Shown here: in pieces, positions 1-64,000 of the stretch
How the letters are laid out: each line of letters starts with the position of its first letter
How positions within the stretch are numbered: the first letter of the stretch is position 1
Source of the DNA: Emiliania huxleyi CCMP1516
Taxonomy: Eukaryota
NCBI RefSeq assembly: GCF_000372725.1
Contig: NW_005201269.1
Location: 124,001 to 188,000, forward strand
Length of the DNA stretch: 64,000 nt
Reading direction: 5' to 3'
Notes under the pieces: model-generated
Databases searched by the model: none
What the model saw: only the letters and a program-made list of their open reading frames with translations
Told to the model about the DNA's origin: nothing
Position numbers and translations under genes: made by a program

Positions 1-44
1 GTAGGAATCCCACCTCCGCGCGCTGTGCGCTCGTCGCTACCGTA

Positions 45-618
45 CTGTGCTGTATGAATGGTTGGGCAAGTGTGAACAACACCTCGTGACCACGGCGCCG
101 CAGGCGCCTGTTGATGGGTCCAGGTGATAGCCCCGGATGAGCAATGCATACGCCTAGTTGGGCCTCAGATCGCCCGACCGCGTCCCGGTGCTCTGTGGTC
201 GGATTTGTGACGCCGCCGCACCGCGCCGCGGCCGGGGGCCCTCCGGAGGCCGAGGATGGCCGTGGCGGACCGGGACGAGCTCTGGGAGGTGGAGTGTCAG
301 TGAGTATATTGTAGAGACCAACCATGTGCACAATATCTCTCAGTCTAGCTAAGCCTGGGAAGGCGATGCCGGGGCCGTACAGCAGCTTGATGGTGCTTCG
401 CCGGCGTGCGTCCCGGAGCGGTGCCGGACGGGCGGTCCGTGGGAGGAAAACGAGGGACAGCGCCGACGGCGCTCTGATTCGACTTTTTACTTCAAACAAA
501 GACAGTCGCACGCGCCGCAGCGCGGCGCGTGCGACTGTCAGGAGCGGATCCGTCAGTTAGTCGTGTTCACGCCGGGATCGTGTCCCTCACAACTTGCCCA
601 ACCATTCATACAGCACAG
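45..618. mobile_element. Putative MITE: 27-bp perfect terminal inverted repeats flanked by TA
   Basis: CTGTGCTGTATGAATGGTTGGGCAAGT at 45-71 and its reverse complement at 592-618. TA lies immediately outside both ends (43-44, 619-620). Confidence 0.55.
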
Positions 619-700
619 TATGAAAGGTTGAGGTGCGTAGGGATCCAAGAGTGCATGCTTCTGTGGACACACAATATCGAGAAGAAAATCGGTTGGGAGG

Positions 701-1872
701 CTGTGAACCTCCCCAGGGCCTCCAGGGCTCGCACCTTAACCTCTCATAGACCAGCGCGCAGCGCCACGGCGTATTTCTTCTCAATAACACGGCGTGAATT
801 TCCGTAGGGATCCTTTCGCGCGGCGGCACGCAGTCGCAGAGTCGCAGAGCCCGGCCCCGTCTCGCTCTCGCGCGCGTCGCACGCACGCGCGCGACGTGAC
901 ATGTCCCCTCAAAAGATCCTCCCTCGTACAGCGAACGACGCCGACCCGTCCTCGAAGTCGCACACACAAAAAAAACCCCTCCCCCCATCGGCACCAGTCC
1001 GTTGGCAACCATCGCCAGGTAGAGCACCACCAGCTTCGGTTGGATAGGAATCGCCTTCCCTCCGCTCCCAATCCAAAGGCAAATTGTGCCGCCAGCCGCA
1101 CGACGGATAGAAGCACTGCACAAAGGTGGCAAATGTGGCCAGCCACGACACAAACTGCGGGTAGTTCGACCTCGCCTTCGACGAGATGGCCAGCATGCCC
1201 TGCTTCAACGCCACGTCATTCACCAGCCCCGCGTGCGCGTCCGTCACCGTGAGTCCGTCGGCGCCGTCCTTCTTGTACATCTCGATTGCCGACGCCGCCA
1301 TCTCCAGGCCCTCCACAACCTGCGCGGCAGTGCCCGCGCCGGTCTGGGGCTTCCGCTGCTCGCGCCGCTGCACCATCTGCCAATCTTTGCCCCCGCGTCG
1401 AGAATCGAAGATGCTCGCGTACATGGCGGTGGTGCCCTTCACCGGCGCTCCCGCGACCTCGTTCGCCCTGATGGCCGCCTCGTCGAAGGCTCCCCGCTCC
1501 TTCGCGGCCTGCTGCGCCCGCACCACCTCCATCGCGTTCGCCGTCTGCGAGTTGAGCTTCGCCACCTTCGCCTTCCTCTCCCGCCCCGCCGCCGCCTCCC
1601 GGTCCTCGCGGCGGTCCGCCAGTGGGTCGTCGCCGGCGTCGTCAGCCACGATCATGGCCGTGACGGCCTCGCCCGCCATATGTCGATTCTCGGCCTGTCG
1701 ATCGCGCGTCCCAAAAGTCGCCAAAAGTGGCGGCGAGTCGCAAATCCCGCCCGCCGTCCCGGCGGTCCCGCAGCTCGCGCGCACATCCCCCTCTTAAAAC
1801 CCACCTCTAACATCTCTATAAGGGATCCCTAGTGCGAGCCCTGGAGGCCCTGGGGATGGGGGGACTTCACAG
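701..1872. mobile_element. Inverted-repeat-bounded element, possibly a deleted DNA transposon
   Basis: Perfect 25-bp IR at 710-734 / 1832-1856, plus outer CTGTGAA (701) / TTCACAG (1866-1872). No clear TSD. Confidence 0.45.
909..1680 (-). CDS. Hypothetical protein inside the IR-bounded element
   Basis: ORF MAGEAVTAMIV... with coding-like GC3 bias. No recognisable domain. Confidence 0.4.
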
Positions 1873-2045
1873 ATAGGTTGATAAAAAACAAGAAGTCCAA
1901 ATCGTGAGAGGCGGACCTAAGGAAGGTCCTACATCTCTTCACATCCTCTCTGCGGAAAGAGAACGCTATGTTGTTTTCTTTGTTTTTTCACATCGGCTCC
2001 CAGAACACTTCGTCATCAGCTCATCGACGCCTTGTGCGCGCGCGC

Positions 2046-4131
2046 TCACTCGACACCCTTCCCATCGGTTTGATGGGTGAGCTGGGTTCTGCCAATGGAG
2101 AGAAGCTGCTCCACCTGCGCTGCGGAGTGCACCTCAGCCAGCGCCGCGAAGACACGCTCCTGCATCACGCGGGTCTCGCAGAGGCAGGTGGTCCCGTGCA
2201 CCATGCAGCCCTTCCCGCAACCGACGCTTGTTGTCGGGAACGGGAGAGTCGAAGAGCTGCCATCCCAGCGCACGCGGAATGTGTGGGCCGAATCGAGCCG
2301 CTTGAACGGCGAGCCTGACTCGACATGGACGATGTTGACTTCGCCGTCTTGTCGGACCTGAACCTGCACGGTGCAACTTGCCGCCGTCCAGCTGTGCCAA
2401 TGCGTAGAGTCGCACTGGTCATACGCGAGCGCGCGGCCGTGCACGATTGAGCGCCGAGCAGCTGGAGGCTCGTGCGGAAGCGGCGGCCCGCCAACTGAGC
2501 ACAAGCCACCCAAGCTGTAGTCGGCGCAGCGCTTGACCGCCGTGGCAAATGGCACCATCTCGGCGAGGTATTCGCACTGCTCCGTCGAAGTCTCCCCGTC
2601 ACAGCAGTTGACCGCGGCGGAAGCTGTGGCAGGGTCAGCACAGACCGTCGTCGCGCTCGCAGGCGACACGTGCGCCGAGGCGAGGTACACTTGCTTGGCG
2701 TCGTTGTAGAAGGTGAGTGAGACGCATGGTGGCCGCACAAACTCGAAGATGGCAGCACTCCGTCCGGACTCGACGTTTACATAGCGTACGTCGTCGACGG
2801 CGCACTCTCGGCCGCTGCATGGCAAATCGGCATCCAGCATCACGTTGCTCGAGAAGCGGCAGTCACCCATCGACGTCTTTGATCCGCAAAGCAGTGCACC
2901 GAGCGCGGATGTGCTGCCATTTATCTTAAATCCCTCAGCCCACAAAGTTGTGGACCTGGCCCGAGCACGCGGTGGCGGCGGCGGTGGCGGCGGCGCTGCG
3001 CACGACATTATGACCACCGGCCGGTCGGCCTCCCTCATCACGTCGCAGGTCTCCGTGAGGCGGCACCAGTTGTTCTTCCAGAAGGAGTAGAAGCGGCACC
3101 GCGGCTCATTCTCGCACCTGGCTCTGCACCCGGCCTCGCCCGACGAGGAGAAATATTCCTGGACTGCATCGCTTGCGCAAAAGGATCGGCCGTTCCTCTG
3201 AACAGTTTCCGTGCATATCCCCCTTGCTAATGGCGGCTGGACAGCAGGTCTCAAGTACCGCCATCGCGCGCCTCGCAACAGGAAGCTGCGCGGCGGCAGA
3301 TCGATGCAGAGAGGGAGCTGGTCGCCGATGTGTCCCCTGTGGAGGTCCATCTTTGGCAGCTCGTCCCGGAACGTTGCATTGATGCGCATCGGGTCGACCG
3401 AGTTCAGCGGCTCCCCTACAAGCGTGCTCGTGCGCAGCGGGGTGAGAAGATTAACATGAGCGACGGGGGCCGCTGGGCGGGGCCCCACCGTCTTGATCGC
3501 TCTCGATGTTGGAGCGCGGCTCTGCCCGCGTGAAGCCAGTCCACGCGCGCGCAAAGCTGGCTATCTCTGGCAGCTCGTACGTGGACATGAGCGCGCCTCG
3601 CGGAGAGCGCTCTGCCGTGCCGTCGGGGTTGAGCTGATACAGCCCAATTGTGAAGAGCTGCATGATTTCGCGCGCGAAGTTCTCGTCCGGCTTGTTAAAG
3701 ACGAGCGAACGCGAGCCGAGCAGCGTGAGGAACTCACCCATCACCGGCGAGTATGACACCTCGCGAAGCAGGTCGCGCAGGTTGCCGAACGCGTGGCGTA
3801 CAAAGATGTCGTGGTAGGTGAGCCACATCTCCTGCGCCATCGCGCGGTTATCGAGCATCAACTCGCTCGTCACGTACACCTGCGAAAGAGCCCACGCTGC
3901 GCGGTGGCGCAGCTGATCTGCAGCGTCGAGCGCCACGCTGTGGTAGATGGAGCGCTTCGCCTCCGAGGGCCCGACCGGTTGGTCGAGCTCTAAGTGCGTG
4001 GCGACCAAACTGTACTCCTCTTCCCAACGCGCGCGCCGTAATGCGAGCAAGCCGACGTTTCCGCCCGCACTGCATGGCGGGAAAATTCTCTTTTCGCCGA
4101 GGGACCTGCTCCTTGTTAAACTACACAGCAA
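2046..4131 (-). CDS. DUF1800-family protein (spliced, probably partial at the 5' end)
   Basis: Motifs DQLRHRAAWALSQ, FGNLRDLLREVSYSPVMGEFL and PDENFAREIMQLFTIGL. The two ORFs are joined by a GT-AG intron at about 3417-3488. A Cys-rich PAN/apple-like segment follows. Confidence 0.8.
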
Positions 4132-4152
4132 AACTACGATGCATGGTGACGG

Positions 4153-4245
4153 GGCTAGTTACAAGCCCTCGAGCTCGTAGATCCGACCTCGTGGGACCTA
4201 CGAGCTCGAAGCTGGTATTGCAATAAACTAGCCTCGTAACTAGCC
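4153..4245. repeat. Small nested palindromic element (MITE-like)
   Basis: Outer IR GGCTAGTTAC (4153-4162) / GTAACTAGCC (4236-4245). Inner IR TCGAGCTCGTAG (4169-4180) / CTACGAGCTCGA (4198-4209). Confidence 0.55.
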
Positions 4246-4526
4246 TGGATACGACTCGGCGCAGCGACATGGGGTTTTGAGAAACGCGATAGCCTCTTCG
4301 AACGCATTCAATCTACCCAGAGTGGGGGACCTGCACTTGCCGAAATTCACACAAGACGGTGAACACACCCACAGGACGCCGAGTACAAGACAATAGGAAG
4401 GAAGTGTCCCGGGCAGTCAGGGACGGGTGAGTTCAAGAACATACTAAGAGCACCTAAAGGAGCAAGGCATAGCTGTGAAGCGGTGCCGCAGAGAATTCTC
4501 TTTTTTGTTGCTTGGGTCACGACGAC

Positions 4527-6232
4527 ATGGTCACGCCCAAGCCCAGCGCCACTCTCAGCAAGCCCAAGAAGGCTGCCAAATCGGTCAAGTCCAAGGCGCC
4601 AGCCGCCCCGGTGGCCAAGGAGGCCAAGCGCCAGCGGGCTGCCCCGCTGTCGGCAGACGCTCCCGTCAAGAAGAAGAAAAAGGGCGTGAGCAAGAAGGGC
4701 GAGGTCGCCGTCGCCGACGCGGCGGCTGCGCCCAGAAAGCGCAAGGCCACCGCCTCTGCAGCCGCCGCTCCTGCCGCCATCCCCGCCGCCAAGCGGGTCA
4801 AGAAGGCCAAGGGAGCGGCGGCGGCGGCGGCGACGGCGGCAGCGCCGGCTGCAGCGGCTGCGTCTGCGGGCGCGAGCTCGAGCGGCGGCGGCGGGAGGCC
4901 AAAGCTGGAGCAGCAGCAGGTGATCCGTGCGATCGAGGCGCTCTGCACCCACGTCGCGCGGGTCGGCGCCGCCGGCGACGACGGCGAGGGCGGCGGCTCT
5001 CTGTTGAGTGGCGACACGCCAATCAACCTGGTGAGGAAGGGACACTTCCGAGAGCCTTCCCTGCTCCCCCCTCGGCCGCCGTCCCACCTCGCGCACACTC
5101 GCGCATGCCTCATCTACGCACGGGCGCAGCCCCTCGCACGTGGCGTTAAACCGCATGCCACAGCAGCCGCCGCTCTTCAGCAGACCGCGCCGCGGCTCCG
5201 CCCTCCCCGCGGCGCGGTTTGAGAAGGCCGCTCACCAGCACCGCTCACCAGCACCGCTCACCAACACCGCTCACCGGCACCGCTCACCGGCACCGCTCAC
5301 CGGCACCGCTCACCAACACCGCTCACCAGCACCGCTCACCAACACCGCTCACCGGCACCGCTCACCAACACCGCTCACCGGCACCGCTCACCAGCACCGC
5401 TCACCAGCACCGCTCACCGGCACCGCTCACCGGCACCGCTCACCGGCACCGCTCACCGGCACCGCTCCCACCTTGAGCCGCGCTCCGCCCCGCCCTCTCC
5501 CCAGGTGGTTGCGACCAAGCGGATGCCCAAGGCGTGCCGTGGCGCCAAGGGCGTGAAGCCCAAGCTGCTGCCTCTGCCGCATGCGTGGCGCGCTCGCCCT
5601 CCTCTCCTTTGGCCTCTGTCCCCCCCCCCCCCCCCCTCANNNNNNNNNNNNNNNNNNNNNNNNNNNNNNNNNNNNNNNNNNNNNNNNNNNNNNNNNNNNN
5701 NNNNNNNNNNNNNNNNNNNNNNNNNNNNNNNNNNNNNNNTTCCCACACCCTTCCCCCACACCCTTCTCGGTCCTTACCCTCCCTGCCAGGCGCTCGCTCG
5801 ACGAGACCGAGGTCTGCCTCCTCGTCAAGGACCCGCAGCAGGAACCTTCTACGAACCTTCTAGGAACCTTCTAGGTCTGCCTCATCGTCAAGGACCCGCA
5901 GCGCGCCGTCAAGGTGCGCGCGCGCTGCCGTCATGGACGCGACCTCGGCGCCTCCTCGGGGCCTCCTCGGAACCTTCTCGGAACCTTCTCGGAACCTTCC
6001 CCTGCAGGACGCGTGCGCGGCCGAGGGCGTGACAGCAAAGGTGATCGGCATCGACAAGCTGCGGAAGAAGTGCTTCCTCCGCGCGAGGGCAAGGTGGCCG
6101 CTGCCCCGGACACGTCATGCACATGTCCCCTGCGCGCGTCCCGCACAGGTATGTTCCGTACGAGGCGAAGCGGCAACTGCGCGCGGGGTGCAGCGCTCCC
6201 GCTCTCTCTCTCTCTCTCTCTCCCTCTCTCCT

Positions 6233-6292
<60 letters not shown>

Positions 6293-7031
6293 TCCCTCCC
6301 CTCTCTCCTCTCTCTCCTCTCTCCTCTCTCCTCTCTCCTCTCTCCTCTCTCTCCTCTCTGCCTGCTCTCTCTCCTCCTCCCCCACCCCTTCTCTCTTGAC
6401 TCCTCCTCCTCAGGGCGCGGGGCCATGACGCCGTCCGACACGCGCCCCCATGCAGGTACGACTTCTTCTATCTCCCCATATCTCCCCATATCTCCCCCCG
6501 CAGGTACGACTTCTTCGCCGCCGACGAAGCCGTCACCCCCCTCCTCCCCAAGCTCCTCGGCAACGGCTTCTACAAGTCGAACAAGCTGCCGCTGCCGATG
6601 CGACTCGGCCGCAAGGAGGGGCTACGCGACGCGCTGCAGCGGGCGGTCGGCGGCGCAATCGTGCGACCAACCTTTGGCACCTGCTCCACCGTCACCGTCG
6701 CCGCGACGTCGATGTCGCCCGCCGCCGCGGCCGAGAATGTGCTCGCCGCCGTCGATGCGGTGCCCAGCCGCCTCGCTTCCTCCCCGCCGTCTCTCTCCCC
6801 CTCCCTCCTCTCCGCCGCCTCGCTTCCCGCCCGCCACGTAGTCCTCCCTGCGGCCGCGGTGTCGCCGCGACCGTCGCGACCGCTCTCCGAGCCCTCCCTC
6901 CCCCCTCCCCCCTTCCTCCGCCGCAGGTTGCCGCGCTGCTGCCGGGCAAGTGGGGCAACGTCCAGGCGCTGCACTTGCGCTGCCCCAACTCGGTGGCCCT
7001 CCCGATCTACAACTCGCTCCCCATGCAGTGA
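4527..7031 (+). CDS. Ribosomal L1 domain-containing protein (RSL1D1/Cic1/Utp30-like), multi-exon
   Basis: Lys/Ala-rich N-terminus. Exons read LPLPHAW..EVCLIVKDPQ..KVIGIDKLRKKY.PYEAKRQL..YDFFAADE..LLPKLLG..FYK..KLPLP..WGNVQALHL..SVALPIYNSLP. Confidence 0.85.
5228..5468 (+). repeat. 13-bp intronic minisatellite (CACCGCTCACCRR)n
   Basis: Tandem array visible directly in intron 1 of the RSL1D1-like gene. Confidence 0.95.
5640..5739. other. Assembly gap (100 N)
   Basis: Run of N. Confidence 1.
6202..6395 (+). repeat. (CT)n / CT-rich microsatellite, intronic
   Basis: Directly visible. Confidence 0.95.
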
Positions 7032-7480
7032 AGAGAGCGCCCCTGGAGGAGAAGGGAGGTGGGGCAAGGGCGGAGGCGGGTGCGGCCGCCGGCGGGACGT
7101 GTCTCGATTCGGGGCGTTGGGCGGCGCAGACGCGAGGCGCGGCAAACTCTGGGGGCAAAGAGAGGCGAGAGAGCGCGCTATGACGTATGAGAGCCCTTGG
7201 GCTTGCAGATGCTTGCGAGTAGTGTGTGGTGAAGGCGAGAGAGAGACAGAGAGAGAGAGGAGCGAGAGCGCGCTATTTTTTTGAGCTCACACCGAGATGG
7301 GATCTGCCATCCAGCGGCTTCTCTTCCCATTTCCTGTAGTGTGGCCACGCCACGCACCAGGTTGCGGCCGCCCAGGCGAATGCGAGCGTCGCCGAATCAA
7401 CCAGCTCGGGCGCATGAAAGTCCAGGCGCGGAGACGCCGGCCGCTGTGCTATGTGTAGTGATCGGATTAGAGCGCCTCAG

Positions 7481-8050
7481 CTAGGTCTTGCCGTCTTGGT
7501 CCGGCAGCAGGCCGGCGCGGCGCGCGAGGGCGGCCAGCGGCCCCCCGGCCGGGTCCGAGGAGCCGGGCGGCCTCAGCCTGGCCGGCAGCAGCAGCTTCAG
7601 CGCGATGGCATTGTCCAGCGTGAGGAGAGGCACCGCGGCATTTGCGAGCGGGCTGAGAGGTTCATACGACATAGCGAACCGCAGCAGTGAGCCTCCGGCG
7701 CCGTCCTTCTCCGCCACAAAGTCCATCTGGCAGTTCTCTGCGACGCCCGCGAGGCCAGAGGGAGAGTCAAACACCGCGGTGGACTCGCCGATGGACGTGC
7801 AGGTCCAAGACACCTCGAGCGGCAGCAGCGGCGGCAAGCCGAATATTTCGTCGACCGCCTCTCCGGGCGCAAGCGGCCGGTCGATGTCAGTGCCGCGTAC
7901 CGCCCACGAGGAGAGCACGATAATCGGCCAGTTTGATGGAGTCGAGAGGAAGCGAATGGCACGCTCCGGGGAGACGGCCGGCAGTGACGTGGTAGTGACT
8001 AGCCTCACAGCGGCGGCCGGACTGAGTAAGCTAAGGATGAGCTTGAGCAT
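7481..8050 (-). CDS. SRPBCC/polyketide-cyclase-like protein with N-terminal signal-like peptide
   Basis: MLKLILSLL start, and a SPERAIRFLSTPSNWP...PLAPGEAVDEIF...VSWTC pattern typical of START/SRPBCC folds. Confidence 0.55.
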   Translation of the reverse strand: MLKLILSLLSPAAAVRLVTTTSLPAVSPERAIRFLSTPSNWPIIVLSSWAVRGTDIDRPLAPGEAVDEIFGLPPLLPLEVSWTCTSIGESTAVFDSPSGLAGVAENCQMDFVAEKDGAGGSLLRFAMSYEPLSPLANAAVPLLTLDNAIALKLLLPARLRPPGSSDPAGGPLAALARRAGLLPDQDGKT

Positions 8051-8614
8051 CACCCGCGGCTGCCCTGGCGAGGTACTCCCACGCCTCTCCGGGTTTTTGT
8101 CTGGCCGAGTCAACCCGAGAGCCTCGGCGAGACTGCGTCAGCTGTTCCCACAGCAGGCTGGAAGTACCCCGCTAGCGGCTGCCGAATTTTTTTCTCGGCT
8201 CTTTTTAAGGTGCCTCGGGCCAGTTGGGGGGGGCAAACCCAGCCCGCCCCCTAGAACCCCGGGTAAGGCCCAGGTGTGGCCTAGGGCATCAGAAGGGACC
8301 AAGAGGAGTCCAGTCTGAGCCATAGAGCCCATGTCTTTGCCCCCGAAGGTCGCGTTCAAATGCCCGGAACGGACGTTACAGTGGTGTCCGGCCGGCGCGA
8401 TCACCGAGCTGTGACGCTCAGGGAAGCCTGATGAGGCGCTGGTTTCTTTGCCCAGGGCTGGCCTTTCCCCCAGGCTGGATCAGCTGAGCAAGGTTTGGGG
8501 AGAATCCGCCATTCAGATCTTCAGATATTTTGACGGATGACCGAAAATGGGGAAAAACATTCATTGGCCATCGCGGCGTCGTTTTTCTTGCTTTCGTAAA
8601 ACTCTTGCCGGAGG

Positions 8615-9361
8615 ATGGTCGCTGCTGTCCTGGCATTGCTGGCGTGCCCTGGTCTGATCGTCACATCGCCCAGGGCTTTTTCGCCTAACCCCGCTCTCAC
8701 TGCGCGCGCGCCTGCGCCGCTGCTATCCACGGCCGCCGGTGAGCAGGAGGCGCGTATCCGCGCTGACCTCGAGGGGAGCAAGAAGAGCGCAGCGACCGCC
8801 TCGTTTGAGGACGCGCAGGTCCTCGGGAGGCGGTTGGCTACCATCCTCGCCGATTCGTGCGCCGCGGGCGAGGAGATGCCGGCCGAGGCGGTCGAGGTGC
8901 TGCGAGCGCTCATCTCCACCACGTCGGGCGCTAGAGGGTGGTTCGTGACGCTGCTCACCGACCCCGCGTACGACGCCGTCTTCTGCCCGCCCCTCGACCC
9001 GCAGCTCCTCTCTGCCATCGAGGCGTCGCCCGACCCGAATCTGAAGCTGCTGACGATGAATGTGGCGATGTCGACCGCGACCGAGCAGGTCCACATCGAC
9101 AACGGGAGCGACGAGCTGGCGGCGGCGTCTCGCCTCACTCGCGACCGCAGCAGGGCGCTGCTGGAGGCGCTGCTCCCTCGCATGGGCGGCCTCGACGCCG
9201 AGGTGAGGCGGCTGCGCACGGCGTGCGAGCCGTGGGCAGCGGACGACCAGCCAGCCGCGGGCGCCGACGAGGAGTGGGTCAAGTTCACCAAAAAGTGGCG
9301 GTACGGAGCTGAGCAGCGCCGCGCGATCAAGGCCGAGCTCGATGCCCTCCTCGAGGCTTAG
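8615..9361 (+). CDS. Conserved hypothetical protein, probably plastid-targeted (resembles cyanobacterial hypotheticals)
   Basis: Signal-plus-transit-like N-terminus, GARGWFVTLLTDP and NVAMSTA motifs, single clean ORF. Confidence 0.65.
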   Translation: MVAAVLALLACPGLIVTSPRAFSPNPALTARAPAPLLSTAAGEQEARIRADLEGSKKSAATASFEDAQVLGRRLATILADSCAAGEEMPAEAVEVLRALISTTSGARGWFVTLLTDPAYDAVFCPPLDPQLLSAIEASPDPNLKLLTMNVAMSTATEQVHIDNGSDELAAASRLTRDRSRALLEALLPRMGGLDAEVRRLRTACEPWAADDQPAAGADEEWVKFTKKWRYGAEQRRAIKAELDALLEA

Positions 9362-9657
9362 CGGCTCCCGCCCCTCGAGCGTGCGCGCGAGCAGGCCGAG
9401 GTCGAGGCTGAGGATCTGTAGTTCTAGTTTTGACACAACTCACGTGTTCAACACGAGTCCGCACCGACTTGTCTCTCTTGTGTACCTCGAGGTATGTGTT
9501 TTTTGTGTACCTGACCTACCTGTACGCACCGTGAACTAGACTTGTGTATGCCGACATGATGATGATGAGAGACACATGACAGACATATCATAGGATTACC
9601 TCTCTCCATAGCTCCCTACGTATAAACGAGACACGGCAACTTCTTACACGGCACACG

Positions 9658-12325
9658 CTATCGCACCCGCCTCCCGCCCCGAGGGTTGCGTGGGTCCGCC
9701 TCGAGCATCGCATTGAGCCTCTCCATCGCCGCCTCTGCGGCGCTGAGCGCCTCTTGTGATTGCGTGCGTGCGGGGCCTGCCGGCGGCGCGAATGAGCTGC
9801 GGGGCGAGTCTTGCAGCGCCGTGTTGAGCCTCTCCAGCGCGTGCAGCGTGCCGCGGGAAAACGGCGACAGAACCTCGTCCGCCACCGCGTCCTCCTCCTC
9901 CCCCTCCCCCTCCCCCTCCGAGATGGCACGCCGAGCCGGCACCTTCGATCCTAGCCCCGCCGCCTCCGCCGCCGCCTCCGCCTCCCCGATCCGGCCGTTT
10001 GCCAGCAGCGCGACCGCCGTCGCCCTCCGCACCTCCGCCTCGGTCGCCTCCGTCGTCCTCCGCGCAGACTCCGCCTGTGCGGCCGCCTGCTCCTCCTCGG
10101 CGCGCCGCGCCGCCTCCGTCTCGAGCCGCGCCGCCGCAACCGCCGCACTGACCGCCGCCGCCTGGCCGACCGCCGCCGCCCGCTCCTCCCTTGCGCGCCG
10201 CTGCGCCGCCTCCGCCTCTGTCTTGCGCGCCGTCTTGCGCGCCTCCTCCTCGTCCGCCTCCGCCGCCGCCCGCCGCGCCGCCGACGCGCGAGGCAGGATC
10301 CTGCGGGGAGAGTCGCGCGAGATACAGCCGAGGTGCAGCCGGTGTGCAGCCGAGGTGCAGCCGGTGTGCAGCCGAGGTGCAGCCGGTGTGCAGCCGGTGT
10401 GCTTATCTGTGCCGCAACACGCTCCTGCGGAGCCGCGCCTCCGACTCCTCCCTTGCCCTCGCCGCCGCGCGCTCCCTCGTTCGAATCGCCGCCTCCGCCG
10501 CCTCCGCCGCCTCCCGTGCCGCGGCCTCGTCCGACACAATGTACTCGAGGTGCCGCTCCGCCGCCGCACGCCGCGCCGCCTCCGCCGCCGCCCGCTCCGC
10601 CGCCCGTTCCTCCTCCGCCGCCGCCGCAGCAGCAGCAACTGCTGCCGCCGCCGCCGCCTTCGCCGCCTCCGCCTCTGCCACCGCCGCCGCCTCGGCCGCC
10701 TCCGCCGCCAGCCTCGCCTCGCTCGCTTCGGCCGCGCTGATCTCTGAGGCCGACGCGCTGGCGACGCTCTCGCTGCTGCGAATGCTCTCGCTGCTGCGCA
10801 AGCTTTCTAGCGGCGAAGCCTAATCACGGCCGTCTCTCTTCTGGCGGAGCAAATCTCGCCTCTCGTCTCGTCTCGTCTTGCTCTCCACCGGCGAGACGGG
10901 CGCGGGGGCCTCCTCGCCCAGCGACGCGCGCGCCGCCATCTCCACCCGCGCCGCCTGCTCCTCGGCGCGCTCCTGCAGGAAGGGTCCGAGAAGGGTCCGG
11001 ACAAGGGTCCCGCCAGGAAGGGAGGGGTGCCGCCTCCTCCTCGGCGCGCGCCTCCTGCTCGCCCCAGTCGACCGAGGAGCCCGCTGTCGAGTACCGACGC
11101 AGCGGCCCGCGCGGGGGCGTCTGCAGCGCGGCGGCTGCATCGGCAGCGGCGGCGGCAGCGGCGTCGGCGGCAACGGCGGCGGTGGCGGGGTCGTCGGCTG
11201 GAGCGGCGGCGGCTGCGGCGTCAGCGGCTGCGGCGTCGACGGCGGCAACGGCGTCAGCAGCGGCGGCGGCAGTGGTCGAGACGTCCACGGCGGACGCTGC
11301 CGCCGCCGGTCGAATCTGCGCCGCTGCCTCGGCTCGCTTCCTCGTGAGGAGGGAGGTGTGCGCCTGGGACAGAGGCCGGCCGACGGCCTCCGCCTACGGG
11401 ACGGTTCCGGTAAAGCTCCGGGATAGGGGACCAGGGAGCAGAGGCCGCCGACGGCCTCTGCCTCGGCGGGCGTGTTGGTGGGGCGCGGGCGGTGGGCGGT
11501 GGGCGGTGGCGATGCAAGCGGAGCGGCTGCCAGAGCAGCGGCCGTGTGGCGGGTGTGGCATGTCTGCGGGGCAAGCTGGATCTCGTCTCGGGGGTGTCTC
11601 GGAAGCGTCGCCTCGGCGGCGATGCGATGTGTCTCGGAGGTGTCTTGGAAGTCTCGGACGTGTCTCGGAAGCGTCGCCTCGGCGGCGATGCGATCGTACT
11701 CGTCAAGCGCCGCGGCGGCGTGTGCGGGGCCGCCCTCCTTGAGCTCCATGTTGGCCGCAGACAGGCGCAGCTCGAGCCGGCCCGAGAGGGCGTACGCCGC
11801 GGAGTAGAGCAGCTTCGCGACCGCGGCGTCGCCGGCCTGGTTCCTCGCGTTGCCTGCCGCCTTCAGCGCGTCGGCGGTGGCGGGCGCCGCGGCCGGCTCC
11901 GACTCCCGCCAGCGGGCCTCGATCCGTCGCTGCGCCACTGTCGTCGTCCTCGCCGCGATGCCGCCGCCGCCCTCACCGCCCAGCGTGGCCCAGAACGATG
12001 CTCGTGAGCTCTGTCCCCGCTCCGCCTCAGCCAGCGCCGAGAGCGCCTCCTCGCGTTTGCGCTCGGTGAGCTGCCTGATCCGGTCGGGCATCGCTGAGCC
12101 GCCGTCGTCGCAGAGCATGCTCTCGTACGCGGCGCAGGCCGCTGCCGCGTCGCCGAGCTTGAGCCGCATGTTTGCGGCCGAGACGCGGCTCGTCCAGTCG
12201 TTGGAGAGAGCGTGCGCCGCCTCAAAGAGAGCGGCCGCGCTCGCCACGGCACCCGCCTCGTTGGCGCGCTTGGCCAGAGCGCTCACCTGGTCCGCTAGCA
12301 CTTTGTGGTTGTCGGTGATGGGCAT
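9658..12325 (-). CDS. Multi-exon Ala/Glu-rich protein with N-terminal TPR-like repeats
   Basis: Two similar helical repeats (LAKRANEAG..SAANMRLKLG; LKAAGNARNQAG..SAANMELKEG), a coiled-coil C-terminus and minisatellite-filled introns. Confidence 0.6.
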
Positions 12326-12456
12326 GGGTGAGCTTGTGGAGTAAGCGCGAGCCAGCGCTCAGGCGAGGAGACCGAAAGAGAGCACGGCGGCGCGCCGAGC
12401 CATTGTACTTGGCGGCGAAAAAAAAGGTGAGAAAATTCTTCCTGTTCTCATTATCC

Positions 12457-12648
12457 GTGTCCCTTGTCAGGAGCAGGGAGCCCACCTGTCCCTGATCGTC
12501 CTTCCAAAATCCTGGTTCCTGCTCGGAGAGAGAGATTTTTAGAAGCCAACAAGAAATGTGTTCCTGCTCGTGCAGGTGTGGACCCTGTGCCTGTCCTCCT
12601 CCCTATCCCTCGTTTGGGTTCTCTGTTTTCTTTCTTTCTTTCTTTTCC
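12457..12648 (+). mobile_element. Short retroposon fragment, family 'Y', with (TTTC)n tail
   Basis: TGTCCCTGATCGTCCTTCCAAAATCCTG...CCCTCGTTTGG plus T-rich tail. Also at 32543-32678(-), 33965-34063(-) and 42697-42822(+). Confidence 0.6.
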
Positions 12649-14061
12649 TTGTCCCTTAGATTTGGAGCGATCGCCGAAGAGGAGTACGACAGAATAGCGC
12701 CCGTGATTGCCTGCACGCTGCCCGCACTCACGGACTCCATACCCGAAAGAAAGAGTGGGGAGCTCGCAGGTGGCAGGAGAGGTGACAACCAGGCATTGGC
12801 GGCGAAAAAAGAAAGGCGGTTCACCGTCCTTTTTCTCTCGCAGCGGCCGCTCGTGCCGCCGCAGCTGCCTCTGCAAACATATGGAAGTTGCCGTTCCCGT
12901 TCTCGCCGGCACCTCGCGTGCCCGCTGCATCCGCGATTGCCTCCTTTGCACTCCTCCACTCTGCACCCCAGAGAGAGAGAGAATAGAGTTGTTTGGGATC
13001 TGCATCTCGCGCCACGGCCCACGGCAGCCTCCGCTTGTGGGTTCTACACCTATACCCGCCTTTTTACTTTTAGGGCTCGAAAGAGAGAGGAACTGCTCGT
13101 TCTCAGGGAGGGGCGTAGTCCCGTTCACACTCTCACTTAGGTATAAGCGCCCGAAACTTGAACGGGGGCGCTTGACGAACCCGAGGGGGGGACGGGGGCA
13201 GCAACGGCTGCGGCCCCGAGAGTCGAAACTCATAGTTCGAACTGGCGACTCATAATGAAACTTGCCGAAACCGCCTTGTGGGGGCGGCAGCGGCGACGCC
13301 CCGGGGGCGGCAGCGGCGACCGCCCCGGGGAATTATGTTTAGCGGCTCCCAACCCCAGGGAAGTTCTGATAGACATGTCCAGGACTCTTGTCGAAATAGC
13401 GTGTAGAGTCGAAGCCACAAGAGGGCTGGCTCCGTCCGCAAATTACCCAGAGAGGGTGTGTCGCGTTTTTCCTTGATGCTTGAACAGTCGATGGGACACT
13501 GTGAAACGATCGCCGCAAGGGGCGTGAACGCACAAGTGCGTAATGACCGCAAGTGGTCGTCAACACCCCAAGGGGTGTGAAAGTGCATACTCCATTTATG
13601 CACAGATACCATACCATCAAAGTACCCGAATCCAAACTCCACGTGCCCAAGCGCACACCGGCCGGAGCGCCAACGGGGGGTGCCGCCCTCCCTCCCGTTC
13701 ATGAGCCCAACAACACGAACGCTATCCATCCTCACCGGCCCCCATCCCCGTGATCGGCCTCGCTCGCCGCGCCAAGCCGCGGCCCGGTCCGCCCGGCGGC
13801 CAAGGGCGGGGAGGGGGCCACCCGCGCTCGCGCAGAGGAAGAGGATAAAAACGAGAACACGATGTGTCACAAGAAACAGCTCCACAAGGGGGAACTTGTG
13901 GAGCAAACCCTCGAAAAGAATTTTACAAGGCGGTCGCACGACACGAAAAGAAATCTGTCCGCGCAAGTGTCATCTACTCATCTTGCTCTCCGATACGCCC
14001 CAAGCGTAGCGACGGGAAGCCCACAGAAACAAAGCCTCCAGCTAATAGACGCCAAGAAGCC

Positions 14062-14886
14062 ATGACCGAGTCGAGCACCGCGCTGCGAACGGCGAGCGAG
14101 ATGCGCGGCCTCGACACGAGCAAGGTTGTCATTGACGACGACCAGGCTCCGCCGAAAATCGAGGCTGGCTCGGCAGACGAGCAGGCGGCGCTGGCCGCGA
14201 TGGAGGACCTTCTCGCAGACGGCTCGCCGTCCAAGGCTGCGAGCGCAGACCTGAAGCTCATGTGTCTGCGAGGCCGCAAGTACGACGCCGCTCGGGCCGC
14301 CGCCCTCCTGCCCGAGCTGCTCGCGCTGATTGAGGAGCTCGACCTCGCGACGCCGACCCCGCGGCTCGCCGCCGACCTGGCGAGCGGCAAGTTTGTGATG
14401 ACGGGCGCCACGGACGGCGCCGGGCGCAAGATCCTGTGGCTCCGCTTCCGCTTCCACGACCCCAAGGTGAGCTCACCCAAAGATTTCGCGCGGGCGGCCG
14501 CGACGGTGATGTTGCACGCACTGCGCGACGCGGACACGGCGCGGTGCGGGGTCGCGGTGCTGCAGGACATGACGGGCCTCCGGATGAAGAACATCAGCCC
14601 GCCCACCGCCAAGCTGATGTTCGGCCAGGTCTTCCCGCGGCTGCCGGTGCGGCTGGGCAAGCTGTGTGTGTACAACCCGCCCTGGTTCGTCGGCCGCATC
14701 CTGCTGCCCATCGTGCGGATGCTGCTCAGCGCCAAGCTGAGGGCGCGGCTGGTCGTCCTCAACGGCGCCGACAGGGAGCCGCTGTACCGGCAGTTTGAGC
14801 CGGCGAGCCTGACCGAGGAGCTCGGCGGGTCCTACCCCTTTGACCTCGCGTGCTGGGCCGCGAGCGTCGAGCCGGCGCTCTCCTAG
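14062..14886 (+). CDS. CRAL-TRIO (Sec14-like) lipid-binding protein
   Basis: LMCLRGRKYDAARA, DGAGRKI, GVAVLQDMTGL, PVRLGKLCVYNPPWF and LTEELGG motifs. Confidence 0.9.
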   Translation: MTESSTALRTASEMRGLDTSKVVIDDDQAPPKIEAGSADEQAALAAMEDLLADGSPSKAASADLKLMCLRGRKYDAARAAALLPELLALIEELDLATPTPRLAADLASGKFVMTGATDGAGRKILWLRFRFHDPKVSSPKDFARAAATVMLHALRDADTARCGVAVLQDMTGLRMKNISPPTAKLMFGQVFPRLPVRLGKLCVYNPPWFVGRILLPIVRMLLSAKLRARLVVLNGADREPLYRQFEPASLTEELGGSYPFDLACWAASVEPALS

Positions 14887-14994
14887 AGAGAGGGGGAGGG
14901 GAGGAGCATCTCCACCTCGCCCTTGGCCCTGCGCGGTTCGTAGTCTGTTTGTTCGCGCCGCCTGAAAATGCTGCGACGCGGCCCTGTACATGTA

Positions 14995-15515
14995 CGTCTC
15001 TCGATGCGGCACGTGTGTCCCGCCGTAGGCCGTCACCTTCCGTACAATGCCCAGAGGGAGTCTCTCTGTCTCACGGGGGTGTTTCGTCCCTGTCTCACTT
15101 GCATGTTTGCTGCATGATTTTTTCCGTCTCTCTGCGTCGTTCCAAGCGTCTCTCTGAGCTGTCACAGTAGTGTCGCACCAGGTGCGTCTCAGTCTCTCAG
15201 ATGCGTCTCACCGTTCGTCTCTTTCGGTTACGGGTTAGAGTGTATCACTCAGTCTCACGGCTGGGCTGAGACGTCACAATTCCTGAGCGAAGTGAGTCGT
15301 CTCACTTCCGTCTGAGACAGTGCTGAGCCACAATGAGACGTGGCGCAGGGGGCGGGGGGTGCACAAGCCGCTGCTAGATTGAGATTTTTGAGTCGTCTCA
15401 GGTCCGTTAGAGACCATGCTGAGCCAACCTGAGACGTAATTGTGAGACAGTGGCGATTGGGGAGACTCAACTCAGCTGTGTCTGAGGTGCGGCCTGGCGG
15501 GTCTCGGTGAGTGTA
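14995..15515. repeat. Dense bidirectional GTCTC/GAGAC motif cluster
   Basis: About 20 GTCTC or GAGAC motifs in ~520 bp. GTCTC dominates on the left and GAGAC on the right. Confidence 0.6.
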
Positions 15516-16911
15516 GACGAACCCCAAGCATAAAAATCGCGCTCTCTGGCTTAAACGCTGTCTGCTATAGCCGCAGCCACTCCCAGCTGCTCGGTGTGAA
15601 CAGAGTTCGTACACCGAGCAGCTGGCTCGAGATCCCTCGAGAGTTCACGCGGAGTCGGCTGGGGCTATACCAGACAGGCTTAAACGGTTGCTCTATCGCG
15701 CGCAGAGGGAAGGCGTCCTGGGGGATGCAAAGCCGGTGGTGAGCGGTGGTGACTACGGTGGCCGCGGCGTGGGTGACGGTGGTGGCGCGTGGGTGGCGAT
15801 GCGAGAGTCGCCGGGCCGCCATCCTCGCCGCTGCCACACTAGCCGTCGCCACCCCCGCGCCGCCGCCCTCGCCGCCGCCGTCACCACCGCCTTGCTTGCC
15901 CCCGTCGCCCTCGCCGACTACCTGTTGCTGTCAATAAAATTCCACGTCGGTGCAGAAAATCTTATATACTTATTCGGCGCCGGGGCGCGCTCTGCGCTGC
16001 GCGGCGTGCTCTGCGACTTGCTGGCCGCCAGGACCTCCGCACGGACTTGTGGGAACCGCCCGAGGCGAGCTCCAAGCCGCCGCGCACTGCACATGGCAGC
16101 ATTTCTGCATGGCAGTCCCAGCACCTTCTGCGGCGCCGTGCCACCCATTCCACAGTGGCTGATGCTTGGCGAGCACGGCTGGGAGCGGTGTACGATTCAG
16201 GACCCCTCAGAACGGGGTCTACGAAGAGGGGGGGCTTTGGTTGGTCACGATCGGGACAGATGGCAGCATGCAAGCTGACACCCTCGATTCCTGTTTTGAT
16301 AGTTGAACCCCTCTTCAATGGACTCAGGGAAACTCGCGAGTTTCCAGAATGGAGCACCAAACACCCTCTGTTTTCCCTGGAAATTTCCGGAAACGCAAAG
16401 TGCTGGGGACCCTCTGTTTTCCTTTTTGTTTGCCGGAAAAGTATGTAACAGGCGGGGGTGAAGGCTGGTGCGACGCGCCCGACGTGAGCTGCATCGCGGG
16501 CGCCGCGCTGGATGGCGTAACGGCTTACCTGTGGTTTGGTGACGGTCAGCGCGCGCTGTCGTGGTCACCGAGTCGTGGTCACCGAGCTCGTCGGGAGCTG
16601 CCTCGAGCTTCCTGCACGAATTTCTTTCGGCGAGGTGACTTGGACCACCAAGAGCTGGCTGGGGCTGCAGAAGCAGCGCATCTCAGTCGTTCTTCACACG
16701 GCAATCGCAGAGCAGGTCGTGAATGAGCTTGCCTGTGGCGGGGGTGGGCGGGTGCACGGACCTAAGTGCCTCGCCACCCTCGCAGGAGTCGCTTAGGCGG
16801 CTCCCGTGGTGTACCTGTGTTAGTGCCAGTGCGCGCCAGTCCCGTGCCCAGTGTTGTGCGAGGGAGTCCGTGGGAAAATTCTTTTGGCGTGACGATGCTG
16901 TCGGGACTCGG

Positions 16912-18252
16912 ATGACCGATGCTGACGACGGGCCGGGAGCTGGAGCATCGTCTTCCAGGTCTGAGATACCGGCAGAGCCGGAGGCCGAGCTGGAGGCCGA
17001 GCCGGAGGACCTCACCGCCGCCGTGCTGCTCAATGACCGTCGTCTGCGCGAGGCGCTGGAGAGCCTTCCTCGAGACATGAGCGCTCGAGATAAGCACGCC
17101 GTGCTCAGCAAACAACCAGAATGGGAACAGCTCAGCCTGAGCGCGACGAGAAGGGCCTGCTCCAAGATCGCCAAGCAGGCTGGCAAATCGCCTGTCGAAG
17201 AACTTACTCCCGTGAGCCCGGCTCTGCCGCGTGCGCACCCGTTGCCCGGATCCAAACAGACAGCTGCTGAGGCGGCTGCAACCAAGCAAGCACGTCTGTT
17301 AATCCAGGCAGCCTTTCAGGGCAACGCGTATACGGCTACGAGGATGATCAACCGTCGGGTCGATGTCAATTGCCTTTGCGATTGGGCGAATGGCACGAGC
17401 CTTGGCGGCGGCAAGATTCCTGACTCCGAGGACGTTGAGTTGACGTGGAGAGAGCTCTCAAAATTTACCTATACGCCGCTCATGGCCGCCGCAACAGCAG
17501 GCCATACTGACTTGGTCAAACTCTTGCTGGCACGCAAGGCTGATCCCGATCTGACCGACCCGGCGACAAACACCTTTCAGCAACCTGGCACCGCGCTTCT
17601 AGGGGCATGCGCGCGCGGTAATGAAGAATGTGTCAGATTATTGCTGCATGCGGGCGCCTCGCCAGAACTGCCGCGCTCTAACACTGGCACGACGCCCCTC
17701 ATGGAGGTCATCAGTGGAGCAATGGTCCAGAAACATAAAGGAGCTTCATATCTCGTATGCGTGGACATGCTAATAGCAGCGGGCGTCGACATCAACCGGC
17801 GCGATAATCATGGTCAGACTGCCGTGCACCGAGCTAGCGGCGGTGGGGTCAACGTCGCTGGGCACCCAGAGATCTTAGCAAGGCTGATCGCAGCTGGCGG
17901 CAACGCGCACGCCAGAGATTTTGATGGCCAAAGCCCTGCTCGAACTGCCAAAGCTAGAGCAAAAGCCGCAGTGAAAAACCCCACACCTGCCGTTGGCGAG
18001 CCTGTTGACGAGGCTGCCTCTAAGCTTCTCGATTGTATAGGCTTGCTGCGTGCTGTACCAAACGCGTGTGCGTTTTGTGGCGCCTCCGACAATCTTAAGC
18101 TTTGCGCAGCTTGCAACCAAGCACGGTACTGCTGTGTCGAGCATCAGGCTGCCCACTGGCCAGCACACAAGCAAGAGTGCAAGAGTGCCCGTGCCGCTCT
18201 CCGAAAGTACAAGAAGGACGGCCTCGGTCCCTTGCGCGCAGATGCCTCGTGA
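16912..18252 (+). CDS. Ankyrin-repeat protein with C-terminal MYND zinc finger
   Basis: TPLMAAA..GH..LV.LLL, TALLGAC, TPLM and GQTAVH ankyrin starts, then CAFC..CAAC..YCC..HQAAHWPAHKQEC. Confidence 0.9.
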   Translation: MTDADDGPGAGASSSRSEIPAEPEAELEAEPEDLTAAVLLNDRRLREALESLPRDMSARDKHAVLSKQPEWEQLSLSATRRACSKIAKQAGKSPVEELTPVSPALPRAHPLPGSKQTAAEAAATKQARLLIQAAFQGNAYTATRMINRRVDVNCLCDWANGTSLGGGKIPDSEDVELTWRELSKFTYTPLMAAATAGHTDLVKLLLARKADPDLTDPATNTFQQPGTALLGACARGNEECVRLLLHAGASPELPRSNTGTTPLMEVISGAMVQKHKGASYLVCVDMLIAAGVDINRRDNHGQTAVHRASGGGVNVAGHPEILARLIAAGGNAHARDFDGQSPARTAKARAKAAVKNPTPAVGEPVDEAASKLLDCIGLLRAVPNACAFCGASDNLKLCAACNQARYCCVEHQAAHWPAHKQECKSARAALRKYKKDGLGPLRADAS

Positions 18253-19742
18253 CGTGCTAGGTGTGCACGAGCGTCATCTATCCGCCGGTCCATTCACAAA
18301 AAAAGACTGGCTCCTGGTAAAGCTGTACACGCCTTTGAAAGCAGTCGTGTGAAATTGTGTGCATGTGAGCGTACTCGTACCGCGTACACAGAAGACAGAA
18401 ATGCGATGTGCCGCAAGAGGAGATCAAGCGGCCAGAGGCGAAAAGGAAGAACCGGCAAAGGCACGACAACGCCGCCGCAGGCCAGCAAGTGCAGCTCCAG
18501 ATGCAGGCGCCACAGCCAGCCGTCATGATCGATCCATCGCTGCTTGCTACTAGCATGGCAGTCGTGAACGACCTTGAAAACGTCACGCTCCGTCGGCGAG
18601 ACAACCAAGTAGTCGGTCGGAAAGTTTTTGCTCCCGGGACGACGACTGGCTGGCCTGCGCAGCTTCGACAAGTTCTTTAAGGTCACGTCGTGAGGCGAGG
18701 GCGGCGACGGCGGCGGTGGTGAAAATGGCGGCGCGCACATGGCGCGCCAGGGTGAAAGATGTGCACATGCCATGGAGAATGTGATTCGCTAGCCCCCGCA
18801 GCTGTTTATGCGCGGGCACTAGCAAGCAGGACCCACATGCTTGCCTTGCCTCTTTTTCAGTGTATGTAGCTCTTACGAACATACCCGTAGGTGAACTGCT
18901 GACAGGGTTTGCGATGAGGAGCGATCCGAACGTGGTATTCGGGTGATTAGATCACTACCGCCGAAGCGCAAGCGCTTGGAGCAAGGGAACCGCCACGTAT
19001 GGGTCCCAGACTAGCACCCCACCTCGCGGGCCGACGTTCTGGCCCAGCGAGGCTGCTGCGGAGCACTCGGGGCCGATGTTCTGGCCCAGCGAGGCCGCTG
19101 CGGGGCACCCGGCGGCTCGGTTCGCTCATCAGCGCAAACTCGGTCGAGCAGAAAGTAAGGTGTGTGTGTGAAGGCGGTGCGGCACGGTAAGGGTCGACGG
19201 TAAGGCAGCGCGGCGGAAGCAGACGGCAGGCAGGACATCTCGGACGGCGGGGGCGGGCGGAGGACAAACGGCACGGCGGGCGCGGTAGTGCAGGAGAGCA
19301 TTGGTGTCGCGCGCGCGAGGGTCGGCGCAGCGAGCCACATCGGCGGCCGAGGCGGCGCGCCGACTCGTGACACGTGGCAGCCCTTGTCGGTTTGCAGCAG
19401 GTGAGGCGTGGCTGCCGACAGCTCGGCTGCGGGGAGGCTCGGTCGATATCGACTGCATGCAAGAGCTAGACACGTGGCGTCCTCGACCCTCGGGATTTGG
19501 GACACGTGCTAGGTAGGGTAGGGTGTCAATGCCGGCAAAATGTAGGTGGGTATGGTCGGGCAGCTCGAAGTTACCTAATACGGAAGTGCTGCCGTGGCAA
19601 GCGTCTCTGGCGCGCAGGCAGGAGGGTATGCGTCAGGCGGTAGCTCGGTCACCATACCCTCCCAGCGCTTGTCCCAAACCCGGCGCACGAGAGTCCCGCG
19701 CTCACTGACGGCGGAGCGCCGCCGCCTTGATCGCGCGCGCGA

Positions 19743-22322
19743 ATGGAGTCTTCTGCCGAGGCGCCAGAGCCAGTCGAGATGGAGGCTGAAGCGGTAGAGG
19801 CTGGAGCGGCCGATCAGTTTTTCCCAGGCACGTGTCGAATTTGCTTTGGAGAGGAAGCCGATCGCCGGCTGGTGGCACCGTGCGGCTGCTTGGGCGACCG
19901 CCGGCTTGTGCATCCGCAGTGCCTCGTGCGCTGGCAGCAGCAGGGTCACCTGCATGAGTGCGAGGTATGCCACTCACCGTGGACCTACGGGCTCCAGCCG
20001 AATGCCGTCCCGCCGAGCGCAGACGTGGCGGTCAGCACGCTCGCCGCCTGCGAGGCCGCAATTCGAGCCGACGATCGGCCCTCGCTGCGCCGGCGGCTCT
20101 CGATGCATTTGGTGCAGGCGTCAGGCAAGGAATTGCTGCTGCTCGCCGCTAGGCACGGCGCGCCAGGCGCGGTGGAGGAGCTCGTGGAAGCAGGCGCGGA
20201 TTGCGATGCAGCGAGTATGGAGGCGCTGCGCGAATGTGACTTCGATACGGCCCGGGTGATCATCCGGGCGGGCGCACTGCCGCTGCCCTTCCCTGACCTC
20301 CTGGACGAGGGCGAAACGATCTTCCCGGTGGGTGCGGGCGGCGTCCATGTTGGATTCCCGGGTAACAACTCGCGCGTACTCGATCGGGTGGTGCGCGGCG
20401 ATGCCGGCATGGTGCGCATCTTCCACGCGTATGGCGTCGACCTCAACGCCCCGCGCCATCGCTTTGGGCCGTCGCAGATCTCACTGCTGATGATGGCCAT
20501 CGACTACGCGCCGGAGACCGTCGCGCGCGCGGCGCCGGAGCAGCGAGCCATGTCAGGGAAGGCCCAGGTCGTGCGGGCGCTCATCGAGTGCGGCGCGGAG
20601 CTCGACTACTGCACGGACCGCTCGACGGCCCTCATCAGCGCGATACTGCAGGACGACGTCCACGCGACGGTGCTGCTGCTGCACGCGGGCGCCTCCACCT
20701 CCGCGCGGCCCTCCGTCATCCAGCGAGACGACTGGGCGCTGGCCGACGTCACGTACTCGTCTGGCTCGCGTTGCTCGCCGGAGCTGCTGCGGGCGCTCGT
20801 GTGCTATCAGCTCACCGGGCTAACGCGCCACGCCTCCGAGTGCTTCGCCGACCCGCGGCGCGTGCGCGAGCCCGCCCACCGCTCGCAGCACTGCCCGGAG
20901 ATGCTCATCGCCGGTGAGCTTGGGACGTGGATGGGCGGCATCTGGGCGGCGAAGAGTGGCCGCGCACTGCGTGAGCAGGGCAACGAGGAGATGCGCCAAA
21001 AGCAGTGGGCCAACGCGCTGATCAGCTACTCGGCTGCGCTGATCCAGGGCAGCTTCGTGGGCGAGGACGTCGAGGCCGACCCCGAGCCGCACAAGATCCT
21101 GGCCAATCGCTCGCTCGCCCACCTACGGCTGGCACAGGAGCAGGCGCGGCAGGAGGCGCAGGCGCGGTCGGAGACGGAGGCGCACGCGCTGATGGCGGCG
21201 CCAGCACGCAAGAAGGTCGCGCTGCCGCCCTTGCCGGATCTGATGGAGGCGTTGGGAGTTGAGGCGGTGCTGAGTGGCGCGAGCGCCGAGCCCACGGGCG
21301 AGCAGGCGGCGCGGGGCCTGCGGCCATCGATGGCGTCTCGCGCGCTCGCCTTTGCTGATGCGACGCGCGCGGCCGCGACGGCGCCCTCCCCTTGGGCCAA
21401 GGCCCACGCCCGCGTGGCCGAGGCCGCGTACGAGATCGCTGTGCAGTGCTGGGCGCGCGGCGACCGCCATGGCGTGCACTGCATGCGGCAGATTTGCAGC
21501 AACGAGTATCGGCTGGCCGCGGAGGCCGAGCCCTCGGGTGGCTTCATCACGTGCGCCATGAGGGTGGACAAGGAGCTGCTCGTGACGCCGCCGCGTCGTG
21601 CGAGCGAGGCAGACGACGACGACGACAGCGACGACGAGGGATCTCCGCTCGCACGGCTCAAGCAGCACGTGCGCCTGCTAACGCACGCCGGAGTGACAGA
21701 GTCGGACTTGGCCGCCGCGGGCTTCGCGATGCCGCCCGCGGCCGAGCTCGCCGGCATGACCGAGACGGAGGTCTCCGCCCTCCAGGCCCAGCTGGACACG
21801 GCGTGCGAGTCGCGGCCCGATTTCGACGAGAAGGTGGGGCTCGCCAACCGGCGCAGGATGCAGGGGAGCACGGACATCCCCGCCACGAGAGAGGTCGCGG
21901 GTGCGGCGCCGTATGGAGCCGCGAACGAGCTGTGGACGATGTCGTTCTCCACGATTGGCTACACGCGCGGCCAGGTGCCGATGTGGGCCATCAGCATCGT
22001 CGACGCGACGCCCGCGCCGCATCCGTACGCCGACCTGCTCGTCGGCTCGGGCGTGCACCACGGGAGCGATCGCCCGACGCTCGAGGAGTGCGAGGACACC
22101 TTGCTGCGCGCCGTCCAGTACCCATGCCACGCGGCGGGGCCCTCGCGCCGCCCGCGCCGCCTGGTGCTCGCGTGGCGCATGCGCGAAATGTACGAGGCGC
22201 TCGAGGCGCTCGCGGGTGGGATGGGCATAAGCGTCACGCTCGAGGCGTACGAGGTGGCCCTCGCCATCGCGGAAGCGCATGGGAAGAGCATCGAGGGGCG
22301 GAATCATGGGCCGGCAGAGTAG
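19743..22322 (+). CDS. RING-variant (C4HC3) + ankyrin + TPR protein, putative E3 ligase
   Basis: CRIC..LVAPCGCLG..VHPQCL.RW..CEVC, ankyrin-like repeats, and TPR LREQGNE..A..YS.AL..ILANRSLAHL. Confidence 0.85.
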   Translation: MESSAEAPEPVEMEAEAVEAGAADQFFPGTCRICFGEEADRRLVAPCGCLGDRRLVHPQCLVRWQQQGHLHECEVCHSPWTYGLQPNAVPPSADVAVSTLAACEAAIRADDRPSLRRRLSMHLVQASGKELLLLAARHGAPGAVEELVEAGADCDAASMEALRECDFDTARVIIRAGALPLPFPDLLDEGETIFPVGAGGVHVGFPGNNSRVLDRVVRGDAGMVRIFHAYGVDLNAPRHRFGPSQISLLMMAIDYAPETVARAAPEQRAMSGKAQVVRALIECGAELDYCTDRSTALISAILQDDVHATVLLLHAGASTSARPSVIQRDDWALADVTYSSGSRCSPELLRALVCYQLTGLTRHASECFADPRRVREPAHRSQHCPEMLIAGELGTWMGGIWAAKSGRALREQGNEEMRQKQWANALISYSAALIQGSFVGEDVEADPEPHKILANRSLAHLRLAQEQARQEAQARSETEAHALMAAPARKKVALPPLPDLMEALGVEAVLSGASAEPTGEQAARGLRPSMASRALAFADATRAAATAPSPWAKAHARVAEAAYEIAVQCWARGDRHGVHCMRQICSNEYRLAAEAEPSGGFITCAMRVDKELLVTPPRRASEADDDDDSDDEGSPLARLKQHVRLLTHAGVTESDLAAAGFAMPPAAELAGMTETEVSALQAQLDTACESRPDFDEKVGLANRRRMQGSTDIPATREVAGAAPYGAANELWTMSFSTIGYTRGQVPMWAISIVDATPAPHPYADLLVGSGVHHGSDRPTLEECEDTLLRAVQYPCHAAGPSRRPRRLVLAWRMREMYEALEALAGGMGISVTLEAYEVALAIAEAHGKSIEGRNHGPAE

Positions 22323-22796
22323 TGCACCAGGGGATGTCGCGTTTCACACGTGTACTCTCTGTTTCGAAAAACCGCCCACGCGTACGAACCTACACGGGCG
22401 CAGAACAGGACGGCGGCCGCGTCCGCACGGCGACGGTGACGGGCACCATCGTCGGCACCACCGCTGCCGCCATGCCTTGTGGCTTGCACGCCCGCGAAGA
22501 TGTTTAAATTCTTTTCCACAAACGACAGGCAGGCCCCCGGAGATCGAGGTGGAGCCGTGGGACGAGCCCGACGAGGGCGAGAAGCTGCGCGCCTCCGCGC
22601 GGCCGCCGGAGCCGGCTGAGAGGAAGGCATGCTCACGCTTCCGGCCGCACACTCTCGTCCCGGAGAAGGAGCTGCTGGACCTCCCAGAGTTCACGTCCAA
22701 GAACGAGTTCCTACACCACGCAAGAGTATATTGTAGAGACTGACCATGTGCAGAAAATATCTTTCAGTCTAGCTAAGCCTGGGAAGGCGATTTAGT

Positions 22797-22990
22797 GGGA
22801 CGACCGCGAGGTGGCATGAAGATTGCAGCGAGAAGCGGCGAGAGACTGCGAAGAGAGATAGGAAGAGGCAGACTCCCTAGGGTGGGCGACGGCTAGCGCA
22901 CCACACACCTCTCCTTAAAATCCCTGTGTGGTGGCGGCGTGCCGTCCTCCCATCCCTCCCTTGGGTTGTCTGTTTTCTTTCTTTCTTTTT
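22797..22990 (+). mobile_element. Short retroposon, family 'X', with (TTTC)n tail and 12-bp TSD
   Basis: TSD AGGCGATTTAGT at 22785-22796 and 22991-23002. Homologous to 34069-34265(-) and 42947-43030(+). Confidence 0.75.
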
Positions 22991-23286
22991 AGGCGATTTA
23001 GTCGTGTTCACGCCGGGATCGTGTCCCCGACCGACAAAACCAACATGCATGCACAGACTTTATCGAGTAGGTAGGCCGCGACTGTCGTGTCGCAACGAAA
23101 GTCAGAAGTCAGCACTGGGTCCCAGGAAGGCGAATGCGATGACGGCCTCTGAAAGAAAGAAAGAAAGATAACGGACAACCTCTACCCTCTAGAGTGCACC
23201 TCCTGCCTTGTTTTTAACCAGCTATAAACTCCCGCCTTCGCGCCGTTGCATTTGTCCGCGGCCGCTATTATTGCTGCAGCAACTCC

Positions 23287-24486
23287 ATGCCCCCCCTCTC
23301 CCTGACCCGCCCCCGCCGCCAGTCGGCCGCCGACACGGCGGCTGCAATCCAAGCCTCTCTCCATGAGGAGGCCAAAGCGAAGGGGACTCGCGACGAGGGC
23401 GAGCACGAGGGCGAGCCAGCCGCAGCATCCTCGGCGGCGCGCAAGCGCAAGACCGAGACCGCGTCGGGATCCTCCAAGGCGCCGAAGACAGAGAGCTACG
23501 CCGTCCTAAAGTCTGGCCTGCCCAAGAGCAGCAAGGCCGCGCTGGCCAAGGTCGACGCCGCCGACCTGGCAGCAATCAGAGGGGCGGACCTGAAAAAGAG
23601 CCTCATCGCTCACGTCAAGTCGCTGGCGCACACCGTCGATGCGGTCCGTCCTGCCACCCTCGCCTCAGCCGATCCGTCCTGCCACCCTCGCCACAGCCGA
23701 TCCCACCATCGCCCTCTGCGCTCCGCACCCGCGCGCGCCTCTCCCCCTCTCCCAGGATTGGCACGACTCGTACGAGGAGACTGCGGAGGAAGCTTGCGAG
23801 TGGTGCGAGCGCCCCCCTGCCCTCTCCCACCAAACCGTGGCAGGCATATCCCTTCCTCATGCGTCCCTTCCTCATGCTCCAGGTTCTCCAAGTGTGGTGC
23901 CGCCGTCGAGGCCTGCCTGCGCGTCGGCGTCGGCCACGGCGTTGCCTTCGATCAGTGCCACGAAGTGCTCAAGCTCATCTCTGACACGTGGGGCAACATC
24001 AACGCCATCCCCTTCCGCTGCGACGTCGGCGAGGACGTCTCCAACGTGGACACCGCGATCGAGGTGGACCTCGGCGGCGAGGAGGCGGGAAGCCACCACC
24101 TGACGAGCCCCGAAGGGCTCCTCTCGCTCGCGTGGCCGTGCCTGCTCGCCCGCGCCGCCGCGGACGCCGCTATGCCCGACGCCGCGCTGCTGCGGATGAT
24201 CAAAGACGCGGTCGACCACGGCGTCGACGCGCCACACAAGGCAAGCGAGGAGGAGGAGGAGCTTGGCGAGGGCGTCGTCGGGGCGCGCGTCGCCGCAGGC
24301 CGCCCGCGTCTCTCCACCCTCTTCGACGGGCGCAGGGCGGAGTGGTCGGGCCTCGCGTCCACCAAGAAGAAGCACAAGATGCGCCGCGCGATTGATCGCC
24401 GCTTCGACGGCCCGAAGCACTTGCGCACTCGTGACTTCGGCTCGGACGACGAGGACGGCTACGGCGGCTACGGCGGCTTCTTCTGA
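23287..24486 (+). CDS. Hypothetical protein with about 2 introns
   Basis: Coding-like GC3 bias. Intron-like pyrimidine tracts near 23641-23755 and 23800-23883. Ends MRRAIDRRFDGPKHLRTRDF. Confidence 0.6.
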   Translation: MPPLSLTRPRRQSAADTAAAIQASLHEEAKAKGTRDEGEHEGEPAAASSAARKRKTETASGSSKAPKTESYAVLKSGLPKSSKAALAKVDAADLAAIRGADLKKSLIAHVKSLAHTVDAVRPATLASADPSCHPRHSRSHHRPLRSAPARASPPLPGLARLVRGDCGGSLRVVRAPPCPLPPNRGRHIPSSCVPSSCSRFSKCGAAVEACLRVGVGHGVAFDQCHEVLKLISDTWGNINAIPFRCDVGEDVSNVDTAIEVDLGGEEAGSHHLTSPEGLLSLAWPCLLARAAADAAMPDAALLRMIKDAVDHGVDAPHKASEEEEELGEGVVGARVAAGRPRLSTLFDGRRAEWSGLASTKKKHKMRRAIDRRFDGPKHLRTRDFGSDDEDGYGGYGGFF

Positions 24487-25568
24487 GGCGCGTGCGGGGT
24501 TCCATGTAAGTTCCTGCCGGCATGCCAGCCCACTTGATGGCGCTGCTGCAGCAGCAGCAGCTAGGCGAGCCGCCGCGCCGTTCGCGCTCTGAGCATGCGC
24601 ACACTGTTCCGCTCTCCCTTTTCCGAATTACGTTCTTCCTTTTGCGCGCGTTCCCTCGCGCTGTCTCTCGGGGCTGTCTGTGACTCTCCCTTAACAACGA
24701 AGGCTAGTGAAAAAAAATGTCAATCCGCTAGCGTCGCGCAGCGAGCAGGAGCGAGTTCGCGCTGCGCTAGGCTCAGACGGCGAGTTCGCGCTGCGCTAGC
24801 GCTCGTACGGTGGAGTTCGCGCTGTTGCGCGGCGCTGCACTAGCTAGCTACAAGCAAGGCTCTCTTGCCAACTGCGCGCTGACGCGACGCCGTGTTTTTT
24901 CTCTCCATCGTGGTTTCTGGTCTCGCTGTCTCGCTCCACACACAGCTCACACGGCCCTCTCACGGCTAGGCTCACGGGCGAGAGCTGTGTGCGGCCTTTG
25001 TAGTTTGTTGTTGCCTCCAGGTTGCCTCGCCCTCACCGCTGGGAGCAGGTCTCTTCTCTCTTGCTGGCGGTGGCATTTACGGCGCACCCGACCCGCGCAA
25101 GTCGCTGGGCTACTCTCGCTCAATGGACAAGTTTATGATTATGTTCATTTGCCGGGTCAATCTCTTTGTGCTCTCAACATAGCCGGGCCGGACACGCCCC
25201 ACCCGAATCTCACTCGTTTGCGTGTATGTACGACGAGCGGCACGTCGTGGTGCTGTGGATGATCAAATTATCATCCCGTGTCGGTTATTGTTTTATGTTT
25301 ATGAGGTCGTTGTGTCCGCAGTTAAAAGAAAGAAAGAACGACCCACCCAACCCGAGCGCCGAGTGAGGGAGAGGTGTGGGTTGTGAACGGCACAGGCGCG
25401 CCACCACACGGTCAACTGCCGGCGAGTCGTGGAATACTTTTTCTTCTCACAGCCGCGCACGTCGACCTTGGGACGCCTCCGCGCACTCTGCGGTCCCGCA
25501 CCTTCGAGAGCTCCTCACCGCGGCAGTTCGTTCGCGCTGAGCCGTCTGGTCCAGCACCCTGCTCTCGC

Positions 25569-26506
25569 ATGCGTCTCTCGTACGAGTTCAGCAACCTCTG
25601 CGGCACCGTCTACCGGCAGGGTCCGCTCGTCTTTGGCCCGTCCGGCGACGTGCTCTATAGCGCGGTCGGCAATCGCGTGCAGTGCTTTGACCTCGTGCGA
25701 TCGCGCAGCTTCACCTTTCCGTTCGAGGCGCGGCGGAACCTGACGCAGATTGCGCTCTCGCCCGACGGGGCGGTGCTGCTCGGCGTTGACGAGGAGGGCC
25801 ATCTCATCCTCGCCAACGTCCGCCGGCGAGTCGTCGTCGCGCACCTCAACCTCAAGTCCAAGGTGACGGCGGTTGCCTTCTCGCCCGACGGCAAATGGGT
25901 CGCGTTCGCCGCGGGCCGGCTCGTGCAGGTCTGGGCCACGCCGGCGCTCGAGCGCTCCTTCACGCCCTTCGCGCTGCACCGCACCTTCGGCGGCCACGGC
26001 GACGACATCCTCTGCCTCCGCTGGTCGTCCGACTCGCTCTTCCTCGCGTCGGGCGGCACCGACCTGTGCGTGCGCATCCACTCGGTCCACCAGATCCCCG
26101 GGTACGTGCCCGCCAGCCTGAGCGGGCACCGCGCCGCAGTCAAGGCCGTCTTCTTCGACGCGGCCGACCGCACCCTCTACGCAGTCGACCGCGGCGGTGC
26201 CGTCTCCGTCTGGGAGCTGCGGGAGAGGCCGGACGCGGACCAGGAGGCGGCGGCCGCCACCGCCGCCGAGCTGGAGGCGGCGGGCGAGGCGGGCCGCGGC
26301 GAGGACCGGCTCGGACAGTGGTGGGAGCTGAGAGAGCGCCACTACCTCGACAAGGGCCACGCGCGGGTCACCTCTGCAGTGATGCACGCGCCGTCGAGGC
26401 TGCTCGTCGTCGGCTTCAGCTCGGGCGTCTTTGCGCTGTACGAGATGGTGCGAGCCGTCGAGATGCGCAGCCGAGATGCAACCGAGATGTGTATCGCCGC
26501 AGCCAC

Positions 26507-26541
<35 letters not shown>

Positions 26542-28824
26542 CCGACGGAGAATCGTTTCCTAGCCCGGCCCGTGGCTATCGACTCTTCATGACCGTCGCA
26601 CACCCACCCGGCGCTCTAAGGGTTGGCGCGGGCTCCCCTCATGCCCCGCGGACTCGGCTATGCGCCAAACACGCCCCGTCCCAGCCCTCCTCCCTTCGCC
26701 CTCCTCCCTTCGCCCTCCGCCCCTCGCCCCTCGCCCTCCGCCCCTCGCCCTCCGCCCCTCGCCCTCCGCCCCTCGCCCTCCGCCCCTCACCCTCCGCCCC
26801 TCGCCGCCCCGCAGCCGAGCTGCAACGAGATCCACACCCTCTCCGTCTCGGACGGCCGGATCGACGCCACCGCCGTCTCGCCGGGAGGCGAGTGGCTCGC
26901 GTTTGGCTGCGCGCAGCTCGGCCAGCTGCTGGTGTGGGAGTGGCAGGCCGAGTCGTATGTCCTCAAGCAGCAGGGCCACTTCTTCGCCGAGATCCTCTGC
27001 CTCGCCTACTCGCCGGGCGGCGCAATCATCGCCACCGGCGGAGGCGACTCCAAGGTCAAGCTCTGGTCGCCCGCCTCGGGCTTCTGCTTCGTCACTTTCG
27101 GCGAGCACACCGCGCCCGTGGTCGACCTCGCCTTCGTGCCGCACGGCCGCGCGCTCGTCTCCGCCTCGCTCGACGGCACCGTCCGCGCCTTCGACCTGCT
27201 GCGCTACCGCAACTTCCAGACGCTCGTCACGCCGACGCCCGTCCAGTTCGGCTGCGTCGCCGTCGACCCGTCCGGAGAGATCGTGTGCGCCGGCTCGCGC
27301 GACACGTACAACGTCTACGTGTGGAACCTGCAGACGGCGCATTTGCTCGAGACGCTGTCTGGCCACGAGTCGCCCGTCTCGTGCCTTGCCTTCGGAGCGA
27401 GCGGCAGCGGCCCCGCCCCTGGCTGCTCGAGGCGGTCCGCCGACTTCATTCTTCATCACGACTAATGATGAATTAGGCGGGGGCGGCTCGTGCGTCCTCG
27501 CGTCGGGCTCGTGGGACAAGACGGTCCGCCTCTGGGACTTCGTCTCGTCGAGCTCGTCCATCGAAGTGCTGCAGCACGGTGCGGACGTCCTCGCTGTCGC
27601 CTTCAGCCCCGACGGCTCGATGCTCGCCGCCGCCACCCTCGACGGCGCCATCGCGCTGTGGGACGCGCGCGACGCGTCGCAGGTGGCGAGCATCGACGGC
27701 CGCTCCGACGTGGCGGGCGGCCGCTCGGTCCTGTCGAAGGTGTCGTCGAAGAACGCGCACGGCTCAAAGTGCTTCCGCTCGCTCTGCTTCTCGGCCGACG
27801 GTGGCGCCCTCCTCGCGGGCGGCAACTCCAAGTTCGTCTGCCTCTACAGCGTCGACGAGCGCACGCTGCTGCGCAAGTACGTCCTCTCCAACAACGCCGC
27901 GCTCGACGGCGTGCGGATGCACCTCAACTCGTCGCACCTGACCGACGCCGGGCCGACGCAGGACCTGCTGCTCGACGCAGACGACGACGAGGCGGGCGGC
28001 GCCTCCGCCGCCACGCCGCGCAGCCTCGCGCGCCGCAGCGAGCGCGTGACGCGCCTCGCGGTGCGCTGCGCCTGCGTGCGCTTTGCGCCCGACGGCCGCT
28101 CGTGGGCGGCGGCTTCGACCGAAGGGCTGCTCCTCTTCTCGCTCGACGAGGTCAAATCTCCCCGCATCTCCCCACATCGCCCTGCCGAGGTCCCACTGCT
28201 ACCTCTGCCTCCCTCCCCCCTCTCCCCGTCGCCCCTCTCCACTGCTAACTCCCTCCTCGCCGCATCGTCTTCCACCCCCCCACCCACCCCGGCGCGCCTA
28301 CCGTCCTGCCAAAGGCGCTCAACTTTGACCCGACCGGGCTCGAGCTCGAGACGACGCCGGCCGCCGTCGTCGAGGCGGCGCAGAGCGGCGACTTTGGGCG
28401 CGCGCTGCCGATGGCGCTCTGCCTCAACGAGCCGGGGCTGCTGCGCGGCTGCTGGCAGCTGGTGCCGCCGGAGCACATCCCGATCGTCGCGCAGCAGGTG
28501 CCCGCGCCGTACCTGGAGCGGCTCCTCCGCTTCCTCGGCGGCGAGCTCGAGCGCTCGACGCACGTGCACGCGGTGATGCTGTGGGTGCAGCAGCTGCTGC
28601 TCGCGCACGGCCAGCAGCTGCGCGACCGGCCCGTCGCCTTCGAGGCGCCGCTCCGCGCGCTGCACAAGGGGACGCGGCTGAGGTACGAGGAGCTCGGACA
28701 CATGTGCAACCGCAACCTCTTCTCGCTCGACTTTCTGATTGACCAGCACGGCCAGCCGGCGGCGGAGGCGGAGAGCGGAGAGCAGGGAGGAGACGAGAGC
28801 GGAGCCGGGACCGCCGCCGCGTGA
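25569..28824 (+). CDS. PWP2: Periodic tryptophan protein 2 (UTP1), WD40 SSU processome factor, multi-exon
   Basis: MRLSYEFSNLCGTVYRQG, LGQLLVWEWQAESYVLKQQGH, DGTVRAFDLLRYRNFQT, LLAGGNSKFVCLY and a C-terminal Utp12-like region. Confidence 0.95.
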
Positions 28825-29173
28825 GACGAGGTCCGCGGCTGGTGGCGGTGTACGAGAGATACGTTGACGTCCTTTGTGCGGGCTCATCAGGAGCTGTGTG
28901 GGGCGGTTGTGGATTTTCCGCGCAAGCATAGTACCCGATAAAAGCCGGCTGGGGCACTTCGAGCCGTTTAATTCATCTCCATTATTGCGCCGCCCACCGC
29001 AACGAAAGCTGCGCAACCGAAGGAGGTAATGAGGACCCACAGGCCCCAGATTAAAATTGCGGGGATGCTGAGTGCAAAGACCCCGGTGAATAAGCCGGTC
29101 AGCAGGTAGATAATGAAGGCAGCGATCGTCTCGCTCAGCGCCATGCTTGTACCCCCGGAAACTGTCTCGGAAG

Positions 29174-30213
29174 CTATATCACCGGCAACCTCGGCCTTGT
29201 GCTCGTCAACGCGCCAAAATGGGATGCGGCCGTCTTGACCGCATCGCTAGCGCCTTCTCCCATCTGCTCGGTGGTTGGAGCTATGGCTGGAGCCACAACT
29301 TGGTCGACTACGATCCCGAGGCCTAGGGTTCCCGCGCCCTTAGCAACAGTCATCAGTGTTCCCTTAGCCGCCGCCGCCGCCGCCTCTGCAGCCGCCTTCT
29401 CCGCCGCCTTCGCTGCCGCCGCCTCTGACGCCGCCTTCTCCGCCGCCTTCGCTGCCGCCGCTTTGGTCGCCTTCTCCGCCGCCTCCGCTGCCGCCGCCTT
29501 AGTCGCCTTCTCCGCCACCTCCTTCGCCGCGTCCTGTGCCGCCTGCCCTGCGTTTCGAATTCCATCCTTGATCAGTTTGGCGGTCAGATCGAGGCTGGGG
29601 TCGAGCTTCATCATCAGGGCCGACAGTTTCGGCAGTCGGCGGAATTTGTCGCAGCCCGTGACGCCTGAGATGCCATTGCAGATGTAGGCCAGCTGCTTTC
29701 CAACCCTGCCTGCCACATTCTCGAGGACTTCACGACACCACGGAGGACCATTCGCACAAGAATCGCCATCCAGCAGCTCGACCGCTGATTCGGCCTGCTT
29801 GATCAGCGCCTCGGCGTAGTACCCCGCCGGCTTTTGGGATAGCAAGTTCGGGTATTTGATATATCAGCAACCCGCTTACCCCAGTTCGAGTTCCCGCCTC
29901 CCAGAAGGGTGGATGTCTTCGGCACCGCCTTGAGGTTCGTCACCGAGTTGGTAATATGCTCATTGAAGGAATCCATCGCGGCTTTTTTCGGACAGGCCAT
30001 CGTACCAGCATTGACCATTATCTCGAGCATATCGTCAAATGTTTGGCACTCAACTCGGTGGTCAACTTCAAAACCGAACGGACACGATGAACCTGTCTTT
30101 GCCGCAGATCTTTGTTCGGTAGTCCGGTGACCTCTCGACGCGAGCGGTGGGACAAGGCGCAGCGCTGAGCCCTCGGCCATGTACAGCATCATTAGTATCG
30201 TGCATGCTGCCAT
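29174..30213 (-). CDS. Hypothetical secreted protein with EAAAK-type repeats, in two frames (intron or frameshift near 29830-29880)
   Basis: Signal-like N-terminus. Overlapping ORFs 29803-30213 and 29174-29845. Confidence 0.45.
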
Positions 30214-30384
30214 CGGAGGCGGGGAGGCTCGTTACGGTGGTGATGAGTGTCGAACGCGGGCCCTAAAATTTCAGTATTCTTTTCGGGTTCGCGGGCTTGC
30301 AGTCGCTTCAACCGCCACAAGCTGGGACATCCCAGCGGCGCCGCGTTCGGAGCAGCACGCACAGCTGGGTACTCCCAGACTGCA

Positions 30385-32430
30385 ATGGAGTCGTGCCGAA
30401 TAACCGTGTTCGGCGACGAAGGAGTCCTCCAATCTGTGCGCGGCCACACGCCGGAGCGGCACAAGGATGAAGGCCGCCACGCTACAATTCGACAGCCAAA
30501 GGTATCGCGTGTGGCCGGTCCCGACCCTGCGACGGCCACTCTTCACGAGCGGAAGCTGGCTCGCACGAGTGCCTTCCTATCTCTGCCGCAAGAGCTGCTC
30601 GATGCCGTGGTCGTGCATGCCTGCGCGAGTGGCGAGCTGCGGGCGGTGCCAACGAGCGTCCACGAAGACGAGTGGAGAGTCACTGCTAGCCGAGTGGTGC
30701 AGCCGATGGTGATGCTGGCACGCCTCTGTGCCACCTGCGTCGCTCTCCGCAAGGCAGCACGTTCCGAAATCGAGCGGCGCGCCAAGCGAGCCGCCGACGT
30801 GCGTGGCGGCACTCCGACTGAGGAGCCGCACTCGCTCATCGCCCTCTACGTGCGTGCGCTCTCTGTCGCCTACCCTCCCAAGATGAAGCCCTGGTCGTCA
30901 CTGTGCCGCATGGTGGAGCGCTCCGGGCGAGGGAGGCGCCTTGCCCGCCACTCGTGCTGCACGGCGATGGAAGGGACGGAAGTGCTGCTCAAGTGCGACT
31001 CGTGGCTGCAGTCGCCAGCCAACTACATGCAGAGCCAGCCGCACATCAACGACCGCATGCGCGAGATTCTCGTCGACTGGCTCACCGAGCTGGGCGAGGG
31101 TCTCGCCGAAGTCGCGATCAGCCGGGGCGTCTTGTCGCAGTCGTTCCACCTCGCCGTGGCGCTCCTTGACCACCATCTGGCCAGCGCCGACGGCCGCGGG
31201 ACCAGCCGGCACAGGCTCCAGCTTGTGGGATGCGCGTGCTTTGGCGTGGCCTTCCAGTACGAGGACATCGTGCCGAGTCCCGACCGGCGCGGCTGTGCAG
31301 TCAACGACGAGGAGATGGCGCGTGCGATGGCGTACTTTGCCGACGCCGACGCCGACGCGACCTTCCAGGCGGAGTATGTGGCAACTTGCCGCAAGGTGAG
31401 GCGCATGGAACTGGCGGGGCTAGCCGCCAGCACGACGCTGGTCCTCGTCGAGCGGCTTCTGCGCGAGCTCGTGCGAGGCGTCTCGGGCGAGTTCCAACCA
31501 AACGGAGGCGGTAGGTACATCGCCCGGCACGGATCCGACGACCCCGAGCGCACACTCAAGTACGCGTGCCTCTACCTTGCCGAGCTCTCGCTCACGAGGT
31601 ACTCGCTGCTCCGCTGGCGGCGCTCCGTCGTCGCGGCAGCGAGCGTGCGTGCCGCGTGCGTGCTGGTCGACCCGCTCGACAGGGCCATCATCAGCATCGG
31701 TGCGCTCGACGACGGTCTCCTCGTCAACGCCGCTTCAGGCAGGCCAGGGCTACGCAGCCTCTTCCCGCGGCGGCTGCTCGGCCACTCGGACGACGAGACA
31801 GACGCGGCGACCAGCGAGCTTCTGCGCGTGGTCAAGCTCGCCCCCATCCAGACGATCTCTGGGACGAGCCGCCCAAGCGCCATCTTTCAGAAGTACCAGA
31901 GGCAGCAGTTTGACGCGGTGGCAGACCTGCACGTTTTGGTCGCGAAGATGCCGACCTACTGCACGCTGCTCGAGTCGCCACCAGCTCTTCGCACGGCGGC
32001 GGAAAAGGAGGCGATGGCGGCTGGGGCGGCGCGAAGGGCTGCAGCGGTGGCGGAGGTGGCAGCCCAGGCGGAGGCTGAGGCAGCGACGGCGGTGGCGGAG
32101 GCGGAGGCGGCGGTACTTGGCGTGCGCGCGGTCAAAGCATATGAGGCGAAAAAGGCGGCGGCGGAGGCGGAGGCGGCGGCGGCGGCGGCGGTGGAGGCAG
32201 CGGCGGTGGCGAAGGAGGCAGCGGCGAGGGTGGCGGTGCTCCGGAAGGCGGAGGCGGAGGCGGCGGTGGCGAAGGAGGCAGCGGCGAGGGTGGCGGTGCT
32301 CCGGAAGGCGGAGGCGGAGGCGGCGGCGATGGACGCAGCGGCGGCGGAGAAGGAGGCGATGGCGGCTGGGGCGGCGTGCAGGGCTGCGGCGGTGGCGGTG
32401 GAGGCGGCGGCGGGGGCGGATGCTGATTAG
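30385..32430 (+). CDS. Cyclin (A/B-like cyclin box) with N-terminal F-box-like motif
   Basis: YMQSQPHINDRMREILVDWL..FHLAVALLD..LQLVGCAC..YE and YLAELSL. Upstream FLSLPQELLDAVV..LARLCATC. Confidence 0.85.
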   Translation: MESCRITVFGDEGVLQSVRGHTPERHKDEGRHATIRQPKVSRVAGPDPATATLHERKLARTSAFLSLPQELLDAVVVHACASGELRAVPTSVHEDEWRVTASRVVQPMVMLARLCATCVALRKAARSEIERRAKRAADVRGGTPTEEPHSLIALYVRALSVAYPPKMKPWSSLCRMVERSGRGRRLARHSCCTAMEGTEVLLKCDSWLQSPANYMQSQPHINDRMREILVDWLTELGEGLAEVAISRGVLSQSFHLAVALLDHHLASADGRGTSRHRLQLVGCACFGVAFQYEDIVPSPDRRGCAVNDEEMARAMAYFADADADATFQAEYVATCRKVRRMELAGLAASTTLVLVERLLRELVRGVSGEFQPNGGGRYIARHGSDDPERTLKYACLYLAELSLTRYSLLRWRRSVVAAASVRAACVLVDPLDRAIISIGALDDGLLVNAASGRPGLRSLFPRRLLGHSDDETDAATSELLRVVKLAPIQTISGTSRPSAIFQKYQRQQFDAVADLHVLVAKMPTYCTLLESPPALRTAAEKEAMAAGAARRAAAVAEVAAQAEAEAATAVAEAEAAVLGVRAVKAYEAKKAAAEAEAAAAAAVEAAAVAKEAAARVAVLRKAEAEAAVAKEAAARVAVLRKAEAEAAAMDAAAAEKEAMAAGAACRAAAVAVEAAAGADAD

Positions 32431-32689
32431 TGCCAGGTGCGCGCCAGGGGCAGTCCCGTGCCTTGACCCTTGTGTTGTGCCTTGTGCGACTTGCGTATTG
32501 CGAGCGACAGCGAGAGAGGAGTTTTGGTAAAATTCTTTTCGAGTATAAATAAATAAAACGGACACGCCAAACGAGGGGCGGGAGAAGCGGAAGGGACAAG
32601 GGTGGTCCTCCCCACCCACTACGCACTAGCCACTTATACATGTCACGAGCAGGATCTTGGAAGGACGATCAGGGACACAGGGGAACGGT

Positions 32690-33881
32690 AAAAAAAACTG
32701 TTCAGTTTTCAAAGGCAAAAACGCCGGCGTACGCCCTCCCCTCACACTGACACTTCTCCCCTATTCCCAACTTTAGGTTGCGCACGTCTCCCAGCGAGCT
32801 AGGATCTCCGCTTTTTCTCCCCTAGTCATCCGCCCGCGCCGCGCGCCTCTATGGGCGTCTAGTGCAGCCACTGACAGAACTATTCCCGAGGAGTGGTCGA
32901 CGTCTCGCCTGAAGTCGGGTGGGCTCGCGCACTGCTTAGCCCTAGGGGAGGGGTGTGTGTGAGGTGGTGGAATGGTAAGGTTTCAGGCCACAGGGGTGGG
33001 GGATTTGGGGGATGAGTCAGGAGCCGGCAGCCTTCCTACTGGACCTGAGTTCTCAGCTCTTCCGCCCGACGGGGTGGTCCCTTGGATTCGGGCCCCGCTC
33101 CCTTTTCCTGCGCCTGGTCTGTCCCTGTCATGAGTGTGTTGCGAGATGCAGAGCGGTTAGCTGGAGCACAGAGCTGGAGCACTGTCTGGTTAGGAAGGCT
33201 GGAGAGCTGTTAGGCTGGGGCACAGAGCTGGTTGGGCTGGAGCACAGAGCTGGCTAGGCTGCTGGTTAGGCTGGGGCACAGGGCTGGTTGGGCTGGAGCA
33301 GTGGAGCACAGAGCTGGTTAGGCTGGAGCAGAAAGCTGGTTAGGCTGGAGCGCGGGCGGTGCGGCGGCCGGCGAGGGCAGCGCGGTAGGCGAGAGGCGGC
33401 CGCGGGGCGTCGAGTGGCGCGATAGGAGGGTAGGCTGGCCGTGGGGGGGCGCCGCGTGACCTCGGCAAATAAGTGATAAATATTGGTTTATGAGGGGCCA
33501 GTTTGTACGCATTGGCAAATCGAGCCTGGGGCGTGGCCTAGTTGGTGCAGCGTTCGGGTCGGGGACGTTTTGGTCGTTGGTTCGAGCCCAGCTGGTGCAG
33601 TTCGTAGTCGCGCAGCGACCGCGGGCGCGCGGGTGCGCGGCAGCCTCGGCAACCGAGGCGACAGTGGCGAGCAGTGGCGAGCAGTGGCGAGCAGGGGCGA
33701 GCAGGGGTCAAAGCAGTGCGGCGCGCCGGATTTTTTCGATGGGCTCGGTCCGTGGGCGTGTCAGGAGGCGGCCGGCTGGGAGAAACTTGCGAAAAACTCC
33801 CAGGCCGGCCCAGGTGGTGGGTGTGTCGCGGAGGCGGCCATTGGCACGCGCTCCTTGTAACCGGGGTCAAGTTTTTTTTTT
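32690..33881 (+). mobile_element. ~1.2 kb non-coding element, copy 1 (A-run/T-run ends, 14-bp TSD)
   Basis: A8CTGTTCAG...GGTCAAGT10. TSD CACAGGGGAACGGT at 32676-32689 and 33882-33895. Near-identical to the reverse complement of 48141-49304. Confidence 0.9.
33527..33600 (+). promoter_or_regulatory. tRNA-derived sequence with Pol III A and B boxes inside the element
   Basis: A box TGGCCTAGTTGG (33534-33545) and B box GGTTCGAGCCC (33579-33589) at tRNA spacing. The T-arm GTTGG/CCAGC pairs; acceptor and anticodon stems are degenerate. Second copy at 48409-48482(-). Confidence 0.7.
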
Positions 33882-34506
33882 CACAGGGGAACGGTAGCGG
33901 GGAGCGCATCGCGACACGGAGGGGGGCGAGTGTTAGTGCCAGTGTGTGTGTGCGCGCGCGCGCCAATAAATAAATAAATAAAACGGGCACGCCAAACGAG
34001 GGGTGGGAGAAGGACAGGGTCCCCACCTGCACGAGCAGGATCTTGTAAGGACGATCAGGGACACGCGCCAAAGAAAGAAAGAAAGAAATCGGAGAACCCA
34101 AGGGATGGATGGGAGGACGGCACGCCGCCACCACACAGGGATTTTAAGGAGAGGTGTGTGGTGCGCTAGCCGTCACCCACCCTAGGGAGTCTGCCTCTTC
34201 CTATCTCTCTTCGCAGTCTCTCGCCGCTTCTCGCTGCAACCTTCATGCCACCTCGCGGTCGTCTCACTCTCGTCGTCCTCTCCCTTGTCATTTCCTCTTC
34301 TGTCGCGTCGTTCTCTTGACACGCGCCAAGCTTTTTTCACTCGACTGCCATTCTTCTTACTCGGTGAGCCTGTGTGTGTGCCAGTCCGCGCCAGTCTGCG
34401 CCCTTGTCGTGCCAGTGTGCTGTGAGAGAGGCTTGTATCTTAAGAATTCTTCTTACTCGAGTAGGCGCCGACTCGCACCCTTGGCCGACTGTGACGCTTG
34501 GTCCCG

Positions 34507-37463
34507 ATGACCGCTCCGTCGACCCTCCCCATCCTCATGCCTGCGGGGCCGACGCAGCGCAGGTTTTCGGCGGCGGAGGACGCGGCCGTCCTGGCCGCCT
34601 TCGACGAGCTCGGCCCCAAGTGGGGCCTCATCGCGCAGCGGCTTCCCGGCCGGACCGAGGCGGCCGTCAAGAGCCGCTACTTCCGGCGGCGGGCGGCGGA
34701 GGAGCGGAGCCTCTCGTCGGCGCTCAACTCGCTCCTGCAGGAGGATGACCCCACCGCCTCGGGGCAGCAGTGGAGCAGGCTGATCGGCGGCCTGGACGGC
34801 ACGGGCGAGGCCGCCGCCGGTGCGGCGGTAGACGGCGGCGGCGACAGCGACGACTCAATGGGCGTGACCGGGCCCTTCGCCAAGGCCGAGCCGCCGCCGC
34901 CGCCGCCGCTCTTCGCCAGCCCGGAGGAGCTGCGGGCCGAGTGCTCCCGCCGCTGGCTTCGGAAGGAGGAGGCGGCCGCCGCGCCTCCCTCGCTCCCTCT
35001 CCCTCCCCGCTCCGGCGCCCGTCCCCCCGCCGCCCCGCCGCCGCCCTCTGACGGCGCGCCCCCTGCGCAGGTGCACGACCTTCTCCTGCAGCCGCGCGCG
35101 TACGGCCTGGCCCTCGCCGACGCCGACGCCCTCGCCAGCCTCGCGCCCGTCAGCGGCACCCTCTTTCTGGTCGACAAGTCGCAGCACGCGCGCTTCCGCA
35201 ACGACTCCCTCGCCTACCGCATGCGCGACACGTCGAGCGGCGGGCGGGTGCTCTGCGAGTCGCACGAGCGCTACAAGATTGACGGCGTCCCCGCGATCAA
35301 CGCCCGCTACTCGCAGGCGGAGGACGGCTCCCTCCACCGACGCATCTACTCGCGCCTCGCGGGCCGAGGGGAGCTGGACAGAGACCTCCACCTCGTGCAC
35401 TACCTGCGGCCTCCTCAGCAGGCCGAGCCGGCCACGCCGATGGAGCTCGGCCCCGCGCACGCGAGCCCGCCCGACACGGCGCCGCTCGAGGCGCGCGTGC
35501 GCCAGCTCGAGGCGGAGAAGGAGGCCGCCGCCGCCGCCGCCGCCGCCGCCGCGGCGCGCACCGCAGAGCTCGAGGCGCTAAATTAACGAATGAACTGACG
35601 AATTCACCAATTAATTAGGCTCGCATCGCAGAGCTCGAGGCGCGCGTGCGGCAGCTCGAGGCGGAGAAGGCGGCGGCGGCGGCGGCGGCGGCCTCCTCGG
35701 CGGACGACGCCTCCCCGTGGTCCTCCCCTCGCGCGCGCGCCTCTCCGTACGCGACTACGACCGCGCCGGGGATGGGCGGCTTCTTCGCGGCGTCGTCGGA
35801 CCTGCTCCCTCCGGCGGCGCCGCCGCGCGCCCTCGCTCCGCCGCCGCTCCTGTCGCCCCGGGCGGCTGCGGGGGCGGCGTGTGGCGGCTCGCCGCGCCCG
35901 TCCGAGTCGCCCGACGGAGGCGTCTTTGAGGCTCCGTCCGAGGCGTTTGCGATGGCCGTCTCCCTCACCGCGGAGCCCGAGGTTGGCCTCGAGCGACAGT
36001 TCCGCGAGCTCTTCCTCACCCTCGAGCCGCGGTCCAGCACCGGCGACCGGGGCGACGCGGGCGCGGCCGCCGCCGCGCATGCTGAGTGGATGGACCAGGG
36101 GGGTGCCTCTTGCCGGCCGGAGCCGACCGCCGCCAGCTCCGCCGCTTCCCCGCACTGCGCCGCCCCTCCCGCCGCCTCGCCCGCCGCCGGCGCCGAGCCG
36201 CTCCCGCCCTCCCTGCTCCAAGCGCCCGAGTCGCCGTTTGTGCTCCGACGCGCACTGCAGCCGCGGGAGGCGCCGTCCGCGCAGCGCGCCCCTCCGCCGC
36301 CGAGCGCGTTCTCGCCGCCCGACGCCCTGAGCTCGCCACTGCCGCTGCCTCCGCCCTCTGCGGCCGAGTCGCCTCGCGGGCTGTCGCCCGCCTCCGCCCT
36401 CTCGCCCGCCGCCGCCGCCGAGTCGCGCGAGCGGGCGGCACGGCTGGCGCGGCTGCAGCGCTCGCTGCGGGTGGCGCTGCAGCATCGGGAGCACCGGCAT
36501 CGGCACCACCACCACCCCTACGCGGGCGGCGGCGCCGGCGGAGGAGGAGGAGGGAGGCGGCCGACGGCTGGCGCCGAGGCGGGCGCGGACTGGAGCGCGT
36601 GCAGCCTCGGCGTCCTCAAGGGGGCGCAGGTCCGCTTCCGCACGCGCAAGCAGGCGGACTCGCGCCAACGCGCCGCGCTCGCCATCGAGCGCTTCTACCG
36701 GAAGCGGCGGCGCAGCCCCGCGCGCGAGCTGAGCGCGTCGGCGGACGAGGCGGCGCACTTGTTTGAGCGCGACACCGTGCTGCTGGGCCGGCTCGCGGTG
36801 CCGGCGAGCCCCGCGGCGGCGGCGGCAGGGGTTTGCGGCCCGTCTTCGGCCCTGCCGCCCCTGTGCGAGGAGGCGCGCCCACCGCCGCTCTCCCTCCCGG
36901 CCGGCGCTTGCTCGAGCCCGCCGCTGACGGCCGAGGCGCGCGCGCGGCAGCTCCGCCGCTCGGCGGTGCGAGTCATCGAGAGGACCTACTCGGAGTGGAA
37001 GTACCACGCAGAGCGCGCGCGGCTGGCGGCGGAGGGGTCGTCCGAGGGCGGGCCGGACGCGGCGCTCCACTCGTACCACGCCGAGCGGCGCGCGTGCGCG
37101 GCGCGGTGCATCCAGCAATACTTGGCGCGGCCGCAGCTCCAGCCGGCGGCGGGGGTGGCGGAGGCGGTCGTCGGGGCAGGGGCGGCGGGCGGGGCGGCGG
37201 GGGCGGCGGCTTCGGGCGATGAGTGCGGCTACACGCCGGCGCAGCTCGAGTTGATCCGGCGCGTGCAGCGGCAGTTTCGCGCGCTGGTGAGCAAGCAGGC
37301 CGAGGCGGCGCAGGAGCTGCACAACACGTCGCTTCGCGAGGCGAGCTCGGCGGCGGGGACGCTGCCGCAGCACGAGCATCTGTGCGCGATCCTGCGGCAG
37401 GTCTACCGTGAGCGCAAGGCGCGCGAGGCGGCGACGCGGGCGAGGGGGGCGGGGGGGCGGTGA
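34507..37463 (+). CDS. Myb + CG-1 DNA-binding + IQ-motif transcription factor (CAMTA-like), spliced
   Basis: Myb: FSAAED..L..FDELGPKWGLIAQRLPGRTEAAVKSRY. CG-1: SGTLFLVDK..FRND..ESHERYKIDG..INARY..LHRRIY..HLVHYL. IQ-like: AARCIQQYL and RRVQRQFR. GC-AG intron at 35554-35618. Confidence 0.85.
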
Positions 37464-37793
37464 AGTGGGGGGGCGTGTGACTTGGTTCTGCTGGTCCGGT
37501 GGGCGCGTGTCGAGTGTCTGAGTTGTGCTGGTCCGGCGGAGCGCGGCGTAGCGGGGGAGAGCGTAATAGCGTAGTGAGAGAGTGTAGCGCGGAGTACGTG
37601 AGGCGCAAGTAGGCGCAGGGAGTACCGAGTGCGGGCTGTAGTCGAAATCCTTGGCGCTTGGGTGTTTCTGTTCGAAGTGATCGCGCCGCTGCTGCTGGGT
37701 CGGTCGGTCGCGCGCGCACCTCGAGGAGGTTTCACGAGGATTCGTCCTCAAAGAGGAAAAGAAAAACGCCGCGAGCAGTGTCGGCTGAGTCGA

Positions 37794-38348
37794 ATGCCGC
37801 CTGGCCGATCGCAGCAGATCACGGCCATGCTTCATAGCACGCACACCTACCTCGGCCAGCACGGGCTGAGCATGCTTATGTGCCAGCACGGCGGCGGCGA
37901 CGACAAGGCGCGCGCAGAGAAGATGTGGGATCAGAACGCGGCGTCGGCGCGCGACGTGTACGAGATGTGCAAGACGATCGAGGAGATCAGTCCAAAGATG
38001 GCGGGGGAGATGGGCAGGATCCGCAGCCAGCTGACGGGCCTGATTGGCGGCAAGGCGACCAAGGGCACAAAGCGCAAGCGCGCGGGCAGCGTGGCGAGCA
38101 GCAACGGCGCGGTGGTGCTCGCGCCGGCAGAGGAGGAGACACTTGCAGCTCTGGAGGCGGAGATCGGACGGCTCAAAGCTGCGAACGAAGATGCGACGAC
38201 GACCGTGGGCGAGTGGGAGATCAAGTGGAAGGTGCGGGCGAAAGTGTCTGGCTCCGGGGTAGCCGGAGACTTCGCCGCCACAAGGGCCGGCGGCAAGCAG
38301 TGTCGCTCCATCAAGGGGCTCCGTGCCCTGCTGGCAGGGTCGGCCTGA
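37794..38348 (+). CDS. Small protein with C-terminal MBD-like (methyl-CpG-binding fold) motif
   Basis: EWEIKWKVRAK.SGSGVAGDF....GGKQCRSIKGLRALL resembles the MBD pattern W..R..G..D.Y..P.GK..RS..L. NLS-like KRKR. Confidence 0.55.
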   Translation: MPPGRSQQITAMLHSTHTYLGQHGLSMLMCQHGGGDDKARAEKMWDQNAASARDVYEMCKTIEEISPKMAGEMGRIRSQLTGLIGGKATKGTKRKRAGSVASSNGAVVLAPAEEETLAALEAEIGRLKAANEDATTTVGEWEIKWKVRAKVSGSGVAGDFAATRAGGKQCRSIKGLRALLAGSA

Positions 38349-38643
38349 CCACGCTGCGGAGGGCGCCTGCCAGAGGAACGACGCTCGACCCACCCGCGCG
38401 CTGTAGACCTGTCTACCATGGGCCTCGCTGCCAGCTCACTGCCGCACCGGGAGCGCCTCGGTCGCTCTCATAAGTGCGTTCGTACTCTCCATGTCTAATA
38501 CTAAGTTATACGGTGCCATGCATGTTGTCGTTTACATTAGACATTAGAGCCACATGCGTGTACCAGTACCGCCCGACGGGGGCCTCTCTCTCCGCGACCG
38601 CGTCTCCCCCGCCGCCACATCTCTCAGCTCCGGCCTCCGCACG

Positions 38644-39233
38644 CTAGTTTTGTTTCTGCTGCGCCATTTCCCTTCTCGTCGCGTCCTGCAGCAGCTCAGT
38701 GTCCACCTCGGAAGCAGGCAGCTGCACGTACTTGATCACCGAGCCGCGGATAAAGCACGTCTTGACGGATTGCTGCGCGGCGATGCGGGTGGCGCTCCAG
38801 GAGAGGTTGATGCGAGGAAGGGGGCGAGCGGAGTGGGGAGCGTGAGGTGCGGCGGCCGGGCACACACCATGTGCGGAAAGTTCTCGCGGTCGTCGACCGT
38901 CACCTGGAGCAGCTTGACGTTGAGGAACTGGTCGACCGAGTGCAGCGTTCCGCGAATGGCCAGATCTGCAGGGCGAGCGCGCCCGAGTGAGCTGCCGCAG
39001 TGATCGGTCGGGCCGGCGGGACGAGCGGGCGCCATTCTTCAGCTCGACCACCACCTCCTTGCCCACGAGGGTCTTGAAGAAGCTGAAGAAGAGCTGCAGC
39101 GAGAGAGGCAGCACATCAGTCGCCGGCGAGCGGTCCCAAGGCCTTGGGGTCTTCGCGCCGCTGGGCATCGCATCGCGCCGCGAGCGCGCGCGTGCGGGCG
39201 TGCTGGGCGATCAGCGTGGGTCAGACGCACCAT
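38644..39233 (-). CDS. LSM2: U6 snRNA-associated Sm-like protein LSm2, 4 exons
   Basis: M|LFFSFFKTLVGKEVVVELKN|DLAIRGTLHSVDQFLNVKL..FPHM|QSVKTCFIRGSVIKYVQLP..VDTELLQDATRRE. Confidence 0.95.
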
Positions 39234-39611
39234 GGTGACGGCGGGCTGGCTGAGAAATGGCGCGCGCTGCACTCTAGAACGCGATGACAGAAAAGAATTT
39301 TCTGGACCGCTTTAAAATACCAGTGTGGGCTACGCGCAAGCCTCGCAGCACGAAGGAGGGCCTGCGTCAGCGCAAAGACGAGGCGATGAGAACGGTGATC
39401 ACAGAGAGAGATAAAAAAGAAGGGAGAGAAAGCAAGAAAACAGAGAGCCCAAACGAGGGATAGGGGAGATTTTTAGTGTTGTTGTTTGGGAGTGAGAGAG
39501 ATTTGTTTTTGTTGTTGGTGATCAGCGATAGGGGCGCTGGAGTGGCGAGGAGCGAGCGGGCGTTGCTGACTCGGGCGGGAGGGGTGCAGGTGCACCTCTG
39601 TCAGCAAGATA

Positions 39612-40282
39612 TGCAGAGACACAACCCCCGCCGAGGCTCGCTGCCGTACTATCACGGACGCCTCAGATCGGACATGATTGAGCTGGATCCCACCTCCTCT
39701 CGACCCCGGCTGCGTACCTCGGTCAAGAGCGCAGCGAATGTCACAGTGCGCTTCTTCCTGAACACCCATCCGATGGCAACCCTCCGATGCATGAGTCTGA
39801 GCGACGTGCTCGTCGGCTCGCACAGCCACTTCACCTCTATTCCGACGCTCTTGTCGCCGGAGGAATCACGCACTGTCGTGCCGCCCGACTTTGAGTTCAG
39901 GCGGTGGTGCGGGGACGGGGGCGAGCAGCAGCAGCGCATGGAATGGTGCCAATCGCGCTTCGTCCCTACGGCTCTGGAGTGCGCTCTCCGCAGCGAGTGG
40001 TCCGAGTCCGAGCGGGAGGCGAGGTGCGCGAGGATCGCCGCGCTACTCGCCCCGCTGATCGCCCGGCTTAGACTTCCCGCCGACGACGCCATCACCCGGG
40101 CGGCCACTCACGCTGGCTCGGGTTCGTGGGTAGTTCCGAGACTGCAGTCGTTCCCCTGCGAGGAGAGCATCATCGAGCGGGTGATCGCATGGGGGATGGG
40201 ACTCGGGCTCGGGGTGGGGATCGGGCTGAGCATTGGCGCTAGTAGCCATGCCGCTAGGCGCCTGGGCTCCCCGTCCCGTTGA
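39612..40282 (+). CDS. Hypothetical protein with C-terminal hydrophobic segment; start uncertain
   Basis: Open frame with coding-like bias and a C-terminal WGMGLGLGVGIGLSIG segment. Confidence 0.35.
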
Positions 40283-40496
40283 AAGTACAAGCAGGAGCTC
40301 TCTGAAACCTCCACCGCAGCCAGAAAGAGTGTGTGGGGGCTGTGGGGCACGAGAGACGGCACGCGAGAGGCTCTCACTGTCTGACGTGTGGGGGGCGAGC
40401 CGCGTAGTACACGTCGATCCTCTCGGTTCGACAGATTCAAGGATTACAGTGTTTCGCAAATCTCCATTTTTCTTTACAGAAATTATTGTACGAGTG

Positions 40497-42131
40497 TCAC
40501 CGTGCGCTGATCCAATCATCGCGCCGGCAGTAGAACAGGATGGACGGCGCATCGCCGCAGCCGAGGCGGGCGCGCACCTCCGCCTCTGAGAGCTGTTCCG
40601 CAGTCTCGTCGTCGAAGAGTGTCCAGCCGTCCACATGGGCAGCACCGGCGCGTAGAGGAGAAGCGTCGGCCTGGGGCGGCATTGAGGGCGGCGTTGAGGA
40701 CGGCGGCGGCGACGGCGGCGGCGACGGTGGCGGCTCTCGCTGCCGGGCAGCTCCTCGCTTGCCCCGCCTCTGGCTCGCGCGGCCCTCCGCCGGCGTGGCG
40801 CGCCGCTGCGGGCCGGCGGCAGGGCGGACGCGCGCCGCCAGCGAGGCGGAGCGGGTGGCGGAGCGGGTCTGCCGCCGCGTCGGGGGCGGGTCCGAAGAGC
40901 GGCCACGCTTGCCCTTCTCGCGCGCCGAGGACCTCGTCGCCCGAGGCGTCTGGGCCGCCGCCGCCGCCGCGGCGGCGGCGGCGGCGGCGGGAGTCCGAGC
41001 CGCGGCGGGCGTCTTGGCGGCCGCGGCGGGGGCCCAAGCCTTGGCTGCTGGCTCGGCCTCCTCCCGCGCCTCGCGGCTCTGCTGCCGCTGCGGGGCGTGC
41101 GTGCGTGTGTACGCCACGTAGTGCCCCCTGCCGGAGGCCCCGCGGTGAACAATCAGCGACACGAGCTCGTACGAGGCGAACCCTCGGCCCGCTTGCCCGC
41201 CCGCCACGCCGCCCTCCTCCGCCACCCCGCCCTCCTCCGCCACGCCGCCCTCCTCGTGCTCGAGCGGCAGCCGCAGCACCGGCGCCCACCCGGCCCACTG
41301 CCCCGCCCCTCCCTCCGCCCCTCCCTCCGCCCCCTGCGCCCGCCCCGCCTCCCCGCCCTCCAGCCCTCGCAGGGCGGCACGCTCGCACCGGCCGGGCCGA
41401 AGGTGGAGGACGAGGACCCGGGCCGCCCGCACGTGGCTGGTGGTCCGGTTCGCGTCGCAGAGCGCGCAGCACTCGCCGCACGCGTACTTGTCCGCCCCGC
41501 GCAGCGTAGCGACGAGCTGCTGCGGCGCGGAGAGGGCGTCCTCGATGCTGCAGCGAGGCGGGCGGCGCGCGCCGAGGCGTGCGGGCGCAGCGGAGAGGGA
41601 CAGGTGCAGGAAGGGCTCGCGGTGGCGTGACACGTTGTCGCATGTCAGGCAGCGTGTAGCGTGGCACAGCAGCCCCTCCCCCCACCCGGCCGGCGGGCGG
41701 CCCATCTCGGCCTCGAGCGACGCAAAGAGGCAGCTCAGAGTCTCGAGCGCGCAGTGCTGGACGTTGACCGGCCGCAGCGCTGAGTGGCGAGCGCGCAGGC
41801 GCTGGAGCAGCACGGCGGGAGAGAGCGGCGCCGAGGAAGGCGCGCCGCGCTCGGCTTCGGCGGTGGCCATGGCGGAGAGAAGCGCGGCGAGGCTGTCGGT
41901 GACGCCGCCGCGGATGGCGCCCTCAGCGAGCGCCCGCTCGAGATCACCACGGAGCCCCGCCACGCTGCGAACCGCCTGCAGGACCGCGTTAAGAAAGCAG
42001 CTCTGTCCGAGGTTGAGAAGCGTGGCGGCGGCAGCGGCGGCAGGAGGAGCGGCGGGCAGCGGCTCGGCGGGCGACTCGGCCGGCGGCAAGGCGGCTACGG
42101 CCTTTAGAGAGAGGCGGCTCCGCCGCTCCAT
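40497..42131 (-). CDS. Ubiquitin-specific protease (peptidase C19)
   Basis: Cys box LLNLGQSCFLNAVLQ, QHCALE, His box YELVSLIVHRG..GHYVAY, and WTLFDD. Confidence 0.92.
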   Translation of the reverse strand: MERRSRLSLKAVAALPPAESPAEPLPAAPPAAAAAATLLNLGQSCFLNAVLQAVRSVAGLRGDLERALAEGAIRGGVTDSLAALLSAMATAEAERGAPSSAPLSPAVLLQRLRARHSALRPVNVQHCALETLSCLFASLEAEMGRPPAGWGEGLLCHATRCLTCDNVSRHREPFLHLSLSAAPARLGARRPPRCSIEDALSAPQQLVATLRGADKYACGECCALCDANRTTSHVRAARVLVLHLRPGRCERAALRGLEGGEAGRAQGAEGGAEGGAGQWAGWAPVLRLPLEHEEGGVAEEGGVAEEGGVAGGQAGRGFASYELVSLIVHRGASGRGHYVAYTRTHAPQRQQSREAREEAEPAAKAWAPAAAAKTPAAARTPAAAAAAAAAAAAQTPRATRSSAREKGKRGRSSDPPPTRRQTRSATRSASLAARVRPAAGPQRRATPAEGRASQRRGKRGAARQREPPPSPPPSPPPSSTPPSMPPQADASPLRAGAAHVDGWTLFDDETAEQLSEAEVRARLGCGDAPSILFYCRRDDWISAR

Positions 42132-42319
42132 CTTGTTCGAGTGCGGGAGGGCGCGCCAGTCTTGGCAAGGCACTGATGTTGGCGGGAGGGCAAAAGAATT
42201 TTATCCTTCGTGCGGCGCAGCCCGCTCTTTTCCGCTTTTGGATGGCGGTCGCGCGCTGCCGACGGCGCTCGCCGGCGCTACGGCGCTCGCGGCGCGCTCG
42301 TGGCGTTCAGGGCGGCTCG

Positions 42320-42461
<142 letters not shown>

Positions 42462-42946
42462 CAAAGACACACAGCCCCTTCCCCTCCCCCCTCAAGGGCG
42501 AGGACACGCACAGGCCGCACCTCTAGTGAGGCCCGCATAGTATGTGGGAGACTCGTGCCGCCGCCCCTGCCACCCCTGTGTCAGTGTGCCTGTGGTAGGA
42601 GAGACTGCCAGCGACAAGCTGGAGGCAGGTCGCTAGACTGAGATGAGACCGCCAGTGGATGTGGGAGTCCACCGCGCACCGCGCTGCGAGCCTGTCGTGT
42701 CCCTTGTCAGGAGCAGGAGAGCCCCACCTGTCCCCCTGATCGTTCTTCCAAAATCCTGCTCGTGCAGGTGGGGACCCTGTCCTCGTCCCATCCCTCGTTT
42801 GGTGTCTGTTTTCTTTCTTTCTGCGGCCCGAGGCGAGGTGGATGGGTTGGGAGCGAGGGGGCGGAAGTGATCAGTGCGGTAGATGGTCAGCTCGAGGCGC
42901 GTGAGCCGGGTTGTACGTTTTCTTTCTTTCTTTTTGATTTGTTACC

Positions 42947-43030
42947 TAAAATCTCTCCCTGTGTGGTGGCGGCGTGCCGTCCTCCCATCCCTCCCTTGGA
43001 TTGTCTGTTTTCTTTCTTTCTTTCTTTCTG
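42947..43030 (+). mobile_element. 5'-truncated family 'X' retroposon with 12-bp TSD
   Basis: TSD TGATTTGTTACC at 42935-42946 and 43031-43042. Matches the 3' part of 22797-22990. Confidence 0.7.
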
Positions 43031-43299
43031 TGATTTGTTACCCTCCCTTGTTTCTGTGTTTTTCTTTCTTTCAGTCGTGATTTGTTGTTGGTTCTCAAAA
43101 ATCTCTCTATCAATCGACAACGGAACAACAAGAAAACGGGCGCCCCCTCCGCATGCATGGGGCGACGGCTCTTCCCAAAAGGCACTCTCTCTTCAATGGT
43201 TGACAGGTTCGAACGCAAAAGAATTTTACGGAAAAGAATTCGTGCGCTCCCACACACACACACACACACACACGCCATGGTCGCCGCTTCCCGCTCACC

Positions 43300-44631
43300 A
43301 TGCTGCGCGTCTTCTACCTCACGACGGCTCTCATCAACATGCTGCTCTGGCTGCGCTGGTGGCACGTCGGCTACGCCAGAACGGATGATGCGCCCATCGT
43401 GACTTGCCCTTCGTGGCTTCCGGCGTCCGCCGTGCTCGCTCTGCGACGGCGGCCGATGTACTACACGCTGTGCCGCGCCGGTCCGCTGACGATGATCACC
43501 GCGGCCGCCTGGCCCGACGTGTGGATGGTTCGCCTCGGTGCTGCCGCGTGGCACTCACTCTACGTCCTCGCAGAGACCTCCTGCACCCACTCGCACCGAG
43601 ACCACGCGTCTCTGTACTCTGCCTGGGCGCTTGCTCTGCTGCCCGCGCACCTCGCGCATGGCGTCGCTCTCGGCGTGTGCGTCCACTTTGTGGCCTCGAG
43701 CGGCTTTGCCAAGCTACACGTCGCGGGCGGCGCTGCTGCCTGGGCCGAGCCCTCCACCCTCGCGTCCATCCTGCGGCAGTACAACTCGCTGCCCATCCGC
43801 GAGGGCGGGCCGCTGCTCCCGCGGGCGAGCGCTCTGCTCGTGCGCCACCCGCTCCTCGTCGCCACCCTCTCCGCCTTCACGCTCGTCTTTGAGTGCGCGC
43901 TGGTGCCCGCCGCGCTGCTGCTGCCGCTCGCGCTGCGGCCGCTCCTCGCGGCGGTGTCGTGCATGCTGCACGTCGGCATCGCGGCGGTGCAGAGCCTGGA
44001 CATCGGGCTCTACTTTCTGCCAAACCTGGGCACCTACTGCCTCGGATTTGGCTCGTCCGTCCCCCTCGGCTCGCCCGGCTGGTGGTGCGCGATCGCCGTG
44101 TGCGCCGCCTCCGCGGCGCCGCTCCTCGTCCGGCGGAGGCTGGTTGCCGAGGACTGGCCGCTGACGCCGTTCGCGCTCTTCGCCTGGTCGGGCCCGCAGT
44201 GGCGATCCCTCTTTGCTCGCCTGGTCGACGGCGACACGCGGCTTGTGCTCGGCGCACGCGCGCCTCCGCAGCCCGGCCAGGTGGTCGTGCCGGCGGCGGG
44301 GCTCGAGGGGCGGCGGCCGGCGGCGGGTGCAGGGGAGGTGGCGTACGACGGGTGGGAGCAGGCGGTCGGCGAGACGCTCGTCTTCAACGAGGTGCTGCGC
44401 GGGCTCGACTGGGAGGCGATGGCGGCAGGAGGGCGCGCCGGAGGCTGGGCGCCGAGGCTGGCGGTCGCCGTCGAAAAGTGGCTGGCGGGCGGGCGGCTCG
44501 TGCTCGCCGGGACGGGCGAGCCCCTCCGCTACGCCTCGGTGGTGTCGGTGCGGAAGGAGGAGGGCGGCGGCGGCTTGGATGTGGTGTGCGAGGTGCTGGC
44601 GACGGGTAAAGGGGAGGGGAAGGGGCTGTAG
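43300..44631 (+). CDS. Polytopic membrane protein, HTTM-like
   Basis: Multiple hydrophobic segments. SGFAKL..W, LVFE and LHVGI motifs. Confidence 0.55.
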   Translation: MLRVFYLTTALINMLLWLRWWHVGYARTDDAPIVTCPSWLPASAVLALRRRPMYYTLCRAGPLTMITAAAWPDVWMVRLGAAAWHSLYVLAETSCTHSHRDHASLYSAWALALLPAHLAHGVALGVCVHFVASSGFAKLHVAGGAAAWAEPSTLASILRQYNSLPIREGGPLLPRASALLVRHPLLVATLSAFTLVFECALVPAALLLPLALRPLLAAVSCMLHVGIAAVQSLDIGLYFLPNLGTYCLGFGSSVPLGSPGWWCAIAVCAASAAPLLVRRRLVAEDWPLTPFALFAWSGPQWRSLFARLVDGDTRLVLGARAPPQPGQVVVPAAGLEGRRPAAGAGEVAYDGWEQAVGETLVFNEVLRGLDWEAMAAGGRAGGWAPRLAVAVEKWLAGGRLVLAGTGEPLRYASVVSVRKEEGGGGLDVVCEVLATGKGEGKGL

Positions 44632-46012
44632 AGTTTTTCCAACGAGCGGGATTTGTTTTTTAGAGCCGAGCCGAGAAGTGTCTCTACGTGGTAGGACGGG
44701 GACGAGATGATAGTAGGGAGTAGAAGAGAAAGCAAAGAGCGCACGGTGAAATTTTACCGCTTACCGGTGATTTTACCCATCTCACACGAGAGAGCGAGCG
44801 CGGGTCCAGTTCTGTCTAGGGAGGCGAGAACGACGGATACTACCTATGCCGATAGACGTATCGACGAAGATGCGGCGTTGCTTGCCATCGTCACGTCCGC
44901 GCTGCTGCCTGCCATCGTCGCGTCCACGCCACCGTCTGCAGCGGTCTCGACGCCAGTGCTGTGCTCTCTCCGCGCCGAGGCACGCGTTAGCCGCGCATCC
45001 ATCGTTGACGCGCAGTCAGCCGCCCTCCAAAGGGCGCGGCCGCGTCCCACTTTGACTCGTGCGTGGTCACTTGCGCCGGCGCAAGTGACCACGAGAGAAT
45101 CCCGCGTAGGGGTTGCGAATTCGGCTGAATTAGACCTTGGGTTGTCTCTTTTATTTATTTATTTCTTTTCTAAAGGTCCGTCGCCGGCTGTCCGTAGTGG
45201 TGAATTCTTTTTCCGTTTTGACCGCGCAAGATAAAAGGGTGGCTAAGGGCTCTGCCCGCAAGGCGCCCGCGTCGCAGACGCGGTACCATTGACAAATCTG
45301 CGATATACCCCCACACGAGCAAATAGCCAAAATCCGAATACCGTGCACGAATCCGGCGATGTCGGCCGGGCAAGCCTTCAGCTGGTGCCAAGACATCCGT
45401 AAAATTGAAGCCACGAACGGCCGCCGAATCCGTGCTTTCGGACGGAGCAACTGAGGGAAGCCGCTGATCGAGCCCAGCGTGCCCGCGGCCGCCTCCCGCG
45501 CAGCACCGCCGCTGGGGACGACACGCTGCGGATTCGGATCGAGCCCGGGGGGCGCGGCGGGCCGCTCGATGGTCGTCCGCTTCGTCTGCGACAAGTCCAT
45601 CCCAAAGGCGCGTGTCCTGCGATAGATAGACTCGACGGGCTCACCGGCGCGGGGTGGACGCAGGACAGATGCTGGCGGCACACATGGCGACAGGGACACA
45701 CGGACAAGACACCCCCTCGCCTCTCCCTGCAGCCTGCCGACCGCCCCGCCGCCCGCCTCGCCTACCGCCTCTCCCTCCCTGCCGCCTCCCACCCTCCCCC
45801 TCGCCTTCTGGCCTCTCCCCGCCCCGCCACCTCTCCACTCGCCACTCCCCTCCCTTCGCCATCACCGCTACCCTCACCGCAGCCTCCCTCACCGCCACCG
45901 CCCCTCACCGCAGCCTCCCTCACCGCCACCGCCCCTCACCGCAGCCTCCCTCACCGCCACCGCCCCTCACCGCAGCCTCCCTCACCGCCACCGCCCCCTC
46001 CCTACCTCCAAA

Positions 46013-46403
46013 GGCGGTCCTCACCGAAGCCACCGGCGGCAGCCTCAAGTACAACCTCACGGTCCGCGCCGCCGCCGCCTGCCCGGTCGGTCGCTGCACA
46101 GCCAGCGCTGGGACTCGTCACACCTTTGCCACCCTCCTTGCGGAGCAGGAGGAGATCCGCTTGCTGTACTTTGAACAGCGTGCCAAGACCTACATTGAGG
46201 AGGTGCTCGTACCGGCGCTCGGCATCAGTGTGTTTTACTACGTGATGGAGTTTGCTTGGGCCCGTCGCTTCCGGGACCAGGGAGCGGCGGGGAGGGGGCA
46301 GATTCACTTCCATCTGCTCGGCTGGCTCGAGAGCGGCGAGCCACACCATATCATCTCGGTCGGCAACTCGAGGGACTCAGTAGTTGTGACCCCCCTGGAG
46401 TGA
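46013..46403 (+). pseudogene. HUH (Rep) endonuclease remnant, Helitron-like
   Basis: YFEQRAKTYIEEVL..LGI..FYYVMEFA..GRGQIHFHLLGW, with HFH at 46305-46313. No downstream Tyr motif or helicase. Confidence 0.7.
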
Positions 46404-46849
46404 GTGAGGACAGGAGAGAGAGAGCTTTGTGGTGTTGGTGTACGCAATAACGGGACAGGGTAGTCGTTCTCTCTAGCTCCCCTTCTAGCTCTTAGCATGA
46501 GCTGCGCCCTGTGTCCGACCCCTTTTGCGCAGCAACACCTTAAACTTTTCAGGCCCTCCAAATTCGGGTCGGAGCGTAGGCCGTAGCGGAGTGGGCCCCG
46601 AGTTTGAAAAGGGCGACGGACGCTTGCGTCCTAGCCTCCAACAACGCCTCCCCGGCGCAGAGGGGCCCCCGGAGGGATGCACAACCGACCCGCGCCACGC
46701 CGCTTGCGGCGGTCCTCTTCCCAGCTCCGCTGAGGGCCCGTGCATTTTTCTCAGCCCTCATTCAGCCCGGCCGACAGCCACAGGAGTGTGGGGCGCGCTC
46801 GCGCGCGAGCTTTCCCAGAGCAGAAGTGATAGAGTCTTGCTCACCGGAC

Positions 46850-47822
46850 ATGCTCCTCCCACCCTTCCTGTGCCTCTCGCTCGTCGACACGGCGTGGCAG
46901 CTCTCACTGAGCATCGGCCGGCCCTCCTCGGCCGACGCTGCAGCACTGCTCGGACCGCCGCTCGCCATGTTCACCCCGGGCGGTGGCCGGCCACAGCCTC
47001 CTGCGTGGCTGGGGCGCGAGTGGGCGGGCTCGGGCTCCCGGCTGAGCTTTCCTCTCACCATCGAGTTCTTCGACGAGCCTCTGCGGCAGCCCATGAGCGA
47101 CGAGCCGCTCCGTCGAACGCAGGCTCGGCGCCTCTTCACGCGGTCGGAGCGGCTCGGCACCAAGGCGAGCGGCGTCGCGTGGGGCATGCTCCAGCTCTCC
47201 AGCATCGAGGCGCTCGTCGTGTGGTGCATCGACCTACCGGACGGCGTCTGCTCCTCCGCCGAAGGCGCCACGGCCAACTTGCTGCACGGGCGGTCCGGCC
47301 ATGATGAACGATGAATTATGATCAGTAATGAGTCGCTAGGCGCTCCGACCACTTCGGACGCAGGCCTTCCTGCCGGTACGCGCCTCTACTGCTCGACGCA
47401 GGCGTGGAGGAGCGCTGAGCTGCAGCGGCTGATGCCCTTGGCGGAGCGGCTGCGCAGAGAGCGGGCGGGCGAGAGCGATCGCGGCAAGCGTTCCGCCATC
47501 GACTCGCGCCTCGCCAAGCTGGAGCGCGCGCTTCCAAAGCCAGGCCAGGCCACGCTCGAGGCGCCGGCGCTAGGTGCAGTCACGCTGAGCGCTGCTGGCC
47601 AGCTGTCTGTGCAGCGGGCCGTGTCGGGAAAGAGATTCAACCCTTTCGAGAACGCGGGCAGGCAGCCTCTCCCCAGTGGCACTGCTCTCCCCGAAGCTCC
47701 CGGTCGCCCGCGCTGACTCGCCCCCTCGCTGTGTCGTAGGCTGCCGTTCGGCTCGATTCCAGAGTTTGGCGTCGTGGGCTCGTTCCTCCTCGCGGCCCCG
47801 GGCGACCAAGCTGCGCAGCTGA
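46850..47822 (+). CDS. Hypothetical protein with signal peptide, about 3 exons
   Basis: MLLPPFLCLSL start; WQLSLSIGR, EWAGSGSRLSFPLTIEF and LPAGTRLYCS; short introns. Confidence 0.6.
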
Positions 47823-48140
47823 CCAGCGTCGATCAGGAGGCGGGGGATGTGGAGGTGGTTGTGGGATGAAGGTGTTGCGATGACTGAAATATCGGCTCGG
47901 AGGGCCGGGTGAGGGATAGAGGTAGGGCTGGCGTCGCAGAGGTAGAGGGAAAGGCCCGTCTGAACCTGCCCGCGGAGTCCAGAGATAGGTTAAAAGAGGT
48001 GTACCCGTGTTAGTGCCAGTGCGGGACTCTTACTAGCGGTACCGAATTGCATGTAAAATTCTTTTCCCGAGCCTCCTCTGGGTTCCGGCTGCAAGCCGGA
48101 TAGGGGGTCTGACGTCTGTTGACACTGGCTGGCCCCTCCC

Positions 48141-49304
48141 AAAAAAACTTGACCCCGGTTACTAAGGAGCGCGTGCCAATGGCCGCCTCCGTGACACACC
48201 CACCACCTGGGCCGGCCTGGGAGTTTTTCGCAAGTTTCTCCCAGCCGGCCGCCTCCTGACACGCCCACGGACCGAGCCCATCGAAAAAATCCGGCGCGCC
48301 GCACTGCTTTGACCCCTGCTCGCCCCTGCTCGCCCCTGCTCGCCACTGTCGCCTCGGTTGCCGAGGCTGCCGCGCACCCGCACGCCCGCGTCGCTGCGCG
48401 ACTACGAACTGCACCAGCTGGGCTCGAACCAACGACCAAAACGTCCCCGACCCGAACGCTGCACCAACTAGGCCACGCCCCAGGCTCGATTTGCCAATGC
48501 GTACAAACTGGCCCCTCATAAACCAATATTTATCACTTATTTGCGAGGTCACGCGGCGCCCCCCCACGGCCAGTCTACCCTCCTATCGCGCCACTCGACG
48601 CCCCGCGGCCGCCTCTCGCCTACCGCGCTGCCCTCGCCGGCCGCCGCACCGCCCGCGCTCCAGCCTAACCAGCTTTGTGCTCCAACAGCTCCAGCCTAAC
48701 CAGCCCTGTGCCCCAGCCTAACCAGCAGCCTAACCAGCTCTGTGCTCCAGCCCAACCAGCTCTGTGCCCCAGCCTAACAGTACCTAACAGCTCTCCAGCC
48801 TAACCAGACAGTGCTCCAGCTCTGTGCTCCAGCTAACCGCTCTGCATCTCGCAACACACTCATGACAGGGACAGACCAGGCGCAGGAAAAGGGAGCGGGG
48901 CCCGAATCCAAGGGACCACCCCGTCGGGCGGAAGAGCTGAGAACTCAGGTCCAGTAGGAAGGCTGCTGGCTCCTGACTCATCCCCCAAATCCCCCACCCC
49001 TGTGGCCTGAAACCTTACCATTCCACCACCTCACACACACACCTCCCCTAGGGCTAAGCAGTGCGCGAGCCCACCCGACTTCAGGCGAGACGTCGACCAT
49101 TCCTCGGGAATAGTTCTGTCAGTGGCTGCACTAGACGCCCATAGAGGCGCGCGGCGCGGGCGGATGACTAGGGGAGAAAAAGCGGAGATCCTAGCTCGCT
49201 GGGAGACGTGCGCAACCTAAAGTTGGGAATAGGGGAGAAGTGTCAGTGTGAGGGGAGGGCGTACGCCGGCGTTTTTGCCTTTGAAAACTGAACAGTTTTT
49301 TTTT
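48141..49304 (-). mobile_element. ~1.2 kb non-coding element, copy 2 (inverted; 14-bp TSD)
   Basis: A7CTTGACCCCGG...CTGAACAGT9. TSD GGCTGGCCCCTCCC at 48127-48140 and 49305-49318. Confidence 0.9.
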
Positions 49305-50267
49305 GGCTGGCCCCTCCCAGACCGAGGGACCATGTGGAAGACGGCTAGTGCTAGTCCCCCATCGGGAGGACGACCCCGGCTAGCCGCCGACCACACCCAC
49401 AAAGAACCCTGCACAAAGACCGCAGGGGGGACCTGTTCCTTTTTACCCATCTCCTAGTAGAGGTGTCCGTTTTATTTATTTATTTAGACTCGCAGATTAG
49501 GTAAAGCCGTAGGTAGGTTGGTCTTGTTTGGCCCAAAAGAGAGGGCCCTGCAATAGGTAGGTACCCCCGGCCTCGAGCCTTGAAATGAAAATCTGACAGT
49601 TGCCACCATTTCCCCATGGTGACCAGTATCCCCCTCCCCTGTACAGCCCGGAGCCGCCCAGCATCGGCACGCAAAGACCCGGGGGAGGCGACGGAGGGCT
49701 CGGCTGCAGTAGTCTCGTCTTCTAACCGCCTGCTGTTGGAGCCCTCTCGTGTCACTACCTGCACTGGTGCGGGAAGCCTACCTCTTGACACTGGAATTGG
49801 CACCCATGACCACCTTGGTGCTGCTCTAGCCACCAGTCAAATCGCGCCCCGCGGGCCGCTCTCTGATCGGTCTGCTCCAGAGGTCAACACTCACGGAGTC
49901 AATCGCCCTAAGGCAGAAGTCGATCTCGAGCGGCCGTAAGGCTGGGTTGGCGTCTCCAGGTAAACCCGCTGGATGAACACAGAGCGGGTCGAGGATGCCG
50001 CCAGCCCAAGTTGGAGTAATCGGGCACCACGACACGTCAGCTGTTCTCTACGCTCGACTGTCTGGTGGCCCTGGCTCCTCCTACCCCCAAGCTTGGATCG
50101 ATCCACGTGGGGCGCTCCCGCCGCACGCGTGCGGGAGCGTCCCGACTCCGTCTGCCAGGTGCTGCGCCTTGGCCCCGTGGTAGTAGGTAGGTAGGTGTTA
50201 CCTCACACTGTGTGACAAGGGAGGGCCCCCGCACACGGCACACACGAACCAGTCTTTCAGTAAGCGC

Positions 50268-50466
50268 GGGTTAGCCCTGGGTCCCACCCAGCACGGGTCA
50301 GCACGGGTTAGAACGGGTTACCATAACCGACGCTAACCCGGCACTAACCCGACACTAACCCATCCTAACGTATGCCCCGGAGCAGCGCGGGGTAGCGCCG
50401 GGTTAGTCTCGGGTTAGTCTCGGGTTAGTCTCGGGTTAGTCTGGGTTAGGCTTGGGATTGGGTTAC
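50268..50466. repeat. Bidirectional GGGTTA/TAACCC telomere-like motif array
   Basis: GGGTTA units, then TAACCC units, then (CGGGTTAGTCT)n. Confidence 0.75.
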
Positions 50467-51184
50467 GGCTCGTTCCACCCCTCTCTCGTGCGTTCACTCA
50501 ATCGCCACACCACAGCCGCGGGCGCATGGCGAGCGGGACAGTCTCATGCCACAGGATCTATAATGTACCACCCTCAGCGCACTCCTCCTCCCTCTACGTG
50601 GTCGCGTGATGGGGCGTGTTCCATTTGGCAAAGCCGCGCCATGAGCCGCGCGTGCCGCCGGAGGCCTCGCGCCGTTCGCCGTTACGCGTTCGTCCACATT
50701 TCGGGATCTTGTGTGTAAAAAGATAGTTGAAAGAGCCACTTGCACTTGTACGGCTGTGGACAGAGCCGCTCCTGATGTGTGATGAGCCACACGCGACACG
50801 GCAGTCGGCACAGCAGTCGAGCAATGCACTGTCCACTGCGTATAATTATGTTTTCTGACTTTTTCTGCCGGCGAAACGGCTTAATGTTAAAGCCGTAGAC
50901 GTTGCACGTTCGGCCACACACCGTGTGATAAATCAAAATAGGAATCACGATCCGTCTCCCAACCCCTACCGTTTGAGACCCAATGCTACAACTTAGCTTT
51001 GTTCTGGGGTCCTGGGGTCTTGGTGTCCCGCGGTATGTGTCCTGGGATCGATGTCGAAAGTGGAAATACGGCTGTATTTACTACCTTGCATGTTGTTTGC
51101 AAAGCCGAGTTTGCCCTCCACGATCCGTCTCCCAACCCCTACCGTTTGAGACCCAATGCTACAACTTAGCTTTGTCCTTGCCGA

Positions 51185-60890: not shown

Positions 60891-63800
60891 TCACTCGTCT
60901 GCGGACGATGTCCTCGGTCCGCAGTCAAATGCCTCTGCCTGTCTGAGCCGCTTTGGGGACACGAGCCTAAAGTCCTCAGCGTACAGCTGGCGGGCGAGCG
61001 ACAACGTTGACGCGTTGCTGTAATAGGTGCACCACGGAGCGTGCCTTGTTACGCGATGTTTATCCAGCGGCTGCTGGGGAAGCCGTGGGAAGAGCTCGCG
61101 TAGACGCGACCAATCCTCGTCGAGGGAGTGCATGTGCAGTGTGTGCATCTGGCCCGCATACGGCGGCGAGGACCAGAGGGCCTGGGGGGAAAATATTCCG
61201 GGCAAGCTGCCCATTAGGGCCGACCTCGCTTGCTCAAGCCACCGAACGAACAAATCGAAGCTCATCCCCTCCGCCCACGAGTATGTGGACTCGTTGCCAT
61301 TGCCGCCAGCCCGGGCGTACTCATACATCGACACAAGCCGGCTGAGGGGGTGGCGCCAGACCCAAAACCGTGGCGTGCTCGTGTTCGCTTGCGGTCGAAT
61401 GCAGCGCTCCATCTGACGAATGGTTGCGTGGCACGAGTGGCTTCCCGACAGCCCCGGCGTTTCGCCCAGCAGCAGGCTTTCCAGGGACGTGCCTGCGGCT
61501 TTCGGCACGTGTGTGAAGACAATGCCGAATCGCTCCACGTAGAAGCGTTGGCGCTCGCAGCCGCACCGCTCGTACCGGCCCACCGCAAACGTGTGCAGCA
61601 GCGCCGCACTGACCGATGCAACGCGGTCGGAAATCCGATAGCCAACTGTTGCGAGCGCCGAGCCACCCTGGCTGAGCGCGCCGCGAACCACGTTTTGGAA
61701 ATTTTCGGGGCTGTAGGGGCTCGACATCTGAAACAGCGCGACGCACGTGCCGTCCCGGAACGCATGGAAGCGGGCCCATTCGAGGGCGCAGCCGACACAA
61801 TTTGCATTTCCTTTGGCGCGACTGTACTCTCCTGTGCGGTTGTCGAGTCTCGGCACGTCCACAAATTCCTCCTTGCACGGATTGCTATGCTTATTGGCGC
61901 GCCCGCGGCCATACTGCCGGCACACGCTGCTTAGCTGCCCATTCTTCTCGTGATGAGCCTTGATTCCGACGCAAAGAGGGCTTGATGCATGACCAAACCC
62001 ACGCATAGGATAGGATAGAGAAGCCACAAAATGGGCGTAAGTTAGGTCCTCACCGTTGCCCGCACTGGCGTTGAGCAAAGGCTGATACGCCGGGAAGGCG
62101 CGCACGTAGCGCCGGTTGAGCGCGGCCGACGTGGCCGCCACACTTGTCAGAGAGATGGCCACCTCGGTGACAAGGCCTGAGACGGTGAAGTCCTCAGGCG
62201 GCAGGCGTGACACCCCGTGCGCCCCGCACAGACGCATGGTTGACTTTGGTCCATACAGGCCGGGAGCAGCCTGCCATGTCGGGTAGTCGGGAAAGCCCGG
62301 CTCCCTTGCTACCATCTCAGCCAGCTCGGTGACGAGCTCCGATGTGGGGAGCTTGTCGTCGTCCAGGTGCAGCAGCACGTCGTTGCGCGCTGAGAGCGCC
62401 GCGAAGAAGCGGCTTGCCACGCGAACCCCTGTTGAAGCCTCCAGCTGCGCCATGTCCAGGTGGCGGACTCGTCTGTTCTGACAGATGCGGCAGCTGCCAT
62501 TCGTCGCCCACGTGAAGCTCTCCGATCGACCATGACCAACTATGATCTCCGAGCCATTGCGATGCAGCACGTTGAGCCCGAGAAGATGTGTGAGCGTAAC
62601 GTTCAGGCTTCGTGGTCGGCCAAACGTGGGAATCACCACCGAGATCGCCGGCTCTGCCGGCACCACCATCTCCTTCCCACGGGGCCGCGATTTCAGGCGC
62701 AGTGGTTCATCGTACTCCTCATCCGAGGTGTGAAGCCTCCACCGGCCGTCGGCCATTTCGCACTCATACTCGGTGGGACGAGCAGCGATCGGTTGCGCAG
62801 CCGTCGGGCGGTCAAGCCCTGCAGTCGCGGCCAGAGCACGAAATGCTGGGACTCTTGCCGCCAGAGAACGCAACGGTTGGACCTCGCAGCCCAAGGCTTC
62901 GAGGTGCCTTTTCACCAGGGCCTTGGCATCCATGTAGAGCTGAAGATCCGCTGCATTGAGCACCCTGAGCTGCTGCTCCATCTCCGGCAACAGCTTGGCT
63001 GAGTCCGATTTGTTTGCCGAAGATGTCGCCTTGGGCTTTGGCAAATAGCCGTGCGCCCAGCCGAGCTTCTTTTTCAGCGCGCATGCACTATCCGCCGGTC
63101 TCGAGATAAAGGTGTCGAGGGTGAGCACCAAGTCGATCTTCTGCAGCGCCTGGCGTGCCTGCTGCACCGCTCGAGCGGAGAGGCCGCGCTTCGCATATGC
63201 CTGCGTGCATGCGTGCGTGACGAGCATCGGGGCTACGGGCTCGCCGACCAGCAGCCGACTGTAGATGTTTGCTTCTGCCGTGGCCCACTCCTCCACGCTG
63301 CACGTCGCATCCGTCGAGCTGTTCTGTGAGCATCGGCGCCCTGCGTGCCCGTGCAAGTTGTACGAGCTCCAAAGTCGTTCGATGGGCTCCCGAAGCAAAG
63401 TCACCAGCACCACGTTTTGGCGCAGGTGAGAAAATTCCACGGCTGGTGCAGCGAGCGCCGGGAACCAGTGTTCGGTGGAGACAAAGCTCGTGCCTGCACT
63501 TCTCACACGCTTCACGCGATCTTCGAGCAGGCGCGGCCAGCTGTGAAGCGTATGGCCGCCGACTTTTTCCACCTGACTTCTGAAAGCTGAGCTGCAGCTC
63601 TGCGGGGGGCTCAGGCCGCCGCGGCCTGCAATGATCATGGTCCAATCAAGCTCGCGCTGTCCCGTTGTTCTGATCAGCTCCAAGTGGCTGTGCTTGCCTT
63701 TCTGGCCAGGGATGCCTCGCAAGCCATTCAGCAGAGCCAGCTCTGAGAAGGATGTCCCCGCCGCTTTGTGGAAGTGCAGGAGCCAGACCATGCGATTCTC

Positions 63801-63929
63801 GACTCTCTGCAGCTTTGGTGCTGGAATAGCCGTGGCGCTTTTACCCCGTGGATGCATATTGTTAGATGGGTTGCGTGTGAGTGACGAATAGCCGGATGAA
63901 CAGGGAGGACGAAAGCCGAGCGAGGTCAC
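60891..63929 (-). CDS. Sulfotransferase - GT-A glycosyltransferase - sulfotransferase fusion, intronless
   Basis: HFHKAAGTSF + LREPIERLWSSY; VVIPTFGRP..LHLDDD..NGEDL; HVPKAAGTSL + RHPLSRLVSMYEY + YAEDF. Confidence 0.85.
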   Translation of the reverse strand: MTSLGFRPPCSSGYSSLTRNPSNNMHPRGKSATAIPAPKLQRVENRMVWLLHFHKAAGTSFSELALLNGLRGIPGQKGKHSHLELIRTTGQRELDWTMIIAGRGGLSPPQSCSSAFRSQVEKVGGHTLHSWPRLLEDRVKRVRSAGTSFVSTEHWFPALAAPAVEFSHLRQNVVLVTLLREPIERLWSSYNLHGHAGRRCSQNSSTDATCSVEEWATAEANIYSRLLVGEPVAPMLVTHACTQAYAKRGLSARAVQQARQALQKIDLVLTLDTFISRPADSACALKKKLGWAHGYLPKPKATSSANKSDSAKLLPEMEQQLRVLNAADLQLYMDAKALVKRHLEALGCEVQPLRSLAARVPAFRALAATAGLDRPTAAQPIAARPTEYECEMADGRWRLHTSDEEYDEPLRLKSRPRGKEMVVPAEPAISVVIPTFGRPRSLNVTLTHLLGLNVLHRNGSEIIVGHGRSESFTWATNGSCRICQNRRVRHLDMAQLEASTGVRVASRFFAALSARNDVLLHLDDDKLPTSELVTELAEMVAREPGFPDYPTWQAAPGLYGPKSTMRLCGAHGVSRLPPEDFTVSGLVTEVAISLTSVAATSAALNRRYVRAFPAYQPLLNASAGNGEDLTYAHFVASLSYPMRGFGHASSPLCVGIKAHHEKNGQLSSVCRQYGRGRANKHSNPCKEEFVDVPRLDNRTGEYSRAKGNANCVGCALEWARFHAFRDGTCVALFQMSSPYSPENFQNVVRGALSQGGSALATVGYRISDRVASVSAALLHTFAVGRYERCGCERQRFYVERFGIVFTHVPKAAGTSLESLLLGETPGLSGSHSCHATIRQMERCIRPQANTSTPRFWVWRHPLSRLVSMYEYARAGGNGNESTYSWAEGMSFDLFVRWLEQARSALMGSLPGIFSPQALWSSPPYAGQMHTLHMHSLDEDWSRLRELFPRLPQQPLDKHRVTRHAPWCTYYSNASTLSLARQLYAEDFRLVSPKRLRQAEAFDCGPRTSSADE

Positions 63930-64000
63930 CCGGCAGCTTACCGAAGCTCACCAGCCGGGGCGCTCGACACAGCGCGGAGACGTTTCAGCAAAAAATCAAT

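What the first reader, a model, noticed from the sequence alone, without database searches (positions are those of the whole stretch)
32676..33895. Unclassified mobile element: oligo(A)...oligo(T) termini, essentially no TIR, 14-bp TSD
Seen: two near-identical ~1.2 kb copies (32690-33881 +; 48141-49304 -) have the same precise ends, A(7-10)CT...AGT(8-10). Each is flanked by its own exact 14-bp duplication (CACAGGGGAACGGT; GGCTGGCCCCTCCC), or 15-16 bp counting ambiguous A/T. There is no ORF, and an internal GGTTAGGCTG-type minisatellite differs in copy number. Known: cut-and-paste superfamilies mostly make 2-11 bp TSDs and have real TIRs, while TPRT elements have a tail at one end only and truncate. 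This element fits neither. Inference: a recently active non-autonomous member of a possibly undescribed transposon group.
Basis: partly seen in the sequence, partly recalled or inferred. Interest (0 to 1): 0.85.

Follow-up and report, generated by a model that had tools for sequence, protein, structure and literature searches.

The report
Non-coding mobile element with A/T-run ends
Two fresh copies of a 1.2-kb non-coding mobile element with 14-16-bp target duplications sit in this marine, alga-like genome; the family likely spreads as a T-tailed retroposon, a known kind of element, though a DNA transposon with 15-bp duplications is not excluded.

Summary
Two copies (32690-33881 +; 48141-49304 -) share the ends A(n)CT...AGT(n). 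Each has an exact 14-bp target duplication, or 15-16 bp counting ambiguous bases. They differ by 7 substitutions outside a variable minisatellite, and no ORF matches Pfam.

One metagenome scan gave 38 further insertion sites with the same 31-nt A-run end. The A-run is 5-10 nt long and the sites show no target motif. Raw reads of three runs show many different flanks at that end. Uninterrupted versions of the copy-1 target exist, with a single 14-mer and no A/T runs.

Three new facts bear on the class:
- Short fragments keep only the A-run end. Two of eight sites have 15-16-bp duplications.
- The base after the right duplication is A in 4 of 4 sites.
- The same genome is full of retroposons with T-rich tails and 11-13-bp duplications.

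My best reading (0.5) is a non-autonomous retroposon copied by target-primed reverse transcription from the complementary strand, which ends in oligo(U). A non-autonomous DNA transposon (0.3) stays open, because IS481EU already shows 15-16-bp duplications in eukaryotes. No autonomous partner was found and no whole genome was available. Interest is moderate.

The parts
32676..32689 (+). Left target-site duplication of copy 1 (CACAGGGGAACGGT)
   Evidence: an exact 14-mer repeated at 33882-33895. It lies directly against the A-run.
32690..33881 (+). Copy 1 of the element (1192 nt), A8CT...AGT10, non-coding
   Evidence: Raw reads show diverse flanks before 32690/32691.
32690..32720 (+). Conserved 31-nt terminus shared by both subfamilies (A-run + CTGTTCAGTTTTCAAAGGCAAAA). 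Proposed 3' end of the RNA on the complementary strand. Contains the palindrome AAAACTG-TT-CAGTTTT (32694-32709).
   Evidence: identical in all 41 metagenome loci, 21 nt of it by ascertainment. Subfamilies A and B diverge after it; 116 reads in X17 leave at 32720 with the subfamily-B sequence.
33147..33351 (+). Internal GGTTAGGCTGGAGCAC-type minisatellite, variable between copies
   Evidence: most genomic copies skip 182 nt (33151->33334).
33534..33589 (+). Motifs resembling A and B boxes of a tRNA gene (TGGCCTAGTTGG ... GGTTCGAGCCC). Not called as a tRNA.
   Evidence: One search gives the coordinates; no tRNA by ARAGORN or Rfam. The box consensus is recalled, not tested.
33657..33704 (+). 10-nt tandem repeat (GGCGAGCAGT, 4.9 units)
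   Evidence: Copy number differs in copy 2.
33872..33881 (+). T10 run at the other terminus (T6-T7 in three metagenome copies, T7 in copy 2)
   Evidence: It is absent from the truncated copies, so it belongs to the element rather than being added at insertion.
33882..33896 (+). Right target-site duplication of copy 1 plus the following A
   Evidence: The base after the duplication is A in 4 of 4 sites that have one.
48127..48140 (-). Target-site duplication of copy 2 (GGCTGGCCCCTCCC on +)
48141..49304 (-). Copy 2 of the element (1164 nt)
49305..49318 (-). Second target-site duplication of copy 2
   Evidence: With the neighbouring T and A it reaches 16 bp.

Best explanation
The two 1.2-kb non-coding insertions, each with an exact 14-bp (15-16 bp with ambiguous bases) target duplication, belong to a multi-copy family that is likely a non-autonomous retroposon, copied by target-primed reverse transcription from an RNA of the complementary strand that would end in ...CUGAACAG-U(5-10).

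Inferred steps:
1. An endonuclease of an unidentified LINE-like partner would nick the target just after an A.
2. That A would pair with the oligo(U) tail and prime cDNA synthesis. This gives the A-run followed by CTGTTCAG that is seen at every insertion.
3. Complete copying would reach an RNA 5' end that itself starts with A(6-10), giving the T-run.
4. Incomplete copying would give the short fragments that keep only the A-run end.
5. A second nick about 15 nt away would give the duplication.

Shown directly: the structure, the duplications, the many sites, the variable run length, the truncated copies and the uninterrupted targets.

Inferred, not shown: the RNA intermediate, its strand and the partner enzyme.
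For: - Truncated copies. Of 8 short fragments that keep only the A-run end and are read through into other DNA (34-180 nt), 2 sites have duplications of the same length. L009/L028 has ACATGCTTTTTTAGC(+A). L030 has TTCTGAGACCAAAAC(+A), with 7 filler bases at the truncated junction. Neither has a T-run at the truncated end.
- Base after the duplication. It is A in 4 of 4 sites, while the 30 nt upstream show no motif in 40 sites. That is the asymmetry expected if the nicked end primes on a U tail.
- Run length. The A-run varies from 5 to 10 among 40 distinct sites (5:2, 6:4, 7:11, 8:14, 9:7, 10:2). This includes copies 98-100% identical in the neighbouring sequence.
- Ends. There is no inverted repeat beyond A8CT/AGT8. 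The A-run end is identical for 31 nt in two subfamilies that then diverge. The other end is only 84% alike between variants.
- Genome context. The same genome holds very abundant repeats with a T-rich simple-repeat tail, a truncated other end and 11-13-bp duplications. One lies at window 22797-22991 (+), ends in (CTTT)n TTTTTA, and is flanked by GGCGATTTAGT twice. Another is in L001. See, and depth up to about 20,000.
- Literature. Poly-T tails are reported for 26 of 61 grass SINE families (PMC5585668, passages read).
- Insertion is real. Uninterrupted targets exist. Reads skip 1210-1212 nt from 32687/8 to 33899-33901: 21, 36 and 30 reads in X17, X18 and X19. Fifteen contigs of X8 read GGAAGGACGATCAGGGA straight into 33882.
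Against: - TSD-less fragments. 6 of the 8 short fragments (L001, L035, L027, L021, L026, L014) have no duplication. In five of them none was found, with up to 2 mismatches, within 1.5-2.5 kb downstream.
- Ascertainment. All metagenome copies were found through the A-run end, so fragments that keep only the T-run end could not be seen. Short fragments are also favoured by assembly. The one-sidedness of truncation is therefore not established.
- Read depth. It falls from the A-run end (about 430-650) to the other end (about 140-400). Subfamily divergence above 10% confounds this.
- 5' A-run. Full-length copies start, on the proposed RNA strand, with A(6-10). The ends are therefore symmetric, as in a transposon with terminal inverted repeats. 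My account needs an ad hoc RNA 5' end.
- Metagenome full-length copies. Three of them (L012, L029, L034) show no duplication (0 of 3). I think they are chimeric assemblies over a 1.1-kb repeat, but I did not show that.
- Missing pieces. No reverse transcriptase or endonuclease was found in the window (0 of 164 ORFs of 160 aa or more) or in the loci. No RNA data were examined. No tRNA/7SL/5S head was found.
- Duplication length. Four duplications all within 14-16 bp is a narrow range for most LINE-driven insertions.
Confidence: 0.5

Rival explanations
1. A non-autonomous cut-and-paste DNA transposon. A transposase or integrase would recognise the A(n)CT/AGT(n) ends and cut the target with a ~15-nt stagger. 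The one-ended fragments would be products of aberrant excision or repair that starts at the T-run end.
For: - The ends are symmetric: a perfect 10-nt inverted repeat, A8CT/AGT8.
- The duplication is 14-16 bp in 4 of 4 sites.
- Both ends are sharp, with diverse flanks, in raw reads.
- Most of the depth is carried across the first 450 nt.
- The internal minisatellite and lack of coding capacity are typical of deletion derivatives.
- Repair after one-sided cleavage would explain why 6 of 8 fragments lack a duplication.
- A eukaryotic DDE superfamily with 15-16-bp duplications is already known (IS481EU, PMC10045372).
Against: - Nothing is inverted beyond a homopolymer plus 2 nt, and no subterminal inverted motif exists.
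- The two ends are unequally conserved: 31 of 31 nt against 84%.
- The truncated ends do not resemble a pseudo-end. They lack AG-T(n).
- The fragments retain only 3-15% of the element while the right duplication is intact in 2 sites.
- A follows the duplication on one side only: 4 of 4, against T before it in 14 of 40.
- No transposase was found.
Confidence: 0.3
2. An element of a mechanism not yet described. One version: a retroelement whose two strands can both serve as template, because each ends in AG-U(n), with priming at both nicks. Another version: a linear DNA inserted by an enzyme with a casposase-like 14-15-nt stagger.
For: - Each strand ends 3' in AG followed by T(n).
- The duplication length equals that of casposons. 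That figure comes from the search listing of PMC6977970 and from recall.
- Neither standard model explains all features.
Against: - There is no direct evidence.
- No Cas1-like or other enzyme was found.
- Insertion sites are not specific, unlike casposons (recalled).
- The standard models each explain most features.
Confidence: 0.12
3. A Helitron or Helitron2-type rolling-circle element inserted between host A and T runs, with one-ended copies.
For: - The A|...|T context superficially recalls the A/T target of Helitrons.
- Helitron2 non-autonomous elements of Chlamydomonas are often 5'-truncated and then carry 7-19-bp duplications (PMC3627910, passages read).
Against: - The uninterrupted target has one 14-mer and no A or T run, so the runs arrive with the element.
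- Both full-length window copies have duplications. In the Helitron2 families, full-length copies have none.
- The ends are CT...AG, not TC...CTRR (consensus recalled).
- No terminal hairpin stands out.
Confidence: 0.03

Closest known systems
Poly-T-tailed SINEs of plants (26 of 61 grass SINE families; PMC5585668) and, in size and build, LINE-dependent composite retroposons such as SVA (recalled)
   Same: - Non-coding and multi-copy.
- A variable homopolymer T tail on the proposed sense strand.
- Flanking duplications of about 15 bp.
- An internal variable tandem repeat, as in SVA.
- Copies truncated from the end opposite the tail.
   Different: - It is 1.2 kb long, against 102-399 bp for the grass SINEs.
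- No tRNA, 7SL or 5S head was detected.
- The 5' end is an oligo(A) run complementary to the tail.
- The duplication falls in a narrow 14-16-bp range.
- The partner LINE is unknown.
IS481EU DNA transposons of parabasalids (Kojima & Bao 2023, PMC10045372)
   Same: A eukaryotic mobile element with 15-16-bp target duplications that also has non-autonomous families.
   Different: - IS481EU ends in TGT...ACA (TNT..AYA) with inverted repeats of up to about 50 bp. Here the ends are A(n)CT...AGT(n), with nothing inverted beyond 10 nt.
- IS481EU also makes 4-bp and ~25-bp duplications.
- It is known only from parabasalids.
- No transposase was found here.
T-rich-tailed repeats of the same genome (for example window 22797-22991, with a (CTTT)n tail and an 11-bp duplication)
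   Same: - Same host.
- A T-rich tail at one end and truncation at the other.
- A flanking duplication.
   Different: - Microsatellite tails rather than a pure T run.
- Duplications of 11-13 bp.
- No run at the other end.
- No sequence similarity to the element.
- Far higher copy number.
Helitron2 non-autonomous elements CRe-1/2/3 of Chlamydomonas (Bao & Jurka 2013, PMC3627910)
   Same: One-ended (5'-truncated) copies flanked by duplications, with T runs at the junctions.
   Different: - There, full-length copies lack duplications and insert after a host TTTT.
- Here, the runs belong to the element and full-length copies have duplications.

Membership tests
LINE-dependent non-autonomous retroposon (TPRT) | Simple-repeat or homopolymer 3' tail of variable length | tested here: met
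   The run at the conserved end is 5-10 nt across 40 distinct sites. On the proposed sense strand it is a T tail.
LINE-dependent non-autonomous retroposon (TPRT) | Flanking target-site duplications | tested here: met
   Duplications of 14-16 bp at 4 sites. They are absent at 6 of 8 short fragments and at 3 of 3 metagenome full-length copies, which may be chimeric.
LINE-dependent non-autonomous retroposon (TPRT) | Truncation from the 5' end only, with a constant 3' end | tested here: inconclusive
   Eight fragments keep the A-run end. All copies were ascertained through that end, and the depth gradient is confounded.
LINE-dependent non-autonomous retroposon (TPRT) | 3' end shared with an autonomous LINE; RNA intermediate | not testable with these tools
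   No genome is held. No RT or EN was found in the window or loci.
Canonical SINE | Pol III head derived from tRNA, 7SL or 5S at the 5' end; length under about 800 bp | tested here: not met
   ARAGORN gave 0 and Rfam gave none. The A/B-box-like motifs lie mid-element on the other strand. The element is 1192 nt long.
Cut-and-paste DNA transposon / MITE | Terminal inverted repeats | tested here: inconclusive
   Only A8CT/AGT8 (10 nt, mostly homopolymer) is inverted.
Cut-and-paste DNA transposon / MITE | Duplication of fixed length | tested here: met
   14-16 bp in 4 of 4 sites that have one.
Cut-and-paste DNA transposon / MITE | Autonomous relative with a transposase; excision footprints | not testable with these tools
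   No transposase was found in 164 window ORFs or in the locus ORFs. The uninterrupted targets seen are most likely paralogues of a repeated flank.
IS481EU | Duplications of ~15-16 bp (also 4 and ~25 bp) | tested here: met
   14-16 bp. No 4-bp or 25-bp cases were seen.
IS481EU | TGT...ACA / TNT..AYA termini and inverted repeats | tested here: not met
   The ends are A(n)CTG...AAGT(n).
Helitron / Helitron2 | Insertion into a host A/T or T-run site without duplication; 5'-TC...CTRR-3'; terminal hairpin | tested here: not met
   The uninterrupted target lacks the runs. Duplications are present. The ends are CT...AG.
Casposon | 14-15-bp duplication together with inverted repeats, Cas1 and site-specific insertion | tested here: not met
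   The duplication length fits. However, the 40 sites show no motif, no Cas1 was found, and the host is a eukaryote.

The most novel reading that the evidence does not exclude
The family represents an undescribed group of eukaryotic DNA transposons, or of integrase-like elements. Its ends are homopolymers, A(n)CT/AGT(n). It cuts the target with a 15-nt stagger. It is unrelated in its termini to IS481EU and is active in a marine alga.
Probability: 0.2. Interest if true: 0.75.

Novelty: new variant of a known kind. Interest (0 to 1): 0.45.

Why it matters
Mobile elements of marine algae are poorly catalogued. This family is young, with two copies about 99% alike outside a minisatellite. It is present at tens of sites and has unusually clean, symmetric ends.

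- If it is a T-tailed retroposon, it extends that kind beyond land plants. It also offers a simple system for asking how a reverse transcriptase primes on oligo(U), and why the 5' end mirrors the tail.
- If it is a DNA transposon, it would be only the second eukaryotic group with about 15-bp duplications.

Either way, the insertions are useful strain markers in an ecologically important plankton organism.

Tried and rejected
- **Whole genome.** None is held for this window, so no census of copies was possible.
- **Earlier findings.** There were none for this genome or sequence.
- **Viral contigs.** Scans with both termini gave 0 hits.
- **Genome contigs.** A scan with a 19-mer near the T-run end gave 11 bacterial loci. 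They match over 20 nt only, about the number expected by chance for a 19-mer by my own rough estimate.
- **RNA families and tRNA search.** Nothing was found above noise.
- **Folding of both termini on both strands.** Only the complementary-strand A-run end of subfamily A scored z = -2.8. Subfamily B scored +0.2. There is no convincing conserved structure.
- **Partner enzyme.** No RT, EN or transposase turned up. I scanned 15 + 149 window ORFs, 12 locus ORFs and 9 element ORFs. ORFs next to the truncated fragments are ordinary genes: C2, AMP-binding and carboxylesterase. The 670-aa ORF in L011 has only a weak PhyH-like lead (score 0.83-0.85).
- **Extra end fragments.** I searched the 155 kb in hand for further left-end-only or right-end-only fragments and found none of either kind. 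This is uninformative.
- **Other families with an A-run end and a 14-16-bp duplication.** A blind scan of the same 155 kb found none. It did find families with microsatellite tails and 11-13-bp duplications.
- **Organism.** A protein search gave one unnamed 100% hit. I leave the organism as the coded 'organism A', a marine plankton eukaryote. My literature searches used a haptophyte species name as a guess only.
- **Copy number.** It could not be calibrated, because no clean single-copy bin was laid. The only low bin is an edge bin.
- **Copy 2 empty alleles.** I did not test them, because both read-laying runs went to copy 1.

Full report
**What is there**

The window comes from a GC-rich eukaryote, about 56-76% GC in 2-kb bins. 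Its ORFs carry cyclin, ankyrin/zf-MYND, WD40, UCH and CG-1 domains. Public runs that hold the locus are labelled with one coded organism and with marine plankton metagenomes. No whole genome is held.

- Copy 1 is CACAGGGGAACGGT | A8 CTGTTCAG...GGGGTCAAG T10 | CACAGGGGAACGGT.
- Copy 2, on the minus strand, is GGGAGGGGCCAGCC | A9 ...T7 | GGGAGGGGCCAGCC.

BLAST finds only these two copies in the window. They differ by 19 substitutions and 8 gap events. Twelve of the substitutions lie in the minisatellite, so the rest of the element is about 99% identical.

A blind scan over all A-run/T-run pairs returned only these two structures. Control arrangements returned none, apart from a microsatellite word.

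The element has no Pfam-matching ORF, no tRNA and no Rfam family. A8CT/AGT8 is a perfect 10-nt inverted repeat and is the only terminal one.

**More copies**

One metagenome scan with a 21-mer of the A-run end gave 41 loci. Together with the window they make 40 distinct insertion sites. The 30 nt upstream show no base preference. The A-run is 5-10 nt long, with a mode of 8.

Two subfamilies share the first 31 nt exactly and then diverge.

Three contigs carry full-length copies whose other end is ...GGGTCCGAG-T(6-7). That end is 84% like the window's. These three show no duplication. They come from short-read assemblies in which the repeat is far deeper than its flanks, and one has k-mer coverage 0.92. 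I suspect chimeric joins but did not prove this.

**Raw reads**

In three genomic runs, 410, 500 and 283 reads run off the element at 32690/32691 into flanks with only 0.33-0.40 agreement. The other end is also sharp, mostly in the variant form.

Depth over the first 400 nt is about 430-650. It falls to about 140-400 near the T-run end. Part of that fall is due to variants more than 10% diverged, so I do not take it as proof of truncation. Copy number could not be calibrated. 'Tens of copies' is an estimate.

**The insertion is real**

Copy 1 sits inside another repeated sequence. Paralogues or alleles of that sequence are uninterrupted.
- Reads skip 1210-1212 nt between 32687/8 and 33899-33901.
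- Fifteen contigs of a fourth run read the left flank GGAAGGACGATCAGGGA directly into 33882.

The uninterrupted target therefore has one 14-mer and no A or T run. The runs arrive with the element. This rules out a Helitron-like insertion between host A and T runs.

**Facts that bear on the mechanism**

1. *Short fragments.* Eight sites hold fragments of 34-180 nt that keep only the A-run end and continue into unrelated DNA. In three cases that DNA includes ordinary genes.
   - Two of the eight sites have duplications of the same length as the full copies. They are L009/L028 (the same site in two metagenomes) and L030. Neither has a T-run at the truncated end. L030 has 7 filler bases at that junction.
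   - Six have no duplication.
2. *Base after the duplication.* Counting ambiguous bases, all four duplications are 15-16 bp. The base after the right duplication is A in 4 of 4 sites. The base before the left one is T in only 14 of 40.
3. *Other repeats in the genome.* The genome's most abundant repeats have a T-rich microsatellite tail, a truncated other end and 11-13-bp duplications. They reach depths of about 20,000 next to copy 1. One example lies at window 22797-22991 and is flanked by GGCGATTTAGT twice.

**Interpretation**

The polarity of the fragments and the one-sided A point to the A-run end as the end where synthesis starts. On the complementary strand that end reads ...CTGAACAG-T(n). 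This mirrors an A-tailed retroposon primed at a T-rich nick.

T-tailed SINEs are established in plants: 26 of 61 grass families (PMC5585668, passages read). T-rich-tailed retroposons abound in this genome. I therefore favour a non-autonomous, LINE-dependent retroposon with an oligo(U)-tailed template. In size and in having an internal variable repeat it resembles SVA more than a SINE. It fails the SINE test for a Pol III head.

Weak points of this reading:
- Truncated copies were ascertained through the A-run end.
- Six of the eight fragments lack duplications.
- The duplication range is narrow.
- The proposed RNA would start with an oligo(A) that mirrors its tail.

**The rival**

A cut-and-paste element explains three things:
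- the symmetric ends;
- the constant duplication length;
- the TSD-less fragments, through one-sided cleavage and repair.

IS481EU of parabasalids makes 15-16-bp duplications (PMC10045372, abstract and passages read). This element does not meet the IS481EU test for termini (TGT...ACA and inverted repeats).

Points against the rival:
- nothing is inverted beyond a homopolymer;
- the two ends are unequally conserved;
- the truncated ends do not look like pseudo-ends.

**Verdict**

The element is real, young and mobile. Its class is unsettled. My odds are:
- retroposon, 0.5;
- DNA transposon, 0.3, of which a new group is about 0.2;
- another or unknown mechanism, about 0.15;
- Helitron-like, 0.03.

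I could not compare it with Repbase or Dfam, so I cannot say the family is undescribed. My four literature searches found no description of such an element, but they cover open-access text only.

Noticed in passing
window 33956-34345, also about 12487-12645, 22786-23002, 32545-32680, 42734-43027 and 49422-49486: Two related, extremely abundant repeat families start (on +) with (AATA)n or (AAAG)n, followed by ...CCAAACGAGGG.... Raw-read depth reaches about 20,000 beside copy 1. The copy at 22797-22991 is flanked by an exact 11-bp duplication, GGCGATTTAGT. They look like retroposons with T-rich tails. Copy 1 of the element is inserted 9 nt from the end of one of them.
   Followed up: partly
window 33882-34061: More than 1000 reads per run join 34061 back to 33882 ('goes back 180'). 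In other copies this stretch is therefore arranged in tandem or nested with a 180-nt offset.
   Followed up: no
window 33534-33589 (and 48420 on the minus-strand copy): Inside the element lie the motifs TGGCCTAGTTGG ... GGTTCGAGCCC, which resemble the A and B boxes of a tRNA gene (consensus recalled). Neither ARAGORN nor Rfam calls a tRNA. Depth does not rise over the 360 nt from there to the T-run, so no separate short SINE is evident.
   Followed up: partly
window 33151-33334: Most genomic copies of the element lack 182 nt of the minisatellite that copy 1 carries: 147, 219 and 183 reads in the three runs. The window copies are therefore expanded variants.
   Followed up: no
L009 and L028 (same site, two metagenomes): The truncated junction differs by a CA dinucleotide between the two populations (...CGCGCA|CATGC against ...CGCG|CATGC). 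The A-run is 8 in both.
   Followed up: no
L011:401-2410 (+): A 670-aa open frame with a non-repetitive sequence and no Pfam match lies next to a 344-nt fragment of subfamily B. The protein atlas gives only weak, PhyH-like leads (0.83-0.85). It is probably an uncharacterised host gene.
   Followed up: partly
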